A stretch of DNA of 45,968 nucleotides, filler included, from Jimgerdemannia flammicorona (lineage: Eukaryota), in NCBI GenBank assembly GCA_003990765.1. It is 2 parts of 2 records of this genome, joined end to end, with 100 filler letters (N's around TTAATTAATTAA, not from the genome) between each part and the next. Parts side by side here need not be neighbours in the genome. Positions count along the whole stretch, not along the records: positions 23,038 to 45,968 come from RBNJ01001183.1; 1 more part is not named here. One strand, 5' to 3'. The notes under the pieces were generated by a model. The model ran no database searches. It had not been told where the DNA came from and was given only the letters and a program-made list of their open reading frames with translations. This document shows, in pieces, positions 1 to 45,968 of this stretch (positions are counted from its first letter, which is position 1; the number at the start of each line of letters is the position of its first letter). Made by a program: the position numbers and the translations under genes.

Positions 1-500
1 GGGGGGGTCTGGGGGGCGCAACGGTATTTGTGATAAGTCCTTCTCACTGAGTACGTCTTTATGATATTCTTGTCTTTAATGAATATATAAAACATGATCA
101 ATACTAGTATATTTGTGTGATATATTGAGTGACATTATTTCTTCGGTATCGTCACCGCCATTTAGTATTGGGCAACCGATTAATCCTTTAAAGGTGATGC
201 GCAAATCGGAGCACAGTTATGCCGTAGTGTGTGATGGGAGACCCTACCTCAACATGGCTATGTCTCGCGCGAAGCAAGCAGAGAGTTTTATGGAAGCGAT
301 TCTCGGCGGCGGAACATGTGTACCGGGACGGGAAAGAGAGTGCCGATATTCGATGTGGAAGACTTTTTTTTCAATTAACGTGACCAAGGTAAAATATATC
401 GTTGTACCCATTTTTTTTTATATTTTATTTTAGTAATTCTATCAGAACGAGAGTGACGATTTCCGTCTGTATTGCAAATAAAAAGACGAAGGATACTGTT

Positions 501-538
<38 letters not shown>

Positions 539-1061
539 TGGACGTTAAAATGGGGTAGAATCGGGCTGGGGCGAAAGAAGTCATGTAGATGAGGTGCATA
601 CTGTTATAAGGAAAACTTGGATCAAATGGTTTGCCCATTGTCATGCCATTTGTATTGTCAAGCGGCGAAAACGGCGAAGACGATTTGGAAACGCAATTCA
701 AGCAGACCAAGTAGAACGCGGTTCATTGAATTTGCACAATAATGTCTCCGACACGGTTGATTACTTTCCATAAACAATTTGGTGTTGTGATGTATGCAGA
801 ATAGAGGATGTTATGATCCGTACAATTGGCGGTGTAGTTATGGAATTGCATCACTCGTGGTAGAGCGATTGCGCTTTGTTCTTTGCTTTGACAAAATACA
901 AGCCGCCGAAACAATCCGCACTTTTGTCAAGATTAAGATTTACTCAGTTCAGATTTATTAACCTTTCTTTGAGGCACTGATGAAAATTTGTTGCGCTCGA
1001 CAATCTTATCAGAACAGCGGTGCTCCTTTTTTAATCGACTCCCCCATAAATGTCGTATTCT

Positions 1062-1475
1062 TCAGTGATACTTTTTATCGAGAATTAAGACTATGTTGGA
1101 TGACCTTTGGTCTCCGCTTGCTACCGCCAAAACTGTATTCTCCGACATAGCTATATTACGTATGATCGGAACCTCCAGGGGAAGCACCTGCGGGTCAAGG
1201 CCTTGGCAACTCTTGCCCATGAGTAACGTCTTGAAAACGTCGAGTGATTCGTACTGCACAAATGCTCTCTCAACGGACACCACCGTCAAAATGGCCTCCA
1301 GCACGTCGGTCACGAGCACCTGTCCTAGCCGCAGATTCAAGTCCACCTTGGTTGCCCCTTTGTACGTCTGTGTCTCAAGCGGGTAGTCGCCGTTACCGAG
1401 CACGACGTAGTCGCCGGGTCCGGCCTTGGCCAGGACACTCAGGATATCGGGGTGGCCGAGTCCCGGTAGGAGCAT
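1062..1475 (-). CDS. RbsD/FucU-family (ribose pyranase / fucose mutarotase fold) protein, intronless, divergent active site
   Basis: 137-aa ORF. HPDILSVLAKAGPGDYVVLGNGDYP, VDLNLRLGQVLVTDVLEAIL and a C-terminal ASGDQR..NIVLIL follow the RbsD/FucU pattern and length. Confidence 0.75.
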   Translation of the reverse strand: MLLPGLGHPDILSVLAKAGPGDYVVLGNGDYPLETQTYKGATKVDLNLRLGQVLVTDVLEAILTVVSVERAFVQYESLDVFKTLLMGKSCQGLDPQVLPLEVPIIRNIAMSENTVLAVASGDQRSSNIVLILDKKYH

Positions 1476-4400
1476 GATGTGCGGAGAAAGGCTGGGCGTT
1501 GTGATGGATTTCTAATTTGGATGGATGGTACCGTAGATGTGACCTTTTTATTGTGGAGTTGGGATTTTACAATCAATCGTACTTAGCAATGCTCACCGGA
1601 TTATCACACCATTTATTCATCTATCCGAGCTTGATATATATAAACGCTGAATTAATAGCGGAGTAAAGATGCCATTTGCCAATAAGTGTTCATTTGCACA
1701 AAGCCACAGCCAGTCTTTGTTTTTTTCCGTTAATGCCCTACAATTGGTATATACTTAACTGTCACGCCAAACGTTGATATAAAGCCTTTAGAGGAATAAC
1801 TTCTTTCATAGCTATTCCCAGATTGTTGATCATGCGAAAGATGAGTTTACAAACCTTAACACTGATATCAACGAAAAAAATTGATCAGCTAAGGAATGTG
1901 GGCACAATAATGTGTTAAAATGGGGCAAATAAATAAAAGAAAAAATAAAGGCAATTAATATAGATGACGAGTGCTCGATTAATTATCAAAAACGTGATTT
2001 GGGAGTAACCATCTCAATTTGATGACCAACAACAATCACATTGTTCAGATCACTCCTCTGCACGGGCCCTGTCGCGTAGGCATGGAGGCCAGGACATGTC
2101 CTGGAAACCTCGCTCATCGCTCTCCAAAAGCCACGTTCTCTAAACAACGCCTCGAGGAAGGAGGAGCACTCGCCTCGCGCCAAGGTTAATTGTTGAGTCA
2201 TCGCCGAGAGTGCCGGCGCTATTGATATTTGCGCGTTGTGAAGAATCTTGGGCAATAGGGTATCAATATCGCGTGAGAATTGTAACTCACATCTGTCGAC
2301 CCACGGCGCGACACGTCAAAAATCTATATTGTGGGTAAAAAGAGGCCGTGAGAAACGCCCAAGGACGTTCGATCTCTCGGAGGGCCGAAAGTGTCCAGGC
2401 CTAAGTTGAATAAAACATAAAACATTCAGCCTCGACGGGACAAAAATTTTCATCGTCCCAACTACGCCTATGAATATAGTACCTTTTCAACATCATTCAT
2501 AATATTGACGATGGAGGAATTGGAAATTTTTATGAGCAACACGGCCGCATCGAGTTTTGGCGTCAAGTGGCCCTTGACGGGGCTGCATTTCCTAAACTTA
2601 CCTACACCGAAAATATGCACCAGTCAACTCGACTACAGAGATATATTTGTGGCTAACACCGACATACCCGCTGCCCGTCTGAGGCGACACGACGTTGTCG
2701 TCACCAGCAAGGCTCGTGAACGGGTATTGTGTGTTCTCAATGTTGGATGGTGCCCTCATACGGTTGGGCACCGAAAGTTCCTCCACGCCCGGCACCCAAG
2801 AATAGTCGTTGCTAGTATTCCTGTTAAGGAATTGTGAAGAGACTGTATCGCATCAGAGATGGGTCTGACACGCAACTTCCGTACCAGAATCCGCCGATCG
2901 TGGATTTTCAGCCTTCGAATCCCGCTGAAGTGGTTCACTTAGGCACCAATACTTTTAGTCGACCACAAGGTTGGTCTCGTGGGACACGACACAACCAACA
3001 GCTACGTCACACATTCTGTGAAAACTTTCTGCCGTCGTGATTCATTCACTGGCGCGTTTCATTTGTACTTAGCTCGGTATACTCGCTTAAAAGTGTCACC
3101 GACTCTCTTATATCGAACGGTCATGCGACATACAAAACAATATTAATATTTGCAATGACGAATTATTTTTTTACCACACTGATGATGGCTAATTCGTACG
3201 TGATCTTCCTTGTGGGGGGTTTTTTTTTTCCTTTTTGTTTCCTTTGCAACTTGAGTAACTAATATTGACCAAAGAAAACGTAATATCGCAAATGTCTTGT
3301 CTCGTTATGAGCTATGGGATGAGTTAAACGATATTCGAGCTTCTAATCACAAAAGGTGGGACTGTTGACTTCCTGAGGTAAACTGCTCCTCTCCGCACCG
3401 TCCCACAGACATATAGAACAATATTTCACTCTTCACCTTTTTGTCAGCTAACTCCTCCGTGGGCAAATGTTATATATATATATATATATTGCTTCATACA
3501 TTTATCCCATACCCCACTTCCATTTCCTGTGAGAATTAAGCTGGAGAAAATTTTGATAATGTCGCAAATTTTTATGATGCCTACAATGAAGTAATGGAAT
3601 CACACTCTAGAAACATCAACTTGTCGGTAAAGGATGTGTGATGTACGAAGAAATAATAAGGTTTGTACATGCAACTGTATCTAAATCGGATTCTAGCGCC
3701 CGCCTATATATATATATCGATTGGTGCGGAAATAATTGTTAAGTCCTGTGCGACTCCCCCGCATTTGTGAATGGCTCAAAATTGTATGTCACCTCCGGGA
3801 TTCGATCGGCGATATACCCGAAAGCGCGGAGACAAGGAAGAACACGCCACAGCGTCGCGTAGCTGCCATGAGACATCATAATTCGGAGTAAGATTTAGTC
3901 TTGCTCACGCGTAGTTATCTTCATTCGTTTCGAACGGAAATATAAAATTGTTGTTACCAGTGAATCGTAAATGTTCTCAAGAAACCACCGTATCTACTCA
4001 CCGTTGCAGGTAATTGGACACCGAACAGACGAGAAGCACGGCCAAGCATGTGTCAGTTCATTCGAAGCGCTTTCCAGAAATCCGTGCACGAACAACCAGA
4101 GCTAGTGGATGACTCACTGTAAAGGTCTTGATTTTAATTTGCGATTAGTAACAAGTCTTGGGAAGAATTGGAACTCTACCTCATGCCATAGCTTGTCGTT
4201 TGGTGCAACCAACGTCACTGGGCAAATAGAACGACGCAGCTCGAGTGTTTCCGACAGAACGTTTTTCAGTAACCACAAGCCATTATTAAACTGAAAATAA
4301 GAATGAAAGATCGCCTCCACACGATTTTCCACATAACTCATAAAACAAATATGGAATTCGCTATTCAACCACACAAATCAATAGCTAAATATCACAATAA

Positions 4401-5006
4401 TTCGAGCCTTCTAACGTTGTTGGATATGTCCTGGTTAATACGATATTATACTGCATTGGCTTATTTGGCGCGACTCTGTAGCACTAATTTCCGACTTTTC
4501 GATTCCGGAGACATTATTAACTGCGGAAAGATAGCAGACCCGAACGATCCCTCCAAGCCAATAAAAAATGCATAGCGAAAGAAAGGCCGCGTCACATACA
4601 GAACCCTTCTCTTTTAGCAAGTGTCACTGGAGCACAAGCAAGTCATCTAGTATACGTATTCCTTCAGCCTGTCTCCTACGTGAGTTCTACTTCAAAGAAT
4701 TTCGTGCCGAATGCATGAGATAGAAATAAGCTGTTTGAGCAATTGACACATAAGTGAACAAAGTTTTCGTGTACAATTCATATCAATTTCCGCTCTTCAC
4801 ACCACTCTCAATCTCCCAGCGGAGTGCAAAATTCGGAACGCTTTCTGAGCGACGGTATCGATTTTGAGATGGATCAATTACTCTTGTGTCTCGACGGACG
4901 CTACGTCCTTGCCATTTGATGTTACCACAGGTGACTGTTCCTTGAGCTTCACAAAACGAACGAAACGCATAAAAGGTGCCCTCGGATGCGAGATCATTTG
5001 CAAAAG

Positions 5007-6047
5007 ATGAAATCCATCCAACTCTTCGTAATTTCCGCCATCGGTCTCATCGGCCAAGTATCTGCCGAATATTGCTCAAGCAATGGTGTATATGCCTGCG
5101 TCAATCAAGGTGTCTCCCCCGACTACGAGATTTGCAATAATAATCAATGGGCTGTGATTACGGGACCTCCTGGGACAGTCTGCTGCAAAGTCGACAATGA
5201 CGTCAAGTTCCTTACAGGCGGGTTAGTTCTCAATGACCTTACTTTCAAAATGTTACATTGCTTGACTAAGCCGTGTTGAATGTTCTCACCTAGGTGTCTT
5301 GGATCAGCCACGACTACCCCTCCAACCACGACTACCCCTCCAACCCTACATCCACCTCGACGGTTGGACCCCAACCTATCGGGTAGGTTTTTTTTTTTTA
5401 ATAACCACACAATTACGACATGTTCACACCGATATCTAGAATCAAAAATTTAATGCTATCGAATATCATCTTGGTTAGAAAAACGCATTACGGTGACAAT
5501 GCAAAGTACCACATTTACGGAGCCGGATCACTCGGTGCCTGCGGATTCTCGGTCGACGATTGGTCCTACAACGCTGTGGCCGTGTCCCAAGCCTTCTTCA
5601 CCTCCGCCAACCCTAACAACGATCCGATTTGCAATACGTATCTTACTGTTGTGGCCACGAATGGAAAAACAATTCAGGTCAAAATTGTGGATAAAAAGAT
5701 GATTAGCGACCCCGATTGGTCAATCGACTTGAAGTGAGTTGTTCTTCTATTCATTGTATTGTATTTTCCCCTGAGGTCCTGAAAGATTCTAATTGGCTAC
5801 TTTGATATTTTTTTTCCATAGCGCTGTCGCATACGATGCTCTTGGCGGTAACCACGTTTCCCCTGGCAACATCCCCATGGATCACTATACTTTCAACTCT
5901 ATCGCTAGCGCTAGCGTAGTCCGCATCCAAATCAGCAACAGTACCGTAGATGCCAAGAAGGAGCCTCAAGGCAAACCCAAGACCAACGGCAAGCCTAAGA
6001 CCCACCGTAAACCTAAGCATGCCAAGACAAGGAGGGGCAGTCAATAG
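5007..6047 (+). CDS. Secreted protein: signal peptide, Cys-rich CBM-like module, T/P linker, RlpA-like DPBB (expansin/loosenin-like) domain and basic tail; 4 exons, apparent 1-nt frameshift in exon 2
   Basis: Signal MKSIQLFVISAIGLIGQVSA. Exons ~5007-5221, 5294-5382, 5479-5733, 5822-6047 with GT..AG introns (gttagt, gtaggt, gtgagt donors). DPBB motifs GACG, AVAVS, NPNNDPIC, VKIVDK, IDL(N)AVAYDAL. Confidence 0.75.
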
Positions 6048-6202
6048 ATTGAACAGAAGCAAGATTGTCAAGGCTGTTTTTAACACACCAATAATGATGC
6101 TTCTTCACCTACTTGCGTACTTTTTTACTGTCTTAGAAAAGAATTAGCAAAGCCCTACTCCAAGTAAATCTTTAATAATAAATGATGTTAAGCCTGTGCA
6201 TT

Positions 6203-6287
<85 letters not shown>

Positions 6288-6705
6288 ATATCTCGATGAA
6301 CCTAAAACAACCACATTCACGCGATATCAAGATTCATAACAAGAGAGCCTGTTATTTGATTTCATTGCCGACAGTTCTGCCTCACAGGATACGCAAACGG
6401 GATCTAAGACCCTATTTTATACTGCGTATAATTGGGCGTAATGTTAACTTCGCTAAGTAATATTTCACCTTTCAAAATAATGACGAAATTTCTGTTACGG
6501 TTGACATCGTTCATCCAGGGTAGATGCAAATGCCCAAAGTTGGTGGTGTCATTAAAATCTGGATCAACCAGACAGCTACGATTCATTATACTTGCATGCT
6601 TGATGCGAGGAGCTATTATCAACATAACTATTATATTATATATATAATTTACAGGGTGATGTGATTAAAAATAATAAAAACTAAAATGAACAAAGTTCAA
6701 TCGGG

Positions 6706-8142
6706 TTAAACCAACACCGAGAAATACACGGCCATCACAGGAACCATAAGAGATATCGCACAAATGGCGTAAATCCCAACCTCCGTCTGTTTGCTCCGTA
6801 CCTCGTCGAGATCATGTTCACTTGAGGGAGTACATGCGCCCAACTTCTTAACAATACTTTCGGTAGCAGGGTCGACCGTCTGAGTGAATACGGACAGCTG
6901 CGCCTTCGTGAAGTATTGGCTGCGGGAGGCAACGACCGGTTTGGTGGCGCCGCTCTGTCTAGTTGAGTATTCTTTCAACCTCTCGGCGACATACATGCTT
7001 GTTTCGTCAGAAATAATGTTATTCTCCAATGGCAACGGCGAGCGTGCAAGGGTCTGAATTTGCGAAAGCACCTTCTTCATGGTTGGGCGTTTCGCTGGCT
7101 CGAGGTTCCAACAATCATTAATGATACGCTGATAGGCATCTGGCACACCGGGCACTGGATCCTCCCTCAACCCGTCCTCTCGAGAAATACGCCCCGCCGT
7201 CCCCCTCGGTGGCGCACGATTTACGAGTTGCCACATCAAGGTCCCAACGCAATAAACGTCCGACGCCTTGGTGTATGGCACGCCTTTAAATGTCTCGGGT
7301 GGGAAGTATTCTACCCGACCGTAAATTCCTTGGTGCTCAGTGTTTTCATCGGAGGAGGAGGCCACGGAGCGGGCGACGGCCTGGCCTATACCGATATCGA
7401 TGACGTGGATATCCTGGCTCTCGTAGGCGCCGAGTACAAAGTTGCTCGGGTGGAGATTGTTGTGCGTGACGCCCACCTCGTGAATAGATGAAACGGCGGC
7501 GCAGATATCACGGGCTTGGCGGAAAATGTCATGCCAGGAGTTGGGAGCGGTGTGGATGAGAGCGTCTTCCAGGCTGCCCGCGCAACCGTACTTGGTGACC
7601 ATGAGATAGTTTCTATTGTCGGGGTGGCAGGTGATGCCAATGAGGGTGGAGCGGAACCCATTGGAACAGAGGAGCACGGCGTTCAGTACGAGCTGTAAAT
7701 AGGAGGCGGGTTTCTTTAGAGGAGAAAGGGTTGGCCCAAATTTCACAAAACAATATTTATGGCTGGACTCGTATAGTAGGATTTGAGGAAACGTGAAGAA
7801 CCAGTGACTATAGTTTGCTCTCACCTCACGAAAAATTGACGTATCCATTTCTTTAAGGGCGAATATTTCGTCTTTTTTTCCATTGTGTCCCCGAAGAGCG
7901 GCCTTCCAAACCGTCCCGAAAGCACTGTACCCTTTCTTTTCGACACCTGTGAAGCTTTCGAACGGAATCCAAACCAAGAAATTCGCCAGTTCGGATAAAC
8001 TCATGCTATCAAGATGCATCTTGAGGTACTCGTCGAAAGGGAACACGAGCTTGCGGCGAGCGATGCCGAATTTGAGGGTACGGTCCAGCCGATCGAACGG
8101 CGTCAACAGCGATTTGAGTTCTTCGACAAGGGCTTCGGTCAT
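6706..8142 (-). CDS. Tyrosine-kinase-like protein kinase domain protein (probable pseudokinase) with C-terminal hydrophobic helix; 5' end uncertain
   Basis: Motifs WIPFESF, GYSAFGTVWKA, FALKEM, THNNLHPSN, IDIG, YGRVEYFPPE, SDVYCVG, CWNLEPAKRPTM. Likely in-frame 132-nt GT..AG intron at 7693-7824. Upstream exons to ~8480 are possible. Confidence 0.85.
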   Translation of the reverse strand: MTEALVEELKSLLTPFDRLDRTLKFGIARRKLVFPFDEYLKMHLDSMSLSELANFLVWIPFESFTGVEKKGYSAFGTVWKAALRGHNGKKDEIFALKEMDTSIFREVRANYSHWFFTFPQILLYESSHKYCFVKFGPTLSPLKKPASYLQLVLNAVLLCSNGFRSTLIGITCHPDNRNYLMVTKYGCAGSLEDALIHTAPNSWHDIFRQARDICAAVSSIHEVGVTHNNLHPSNFVLGAYESQDIHVIDIGIGQAVARSVASSSDENTEHQGIYGRVEYFPPETFKGVPYTKASDVYCVGTLMWQLVNRAPPRGTAGRISREDGLREDPVPGVPDAYQRIINDCWNLEPAKRPTMKKVLSQIQTLARSPLPLENNIISDETSMYVAERLKEYSTRQSGATKPVVASRSQYFTKAQLSVFTQTVDPATESIVKKLGACTPSSEHDLDEVRSKQTEVGIYAICAISLMVPVMAVYFSVLV

Positions 8143-9040
8143 TGTTATGAACGGAGGAGATGACGGTAAAAAGGAGAGGGACGGTGAGTGCAAGATCCTG
8201 GCTAAAGATGCCGTGGACTCTAGTGGTGGGAATATTATAATGGTGGGCAGGGTTTACGTTTGTAAACGGGACCCACCACCTTGACAATGCACGAGGTCAA
8301 ATTTGGTAGTCGCCTGGTGGTGGCCGATCCCCCACATGGCGTTATGCCTAAAATGACAGCTCTGACCGTGAGTTTGCGTACCATTGCAAAAGTAAATGGC
8401 GACGCATAGGGCTTTCGCCGTACCACAATGGTCAAAACGGACATGCACACGAATGTCGATTGTCCAGGAGTAGCCATTATGACTTGATGTGAAGTTGACA
8501 AGTGACCAAAACCGTTAATTTCATGGAAAATCCTTACAAGGATTTCATATTTTAAGGAAGAAAAATAAATTTACGGAAATCCGTTTCTCAGAAGAACCCG
8601 TAGGAAGACTATTCTCAGGACTGGTTCCGTATGCTTGATTCTCTCCACATGCTCGGCAAGGCACGCGAGGTCATGATCAAATGAGAAATGTACGTACACC
8701 GGGTTCATGTAATCGAATCGATAAGTCTGATAAACGCGCACATATTCTATGATAGACAATTTTGACGGACTTAAAAGGTTGCATGTCACAAGTGACGTGA
8801 CATCGCCGAAAGATATCATATTTTAATATGTCAGAGATGTTGGAATTAACGAGGGTCCCTTGCTGAAAACCCTTCACACCATCACGACGTTGAAGAGGAT
8901 GAACAATGGGGTTACCCAATTTGATCGACTGATGGAAATGAATGAGAGCAGATAGAAGATATATTGCTTTGCGATTTGTATGTGGAGTCCCCAATGAGTT
9001 GAGGGTGCCTAACTATTATTATTTGCGACAAATACGACTC

Positions 9041-9085
<45 letters not shown>

Positions 9086-9885
9086 GATTTATTGATAGGC
9101 CACCCGCCTTCTTTCCCGTTTGCGACGAGTATCAGGAAATCCCTCATTCCGTTTTTTTGCTTGAATAACTCTTCCAAGACTCGATACTTTGTCTTTCGAT
9201 AATGTAACGACTAACGTAAACTATCAACGTGCTCGCTTCCTCGTATAGCGCGTCGTCACACTTCATCCAATTGGGAAATCTATCATGCCTGGAATATCGG
9301 TGACAACCAATCAACCTGTGGACTGTATTGTGTCCTCGTCGATTTCTACTCTAAACGGCGTTTATGCAACCTTAAAATTCGGCCGACTCATATCCTGAAA
9401 CCGGTGAACCTGGATGTGGTCGAGAATAGCCCAGGCTTTTCCTTTTGTGCCTGCAGATCTCAATGTAATCCGTCGATTCCTACATAATCCATGTGCGATA
9501 TTCGAAACTTACCATACCGAAATCCAAACTCGTGCTGTGTGGCGTATATGGGAACCAGTCCAGTAATAGATCGACCGCGAGGAGCTATTTATAATTTGAA
9601 CTTGTATCACAGCAATTAATCATGAATGGTACGATGCTAGGAACTTAGCAGTTTAAAAGATTCGATTTTTTTTTGGTATATCATAGAAGAGCATACAGAT
9701 TGTAATCATACTACTAACGAGTGCATAGCATAGGGATGGAATGGTGTAGCATAGACGAAACAAAAACGCGAAACAGCAAAAAGTAATAACGAAGATATCG
9801 GTTGCGATAGTTAATCACCAATAAAAAAAAAAAAAAAAAAATACATGCGATATGTTCGACAAATTGAAAATTCCCATGCCGTGCT

Positions 9886-11934
9886 TCAAATCAATACAGC
9901 GTTTGGTATGAGAAATGGCTCCAAAGCGATCCGAGGCCTCTTCAACAAATTCAGCTTTGTGTCTATATTTTCCCGTGCAATAAACCTTCGCAAGCTCTTC
10001 GTATATGCTACGACGTACTCCTGCCCAGAAGAATACTCCTTTGTTCCTTCAAAGATCCTCAGCGCATTGACCAACCAAATTCGGTTTTCTTCTCTGATCT
10101 CCTGATCCTCGGATTCCGTAAGCCTGGCATGTGCGTTGCACGAAATTGGCAATTCAGTCAGAGGGAAAGCCAACCCACTAGAACACACGGAAAGCTTCAC
10201 ATATTCGCCGATCAGGCGGGTTGTCATTATAGCTGCATCGGAACAGGCACGTTCGGCGCGCTGCTGAAGACCTGGTGGTAATGACGATGAATTGGGGTGG
10301 ACGGATGGAAGGAACGGAAGGTATAGATCGACGAGGGAGCAGAGTTGCTGGATCTGAACGTGGACGGTGGAAATGAGCGAGGAGCGTGTTTGGTAAGGTA
10401 TGGCTTCGGTGGTAAAGTCCGGGATACGGAATTTCGGTGGCATCTCAGCTTCCAAGCGTGCAAAAGCGTCAGCAAACCGGTCGAGGTCTTCCGCTGTCGG
10501 GATTATATCTTTGTGACTGTACCATGCCTCGAGGACGTCACGGGTGATAGCCGAATTCTTGCCCAGATAAAGATACTCTTGGAGGAACTGCAGCCTGTCC
10601 GCTGACATGTTCGTTGCGCGGATCGTGACTCCCAGAAGATTAAGGCGAACGTCTTCTGGTGTGGTGCGGGCCGGGATTTTAGCGAGAGCAGCAAGACCCA
10701 GATCTGCGTTGACACACATATTCCATTTAATTGCTTTCACGAGCTCGTCGGCATCAACAACGGCGTTAGAGGGGCATTGTTGCATGGCCTTGTGGTAGCC
10801 CAACTCGGTCGCGACGCTGATGGCCATGTCAAGCCATTTCGAGGCCTGCTTATAATCGCCACGATTTATAGCGCACCGGGACATAATGCGAAAGGTGTCC
10901 ACTGTGTCAGCGTTTAGGCTAACTAACTCAGATCCGAGGATTTGGTCGAAGGTGATATCACGGGCCTTTTCGGAATATCTCTTGGAACAATCGGCAGTAA
11001 AATATTCAAGGCAGAAGGTCGCAGGTAGTCCTATTGCGGTATAGTCGATGTGATGCGTGAGGAAATGCTCGGCGAAGTAAGCGCCAACTGCATATGTCAG
11101 AGCTTTGTGTTGAAAGTCTTGGAGTCCTTGGGTGTAGTCATGCTTGAGAAACCTTTCGTTCAAAAATTTGCGCGCCAAGGGTGGGCAATCGTTAATGTGC
11201 AGTAGAATGAGATTCAAAAGACGCTCCTCGAAATCCACGGTTACTGGGAAGCTAGACCCCTGATGGATCGGAATGGGGACGTGCTTGTAAAATCCGAACA
11301 AAAGCGTCTTTTCGTAGATCGGATATTGTCGGGGGAGAGGCGATTTTATCATCATTGCTCGGGTTCCCACAGGCTGAGGTATGGTTGTAGGCGCGCGGTG
11401 AATTGTGGTGGGTCGGACAGTGCGTGCCAGAAATTCGTATAGCTGGAGACTACTTGAAATGTCCGTCTGAATCTGCATCCCGTCTTTGGCCAGTTTTATA
11501 GTCCACATCTCGCAATTGGTGCCAGAATTGTAAGCAGCTACATCGGAGTTAAAATGAATCTGTTGGTCGCCTTCACCGGCCTCAGAATACGAAACGCTCT
11601 GATCTTTGTTCAAGATGTCGGAAGAGACTGCAATTTGGCGTTTCGTCTCTCCAATCTCACCATTCATCCTGTCCATCATCTGCTCCAACTCCTCCAGGTC
11701 ATCCACAATCCCCTCTGCCATAATAATAGAATCCTCCCTCCGCGCGACCTCCTTCGGACTTAGGTAGATGCACTCGGCGCCGGATCGTCGGCACCGTCGG
11801 CATGGCGCTTTACCGTTGCACTTGGCTCTTCTACTGCGACACCTACAGCAAGCTTCGGCCGATCGTCCTTCCATTTTGGCTGGATCCCAGACCATCTGAA
11901 AGTCACGGTAGGCAGAATTGTTCTTACGTGGCAT
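9886..11934 (-). CDS. Zn(II)2Cys6 fungal transcription factor with coiled-coil and fungal TF middle-homology-like region
   Basis: 682-aa uninterrupted ORF. ACCRCRSRRAKCNGKAPCRRCRRSGAECIY is a binuclear zinc cluster, followed by LEELEQMMDRM heptads and later DMAISVATELGYH. Confidence 0.92.
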   Translation of the reverse strand: MPRKNNSAYRDFQMVWDPAKMEGRSAEACCRCRSRRAKCNGKAPCRRCRRSGAECIYLSPKEVARREDSIIMAEGIVDDLEELEQMMDRMNGEIGETKRQIAVSSDILNKDQSVSYSEAGEGDQQIHFNSDVAAYNSGTNCEMWTIKLAKDGMQIQTDISSSLQLYEFLARTVRPTTIHRAPTTIPQPVGTRAMMIKSPLPRQYPIYEKTLLFGFYKHVPIPIHQGSSFPVTVDFEERLLNLILLHINDCPPLARKFLNERFLKHDYTQGLQDFQHKALTYAVGAYFAEHFLTHHIDYTAIGLPATFCLEYFTADCSKRYSEKARDITFDQILGSELVSLNADTVDTFRIMSRCAINRGDYKQASKWLDMAISVATELGYHKAMQQCPSNAVVDADELVKAIKWNMCVNADLGLAALAKIPARTTPEDVRLNLLGVTIRATNMSADRLQFLQEYLYLGKNSAITRDVLEAWYSHKDIIPTAEDLDRFADAFARLEAEMPPKFRIPDFTTEAIPYQTRSSLISTVHVQIQQLCSLVDLYLPFLPSVHPNSSSLPPGLQQRAERACSDAAIMTTRLIGEYVKLSVCSSGLAFPLTELPISCNAHARLTESEDQEIREENRIWLVNALRIFEGTKEYSSGQEYVVAYTKSLRRFIARENIDTKLNLLKRPRIALEPFLIPNAVLI

Positions 11935-14900
11935 GTCGGTGTATTGTTGAACGAGAAACCAGATTGTATAAAGTCGGCTTGTTCCAGCACCAGTGGTTTT
12001 ATGTATTGTGGAGAATGTTGATCATCCCCTCTAAACGGAATAGAATGTAAACATATGCAGCTTTAGGTATTGTTTTTTTAGATCGCGCACGCGAATCGGT
12101 GTTACATGACTCAACAAAGACAATGTAAATTTCTGCCAGCGCCACCTCCAGCACTTGCCACACTCCAACGCCACACCATTCGAGCTCACGCCTCGATGGC
12201 CGAGTTTAATTGGGAGAATGCACATTTACGGTTGCCGGGAACGAGAGAATACGTATATGCCAGAATAGACCTCGTCCCAAAATAAATCCTGCTACCAGTA
12301 ACTCCTGCTGCGTAGATCATAGCAATTAGCAGGGAAAAAAAGGTTTTTTTTTTTTTTTTTTTTTTCTCTACGCCCTGAAGAAATGAGCCTTCTTGACGTC
12401 ACCAGCAATGATACGACAAACGCGATTTCTTGTGCTTCGAGATCCGCCTATTATGGCAGTTACGGCGACCCATCTCCGAACGAGCCATCCAAATACGGAA
12501 TTTGTGCTGCAACATATGTTGGCTCGATATCCCAATGTGGTGTTCCTCCAAGTGCCGCCAGCGTTCCCATCCATACGACTATCGAATAACGACAGAAGAA
12601 TAGATATTCCTACGTTAAATTCACGTTTCTGTTCGTGCCACTTTGACGCACAACCGTGACCTCAGTGAAATTTACCATCGTATAATTCGGGAATGAGCCA
12701 TTGCATCGTTTAATTCGCAGGTTTAGTGTGCAGGAACAAATTCAAAGGCAGGTTTACCCGCTCCGGCGGCCTCAAGATTAAAACTTGGCATTCAGCTGAT
12801 CCAGCGTGGCCTGTCCGTTTTGCTGGATGCCTGCGCAATATTTCAATGGCGGACACGGTATTACGCATTCCGCGGACTTTGAAGTCGGAGATGATGGATG
12901 CTAAAGTGCCACGATGAGCTATTCAGGGTGGCAGGGTCCAAAACGATTGACCGCATTAGTGAGAGTGTGAAACAGTACTAAATATTAATGTCGTTCGAGC
13001 CAAATGCGATTAGCATCACAAAGTTCTAGCCAAGAGTTTTGGAAATAATCTCCACGAGGTGCTTGTAGCTGGTGATACCGATTATGGGACAGTGCTGTTC
13101 TTTCTCTAGCTTTAAACATTAAAAATATTTTTCTACGATAAGCTTCGATCTACCTCTGAATGGTGAATTTGGTGTCACTGACATAAATTCGAAGTTCAAC
13201 AATGTCGGAAAAGTTAATACTAAGGGTTCTAAACAAGGGCATGTTGGGTCAAGGCCGCCAAGATGACACGAATAGATTAAGTTCGCAGATCACTTGATAG
13301 TAGTGGGCCGAGAGATTTCCCATTGCTAGAACTTGGCAAGCAAAGTTCTATGTTTACTGTTGAAGCATTAACGTAAACTGACCATATTCTAACTCCACGA
13401 GACCCAGCACGTGAATTTCTAAAAATCATTGTGATTACATGTCCTTGACGGCTCCACCTTCCGCCAAAGAGTTACGACACCCGATTTGTTTTGGTGTATA
13501 GCATTTGCAGTAGATACAATTTATTAATAGATACGGGGCGAGATCTTGAGCTTTGTCGACTTTTGGCGTCTTCAGGTTATGACATTGTAGTCGTATATAA
13601 CGTCGCCTTTGATTTTGCTGCTATGCCTTCTGTGATGTGATCTGTTGGCAGGCAAAAGCACAAAATTTAAGATCGTCTGGAGCGAACTTCCTGATTGATT
13701 CTGAATCACGTAATATGAGCAATCCAGATAGGCCATAAGGTACTTTTTAATAAACTCCGCCTCATATGAGCGCAACATGATATGATCTTCAAAAGCCCGT
13801 GCACTGTGTGACAGTGCACGACTACTGAGAGGTCTATAATTATAGCTTGTAGACAGACATGTGAACTTTAGGATATATATATTTACTAATCTGTTTTTGG
13901 CGTAAAACATTTTCTCGTCAAATCTATTTAACCGCAAAACTTACGTGACGGGTTTTGCTCTGCAATTGGAGACGGGAAGCACCCAGCCACCAAAACTATA
14001 CTCACCAAAATGATCGTCCCAACATATGCACAAATGATTCCAAGAAATGGCATAACTCCGTTGCGCCCCCCCCCACCCGGCGCGTAAACTGGCTCATAAG
14101 TCCGCGCCGGATGACCAATCTTATGGCCGCTGTCTCCCAATCCCAGCTGTGTGGTCCTCTAACTTGGATGTATCTTCGATCGCCCGAATGGCCAGATGAG
14201 TCTCTATAGTTTTGCACTGCCATGCCATCTCCTGTCCGCTTCCTAGTAGCATATACAGACTTCATGGAACCAATATCACTTTTTGGTGTTGTCGTGTTGA
14301 CGTCATGGAACTGATCGTTTAGGTGCAAATCTGGAAGGTTGGATGTCACAATGGCGACATTGTGAACATATATTGATGGACCAGATGCCCGTTGTTGCCA
14401 CACGCGCACTCCAGCTGCAGTTGCTGCCAAGCGAGGCTAGACTAAGAGGGCCCTAAATAACATTTTTCCATACTTTCTAGGGACCTTTTAGTGAAGCCCC
14501 CCGCGTCATCGTTGGAGGAAACTTTGACGTGGACTCTGACTTCGCCCGGGCTGTCATTTATAGAGGCCGTTGACACACACTTTCGGATCGCAACGCATAC
14601 CTGAAATTGCGCCACCGGCCTGCTCCGCCGTGAAGGCGCGCTCGGCCCCGAGTGGCGGATATACCGGCGGCAGCGCCTCCTCGAAATCCGCCAGAAATAA
14701 AAACGGGAACAGGAAATCCATGATGAGCCCCCAACTTCACCTTGCCTCAATCTGGACCTCACATACACGGGGGTAACCAACATGCACTTCTTAATTTTAG
14801 CACATAATTATTTATAATAGTTGTATTAAAATGTGGTACATTCATGTCCTGGTGGAGAAGCCTGGTGCCAGCATCAAATGAGGCATCATCACCGTTTCAT

Positions 14901-16627
14901 GCAAACCGTTCAAGCCCAGACTAATCTTTGGCTTCGTAATATTCGGACTGGTATGTCTCGAGATATTTAAGAAATTCCTCTGAAGAATTTCAGGTTTTGG
15001 TAAGCTCGTCGTTAGTAAATAAAAGGGGAACTGAGAGGGCAGATTGCACAAGAAAATGGTGATGCATTTATCGACGATGCGACCGGAGGATCTCTTGTAA
15101 AAGAATGTTCATGGCGATTCAATGGATTCACTCGTCTCCATCTCCAGTAAGTTGGTTCAATAAAGGTCCCGCCGACCTGAGAGATATCACATAAGAATAC
15201 GATCAACCCAAGGGCATAGAATAAAGAAAGTATTGACAAGAAGGTGGAGACGTCTCATCTCGCATGTCGTTCGAGCATTATTCACAACCAATAATATAGA
15301 TGGATGAAGTGATATCGTGTGTCGTCACGATGGCAAGAATATCGAGGTGGTAAAGGCATTTATAAGCATCAATACGATTACTGACAACAGACGACTGAGG
15401 AATACAATTACTACAACGAGAAAATCACCATTGCTTGTTTATGAGCAATGCGTCCATTCGATCGATGGTCAAAAGTGCAATCATCTCTCTTCTACCATTG
15501 CCAAGATCTTGGTGTATCCCGAGAACTTGATACACTGGCTACGTCCTCAGAGGAAGGATAACTCTCCCTTTCTATCCCCTCCAGACCAATTATTTATTAA
15601 TATTTTGATAACTAGATATGGAGGTTTGTATATACCTTTGGACGTGGGCCGATAAACCATGGCCTCCTCAGCTGCGGGTTCCCTGCGCCACCCAGGAGAT
15701 TCGATAGGTTTAGGATGAGACGACGTAGGTGGATATTTAAGAAAGAATGGAATTCGCTCTTTGTTTGATGGCGATGTCAGTTAGATTGGATTTTGTGGTG
15801 GCAGCACGCGTGCATGATATTATTGAATGATAGTATTCATTTATGAGAGGTCAACACTTTGCATTCCCCTTGGCTATTGAAAAATCATCAATCAAACGGC
15901 ACACCAATTGTCGATTTCTCATTGGAAACCACTGTTAAATATGTCGAGTCGTGGGGACTTGTATGTCCCTTTCCAGCATTCGATATCCTTGTCATCGTCA
16001 GAGGCAACGGAAGAAAGGCTCGCGTAAAAGACAAGGAATCCAACACAGACCAAGGTAGGCTCAATATTACGTGTTAACAAATCAATGTCAGATTTACATA
16101 AAACACTTCTCTAGCCACACTTACCAAACTCAGTCATAGGCCTTCTCCTGATCCAAGAAGACCAATCTTCTATTCAGTCCACTAGCTCTTACTCCTTCAA
16201 TTATACTATATACCTATACTGTCTCATCTCTAATTAGCCTACTCCCAATAAAGCCCCATTACTTATTACTTAATATCTATTGGGCCATCTCACAATAATT
16301 ACTTTAGTGATCAACTTTCTGTCTATATCTAGAAGTATAATAGGTTACCAATTTCTCCAATTCTCCCTCCCACCTTGTTCTTATATAGCAGTGTTATGAC
16401 TTTCCAAAGAGATTATACTGCCTTAGGGCTTGGTGGCTGAAGAGAGCTATCAAGCTATAGAAAAAAGAATGGGTACCTTTGATGCAGTAAATCTAAGAGG
16501 TGAGGTTTTCCCCTAGAGGATTCTCTGGTGATTTGCTGTCTATGATTAGACTGAGAGACAGTAGGCACTTGTGATATTGAAGATTCTGATAGAGAATAGT
16601 AGAGGAGCTCACCACATTGATTTCCAG

Positions 16628-16997
16628 TAGTGCTCTCAATGAATTGAATTGAATCAAATTTGACCCAAATTTAATTTGATTCAATCAAATCAAAGGTCTA
16701 ATTTGATTTAATTTGAATTGAATCAAAGGTTCAATTCAATTTAAGATTTGATTTGAACTCTATTTTTTGAAATATAATAACTTGATAAAAATATGTCCAA
16801 ATTTAATAATCTTTAGCTTGTTAGATTCCTCTATATAAGTAAAATCTAACAAGCTAAAGATCTTTAAATTTGGATATATTTTTATTGAGTCATTATATTT
16901 TGAAAAATAGGATTTGAATCAGACTCTCAATTTAATTCAATTTGAATGACTCTCAATTTGATTTGATTAAATTGATTCAATTTATTTAGGAGCACTA
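16628..16997. mobile_element. Foldback/MITE-like non-autonomous DNA transposon, hAT-like ends
   Basis: Termini TAGTGCTC...GAGCACTA. The arms are inverted repeats, with a perfect 19-bp inner stem atctttagcttgttagatt/aatctaacaagctaaagat. Flanks atttccag (16620-16627) and gttttcag (16998-17005) match at 6/8, like a decayed 8-bp TSD. Confidence 0.75.
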
Positions 16998-17169
16998 GTT
17001 TTCAGTAGTATAGTAATGAGAGAGAAGCCCAGTGAGGTCATGTAATATAGAGATGAGACAGACTTCTGTTAGGCAGCAAGTATCACACACCTTTCTCTGG
17101 TAACATTCAGGTTACACAATCTTTTAGCAACACTTTCAACACAGTTTCTGGAGAAAAGCTACTAGTATC

Positions 17170-19199
17170 ATGGCGACCAACGAGCAGCCGGAGGTGCGTA
17201 CTGGGCAGGGTGGCCCTGGAGCATTTGAATGGCAGCGAGTAAGGAGAGGCCCCGGCTTGGGGGGAAGTATGAGGGGCCTACTGGCAGGAGGCCATAGTGG
17301 AGGAGGGGGTGGAGCTGGAGGTCAGGGGTCTGGCAGAGTGAGCTTCGCGGAGAAGGTGAAGGGGGGTCGGCAGGGAGCTGGACTGGAGAGCTGGCTGAGA
17401 GGGGGGAAGGTACCGGTGAAGGCTTCCAAGCAGCAACCTCTTGGGGATATCTCTCTGGAGGGCCATAGGGGTGGAGCTGGGGGGTTGCGGCTGGGGCGGG
17501 GACTGCTGATGGAGGTGTGATGGGTGATTTGAAAAAAAATCTAGATGGGACTACTGATAGTGAGCCAAGCGGTGGGAAGGGCACAAGGCCCAGGGACCTG
17601 GCAGATGGTGTAATAGGACTGGCAGTGGCTCCATTACTCAAGAAGTCGATCTCGGTATTTTTAGTCATGCTGTGCTTCCGGGGCTTAGCGGTGACAGCAA
17701 AAATGGTGTTGGGGCTTATCGCTAAGCAGGTGGCAGAAGCAGTTTTGGTGAAGTTTCTAAAGAGACTGGAGGGGATGGAGGTGGGTTTTGAGGAGGTTAG
17801 ACCACTGGAGGAGGCACTAAAGATTGGGTTGGTGGTTGGAGAGGTGTGTGTTCTGATGGCAAGGTGTTTGAAATGGGATCTGAGAGTGATCCAACTGCTG
17901 GTGAAAGGAGTACCCACAGTGACAGTGATGGAGATGAGGAAGAGAGTGGAGGATGTCATGGCAGAGTATGGAGAGGTGGTGGATATCGGATTCAGGGTCT
18001 GGGAAGAGACCATGCTAAGGACTAGGGATGTGGATGTGAGGATTCAGCTGGCTGGGAAAGAGGCTACCAGGAAGATGAGGGACTGGCCTTCAGTGATGGT
18101 TTGGGGAGCATTCCTGTGCAAGGTGACATGGGTGAAAGGAAGTGAAGAAGAGGAGGAGGATCTTTTGGAAGTGCTGGAGGAGCTGGATGGAGCTGTGGAA
18201 TGGCGAGCTAAGGCCTGGAAGATTTTTGAGGAGTTGACGCACCTGGAGGTGGTAGATGGAAAGAGGATTCGAGTGGACAAGGTGCAGTGAGAAAGAACTT
18301 AGGGGTGGAAGAGGCAGAAGGATTTGCTGACTAAACTGGGGGGTGTACTACAGAAGGATGCGAGCATGAAGATGGGTGCAGAAGGGGCTGGAGCGAGTGT
18401 CTGGGCTGGTGAGAGGAGTGGGAATGATGGGGCAAAGACAGAGAAGGCTCAAGAGGTGAAGATTAGCGACCCATATGCTGACAGCATCTTGGAGGTTTGG
18501 GATGAAGTCTGGGAGAACTCCCCCACTCCTTCTCCTCTTATCAGGTGTGGCCCAGCCTCCAGGAACAAGGCTGGGGAAGACATGATGATGCTGGGGACCC
18601 AGCAGGTGAAATTCAGCATTCTGGAGGTGATGGATGGAGACCAAGTAGTGGCGGCCAGAAAGGAGGAACTGGTGGATGTCCTGGAGGTGTGGGATGAGGA
18701 TGCGAGTGCGGGAGCTGACACCATGATGCTGGACGGAGAGAGGCCAGTGACCCCTGGTGGGAAGGAGGTGGGGAACTTACTTTGGATGTGCCAGATGATG
18801 AATAACCTGGCAGCTGAAGAGCTGGGAGAGGTGGACTTGTGTGGGATGGGTGATGAGCACTGGATGAGAATTCTGCAGGGGGAAGGAGTGGTGATGGCGC
18901 TGAAGGCGGAAATTCTTGCAGTGTATCTGGAGGAGAAAGAGTATGAGGTGGACAAGGAGAGGGAGGCAGAGTTGGCAGTTGTTGCTGGGGAGAAGGCTGA
19001 GTACTATTGGAACAGGCATCATGGGTTACAGCTTTGGCAGAAGGCTTGCATCAAGTATAGAGAGGAGTTTGAGGAGAAGGCTGATGAGGAGATGAATGAG
19101 CTGTTGGCTGGACTGGAGGCTCAGAGGGCTGAAGAGGAGGAGGTGATGGCTGAACATAATCTGAACATGGCACAGGAGGAGATGGGCATGGAGCAGTAG
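17170..19199 (+). pseudogene. LINE copy A ORF1 (disrupted)
   Basis: Consecutive ORF pieces 17170-17520, 17517-18290 and 18324-19199 are homologous to 31929-33595 (DLADGVIG..PLLKK, EYGEVVDIGF.VWE, EEEEDLLE.LE). Confidence 0.8.
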
Positions 19200-19229
19200 A
19201 GATTGATTGCGAACAAACAATATTTCATT

Positions 19230-22200
19230 ATGAACAGTATAACCAACATTTTTTCTTTGAATGTGAATGGGCTAAGGGGCACTGTTAGGTGCAGGAACAT
19301 TTTTATTTGGTTGAAGGGATTGGAGGCCGATCTCTTCCTCTTGCAGGATGTCAGGTGCGAAGATGACTCTGATAGGGTGGAATGGACTAAGAAATAGGGT
19401 GGCATGGCGATTTGGAACAGTAAGGTCGGGATTCTGGTTCAGAAAGGCAGAGGGGAGATAAGGAATGTGAGGAGCTGGGGGGAGAGACTGGTCTGGGGTG
19501 AGTGGATTTGTGCAGGTTGGGAGCCAGTCACAGTTGACTCCTGTTACTGCCCTGCTGTGTGGGGGGAGCATGTAGACTGGGTGAAAGGGCTCCTGGAGAG
19601 TGAGATCCTTGCTGAAGCTGGGTTAGATATGCTTGGAGGAGATTTCAATATGGTTCGGGATGTACAGCTGGATAGAACTAATAGAGGATGGGGTGCTGAG
19701 AGTAGGAGTAGGGGGCTGGTAATGTGGGAGGAGGTCGAAAGGCTAGGAGTACTGATGAATGCTGGTAGGGAGTACTGGGGGGACAGGAGGGTATATACGC
19801 ATTGGGCTGGAGGTTTGGGGACAAGAATTGACTGGATTCTGATGGCCGACTGTTGGAGCTGCGATGTTTAGAAGGTGCTAGAGGTAGAATGGTATCCATG
19901 GTCAGATCACTGGGACCTTTTGGGACAGGGGTGTTTTGGGGGAAGTGGTGATGGGCCTGGACATTGGTGCCTAAACTCCTCCTTGTTGGATGATGAGTCC
20001 CGGTAGGAGGAGTGGACAAACGACATTCAGCTGAAGGTAGTGAATTGGCAGCAGGAAGGGGCTGCGATTGGGGTTCGGTGGTTGAGGATGAAAGAGATGG
20101 CCAGGATGTATTGGAGTGAGGCTGGCAGAGTGGCTGGGAAGCAGCGAAGGCAGAAAGTGCATTGGGCTTCTACTAGATTGGTTAGGCTCCTGGAGGAGTG
20201 GGCAAGACTGGCAGTAGTAGAGGGGGAAGAGGATTGGAGAATAGCGAGGGTGAAAATGGAGGTTGGGGAACTACAACAGGTGCTGCGGGAAGAGGAAGAG
20301 TCAAGGGTGTAAGGCCTGGTGGCACGGCTTCATTGGCAGGGGCTGGAGGAAGGGGAGAGGTCTTCCAAGTTTCTCATGAGGGCACTTTAAGCGAGAAGGG
20401 TACAGCAGCAGTGGGAAGGGGTACTTGACTTAGATGGTGTACTAGTGCATGGTGTACAGGACATCCTTGGAATGCTGAAGGCATGATGGAGTGGATTGTG
20501 GAGTGAGGAGGAGGGTGGGGTGGATGCTACGGCTATTGACCAAATATTAGAAGATTGGCACCCACCACAAGCTGAAAGACTAGGTGACCTGGTGATGCCT
20601 GTAAAGGAGGATGAGATCCACCAGATTCTTGCCGCGACAGCCTTGGGTATGGCACCTGGGGAGGATGGCCTCCCCTGGGACTTCTGGAAGCAAATGGTTG
20701 GAGTCTCGGGCATGTTGGGGGAGTTGACAGCACTGTGTGACTCTATACTGTAGTCAGGGAGATGGGTGGGGGAGCAGAATCTTGGACTGGTGACACTGCT
20801 TTATAAGAACAAGGGGAGGTGAGAGGATTGGAAGAACTGGCAGCCGATAATGTTGCTAGACATGGACAGAAAGTTGGTGACTAAGGTGGTGATCACAAGG
20901 CTACAGAAGGTGGCCCAGCAAATTGTGGGTGTTGAGCAGAGGGGCTTCATAGGGGGTCGGCTCATTAGAGATGGCATAGCCTGGGTACATAGAGTTATTG
21001 AAGGTGCTCGAGCCTGTGGACTAGATGGGCATCTTGTCTTCTTGGATCAGGAGAAGGCTTATGACCAGGTGCAGCGAGTCTGGCTGGCAAAAGTATTAGA
21101 TAGAATTGGGGTTCCAGTCCCATTTCGGTTGGCAATGGTCAGCCTACTGGAAAGGAGTAGGGCTGCACTCGTGTGTAATGAGCATAGAGGGGTAGCTTTC
21201 CCTCTAGGTAGGGGAGTGCCCCAGGGGGACCCACTGTCCCCCATATTGTATGTATGCTCTTTCTTTAGAACCTCTAATGGACAGGATTCGGCAGAGGATA
21301 GTGGGGCTCTCTATCTATGGCATTGGCTGGAAGGTTGGAGCCTTTGCAGATGATATGGTAGTTGGTTTGGGAGTGACTGTGGATGTCGAGGAGCTCAAGA
21401 AGACAGTGGAGTGGTATGAGGAGAACTCTGGGGCAAAGCTGAATTGGTACAAGTGCAAAACAATGGTACTGGGCAATGGCCTGGTGGGCAGAGAAGTTAT
21501 TGGAACAATTGTCCCCACTGGAGAGGTAGTGTAGTACTTGGGCATCTATTTGTCAGTCTATGGGTCTGTTTTGCCCAGGCTGTAGTGAGAGCAGTAGATT
21601 GAAATTTGGGAGGAGGACCTGCAGGGTTGGGGGGGTAGACGCTTCTCTCTGGCAGGAAGGATCTCGATTTTGAATATATACTGGCTGCCAAAGCTGTGGT
21701 ATTTGGCTTATCATCTGGACTTCCCAGCCTGAGTGGTGAAGAGATTGGTAAAGGTGGCTAAGGGATGGATTTGGGCTGGCAGACGGAGTCAGATTGGTTG
21801 GGAGACTTTGTCCCTACTGGTGGCGAGAGGTGGTCTTGGGCTGGTGGACTTCTCCAAAAGACTACACTGCTTGAGGGCATGGTGGCTGAGGAGGGCGGTG
21901 GAGTTGCATGGAGGGGGCTGGGTTCCCCTACTACAGAAGGTATGGGAGAGGCAGACATCACCAAGAGGCTTGACTGGTGATCTTCTGTCATTAGTTGGGC
22001 TTCAGAACACTGCGCAACTGAGATATAAAGGCTTCTGGTGGGGGATAGCCAAGGGGGTACACCACATTGGTATTCGCTGGTGAGGGGATGAGGGGGAGAG
22101 GGCTTGGGGCCCGGCAATGTGGAGATGGGATGGCATTCTTCTGGGAGGCATGCCTTTACTTGAGTTCAACATTAATAATGGCATCGAATGCCAAAGGGGA

Positions 22201-22890
22201 CCAGGCCAGGATCTGTGGTCTAGTGGTTGGCAAGGAGTTGGAATTGGTGAGGAGTAGGACTGGCATGGGGTCTGGACCTGGAGTGCTGCAGTGAAGAATT
22301 GGATGCCGCCGAAGTACTGGGTGGTCTGGTGGCATGTGCTGAGGAGGAATGTGATGCTTAACTTCCACTCAGGACACCTTGTTGTAGGGGGCTGCTTTGA
22401 TTGCAAGGAGTACCATAATGTAGGGCAGGAAGGGAGATTTGTACAAATGCCAGAACATTGGCTAGAGGAGTGTGAGGTGTTGGGAGACTTTTGGCGGGCC
22501 ATTGGGGATTGCTTGGGGGTAAGGCATAGGGGTGATGATGTATGGGGGAGGTGGGAGGACCTGAGGGATTGATTGATAGGAGGGGTAGGGGAGGAGTGAA
22601 TTACTCTAGGCTGGGCATTGGCTATTTGGGTTGGGCTGGCTGGTCACTGGCTATTTATATTTGAGGAGGAGAGGCGACAGAGCCTGGGGAGCCAGTTATC
22701 ACAATAGCAGTGCCTTATGGAGGATACCTTGATGGGCTGGTGGATTGGTTGGGGGCCGCAGGGGGGTCGGAGGCACTGCTTAGTAGAGAAAATCTGTGGT
22801 CAGAGTGGTGGGAGAGTTGGAGTTATTGGTGAGAGGGTGGTCTTTGTCCGGGAAGAGGTGGGGAGGGGCCCCCCGATGGGGATCGGATAG
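19230..22890 (+). pseudogene. LINE copy A ORF2: APE endonuclease, reverse transcriptase, C-terminal Cys/His finger (many stops and frameshifts)
   Basis: IFSLNVNGLR, FLLQDV, GGDFN, SDH (endonuclease); PGEDG, LDQEKAYD, GVPQGDPLSP, AFADD (RT); RGGLGL; CKE..PEHWLEEC. Confidence 0.92.
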
Positions 22891-22937
22891 TGGGAGGTAA
22901 TATTATATACTTATTCATAGACTGGTAATAAAGGCGG

Positions 22938-23037
22938 NNNNNNNNNNNNNNNNNNNNNNNNNNNNNNNNNNNNNNNNNNNNTTAATTAATTAANNNNNNN
23001 NNNNNNNNNNNNNNNNNNNNNNNNNNNNNNNNNNNNN
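22938..23037. other. Assembly gap / artificial contig spacer
   Basis: Two N runs flank TTAATTAATTAA (22982-22993), which gives stops in all six frames. Confidence 0.95.
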
Positions 23038-23611
23038 ATAAAAAATAAAATAAAAAAAAAAAAGCCAACGGAACAAATCAATAAAGGGGAAGAAAAAGAG
23101 CTTCGATGTAGGGGTGGAAGAGCTGCAAAGGAAGAGGGAGGCCAAGGATGACGATCGAAAGCACGAGTTGCGCCGAGGATCGATTCCGGAAACCAGCAAG
23201 CCTGCCAGCTCGTTAACAAACAGCAAAACCAACGAACTTGTTTTCAGCATATGACGACAAGGAGGCACTTGCTTGGGCGGAGGGGATCTCATCAACAGCG
23301 CGGGGCGCGCCGTTCTGGCAGCCCCGATGGGCGGGAAAATAGAGACACATTCACGCCTTATTGTTTCGTGGCGTCAGCTCAACACCTTTGGCGGTGTTCA
23401 GTAAATATCCTTCGCCCACAGTGTTTAAGGCTGCTTTTTATCAAATCGTTTATTAGAATATGGCAAAAAAGCGAGTACGGTCTAGATATTTATAGCTCTA
23501 TCAATATTTAAATCTAGGAAAATTGCGATAACAAAAAGCTACTGCAAACCATGGACAACATGGATTTGCGTCAGAGCACGCAATACACGAATGAGAATCT
23601 CTTACGACATT

Positions 23612-24448
23612 TCACGCCTGCTCAGTATCGCTCGCGGGTTGGGTCGGCTGAACGCCATTGGTGGCGCTCGGCGCACCGTTACCGTTGGTCGGGGCGGGTT
23701 CCTCACCGTTACCGTTGGTCGGGGCGGGAGGCCCACCGTTACCGTTGGTCGGGGCGGGAGGCCCACCGTTACCGTTGGTCGGGGCGGGTTCCTCACCGTT
23801 ACCGTTGGTCGGGGCGGGTTCCTCAGCCTGGGCGGCAGATGGATTGACGGAGACATCATTCCGGTTGTTGACGTTGATGCCAGGCAAGGGAGCGCTGCCA
23901 GCGTACGGTTGGAAATTGCCACCGTTCTGGTAGGGGTGGTAACCGTTGGCACGGTAGGGGGACGCGGGCTGACCGTTGGACGGGAACTGGCCGCCGAACG
24001 GAAGAAAAGGGGATGCTTGTCCTGGGATGAACTGGCCGTTTTGGTTGTTTGCCGGGAACTGCTGGTTGTCGCCGAAGGGAAAGCCTCCGGACTGCCCCGG
24101 GAAGATCGAGCGATCGAAGGGGGATCGTGGGCCTGAGATGAGCTGGCCGCCCTTGTTGTAGGTCGGGAATGGGGACCCCGGGGTGATCTGCTGACCGCCG
24201 ATCAAGACGTTGCTGGGGAACGACTGCACGTTACCCTGCCCATTGACCTGGCCGTTGTCCTCCATGTTGTCCTGCCCGTTGCCCTGTCCGTTGCCCTGTC
24301 CGTTGCCCTGTCCGTTGGTCAGCCCTGTGGCCTGTCCGTTGGCCAGCCCATTGGCGCCTTGCTGTTGACGGGAAATGAGGGGGCTAGCGGTGGAGAGGCC
24401 GATGAGGGCAATGACGGCGACGGCGAAGAGGAGGGTGTTGGGAGACAT
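23612..24448 (-). CDS. Secreted low-complexity N/G/Q/P-rich repeat protein (cell-wall or extracellular candidate)
   Basis: 278-aa ORF. Signal MSPNTLLFAVAVIALIGLSTASPL, NGQG repeats, five (EE/GP)PAPTNGNG repeats, no Cys, C-ending codon bias. Confidence 0.85.
   Translation of the reverse strand: MSPNTLLFAVAVIALIGLSTASPLISRQQQGANGLANGQATGLTNGQGNGQGNGQGNGQDNMEDNGQVNGQGNVQSFPSNVLIGGQQITPGSPFPTYNKGGQLISGPRSPFDRSIFPGQSGGFPFGDNQQFPANNQNGQFIPGQASPFLPFGGQFPSNGQPASPYRANGYHPYQNGGNFQPYAGSAPLPGINVNNRNDVSVNPSAAQAEEPAPTNGNGEEPAPTNGNGGPPAPTNGNGGPPAPTNGNGEEPAPTNGNGAPSATNGVQPTQPASDTEQA
23674..23823. repeat. 30-bp coding tandem repeat x5
   Basis: Unit caccgttaccgttggtcggggcggg(ttcct/aggcc) at 23674, 23704, 23734, 23764 and 23794. 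Confidence 0.95.
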
Positions 24449-27134
24449 GGCGGTTTGATTCGAGGTTGTGAGTAGATAGCTGTGATGGATGTGAATTTGT
24501 TTTTACTCGAAGTGTGGAGTGGTTGAGTTGAGTTTGCTTTGGTTGCTATGTTCTGGGATGAGAATTCCAACGAGTCGATTCACTCGTTTTTATGTGTTCT
24601 GGGGTTATTACCGGAGCGACATACGTCTTCTCTTGCTTTGGAGCATCTTGAAGCTTAATCATTCCATCAATCATGCCGTATCGTCGAGCTTTGTTCCGGG
24701 GATTGCGGGCCATACAATCGAAGAGGATGTCGTTTGATATCAGGTGATGAAGCTTTCGCCTCAGAACCGTTTTTGCTCTATGGTGTATATCTTGATTTCC
24801 ATCATTTAGGTTTGTTGAGCACAATAATGTTCAAACTGTTTCGTGTGATGCCAGATCATAAAGCTTGATGTAGGTTTGTCGTTGCCTGATTTTTTTTTTT
24901 TTTTTTTTTTTTTTTGATGGATATGATGTAGATTTTGATCTCGATGGGTCTGCGGATTTGACCTAGTCCATCATTCGTCGTATCTCAACAATGGTTATTG
25001 GCTCCAATCCTCATTGATAATTGGATGTTTCAGTTCTGCAGCTCGCGCTATGCGTAAAAATATGTCGAGATGCATGAATCATGGCACAACACGTAAATGT
25101 ACTTTGAGCATGGACGTGGTGGCAAAGAAATGTTTTGACATGAAGCAATTTCAAAAACAGAAACACCGAATGAAATTCGCAACTCGGGTCATACAGCGTT
25201 CGAATGAGACGTTGCCGTCATCAAGAATTTATCGCACGCGCACCGATGAAAAAGTGTTCTCAAAATCAAGATTCAATGTGTCGAGGGTCAGAGGATCAGA
25301 GGATCAAACCGAGAAAACTTTGTCAGGATGAGAAGGCATTCCATTCTGAGCCAAGTTGCGACAATACACCATGATCGATTCCATCCGACAGTAGTGGTCT
25401 CTCTCCACCTCTTCCAACAAAATGCGACATTTTGAGGTCGTATGGTAGACGCAATCTTCCCTCCCTAGATGTTCGCATTCATCCAATTTTACTGAAGATT
25501 AGATTCTTACTCCCCTCCCTCTCTCTCCCGTTTTTTTAATTGTCAATGTGTTCCATGAATGCGAATCTCCATCGTTTGCCTCCTGCGATTCGGCTCACAA
25601 AGGGTGTATAAAAAATAAAATAAAAAAATCCTGCAACAAAACCACTTCGAGTTGATCGAGCACGCACACAACGCAAACGGCACATCCCTCCGTCCCCCTT
25701 GAAAAACAGAGATAGAAAAAGGGCAGACATGGTATATATTATATATTAAGGATTCGTAATTAAAAAAAAAAAAAAAAAAGGACTTTGTGTTATAATACTC
25801 CTAAGTCACATTTTAACCACCTCGACCCCATATAATCCCAATCCATTTCCGACCCCATACATATCAAGCGTCGTGGCACATTCACCTTGATACATATCGT
25901 GGTACACATTACTCCGGAAGGACACGCCCAAAAAAAGCCGAGATGAAGGAATGCACGGCGCCTTCCAGAGTATGTGGTGTTCCATTAGATCAATTTAGCA
26001 ACCTGCATATTCATTTCGCTCCCGTCGGGTAACACCACCACGCACCCTTACAGAAATTGGGCAACACAGGGAGATCCCTATCGCGTGAAAAAAAAGGGTC
26101 TTGTAGTTCTCACTTTTCCGGCAGGCCGACTGTGTCAAATCCCTCTGCCCCTCAATTAATTTCCCAATTCGGACTTACCCTTCGTGTCAAATTTCCGAGG
26201 GTTCCAGCAATTTCCTTCTTTCTCAATTTCTCGCCTTTCCATACCTCCAGGTAATTAGATCCTTTCCTGCGTGTTTTACTCGTCCGCCTGTGACAGCGGG
26301 CGCGACACCAGAGCCAATGGGCGGCCCATCTAGTATTGGTCATTTTTTCGCCCTCCCTCAAACAGAAACTCGGGTACAAACCTTAGCGCGTTTCTCTCGC
26401 GTCTATATTTTTTTCTCCGAGACTTGATCATGTCGCGCCCTCACGGGACTCTCCGAATACCGCTAGACTGGTTGGCGCCAATGTCACGCAAACAGCTAGA
26501 GTGAACGAAACTTGCAATGGTCGGTAGATCCTCATATAAATATTTATATTTATATATTGGAAAGAAAAAAAAAAAAAAAAAGAAGAGACTTATGCCAAAC
26601 AAAAAGGTCGCGTTTGATTGGCGACAAAGAATTTTGAAAGGAACCTTGCGGAAAAGAGGATAGTACAGGGATGGAAACGAGGAAGTGAAGGGGGTGGGTG
26701 GGGGAGGGAGGCGGAAACTGTATAAACAGGTGAATAGATGGTGATGAGGTCGGAGCGGGAGAAATGACTAGAAGATACGGTGAGGTTTGGAGGAAACTGT
26801 ACAGACAAGTTCGAAGGGAATGGTTGTTTTGAGCTAGAGGAAGGATATTATATACAATCTTATATATAAGCTGGGGACGGTTTGAGGAACCGATACAATA
26901 TACAGGATGGTAAAAGAATGGAAAATGTAGTGTTCGATGGTTTGATGGAAAGGTGCTTTTGATATAAAGACATCAAAAAAAAAAAAAAAAAAAAAGGAGC
27001 AAAGAAGGAAACAAAGAGCAGTAAACACGACACGTATTCAAAAAAAAAAAAGCAAGTTGTCCAAGATCTTGAGAAACGAGTACGAATTTGTAGAAAACAT
27101 AGCAGGAATCAGTGAAAAAGAAAAATTGTCAAAA

Positions 27135-28334
27135 CTAAGAGCAATCACTTGGCCTGTCAGCGCAGATGCCGGCATCGCAACGTGACAGGGCCAAGATCAC
27201 CAGGGAAAAAAAACAAAAAAAAAAGTATATGGTTGTGTTTAGCAATTCCATCCCTCCCTCCTCACACAACGAGCCCGCCCGACAATCGCTCCCACAGACT
27301 CGGACGTCTCTTCCTCGACTCCGGATTGCGTGGTCCATCATCCTACGCAGAGGCATCGTGAGGCATTGCTCCATGGCTATTCTGTCCCGATGCGTGTCGG
27401 CATCGAGACAGCGCCATTCGGTCTCGTAGGTGTTGACGGGAGAGCATTCGTCAAGCCAGGTTCCACTCCTCTTTTGCAAGTCCATCAGAGGATATTTCTT
27501 CTCGAGCATGATTGCCATCTGGATGATCTCATCGATATCCATATCGGGATCCTGCGGCAGGTTAACCAGGTACATGTGAACCATCTCGGGTTCCTGGAGC
27601 AGCAATTCCTGACCATGAGAAAGGACAATCGCACAAGTGACATAGATAGGCATCAGCGGCGTGCTCGCCATGAATAGGTCAAATAACCGCATGACCTTGT
27701 CGAAATCCGTCAGGTCATGGCTGAACCACATAAGGACCCAGCTAAGAGTATAGAATGGCATGATATTTGCGTTCATCAAAAATTCATGAAGTCCCGGATT
27801 TTCGAGCTTAAGCAAGGTTGTAACAAGCGACAGCTGGCGCGATACGGGGTCAATCGAGTCTAGCATCCCATCTCTCAAAAAGAACATGGCAACATTTTCC
27901 GCCGCCAGAATAGCCAGACGTTTGCCTAGCACTAGTAAGAAGGTGGTACAGACATCATGGAAACCCTGATAGTAGTGCAGGTTGGGGTTGTGCCAGAGGA
28001 TCTCGATGATCATTTCGTGCAGCTCACGTCAGCGTTGGACCTTTTGGGGTGTAGAGAGGTCTTGAGGGAAGTAGTAAAGAGAGCATTCCATGTCCTTGGA
28101 GATCTGGATTGGGTCTCGAAGGTCTTGTTCTGAGCCTACTTCATGAACAGGGATACCTTCCTGGCTGTGAAGCAGTATGGGCCATGTCTGCTGCCTTAGC
28201 CAGTCGCACATCAGGCCGTCCTCGGACCGTGCAATTGTGTGAAGCTGCTCGATGTCGTTTGCTACGATAGCGTCATGAATAGACTTGATGCGGTCTGCAG
28301 GTAGTATCTTTCTGTTGAAGGATGCTGGCGTCAT
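27135..28334 (-). pseudogene. GYP8: GYP8/TBC1D20-like Rab-GAP (TBC domain) pseudogene, intronless
   Basis: LRQQTWPILL, QISKDMECSL (from IxKDVxRS), LHYYQGFHDVCTTFLLV, FLRDGM, FYTLSWVLMWFSHDL, RLFDLFMASTPLMPIY. In-frame TGA at 28029-28031, catalytic Arg finger reads Cys, C-terminus degenerate. Confidence 0.82.
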
Positions 28335-28385
28335 TGTTGTTGTGTCGGCGAGTTAACGAAAGGGAGGGGGAAAAGAGGTGTCGCC

Positions 28386-28437
28386 GGCAGGGGTGGGGTT
28401 GGTAAACTCCTGGCAGGGGTGGGGTTGGTAAACTCCT
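28386..28437. repeat. 26-bp perfect tandem duplication at the LINE/TBC-pseudogene junction
   Basis: ggcaggggtggggttggtaaactcct x2 (28386-28411, 28412-28437). Confidence 0.95.
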
Positions 28438-29305
28438 GCTACTATAATCTCCTCCACCTTCCTTCTTGTCTTGACTATCATCACTATGGGCACTCCCTTT
28501 ACCAGTAACTGGATTACTCTGGGGTCCCACCTCAGACAGAAAGCCATTGAAACCACAATCTCTCCAATGGTCAGCTCTGTCTTCATTGTCTCCGCCAAGG
28601 GGGCAGGCTTCTCAAAGCCCACCTCCACTCCCTCAAGCCCCTTCAGGAACTTTACCAAGGCCACTCTAGCCATCTGCTTCGAAATCAGTCACAGGACTAT
28701 CCTTACTACTCAGAAGTACAATATGACTGTAAACTCTAAGATTAACTTCTTGAGTAACAGGGCTACTGCCAGGCCTATTACACCATCAGCCAGGTCCCTC
28801 TGCCCCTGTCTGTCTCTCTGCATAGTACTGCTATCAGCTATTACATCTCTTTTTTTTTCTTGATCTCCTGTTATACCCCCTTCAGCAGTTATTCCACTGC
28901 CTCCAGCCACAGCCCTTCCTGCCCCTATACTTGCTCCCCTCAGCAAAGAGCCTCCTGCCCTCTCCAAGCTAGTCTTGCCTTCTCTCTCAGCTCTGCCAGC
29001 TCATGCACCTACCAGCCATCCACTCCACTTCACCTTGTCAGCAAAACTCAGGGGCTCAGATCCTCCCCCATTTTCACCAGACACTGGTTATCTCCAGAGC
29101 TCTCCCTCTCCTTCCCATATCCAAAAGAGCCCATCTCCAGGTCATAACTCCTCTCTACATATTGCCAGCCAAATGCTCCAGGTCTACCTGACCCAGTACA
29201 CCTATCAGAACTCTTGCTTGAAGATATTTTGATAGTACCTTTTCTCTGAATCATTGTAAAAAGTATTGCCAGAAGTTTGTGTAATGTGAATTGTACCAGA
29301 GATAG
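28438..29305 (-). mobile_element. LINE copy C: 5' UTR and N-terminal part of ORF1 only
   Basis: Reverse strand begins tctctggtacaattcac like copies A and B. It encodes RDLADGVIGLAVALLLKK and LVKFLKGLEGVEVGFE..WDPRVIQLLVKGVP, matching copy A ORF1. Confidence 0.88.
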
Positions 29306-29439
29306 ATATCAGGTCTCATTCCTAGTATGAGGTATATATGGAAACTAACTGCTTGTCAATAGAGTATATCTTTGGGGCATTTTTGACTAGTATATTATTG
29401 TCATTCTCAGGAGTAGTGTCTGGCTTCCTTAACTTTACA

Positions 29440-31379
29440 GAAGTATTTATAGAAGTACTGACAGACTTATATTCATTCATATTAAAATTTTTGAGGATTG
29501 TTTGAGTATATGCACTTGCAAGAGATATATGGTATATGTATTTCTATTACATATAATATGTAGATATCTTCAAAAGAAAGAATATATTGCCTATATAAAT
29601 GATTCTGAATTCTTGACATAGGGCTTATTTTACTCCATTAAGTCTATTTTTGCTTGAAATGACAATTATATCATCAACCCAGATCCTAATAAAGACTATA
29701 CTGTAAGATTATAGTATTTGATATATATGCAATTATCTATTTCACAGCAGGTAAATCTATTATCAAAGAGATATTTATCAATCATTTTATTCCATAGTTA
29801 TATCACTTATTTGATGCCATATAATCTCTTATGTAGTTTATATATAAGCTCATCTTTTTCATATCTTTGCAGTTGATGAATGCATAGTTAAGTATCTATG
29901 TCACTATTTAGGAATACTGTCTTGATATCTATTTGATAGATTTTCAGATCATATAGCATACTGATCATAAGGAGTATTTTAAGCAAAGTAAGCTTGAATA
30001 CTGGCAAAAATGTCTCATTATTGTCTACACTATAATCCTATAAATAATTCTTAGTAATAAAATAAGCTTTATATTACTTTATACTTCTATTACTCCTATG
30101 CTTGATTCTATAGACCCACATTGATCCAATTATTTAGTAATTTGATAGAAGGGGTATGAGATCCCATATACTATCCTTAATGAGTAAATTATATTTCTCA
30201 TCTATTATATATTTTCATTTTTTGCTTTCTGGAGATTGTATAACTTTATTATATATGTTTGGCTTACTGAATATTGCAATATATATACATTTATATACTT
30301 TGATATAGCTCATATAGTTCTGTCTTTACTACTATCTAGAGCTCACTAGAATGTCTCAATTACTTTCTAATTTTGAACAAGTTTCTCAGTAGATATTTAA
30401 ATGTTTTTGCTTAATCTTTATAGAGATCTCTCAGTATTACATCTGCTATTATCTTCATTCTTAATCTCTGATATTCTTGGCTCAGACAACTCTGGCTCAG
30501 GCTTAGATATATATAGTAGTTGAAAATAATATTAATTGATCACTAGAGAGATATATAATGGTTGTTGCACTTAGGCTGACTGAGATATAGATATAGATGT
30601 GTTAACTAGTACATCTATGTAGGATTCTTCTTTTTCTCTGAATTATACATTAGTCAAAATAACAATATACTACTTATAGAGTTCCTAGAATCTATATATC
30701 TTACTAGTGCCAGAATATCTAAGAAATATGTGCTTGCTGGCTTTTAGCTTAAATTTATGCCAATTGGTAGTGCTCTTATCAATAATATATATCTCACAAC
30801 TGAATATATATAGATGTGATATATTGGACTTAGTTCCACTCTATAATTCTTCAGAAATAAGATTGTTATTATCTCTGAAATACTTATTATTGCCAGAATC
30901 CTTACTTAGTGCTTAAGAAATATACTAATTATATATATATATATTACTAGTTTGATGGCTTTGACCCAATAAGAGTATCTCTGTCTAGCTGCATTGATCA
31001 TTATATGATCTATTTCTATGGCCATATGGTTAAATACCTCCGCCATGCCATTTTGCTGGGGTATATAGGAAGCTATCATTTGATATTATATACTATATAT
31101 TTTCAGGAATTGTCTGAATATATTATTGATATATTTGTATCCATTATCTGATTATATAATACATACTTTATGTTCTGTCTTATTCTTGGTAATCACTTTG
31201 AATTCTTTAAATTTCTTCCACACTTTGCCCTTTACTAATAGAGAGTATATATATATCTTATATATATAATCATTAATAAATATTATGAAATATCTCTTCT
31301 CAGAGTATGATGACATACATATTAGCCTACAAATATTGGTATGTATAAGGTTGAGGATTTCAGATATATGCTTTAACTA
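29440..31379 (-). mobile_element. Highly decayed Ty1/copia pol relic (integrase then RT)
   Basis: Minus-strand remnants RYFIIFIND (~31265-31295), SDNG (~31141-31152), YIPQQNGMAE (~31038-31066), KRLYGIK..LWNK (~29785-29830), AYTQTILKNFNM (~29478-29515). Integrase lies upstream of RT, the copia order. Boundaries approximate. Confidence 0.8.
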
Positions 31380-31410
<31 letters not shown>

Positions 31411-31597
31411 GTCACTCAGACTTCCCTTTATTACCTCAATCTATAAATAATAATACAATTTCACCCCCCACCTCTCACCCAATATCCCTTGGATCTCCTT
31501 CTTCACTCTCTATCTCTCTCTATTAGAGGAAAACCCAGCCATCCACTACCTGAACTCTCTCTCCACTTTTCTGACAAATATAATTTACCAACAACAT
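31380..31597 (-). mobile_element. LINE copy D: 3'-terminal fragment with poly(A)
   Basis: Reverse complement reads LVNYICQKSGERVQVVDGWVF (ORF2 C-terminus), then ggtaataaagggaagtctgagtgactatt and poly(A), matching the copy B 3' end. Confidence 0.85.
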
Positions 31598-34500
31598 CAC
31601 CTTTCTCTGGTACAATTCATGTTACACCAACTTCAAGCAATAGTTTTTCAACATAACTCAGAGGAAAGTGACTAACAACATAGACAGCAATGATCAAACT
31701 GGTGAGTATACTGGCCAGGGGGATGCTGGCACCTTTGGCTGGCAGTAGGTGGGGAGGAGGAGAGATGGTTTGGAGATGCCGGAGGCCTCAATGGCGAGCC
31801 GAGGTCTTGGTGGTAGAGGGAGAGGTGGGCTGAGGCAGCGAGGTGGAGAGAGGTTGATCTTCACTGACAAGGTCCAAATGGGGAAGATGGCCTCAGGCTT
31901 GGATGGCTAGCTGGGCCTGGGGAAGGCATTGACGGCTGCTGCTAGGGGACAGGGGGGTGTTCCCAGGGGAGCCTCAGGTGGAAGGGGGGGAGCAGGTGTA
32001 GGGGTTGGAGATGTGACTGCTGATGAGGCTGTGACTGGGGATCTGGCAAAAAATCCAGATGTGACAGTGGTTGGCAATTCAGGACTGGGAGGGGGCATGA
32101 GGCCCAGGGACCTGGTGGATGGAGTGATGGGCATGGTGTCGGCCCCATTACTCAAGAAGTCGCATTCGGAATTTGTGGTCACATTGTGCTTCCGGGGCTT
32201 GGCGGTGATGGCGAGGATGATTTTGGAGCTGGTGGCGTAGGAGGCAAAGGGAGCTGCATCGGTGAAGTTCTTGAGAGGGAAGGAAGGGGTCGAGGTGGAG
32301 TTTGAGGAGGAAGACACCTTGTTGGCAGCCATGAAGAAGGGGGTGAAGGTGGGTGAGGTGGTGGTCCCCATGATCTGGTGTATGTGCTGGAACCCCCGAG
32401 TGGTACAGTTGATGGTGTTGGATCTCCCCACGGTGTTGAAGGAGAGGACCAGGGAGTTGGTTGTAGAGGCGATCAAGGAGTATGGTGAGATCGTGGATAT
32501 TGGATTCAATGTCTGGGAGGGCATGGAGCTTAGGACTGGCGATGTCAATGTCTGAGTGAGGCTGGCTGGGAGGGAGAATATGGGGAAGTTGAGGGACTGG
32601 CCAGCGATGCTGAGGTGGGGACCAGTGGAGTATAAGGTCACAAGGGTGAAGGGGACCCAGGAGGAGGAGGAGGACCTGTTGGAGGCACTGGAGGATCTGG
32701 AAGGGGCTGTTGCAAGGAGGAGATTGGCCTGGAAGGAGTTTGAGGCCAGGACGGTGGTGGGGGAGGTGGATGGGAAGAGGGTCCGGATGGAGAAGGGGGC
32801 CTGGGAGAAGTTGCAGGGGAGGAGAATCCAGAAAGAGCTGCTGGCGATGATGGGGGAGGGTAGGGTCGGTAGTGGCTCAGGAGAGGGAGTTGCAGGGCTG
32901 TGGGAGAGCGCCTGGGCAGAGGGGGGAGAAATGGCCCAGAGTGCAGTCCAGATTGGAGTGGGGGAAGAAAGGGAAGACAATTTGGTGGCAGACACCGAGA
33001 TGGGTGAGAAGTGCACCCTCAGTATAGTGTTCTGGGTGGAGCTGAGGGGGAGGAGGAGCTGCTGGATGTGCCAGATGAGGAGTGGGATGAGTCAGTGAGG
33101 GGGAGCACACTGGTAGATCCCAAGGTGGATGGGGGACGTATCGCTCAGGGTGCAGTGGAGGCAGTGGATGAGGAGAAGTGAATGTGGAAGACCCTGGAAG
33201 GGGTTGCGGCTGAAGAGCTGGGGGGTGAGGATTTCAGGGTGATAGAAGAGAGGTACTGGGAGGAGATCCTTCGGGGGGAGAAGGTGCCAAGGAAGATGAG
33301 GAATGAGATTCTGGTGGTCCTTCTGGAGTTGGTTGAGTATCAGGTTGATGATCAGCGAGAGGAGGAACTCAGGAAGGTGGCAAGTGACAGGGCACTTTTC
33401 TTGTGGAATGCTAGGAAGGGACTGGAGAAGTGGCACGCAGTCTGCTTAGACTACCAGTCAGATATGGAGGAAGTGGACAGGGTTGATTGTCAGGAAATCT
33501 TGGGGGCACTGGATACTCAGACTATTGTGGAGGGTGACTTGGAAGCTGAATGGTGCTTGGATCTGGCCGGAGATGAGATGAGCATGGAATTCTAGACTGG
33601 GGTCTCTATTACAATGTCTATCAATATGAACAGTACAATAAGGATATTCTCATTGAATGTTAATGGGTTAAGGGGGGAGGCTAGGAGGAGGTATATATTT
33701 GGATGGCTGAAGGGACTGGATGCGGACCTCTTCTTATTACAGGATGTTCATTATGAGGCAGATATGGACTTATAAGATTGGACTAAGGAATGGGAGGGCA
33801 TGGTGGTATGGAGGGGGAAAGTGTGTATTCTCATTCGGAAGGGGATGGGGGACATTGAGGACATTGGATATTGGGGGTCTAGGGTGGTGTGGGGAATGTG
33901 GAAGAGGCCTGGATGGGGCTTGTTGATGGTTGGGTCTTGCTACTGCCCAGCTGAGAGAGGGGAGAGGGTGGATTGGATTCGGGGATTGAAGGAGGCTGGT
34001 GTGTTGGGGGAGGTGGGGCTGGACTGTATGGGAGGTGACTTCAATATGGTACAGGATAAAGCGATGGATAGAACGGATGGCGGGAGAGGCTTGCGAAGCG
34101 AAAGTAGTGGGTTGGGTGACTGGTTAGAGTTGGAAAGGTTGTGCTCTTTAGTGGACTCCAGTAGACAGTTTTGGGCCAAGCAGTGGGTGTATACCCACTG
34201 GGCAGCGGGGCTGGGTTCCAGGATTAACTGGGCTCTGACTGTGGAGTGTTGGGGTGCGGATGTCTGGTCAGCACTGGAAGTAGTATGGTGTCCATGGTCT
34301 GATCATTGGGGACTGTGTAGAAGGGAGAGGTTTGGGGGAAAGGAGGATGGGCCTGGACATTGGCAGCTAAACTCTTCCTTATTGGAGGACAGGACATTGT
34401 GGGAGGGTTGGAAGACAGAGGTGGTGGGTAATATCAGCAGGTGGTGGGAAAGAGGCCTTGGGATTGAGGACCGATGGAGATGACTGAAGGCAAATGCTCA

Positions 34501-37352
34501 GGGATATTGGAGGGAGGCAGGGAAAGGTGAATGTGCTCGGCATAGGCAGAGGGAGCTGTGGGCCTCCTGGCATCTGGCTGCACTCATGGAGAGATGGGCA
34601 GGGGTGTTGGTAGATGGCAATATGTCTGATTGGCATATTGTTCAAATCCGGCAGAAGATAGGGGAGCTTAAAGGGGTGTTGCAAAGGGAGGAGGAGATGC
34701 AGGTGCAAGGAATGGTGGCCCGGCTGTGGTGGCAAGGGCTTGAGGAGGGGGAGAGGCCTACTAGGTTTTTGTCATGGTTGTTACAGGCATGACGAATGAG
34801 ACAGTGGTGGGAGGGAGTTCTGGATGAGGATGGCGAGCTGGTGGGGGGGACTTCAGCAATTCTGGGACTATTGAGAAATTGGTGGGAGAAGCTATGGAGT
34901 GAGGAGGAGGGTGAAATGGATGCTCTGGATGTTGAAGGACAGCTGGGGGATTGGCACCCAGACGCTGCATTAGGACTTAGCACATTGGGGGACCCAGTGA
35001 GTGATGAGGAAATTTGCCAGGTTGTGGTCTTGACAAGTAAGGGAACAGCTCCAGGAGAGGATAGACTTCTCTGGGATTTTTGGCAGAAGATAGTTGGGGT
35101 GGGCAAGGTGCTGGAGGAGATGACTGCTATGTGCAATGGGGTTCTTCAGTCTGGTACTTGGATTGGGGGTCAGTGCTTAGGGCTGGTCTCATTGCTCTAC
35201 AAGAACAAGGGGAGGCGAGAGGACTGGAGGAACTGGCGGCCAATTATGCTTCTTGACATAGACCACAAACTGGTGACAAAGATCTTGGTGATGAGGCTAC
35301 AAGGGATTGCTCAGCAGGTGCTTAGTGTGGAGCAGCGTGGGTTTGTCAGTGGTCGGCTGATTCGAGATGAGATGGCTTGGGTTCATGGAGTGATTGAAGG
35401 TGCCCGAGCGACTGAGGTGGATGGCAGATTGGTGTTTCTGGACCAGGAGAAGGCCTATGATAGAGTGCGGAGAATATGGCTGGAAGGAGTGCTGAAAAGG
35501 ATCGGCATTCCCCCAGAGTTTTGAGCTTCTTTGATCGGCCTCCTTGAGGACAGTCAGGCAGCACTGGTCATTAATGGCCACAGGGGGGTGACCTTCCCCC
35601 TGGGGCATGGGGTACCGCAAGGGGATCCATTGTCACCCATTTTGTATGCCCTTTCCCTGGAGCCGCTACTGGACAGAATTTGGCAGCAGATTGGGGGTTT
35701 GGACATTCTGTGGGTTAATTGGAAGGTGGGGGCCTTTGCTGATGATATAGTGGTCGGGCTGGGCTCCTTGGCAGATGTGGGAGAGTTACAGAGGTCAGTG
35801 GAATGGTATGAGAGGGGTTCTGGGACCAAACTAAACTGGCACAAATGCGAGACTCTGGTGCTGGGTGCCGGCATTGTTGGTGGCGATGTCATTGGGACAG
35901 TGGTACCAGCAGGTAAACCAGTGCATTATTTGGGAATTTACTTTTTGGTGTTTGGGTCTCTTCTTCCCCAGGCAAGGTGGGACAGTAAGCTTCTGGAGTG
36001 GGGAAATATTCTGCTGCATTGGGGTGGCTGACATATGTCTCTTGCCAGGAGGGTGATGGTACTGAATGTGTATTGGATGCCGAAGCTATGGTATGTTGGA
36101 TATCATTTGGATTTCTCCTTCTGAGTGGTCAAGGGGTTGTTGAGGATGGCAAAGTCATGGATCTGGGGTGGGCGATGCAGCCAGGTTGGGTGGGAGGTGC
36201 TCACCCTGCCCTTGGAAGGAGGTGGGCTGGACTTAGTGGACTTTACTAAGCGACTCCTGTGTCTGAGAGCTTGGTGGTTGTGGAGGGCAAGTGAGCTTCA
36301 TAGTCAGGAGTGGGTGCCACTCTTGCAGTGGTTGTGGGAGGTTCAGTACTCCCCACGTGGTGGCTCCAGCAACCTGCTTGCAATGGTAGCCATGGAGGAG
36401 AGCCGGAGGATGAGGTTTACAGGCTTTTGGTGGGGGGCAGTGGATGGCGCTAAGAAAATAGGTCTTTGCTGGTGAGGGGATGAAGCTGAGGAGGATTGGG
36501 GACCACGAATGTGGAGGTGGGACAGGCTTCTCCTTGGTGGCAATCTGGTGGAGAACTTCTGGCTTAGTGAGAGTCTGGATTGCCTGAGAGGCTTAGGTGG
36601 TGAACTGTGGCCCAAAGCCTGGCAGGGGGTTGGAATTGGTGAGGAGTGGGATTGGCATGAAATCTGGCTCTGGTGCAAAAGGGTGAGGCAGTGGCTGCCC
36701 CCCAAGTTCTGGGTGGTGAGGTGGCGCATCCTATGGTGAAATGTGATGTTGAACTATCAGTCTGGGCACTTGGTGAATGGTGGAGTGTTCGAGTGTGAGG
36801 AGTGTTTCAACATTGGTCAGGAGGGAGGAGTGGTACAAATGCCTGAACATTGGCTTGGCGAGTGTGAGGTTTTGGAGGAGTTTTGGAGGTGTATTATGTA
36901 CCGGTTGGAGCTGGGCACCTTGGAGGGAGAGGGAGGGGGGAGATGGGGAGCGCTCTGCCAGCATCTGGTGGGTGGGGTTGGGGATGAATGGCTGACCCTT
37001 GGCTGGGCTTTGGTTATGTGGGTTGGGCTGGCAGGACATTGGGTTCACATCTTTGAGGAGAGGCATCAGGTGGAGGTTGGGGACAAGGTGGTGCATTGGG
37101 AATGGTTGCTATTGGACATTCTGAATAGCTGGTGGCGGGGTTGGGGGCCAGGCGGGGGACACCGTCAGGGTCTAGTGCAGTGTATCTCCCAGAAGAGTGG
37201 TGGGAGGATTCAGATTGTGGGGAATTGGGTGGTGTTTGGGTAGGGGGAGGGTGAGGGAAGTGGGTTGGGCCCATGGGGCATTGGCTGAGGGTGGGGGTGA
37301 CATTGTATTGTTAGCACTATAGACTTTGGTAATAAAGGGCAGTCCAAGTGAC

Positions 37353-37388
<36 letters not shown>
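31598..37388 (+). mobile_element. Full-length degenerate L1/Tx1-like LINE, copy B, with poly(A) tail
   Basis: 5' UTR cacctttctctggta, ORF1 remnants to 33595, ORF2 33614-37243, AATAAA at 37331-37336, poly(A) at 37356-37388. Confidence 0.93.
33614..37243 (+). pseudogene. LINE copy B ORF2 (APE endonuclease, RT, Cys/His finger), disrupted
   Basis: IFSLNVNGLR, GGDFN, WSDH, NWRPIMLL, LDQEKAYDRV, GVPQGDPLSP, AFADDI, GGLDL, CEEC-x13-EHWLGEC; multiple in-frame TGA stops. Confidence 0.92.
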
Positions 37389-37392
<4 letters not shown>

Positions 37393-37933
37393 TGATCAGT
37401 GCCTCCAGACATTGGTCCTCAGCTCCTTCCAGGCCTTACCAGTCCCTCTACCTCAATTTGGCCAAGCCAATGGAAACCCCCTTCAGAAGATCCAAGTTTA
37501 CTAAGAAAACCTTACCTTGGCCAGGCACCTACTATAAGTCCACCAACTGCAGGCCTATTATGCAATTGGTAAACAATTGCAGAACCTTCCAGCCCCAGAG
37601 CAGACCTACATCAGAAACACCACTGGTCTGACCAGGAGAGACACTACTGCTGTAGACAGACTATACACCATTTATAAATGAAATGTCACAGCTCTGACAC
37701 AGGTACAGTTCTCCCTGAATGACATTCAAGGAATGAACCCTGTTATCTATTTGAGTATCATCAACTCCATCGAAATTCTATTCCCTGAAGAAGAAGAAGA
37801 GCCCATAGAATGGAGTGACCCTAGTACAGATAATGAAGATAATGGAACAGGTATAGATGCAGAAGCAGCCTATGCTTATTGGGATGATGACTAAAGAACA
37901 GTCTGGGACAGACTATCCTTTAGTGGGGGCTGA
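37389..37933 (+). mobile_element. 3' internal end of an LTR retrotransposon: decayed ORF end, small hairpin and polypurine tract
   Basis: One frame ends ..EEEEEPIEWSDPSTDNEDNGTGIDAEAAYAYWDDD* (TAA 37892-37894). It is followed by the agtctg-gga-cagact hairpin and agtgggggctga directly before the LTR's TG. Confidence 0.65.
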
Positions 37934-39220
37934 TGTGACAAATCAAGACATATCACCCGAATTATACCTTAACCAGATAATGTGAACAATTAGCCAAGAT
38001 GATGTAAACACACAGTATAGCAACCTGCAACCATTGCTGCAGAACCTGTATAATTAGCCAGACATACCATAAAGGGTCTGTTTACCTGTACAGACTCTGT
38101 ACACCTGCCATAAGTAGCAGATCTATAGTTAGCCACATAGCAACCAGATAGCAACCAACTTGTATAAATTACCCCAGAGACAAGAGTGAATAAACCTCAG
38201 TCTGAAAGTTGAATACAAACTAAAGCAAAAGTCAATTGTCTGGTACACTTAGGAGAAATGCTTGCCAAAAGCCACTTAATCTAGGAAGGATTGCAACACT
38301 TAGGAGATATGTCTACCAATGAGCCACTGCCAAGAAGTTGTGAGCTTGGTTCTCTTCTCTTCCACTCTGGTCCACTTTCTGATACAAAGAATGAGTCCAT
38401 TTTTGGTTTGCTTGCCAGATAAGCCTGAAGATTTACCACCCAAGTTCAAGGAAGAACTTCACTGCCTTTTGAGTTATCTACCATATTCCCAGTTAAAGCC
38501 GCTGATTCAGAAAGAATCCACACCATCATGTTCCCAGAAGAGCCCACTGATTCAGAAAGAATCCATACCATCTGAGTAGTATTCCCAGTTGAAGCTGCTG
38601 ATTCAGAAGAATCTACACCATCTGAGTTATTTCCCAGAGAGCCACTGATCTAGGAAGAATCCATGACATCTGAGTTATTCATTGTTCCCAGTGAGCCTGA
38701 GTTATTGAGTTATCCACTGCCAGTATTATTTCCAGTAAGGAGAAACTACACCATACATTCCCAGTGAGTCAAATCGAGTTATCTGCTAGGAATCACATAC
38801 TTTTGGAGATCATTATGCTATATAGAGATTGTCATACTACACATGAAATTCCACCAATTCCCAGTTGACCCAAGAAGGAAACTGCTAAATTGCCAGATCA
38901 TCATGTATAAGAAACTCACACTATACAAGAGATCATCATACCAGAAATTACATACTTTTGGAGATTGCCTTGGTACACAAAATTGTGGCATTCTCAGTTA
39001 ACCCAAGAAGGAAGGACACAAATCACTGCTATACCTAGAGAACTATCCCAATAAGGAAACCACTTGCAGATATCCAGCTTGACTATTATACCACTAAACA
39101 CCAAGGACCTCAAGAATTTTAGAACATTTTGTTACTTTTTGACAAAGTAACTGGGGGCTCAAGCCAAACTACATCAACCCCCAACCTTGTAATTTGCCTC
39201 CATTGAGCCGGCACATTACA
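37934..39220 (+). repeat. 3' LTR (older, CpG-decayed) related to the LTR at 39622-41128
   Basis: TGTGACA...ATTACA ends. Long shared blocks such as atagttagccacatag..gcaaccaacttgtataaattaccccaga and the terminal ccttgtaatttgcctccattgagccggca. Confidence 0.88.
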
Positions 39221-39621
39221 ATATGTATATCAGTTCTTAGTAGAGATCTTATTAGGTACTCTATAATCAATATATATATAGAGATCTTTTTTTTTTTTTA
39301 GATAAAAAGAATTGGTATACCATATAGTGATTTTGATAGATAGATGTGACCTTTGCTTGCTAATTCTACTAATTATTCCTTGAGAATCTCTAGCTCAGAT
39401 TGGGCTAGTTGATCGATTCTACAGTAGAGCAGGTCTGAACTAGGAATAATTTCAATACTATATTCTAATACTTAGGTGAGTAGCAGTCTTTGGGATTCTT
39501 GAAAAACAACTTTATATTTCTTGAGTAGTTCTTGAAAGTTATCTTTCTTATCATCTTTATTCTTTAGGAGTTTAGAGAGTTCTTTATCATCTTTTTCTGA
39601 GGTTTTTTTAACTATATATAT
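39221..39621 (-). mobile_element. Decayed fragment of an unrelated Ty3/gypsy pol (RT N-terminus) between the two LTRs
   Basis: Minus strand reads FQELLKKYKVVF..EYSIEIIPSS..LAQSELEILKE.L.EL..KGHIYLSKSLYG....IDYR..NK, a mutated form of gypsy GHIRPSKSPYG..CIDYRALNK. Confidence 0.78.
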
Positions 39622-39788
39622 TGTAACAGACCAAAACGTACCACCTGAATTATAACTTAGCCAGATGACGCGAACAATTAGCATACTTACCCAGCATGAT
39701 GTGACTTCTAGTGTATCATAGTTACTCATGCCCACCACACTTATAATTAGCCAAGACACCAGATCAGGATTGTTTATCTGTGTCCCGA

Positions 39789-39891
39789 GGACACACTCAT
39801 GTCCGGCGGACACACTCATGTCCTGCAGACACACTCATGTCCTGCAGATACACTCATGTCCTGTGGACACACCTGTACCCAGAGGACACAC
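39789..39891. repeat. 19-bp tandem repeat (~5 copies) within the LTR
   Basis: Unit ggacacactcatgtcc(g/t)gc with period 19; each unit contains the inverted pair GGACA/TGTCC. Confidence 0.9.
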
Positions 39892-40109
39892 CCAAACATT
39901 ACCAAAGATAGCAAATCTATAGTTAGCCACATAGTAACCAGATAGCAACCAACTTGTATAAATTACCCCAGAGGCGCGAGTGAATAAAAACATCAGTCCG
40001 AATTGAAGTGCAAACCAAAGAAGCCTCTAAAGATTGAGCAATTGGTCCCCTTATTCCCACTCTGGTCCACTTTCCGATACAAAGAAGAGTTTGTTACGTT
40101 TTTGGTTCA

Positions 40110-40336
40110 CTTGCCAGATAAGCCTGAAGATTTGCCGCCTAAAGTTCAAGGAGAACTTCGCCGCCTTTTGAAGAACCCGCCACTTAAAGGAATAAGCCGC
40201 GCTGTTGGTATGCTTGCCAGATAAGCCTGAAGATTTGCCACCTAAAGTTCAAGGAGAACTTCGCCGCCTTTTGAAGAACCCGCCGCTTAAAGGAATAAGC
40301 CGCGCTGTTGGTACGCTTGCCAGATAAGCCTGAAGA
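40110..40336. repeat. 103-bp tandem duplication (2.2 copies) within the LTR
   Basis: cttgccagataagcctgaaga starts at 40110, 40213 and 40316. Confidence 0.92.
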
Positions 40337-41130
40337 ACCCTATCCTCCGCCTTCCCAAGAAAGCCGCCTTGCCCAAGCCAGTTTCTGACGCAACTTCGCA
40401 GTGATCCATTCGCGCAAATGAAGCCAGTCCTTAACGCAACTTTGCCAAGAGACCCTTTCCAAGAATGCCGCCAGTTGTTCGTATTCCCAGTAGGAGCCCG
40501 CCGATTCAGGAAGAATCCGCGCCATCCCGTTTTCCAGTTGAAGCCGCCGATTTAGAAGAATCCGTGCCATCCGAGTTAATTCCCAGTTGAAGCCGCCGAT
40601 TTAGAATAATCCGCGTCATCTGCCGTTTTTCAAGTTATCCGCATTCCCAGAAAAGCCATCCGAGTTATCCATTATTCCCAGTGGGCCCGGTATAGAAGAA
40701 TCCGCGCCATACAATTCCCAGTGAGCCAAATCGAGTTATCCGCCAAATTATCAGAACATCCGCATAAGGAACCCACCGCGCTACACGAAGATCATCGTGC
40801 TACACAAGATCATCACGCAGAAATCAGAGATCGTCACCCAAGAAGGAGAACTGCTAAATTGCCAGACCATCACGCACAAGGAGATCGTCGCGCTACACAG
40901 AAATTGTGCCATTCCCAGTTGACCCAAGAAGGAAAAGACATACAAATCGCCGCTACACCCAGTGAACCGTCCCAATAAGGAAACCGCTCGCAGATATCCA
41001 GCTTTGACTATTATACCGCTAAACACCAAGAACATTTTGTTGCTTTTTGACAAAGTAACTGGGGGCTCAAGCCAAACTACATCAACCCCCAACCTTGTAA
41101 TTTGCCTCCATTGAGCCGGCATGTTACATT

Positions 41131-41149
41131 TGGGGGCTCAACTGGGAAT
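41131..41149 (+). promoter_or_regulatory. Primer-binding site, tRNA-Pro-like
   Basis: TGGGGGCTCAACTGGGAAT begins 2 nt after the LTR end and resembles the tRNA-Pro PBS TGGGGGCTCGTCCGGGAT. Confidence 0.75.
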
Positions 41150-41695
41150 ATTTTAAAATTGACGTGACTTTTCAGCTCACAAGAACCCACAGTCAAACTG
41201 GATACATTTGATACGACACCAATTTCTGCCACTACAGGAGAACCAGTCATCACTAGCATTTGGACAGGAAGAGAAGTAATCACCTCAAGACTCGCCAACT
41301 ATCCAGCATCAGAAGGATCCCAACCAGAAGCAGGAGGCAGTACAGCCCAAAATCTCCAACCAGACCAACCAGATCAACCAGACAATACAGGCAGCCCTGC
41401 TAGAGATTTTGGAGAACTTGCACAAGAACTAGAAGACCTTATCACACGAACCCAATACTTCACAGCCAGACACCCCACACCAGTCCCACCAATCTCACCA
41501 ATAGAACCCCTACCACAACCCCTTGCAGAACCAGAAGTAGCTTCTACAAGAATACCTAGGCCCATTTCACCTCACCCAAGGACCAGAACACCATCGTCAA
41601 GATATCCAAGCACCCCCATTTCTAGTAACAGTTCAGAAAGTGAATCAGAATCAGAATCTGAACCAGAACCAGAATCAGAAGAAAGTGATGAAGAA

Positions 41696-44600
41696 ATGGC
41701 CACCTCACTGCCGATCTTTGCAGGATACCCGGAAGAAGACCCCAGAGAATTCCTTGATGGAATCGAAGGAATCGCAGCCTTAAGAAATCTCTCAGATGAA
41801 AGAAAAATCGCTATCTATAAAGCCCAGCTCAGGGAACCAGCCAGAGGAATTTTCCACTGAACAGCAAACAACCCAGATTCAGAATTAGCAAGACAGATAC
41901 AAGCAGCAGCCTCCTATGAGCTAGAATATCAGGCCATGGTCTACTGGCTCATAGAAAAGTATGCAGGAAATGAAACCTGCCATAAGGCTCAAGAATCCAT
42001 CATGGGAATGAAGATGAATCTTGGAGAATCGCCCAGAGCCTTCTTCACAAGAATCCAGAAGAGAATGCATTCTGCTGGGTTCAATGCCACCAACCAGGAC
42101 ATCATAGGTCCAATGACCTTCATGAATGGAATTCCCCCGAATATTGCCCAGCATGTCCGCACCCTAGGCATCAGAAGGTCTGAAGAACAAGTAGATGCGG
42201 CCCAAGGATTCTTTGATATCAGGCAAGGAACCACCTGGAGCGATCATGATAAGAAGGAAGACAAAGAAGATATTCCGGTCAAGGCCCTGCAAGGACTCCT
42301 TCAAGGGCAAGAAAGGACCGAAGAAAGAAGGCCAGCCAAGGAAGGAAAGAAGGATAGAAGCGAAATCCAAGACCTCAGTTCCAAGTTGGACCGATTGGTT
42401 GGACAGATTGAAAAACTCACCACACGCGAAAATCGGGACTACCAAAACAACAGAGGGTACCCACCACAGAGGAGCCAAGGTTATCCACCAAGAGATAACA
42501 GGAATTACCAGCAAGAAGAAAGAAGGTACCCTGCCCGAGACAGAGCCCAAGTCCAATGCTTCCACTGTAGACAATTCGGACACTATGCCACTGAATGTGA
42601 CAACAAAAGAAGTGACCAAAGAAACTCAGAACCACCAAACCGAAGGAATGACACCCAGTACAAGAAGACTGAGGCCCATCCTGTTGAAGATTTCGAGGAA
42701 GCAAGCAACAGTGAAGACTACAGTGACCTAGACTTGTACCCTACTAAGGTTACAACCCGAAAAACAGTCTATCCAGCAGAGAAGAGAAAGAGACCTGTAG
42801 GAAGACCATCCAGGAACATCAGCAGAAGAATTATCCAAGAAGAAGACGAAGAACATGAAGGAGAACAAGTAGAAACACCTCCCCGAACCCCCTCACCTTT
42901 TGTCCCCGAGACAAATGAGCTGCCACCAGAAGATGAAGAAATGGAACAAGAAGAACAGGAACCTGCTGCCCCAAAGCCAAAAAAAAAGTACACCCCAAAA
43001 ACCATGCCTAGGGATATTTACAATGAAGCTTGGCAGAAGATTCAAGAAGCCAAGATGGAAGTCCCTCTCCTGCAGTTCTTACAATTGACACCAGCGGGAG
43101 TCCGAAACAAATTGCTGAGAACTACAAGGTCTAGCACCGGCTGAGTCCCAATCCCACAGCAAGAACCAGCTCCCATCCAAGCAGCTGAAAGACATGTTAG
43201 CACCTACCTACATGGAGATATTGGAGGACAAAAAGCGAAAATCCTCATAGACACAGGAGCAGCTGTCTGTGTCATTGCCAAACGATTCCTGGATACCCTT
43301 CAGTGGCCCATTGACGGACCATCCAACCTCAGCATCATAGTAGCAGATGGAGCCCGAACTCAACCCCTTGGAGAAGTACGAAATATCACCATCTCTCTTG
43401 GACACATTCAGTTCTCCATTCCCAAAGCTGTTGTTACTGAAGCTGTCACCTATGACATGATTCTTGGCACCAACTGGATGAAGGAAATGAATGCAGTTGT
43501 TGATATTGGCCAACAAGTACTCAAGTTTGACTACCGAGGCAAGAAGTATAGAGTTAAGGTGACTAGCTATGAGCAATCAAAGAAGAAGAAGAAGGTCACT
43601 ATTCAAGAAGAATATGCCAGCAGTGAAGAATCCACCACAGAAGAAGAGAAAGAAGAGGAAGAATCCGAAGATGGAAATGATCCCAGACTCAATCCCCGAA
43701 TCAATCTGGTAGATGACAGACCAGAAGACAATGTGTGGGCCAAGAACACTATCCCTATCACCATTGGAGCTATTGCAGGAGAAGCCAAAGGATGCCCTAC
43801 ATGCCTCAAGAGACACAGGTGTCCCAAGCACTCCTCCAAGATCATGGGAACAAGGAAATCACCTGGCACAGCCTGCCCAGAGTGCAGAAGGAAGAAGAAG
43901 AGATGCAGACATGTTCCCGAAACCCCCGCAACTGAAGCTGTAGAAGTACAAGCAATTTGGGGTCAAGAATTATTCGAGGAAGATGAAACTTCTGACCAAG
44001 AAGTTCCTGAACAAGAAGCACCCAATGAAGAAGAAGTCCCTGAACTTATCCCATGGGATGACCCTCGTTGGACACCACCTGAAGACAATGACCCTTGGAA
44101 TACAGAAGAAGGACCCAGTACAATTACCATTATTCCCAAGAAAGAAACTCACCAAGAAAAAGCTTTCCGGCTGGGGAGATGTCTGCATCAAATGGTCTTC
44201 CACTCTCCCCGAGACTACTGCTATCAGTGTCATCTGTTGGATCAATAAGAAAGATAGAGACCCCAGAGACCAGAACCTCCAACTACTCTTGCACAGTCTA
44301 CCACTTTTCAAGAAGTCACCACAAGGTTACAAAGTCGATTCAGAGGACAAGGCTTCTTCACCCGAACAGAAATATATCCCTTGTCTACCCTTCCACCCAC
44401 CTACGATCAAGATGGGTACTGATTCCCAAGACAACAGGAGATAAACAGCTGAGAACACCATTTCCGAGCAATGGGATATTGCAACCATGGGAAACACCCT
44501 GACTGCCGAGACTGCAGACATCAGAAGATTCATCTCAGTCATGATGTTGCAGTGCATACTTTGAAGAAAGGAGACAACCGAAGCCAGATCCGAAAAAGCC

Positions 44601-45685
44601 AGACCAAGAAGCCAGGAAGAAGAATCCTCAAGATCTATGATTTAGGAGAAGACATCCTAGCTCTTATAAGACATGCAACCCGTCGAGGATGGGCAGAAGA
44701 TGCTGCCAACTTCATGGAAGCCCTGGACCCCACAGGAAGAAGAGGAATCAATTACCTCCGAGACCCCTCTACTGGAACCAGATGGCCACACCTCAACCTC
44801 AGAGCTTGGAGGCTCTCTGCCAGTGGAGCTTCAGCCTTAGGAAAGCCCGAACTCAGCAAGGATATTGCCCAGTACGCCCTGCTGCACCCCAAGGCCAAAC
44901 CCCCGACCAAAGCCCACCCAGAGGACATAGGATATGATCTTCACAGCCTGGAGGATGAATCTATTAAGCCTGGAAAAATCTTCATGGTCAGAACCGGATT
45001 AGCCATGCAGCCACCTCAAGGAGCTTATATTCAACTGACTTCAAGGTCTGGACTTGCCAGACAAGGGATAACTGTAGAAGGAGGAACCATTGACCCTGGA
45101 TATACAGGCGAAATCAAGGTCATCCTACACAACAACAGTGCAGAATGGCACCGAATCATTAGAGGACAGAAGATTGCCCAAGCAGTCTTCATGAAGGTCG
45201 AGATCCCACAGTTACAGGAAGTCTCCGAACTAACTGAAGGAACAAGACAAGCCAAAGGATTTGGAAGTTCAGACAGGAAGGAGGTACATCTCCTTCAAGT
45301 CAACCACCTCAAGAGGAATGTTCCCCAGCAAGTGTACCGGCAACCAGTCTGACTGCACAAGAATCTCATCCTGGAACCTGGAGAACAAACCACCTTTGAA
45401 ATCTTTGCACCACCCGACCCCAGAAATCTTTTCTTTGAACCTAAGGAAGATATCCCACACCTAGACATAGAGGGACACACATTCCCTGACAAGATGAACC
45501 CAGTACACTCCCGAGCAACCAACCAAAGTTGGGAGACCATCATCTTGCCGAAAGGAACCATCATAGGACATCTGGTACCTTTCCTCAATCGAACTCATAG
45601 GGAAGTTTATGAACTAAACCTATCGGGAAACGGCAAAAGGTCCCAGAAGAAAGGAAAGGCCCCTCTGCGACCCAGGAGACAGTAA
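41696..45685 (+). pseudogene. Gag-protease-Cys/His modules-dUTPase polyprotein in one frame, broken by point-mutation stops (frame open upstream to ~41168)
   Basis: ATG 41696 and ORFs at 41936, 43457, 44471 and 45494 are all in the same frame. Motifs: PIFAGYPEEDPREFL (gag), CFHCRQFGHYATEC (42557-42598), ILIDTGAAV (~43241-43267), DMILGTNW. Interrupting stops are TGA/TAA/TAG, each one C-to-T from CGA/CAA/CAG. Confidence 0.88.
44870..45274 (+). CDS. Trimeric dUTPase domain inside the retrotransposon polyprotein
   Basis: All five motifs present: IGYDL, SRSGLA, GTIDPGYTGEIKV, GQKIAQ, RQAKGFGSS. Confidence 0.95.
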
Positions 45686-45968
45686 AGCCTTCCACCAACA
45701 TTGGAGAAGAATTGACACCTCAACAACAGCAACAACTAGTAGAACTTCTCAACAAATATCAAGATATCTTCACCACCGATTATGGCAACCTGCCTTACAA
45801 CCCATCATATCATCACAGCATAAATACAGGAAGTGCAACACCCATCCGGCAGAAACCCTATAGAATACCCCATCACTTGAAAACATTCGAAAAGGAGCAC
45901 ATCCAAGAACTCTTAGACAATGGAGTCATCCGACCCTCTACCAGCCCCTGGGCCAGCCCTATACTTAT
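45631..45968 (+). CDS. Ty3/gypsy reverse transcriptase N-terminus, in the -1 frame, no ATG, partial
   Basis: NIGEELTPQQQQQLVELLNKYQDIF...HSINTGSATPIRQKPYRIP...IQELLDNGVIRPSTSPWASPIL. Confidence 0.9.

Follow-up and report, generated by a model that had tools for sequence, protein, structure and literature searches.

How does a retrotransposon make its reverse transcriptase (RT) when gag, protease (PR) and dUTPase end in one frame and RT begins in the -1 frame? This question is raised by the end of a 45,968-nt stretch of Jimgerdemannia flammicorona DNA (the window), in which an earlier note had placed a candidate programmed -1 frameshift (-1 PRF) after PR and dUTPase and directly before RT. We identified the following parts of the element, where L001 is a second DNA copy of the element and P0003 a database relative of its first ORF.

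39622..41128, + strand: candidate 5' LTR with TGTAAC...GTTACA ends, from direct-repeat families D3-D14; boundaries approximate
About 37934-39220: diverged second LTR copy, found by blastn
41168..45685, + strand: ORF1 in frame 0, decayed, encoding gag (CCHC knuckle), an aspartic protease and, past a long linker, a dUTPase, another dUTPase-like domain and a basic tail
43214..43483, + strand: aspartic protease with a D-T-G motif (PF13975, residues 24-113 of the 43145-44245 translation)
44894..45271, + strand: dUTPase domain (PF00692, residues 148-273 of the 44453-45349 translation, E 3.5e-26)
45353..45622, + strand: conserved all-beta domain after the dUTPase, with a dUTPase-like fold predicted from a structure model of the homologous part of P0003
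45613..45968, + strand: start of ORF2 in the -1 frame, the N-terminal region of RT by similarity to L001 ORF2; runs off the window

Pfam searches of ORF1 matched gag-asp_proteas (E 1.8e-11) and, weakly, zf-CCHC (E 8.8e-4, short of the curated cut-off). No Pfam family matched the domain at 45353-45622, and a PDB sequence search with the tail/X-domain profile matched only the C-terminus of true dUTPases. The part of P0003 homologous to this domain was modelled by AlphaFold with a pLDDT of 79-92 over residues about 50-135, and every one of the best Foldseek matches of the model is a dUTPase (best E 6.1e-4; TM to target 0.44-0.58). The second domain may be a degenerate dUTPase-like one, following a first dUTPase that looks active.

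The earlier note had the gag-PR-dUTPase frame run to TAA 45683-45685. The stop is there, but the run is not clean: seven premature in-frame stops precede it (TGA at 41858, 43142, 44420, 44450 and 45350; TAA at 44246; TAG at 44255). The TGA at 45350 is private to the window copy, with T>A in nearly all contig depth. An alternative genetic code for these stops was rejected: TGA, TAA and TAG all occur among them, and the checkable ones are private to the window copy. The present copy is dead and non-functional, and its frameshift cassette is a fossil because the upstream stops would block translation from reaching it. In P0003 (37% identical, 1179 aa), CCHC gag, PR and dUTPase lie in a single uninterrupted frame. 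One source annotates this protein as 'dUTP pyrophosphatase'.

The -1 frame is open from 45613 to the window end at 45968, and 109/117 of its residues are identical to the start of L001 ORF2, a 494-aa frame with RVT_1 and RNase H. The earlier note's assignment of RT to the -1 frame stands through this identity, although the RT core itself lies beyond the window end. The domains of L001 are RVT_1 and RT_RNaseH, then Integrase_H2C2 and rve; its ORF2 has no Met ahead of the RT core, the first Met lying inside RVT_1. The RT resembles Ty3/gypsy-type clusters. Combining the window, which stops before the 3' LTR, with L001 gives the Ty3/gypsy order gag-PR-RT-RNase H-IN together with the candidate 5' LTR. 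The direct-repeat families behind this LTR are spaced about 1690-1970 nt apart, and its 40485-41129 segment aligns to 38531-39220 with 69.5% identity (blastn). The window also contains a fungal Zn2Cys6 gene, and because of this domain we take the host to be a fungus. Jointly with the -1 frameshift explanation developed below, it is quite probable that the element belongs to the fungal Ty3/gypsy LTR retrotransposons and is a decayed copy.

The signals at the junction of the two ORFs are as follows.

45610..45612, + strand: TGA, the last -1-frame stop before the RT ORF opens and the 5' limit of the shift window
45625..45631, + strand: slippery heptamer G GGA AAC, the proposed tandem -1 slip site, identical in L001
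45632..45638, + strand: spacer of 7 nt
45683..45685, + strand: ORF1 stop codon, TAA here and in L001, TGA in most other copies

ORF1 and ORF2 overlap by 73 nt, with ORF2 in the -1 frame, and the same layout is found in L001. Read from the sequence, GGGAAAC at 45625-45631 is phased TCG (45623-25) GGA AAC in frame 0, so the position and X XXY YYZ phase given in the earlier note are correct, as are its 7-nt spacer and a downstream stem pairing at 8/9 positions. Counting in-phase XXXYYYZ with Y = A/T, GGGAAAC is the only canonical heptamer at the 22 positions of the overlap. Such heptamers occur at 5/1503 codon positions of this frame 0, 1/457 of L001 ORF1 and 1/492 of the L001 RT frame. G_GGA_AAC is among the heptamers most prone to shifting on mammalian ribosomes, according to the available part of one study (PMC5009743). 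The motif alone is insufficient; comparative evidence is the reason for ranking it above chance.

This evidence comes from other copies and bears on the simplest competing account, that a private indel, or other decay of a dead copy, produced the frame change and the heptamer is a coincidence. The seven premature stops of the window copy fit such an account, and so does the chance of about 1-in-15 to 1-in-20 of finding one in-phase heptamer among the 22 overlap positions. L001, about 75-85% identical in nucleotide sequence, is the sole locus found among the metagenome contigs; a search of viral contigs and genome contigs for relatives returned no locus. Against decay, L001 aligns to 44304-45968 (1665 nt) without any gap; GGGAAAC is retained in it, as are the stop of ORF1, the -1-frame stop upstream and the -1 frame relation. 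Its last -1-frame stop is at the same aligned position, with the ORF opening at L001 1310. Two bases ahead of the heptamer differ in L001 (TCG to CAG) while the heptamer is kept, including the G at 45625.

A wider set of 575 contigs from four soil-metagenome runs, at a likeness of at least 80%, contains no indel in 45391-45968 (6 indel rows in all), and neither a joined nor a deleted form at the site was seen in these DNA contigs. The earlier note had named sister copies with a continuous frame as evidence for a private indel; L001 and the contigs of all four runs have the same frame relation and no indel. Differences between the window and L001 switch frames across the junction: 31/41 fall on frame-0 third positions in 45353-45612, and 27/33 on -1-frame third positions in 45716-45968. 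This switch implies that selection acted on the two-frame layout during the divergence of the copies. Five database proteins (P0002, P0152, P0153, P0154 and P0156) terminate at the same stop as ORF1, and none of the seven database ORF1 relatives covering the tail is fused to RT. The private-indel or decay account is largely refuted, and we regard it as highly improbable.

The heptamer is not fixed in all copies. The variant 45625 G>A makes up 37/189 of the depth in run X1 and all depth in X2 and X4, and 45631 C>T makes up 149/197 of the depth in X1; some contigs thus read AGGAAAT or GGGAAAT. Since both sites are CpG, these contigs may be decayed copies. The ORF1 stop is TGA in most contigs; in each of the four runs, most of the depth has 45684 A>G. 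In the proteins, the residue ahead of Gly-Asn varies (Ser, Gln, Leu) and Gly-Asn is constant. The remaining two relatives, P0003 and P0004 (37-40% identical), terminate 22-27 residues further on; their overlaps are longer and they have different residues at the aligned position. The frame-0 residues of the window past the stop match the ORF1 tail of P0003. By sequence likeness, soil and root metagenomes hold related copies. Related sequence was found in 18 sequencing runs, all non-RNA, with at most 0.37 of the sampled words present per run. Outside soil and root metagenomes, the lineage has so far been seen in the present genome alone.

From the heptamer onward, conservation is seen at the nucleotide level, and two stems can be drawn.

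45625..45715, + strand: conservation block relative to L001, with the heptamer, both stems and ~20 nt beyond
45639..45672, + strand: Stem 1 (S1), 45639-47 GGTCCCAGA with 45664-72 TCTGCGACC, 8 bp plus a C45643/C45668 mismatch
45653..45693, + strand: Stem 2 (S2), pseudoknot-forming, 45653-60 with 45687-93, 7 bp with A45657 bulged, identical in L001

The block at 45625-45715 has 3 differences to L001, where 13.5 are expected from the flanks (Poisson P = 7e-4). The 60-nt windows within it are 95-97% identical, as compared to 52-92% in all other 60-nt windows. The ORF1 tail that it encodes is disordered in the model (pLDDT <50). Together, the low divergence and the disordered tail point to an RNA-level constraint on 45625-45715. 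Part of this ~90-nt block appears to be recognisable, from the tail match noted above, in P0003, a relative only 37% identical in protein.

Stem 1 has a hairpin energy of -8.5 kcal/mol, and within it L001 differs only at 45643, the mismatched position. The helix of Stem 2 is found in the minimum free energy (MFE) fold, with a duplex energy of -10.0 kcal/mol. The earlier note had paired loop AAGGC (45656-60) with GCCTT (45687-91); the two are complementary, but the 5 bp are better drawn as the 7 bp of Stem 2. An H-type pseudoknot of both stems scored -18.5, matched by 9/500 dinucleotide shuffles, on a crude, self-made, stem-only estimator that was designed after the sequence had been seen. With an earlier estimator, in which S1 was free to absorb the S2 arm, 69/300 shuffles matched. 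The pseudoknot has a plausible geometry and a 9/500 score, but plain MFE folding of the downstream region showed no excess stability over shuffles (z = +0.74, -0.23, +0.52) and no covariation was seen in the stems, which are invariant between the two DNA copies compared. Excess stability was also not seen with a two-layer refolding heuristic that cannot represent a pseudoknot (z = +0.86, +0.28). The pseudoknot is a plausible, weakly supported candidate.

The frameshift could be real and its stimulator another structure: the S1 hairpin alone, S2 as a long-loop hairpin, or an element elsewhere in 45632-45715. We hold this to be a serious possibility, if a tentative one. S1 and S2 each turn up in alternative MFE folds, 61/300 shuffles contain a spaced hairpin that equals or betters S1, and the stems show no covariation. 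Conservation also extends ~20 nt beyond S2 (to about 45715), farther than the pseudoknot would account for. In favor of the pseudoknot, S1 and S2 together outscore 491/500 shuffles. All six known variable positions in 45625-45715 (45625, 45631 and 45684 in contigs; 45643, 45680 and 45696 in L001) are outside the 30 paired bases, with a chance probability of about 0.09 by our own calculation. A Pro-to-Leu change in P0002 and P0152 (CCC to CTC at 45672, deduced from protein) would turn a G-C pair into G-U and keep S1. Against the pseudoknot, a Ser-to-Ala tail variant in P0154 and P0156, also read from protein and implying T>G at 45641, would break the 45641-45670 pair unless compensated.

The two-ORF layout could also be ancestral with Pol made by another route, such as splicing of a short intron, transcriptional or RT slippage, another site in the overlap, or termination-reinitiation. 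Such routes have some appeal, as the slip at GGGAAAC is itself read from sequence, some copies carry the degraded heptamer AGGAAAT, and P0003 and P0004 differ at the aligned position. There is also a precedent in plant Ogre elements, which splice GAG-PROT to RT-RH-INT as described in the available part of one paper (PMC6317226). The overlap itself argues against them: there is no spacer separating the ORFs, no second in-phase canonical heptamer, and, by inspection, no run of A or T longer than 4 at which a polymerase might slip. Nor does ORF2 have a Met ahead of the RT core. The conserved block begins exactly at the heptamer, and no joined or deleted form was seen in the DNA contigs. We consider a route other than the heptamer improbable.

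Frameshifting at GGGAAAC remains the preferred explanation. The family has an overlapping -1 ORF, an in-phase heptamer, and a frame change and signal that are conserved with selection in two frames. With good confidence, we propose that a conserved -1 PRF cassette on GGGAAAC gives Pol in the working copies. We observe the layout, its conservation and two-frame selection, and infer the slip, its efficiency and the structure. In working copies, ORF1 would comprise gag, PR, dUTPase and the second dUTPase-like domain, and ORF2, in the -1 frame and without a start codon of its own, RT, RNase H and integrase (IN). The tRNAs on GGA and AAC would slip to GGG and AAA, and decoding would resume at CGG 45631-33. 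The slip is probably stimulated by an RNA structure that starts 7 nt past the heptamer, for which the H-type pseudoknot of S1 (45639-47/45664-72) and S2 (45653-60/45687-93) is the best candidate. Most ribosomes would terminate at 45683-85, yielding Gag-PR-dUTPase, and a minority would yield the full fusion. The output of PR and dUTPase would follow that of Gag, with rationing confined to RT, RNase H and IN. The earlier note had suggested the same; it follows from the layout, and the single gag-PR-dUTPase frame of P0003 backs it.

More broadly, we lean slightly towards the view that this is an undescribed fungal Ty3/gypsy lineage in which the sole recoding site has left the gag/PR boundary and now lies directly ahead of RT. 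PR, dUTPase and the dUTPase-like domain would then be stoichiometric with Gag, and a ~90-nt block would be near-invariant at the RNA level. It looks like a sound but fairly ordinary case: the mechanism is well known, the position unusual, and knowledge of how -1 frameshifting works is left unchanged. It offers comparatively supported -1 frameshifting in a fungal retrotransposon whose rationing step would part RT, RNase H and IN from all other products, PR and dUTPase included, in a compact, testable cassette, and it bears on how much PR and dUTPase a virus-like particle tolerates. For annotation, gene callers split such elements or report 'dUTP pyrophosphatase'.

The cassette resembles canonical G GGA AAC -1 PRF cassettes in the heptamer and in a candidate structure after a 7-nt spacer. 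PEG10, a Ty3/gypsy-derived mammalian gene, and some plant poleroviruses use G GGA AAC with a pseudoknot. For PEG10, frameshifting and the pseudoknot are confirmed in the available part of a review. An Rfam search of 45400-45968 gave 0 matches at E up to 10, so that neither its sequence nor its structure is related to a curated RNA family; the structure here is a predicted one.

In Ogre, splicing takes out an intron of about 274 bp between a first ORF with GAG-PROT and a second with RT-RH-INT, according to the same source as above (PMC6317226). The present element likewise has PR in the first ORF and RT-RH-INT in the second; unlike in Ogre, its ORFs overlap by 73 nt with a slippery heptamer. 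A dUTPase between PR and RT is described in the available parts of two papers for Ty3/gypsy elements of fungi (PosPlaTy3-5 of Postia placenta, Phanerochaete, and Tuber Tmt1) and for the bdelloid Juno, Vesta and TelKA (PMC2864245; PMC5408684). The present element shares this placement, and a fungal host with the fungal ones. The bdelloid elements have PR and dUTPase in pol (Figure 1A legend) and a gag-pol translational frameshift (PMC5408684, in part), unlike the proposed shift after dUTPase here. The available text of PMC2864245 contains no occurrence of 'frameshift', and neither text places a shift after dUTPase, figures and supplement aside; a prior depiction is possible.

The betaretroviruses MMTV and MPMV have a -1 shift after the dUTPase/PR ORF and before RT, with a heptamer and a pseudoknot 5-8 nt downstream, as given in the available part of one source (PMC12789967). 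The present element is alike in that the shift would fall directly between the dUTPase/PR-bearing ORF and RT. Betaretroviruses use two shifts, gag-pro and pro-pol, so that dUTPase and PR are already rationed, whereas gag, PR and dUTPase form one frame here, as in P0003. Their domain order is dUTPase then PR. The order here is the reverse, PR then dUTPase.

In the alpharetrovirus RSV/ASLV, PR is encoded within Gag, and one -1 shift directly ahead of RT gives Gag-Pro-Pol, according to the same text (PMC12789967). The earlier note had called this gag-pro/pol layout typical of alpharetroviruses; the layouts are alike, but a GAG-PROT first ORF also occurs in some groups of plant LTR retrotransposons, as available text reports (PMC6317226). 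Unlike an alpharetrovirus, the present element is a fungal Ty3/gypsy one, its ORF1 adds a dUTPase and a second dUTPase-like domain, and no env was seen in the window, which does not reach the 3' half of the element. The likeness, as we analyse it, is one of expression logic alone, and membership is not claimed. As in RSV/ASLV, PR would be made at the level of Gag with RT and IN rationed, an alpharetroviral solution that would have been reached within the Metaviridae, with a dUTPase and its dUTPase-like duplicate added to the structural ORF.

The final 4.8 kb of the window comprise the 5' portion of an LTR retrotransposon of the Ty3/gypsy type, truncated by the window end, with two frames:

41168-45685, frame 0, ORF1 frame: CCHC knuckle, aspartic protease (PR), long linker, dUTPase (Pfam E 3.5e-26) and ~110 more residues
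45613 to the window end, -1 frame, ORF2: open throughout, preceded by a TGA at 45610-45612

An earlier note ended the gag-PR-dUTPase frame at the TAA at 45683-45685; the TAA is there, but seven premature in-frame stops ahead of it (five TGA, one TAA, one TAG) had been overlooked. The window copy is a pseudogene, so a frameshift site in it is non-working today, and a private indel, the alternative that the note itself had raised, became a serious possibility. Upstream of gag and adjoining it are two diverged direct LTR-like copies of ~1.3-1.5 kb (37934-39220 and 39622-41128, ~400 nt between them), which may be a solo LTR beside the 5' LTR. Tandem repeats of 45-50 nt occur inside both, along with 103-nt repeats in the second, and an array of 19-nt units (39762-39894, five overlapping copies of a 57-nt reference) was noted between them. 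The second copy terminates ...GTTACA at 41128; the stretch that follows directly contains TGG and is a possible primer-binding site. The host is fungal. Other parts of the window carry a gene with the fungal Zn(2)-Cys(6) domain, a RabGAP-TBC gene and a kinase. Pieces of two or more reverse transcriptase genes of non-LTR type (RVT_1) lie at 20823-21353 and 33776-36031, so the region is repeat-rich. There are also two 44-N runs (22938-22981 and 22994-23037) and a minus-strand ORF (23612-24502) encoding a low-complexity protein with many Gly/Asn/Gln/Pro-rich repeats and a hydrophobic signal-like start.

A scan of JGI metagenome contigs yielded another copy of this element family, the 4,101-nt locus L001. 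It aligns to window positions 44304-45968 with zero internal gaps at ~52-97% identity per 60-nt window. L001 has GGGAAAC, the TAA and the preceding -1-frame stop in common with the window copy, and RT is in the -1 frame in both. The start of ORF2 matches that of a 494-aa L001 ORF encoding RVT_1 and RNase H at 109 of 117 residues. We also collected 575 short contigs at ≥80% likeness from four soil-metagenome runs, X1-X4 (Logan contigs). Indels relative to these occur in at least 6 rows over 44453-45968, and among the rows listed none falls in 45391-45968. The gap-free L001 alignment and the metagenome contigs make a private indel very unlikely as the cause of the frame change. The premature stop at 45350 is private to the window (T>A in 120.8/123.3 of the depth in X1 and all depth in X2-X4), and L001 is open at the positions of the window TGAs 44420 and 44450. 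The ORF1 stop is retained, mostly as TGA (45684 A>G at depths 98.8/110.5, 9.1/9.1, 8.68/10.7 and 4.99/4.99 in the four runs). A further -1 step separates the RT-RNase H ORF of L001 from its integrase ORF (Integrase_H2C2 and rve), the two overlapping by 25 nt at 2770-2794. It probably stems from an indel through decay of this copy, the alternative being a second frame change.

The strongest result is a switch, between the two sides of the overlap, in the frame whose third positions carry the differences.

Differences between the window and L001
45353-45612: 41 differences, 31 at frame 0 third positions
45716-45968: 33 differences, 27 at frame -1 third positions

It follows that purifying selection acted on precisely this two-frame arrangement while the two copies diverged, and working elements had to switch frame between 45613 and 45685. 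L001 ORF2 has no Met ahead of the RT core, so ORF2 could not have its own start at a normal AUG. We consider an ancestral -1 frameshift cassette at GGGAAAC likely, and the core interpretation of the earlier note is supported.

Searching 1.84 billion representatives exhaustively with phmmer, together with two word-index searches, identified seven proteins that extend over the part following dUTPase. Five end at the same stop as the window ORF1 (P0002, P0152, P0153 [404 aa, 19 members], P0154 and P0156), two end 22-27 residues past it (P0003, 1179 aa, 37% identical; P0004, 312 aa, 40% identical), and none of the seven (0/7) is fused to RT. P0003 holds a CCHC knuckle, PR and dUTPase within a single uninterrupted frame, with Arg, by eye, at the position of the window TGA 43142. 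Because P0003 is uninterrupted, L001 is open at window stops and no relative continues into RT, the family layout is ORF1 = gag-PR-dUTPase-X (X being the region after dUTPase) and ORF2 = RT-RH-IN. Synthesis of PR and dUTPase at the Gag level, as the note had proposed, follows from this layout. Between dUTPase and the shift site lies a domain of ~90 residues (45353-45622) for which sequence searches of Pfam and PDB gave no match. The homologous part of P0003, when modelled, gave a confident all-beta fold whose best Foldseek matches are dUTPases without exception, among them the two-domain EBV enzyme; ORF1 thus seems to encode a dUTPase and, after it, a degenerate dUTPase-like copy.

Re-reading the sequence placed GGGAAAC at 45625-45631 in the phase TCG GGA AAC, as first described. 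It is the only in-phase canonical heptamer in the overlap; such heptamers are rare in these frames (5/1503, 1/457 and 1/492 codon positions), and passages of PMC5009743 rank G_GGA_AAC among the most shift-prone on mammalian ribosomes. The stretch 45625-45715 is the most conserved of the 1.66-kb window/L001 alignment, with 3 differences (45643, 45680, 45696) against 13.5 expected from the flanks (Poisson P = 7e-4). Conservation begins at the heptamer: the two bases just 5' are both changed in L001 (TCG to CAG) and the G completing GGG is kept. The residue before Gly-Asn in close relatives is Ser, Gln or Leu, which fits selection on nucleotides and not on the residue. Protein structure is a poor explanation of the conservation because the ORF1 tail encoded here is disordered in the predicted model (pLDDT <50). 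Six residues encoded in frame 0 just past the stop recur in the P0003 tail, a protein-level hint that conservation of this RNA stretch extends to a relative sharing just 37% protein identity.

In the metagenome contigs, 45625 is A in 37.2/189.1 of the depth in X1 and 45631 is T in 148.6/197.4; both variants make up the whole depth of X2 and X4 and are absent from X3. GGGAAAT still satisfies X XXY YYZ; AGGAAAT does not. Both are CpG sites, and C>T and G>A predominate among window-metagenome differences over 44453-45968 (83/135 places in X1), so the variants may well reflect dead copies decaying. This excess and the five TGA among seven premature stops fit deamination-type decay, CpG or RIP-like.

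The coordinates given for the pseudoknot proposed 3' of the heptamer are correct: after a 7-nt spacer, candidate stem S1 would pair 45639-45647 with 45664-45672 (9 positions, one C/C mismatch; computed energy -8.5 kcal/mol), and AAGGC at 45656-45660 faces GCCTT at 45687-45691, a 5-bp S2 extendable to 7 bp with one bulge (45653-45660/45687-45693). Predicted loops are 5, 3 and 14 nt, with the stop codon inside the last. Ordinary MFE folding gave no excess stability (z = +0.74, -0.23, +0.52). Our own crude H-type score, combining an S1 helix starting 4-9 nt past the heptamer with the best loop-to-downstream duplex, was -18.5, matched by 9/500 dinucleotide shuffles (69/300 in an earlier, poorer version). 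None of the six variable positions known in the block falls on any of the 30 paired bases (chance ~0.09 by our arithmetic). Judged from protein alone, a Pro-to-Leu variant (P0002, P0152) would give a G-U pair in S1, and a Ser-to-Ala variant (P0154, P0156) would disrupt a U-A pair if no compensating change accompanies it. The chances of the pseudoknot as drawn seem evenly balanced; some RNA element in the block is much more likely, because the block is conserved.

The proposed mechanism is standard retroelement -1 programmed frameshifting. Searches of full-text papers, including the text of PMC2864245, yielded no description of a frameshift after dUTPase in a Ty3/gypsy element. A dUTPase between PR and RT is already known from basidiomycete and bdelloid Ty3/gypsy elements, according to sections of PMC2864245 and PMC5408684. 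Parts of PMC6317226 describe a GAG-PROT first ORF in some plant groups, with Ogre reaching pol through splicing. As outlined in PMC12789967, the betaretroviral pro-pol shift also follows a dUTPase/PR ORF but, unlike here, needs an additional first shift. RSV/ASLV, with PR within Gag and one shift before RT, has the arrangement proposed for the element described here.
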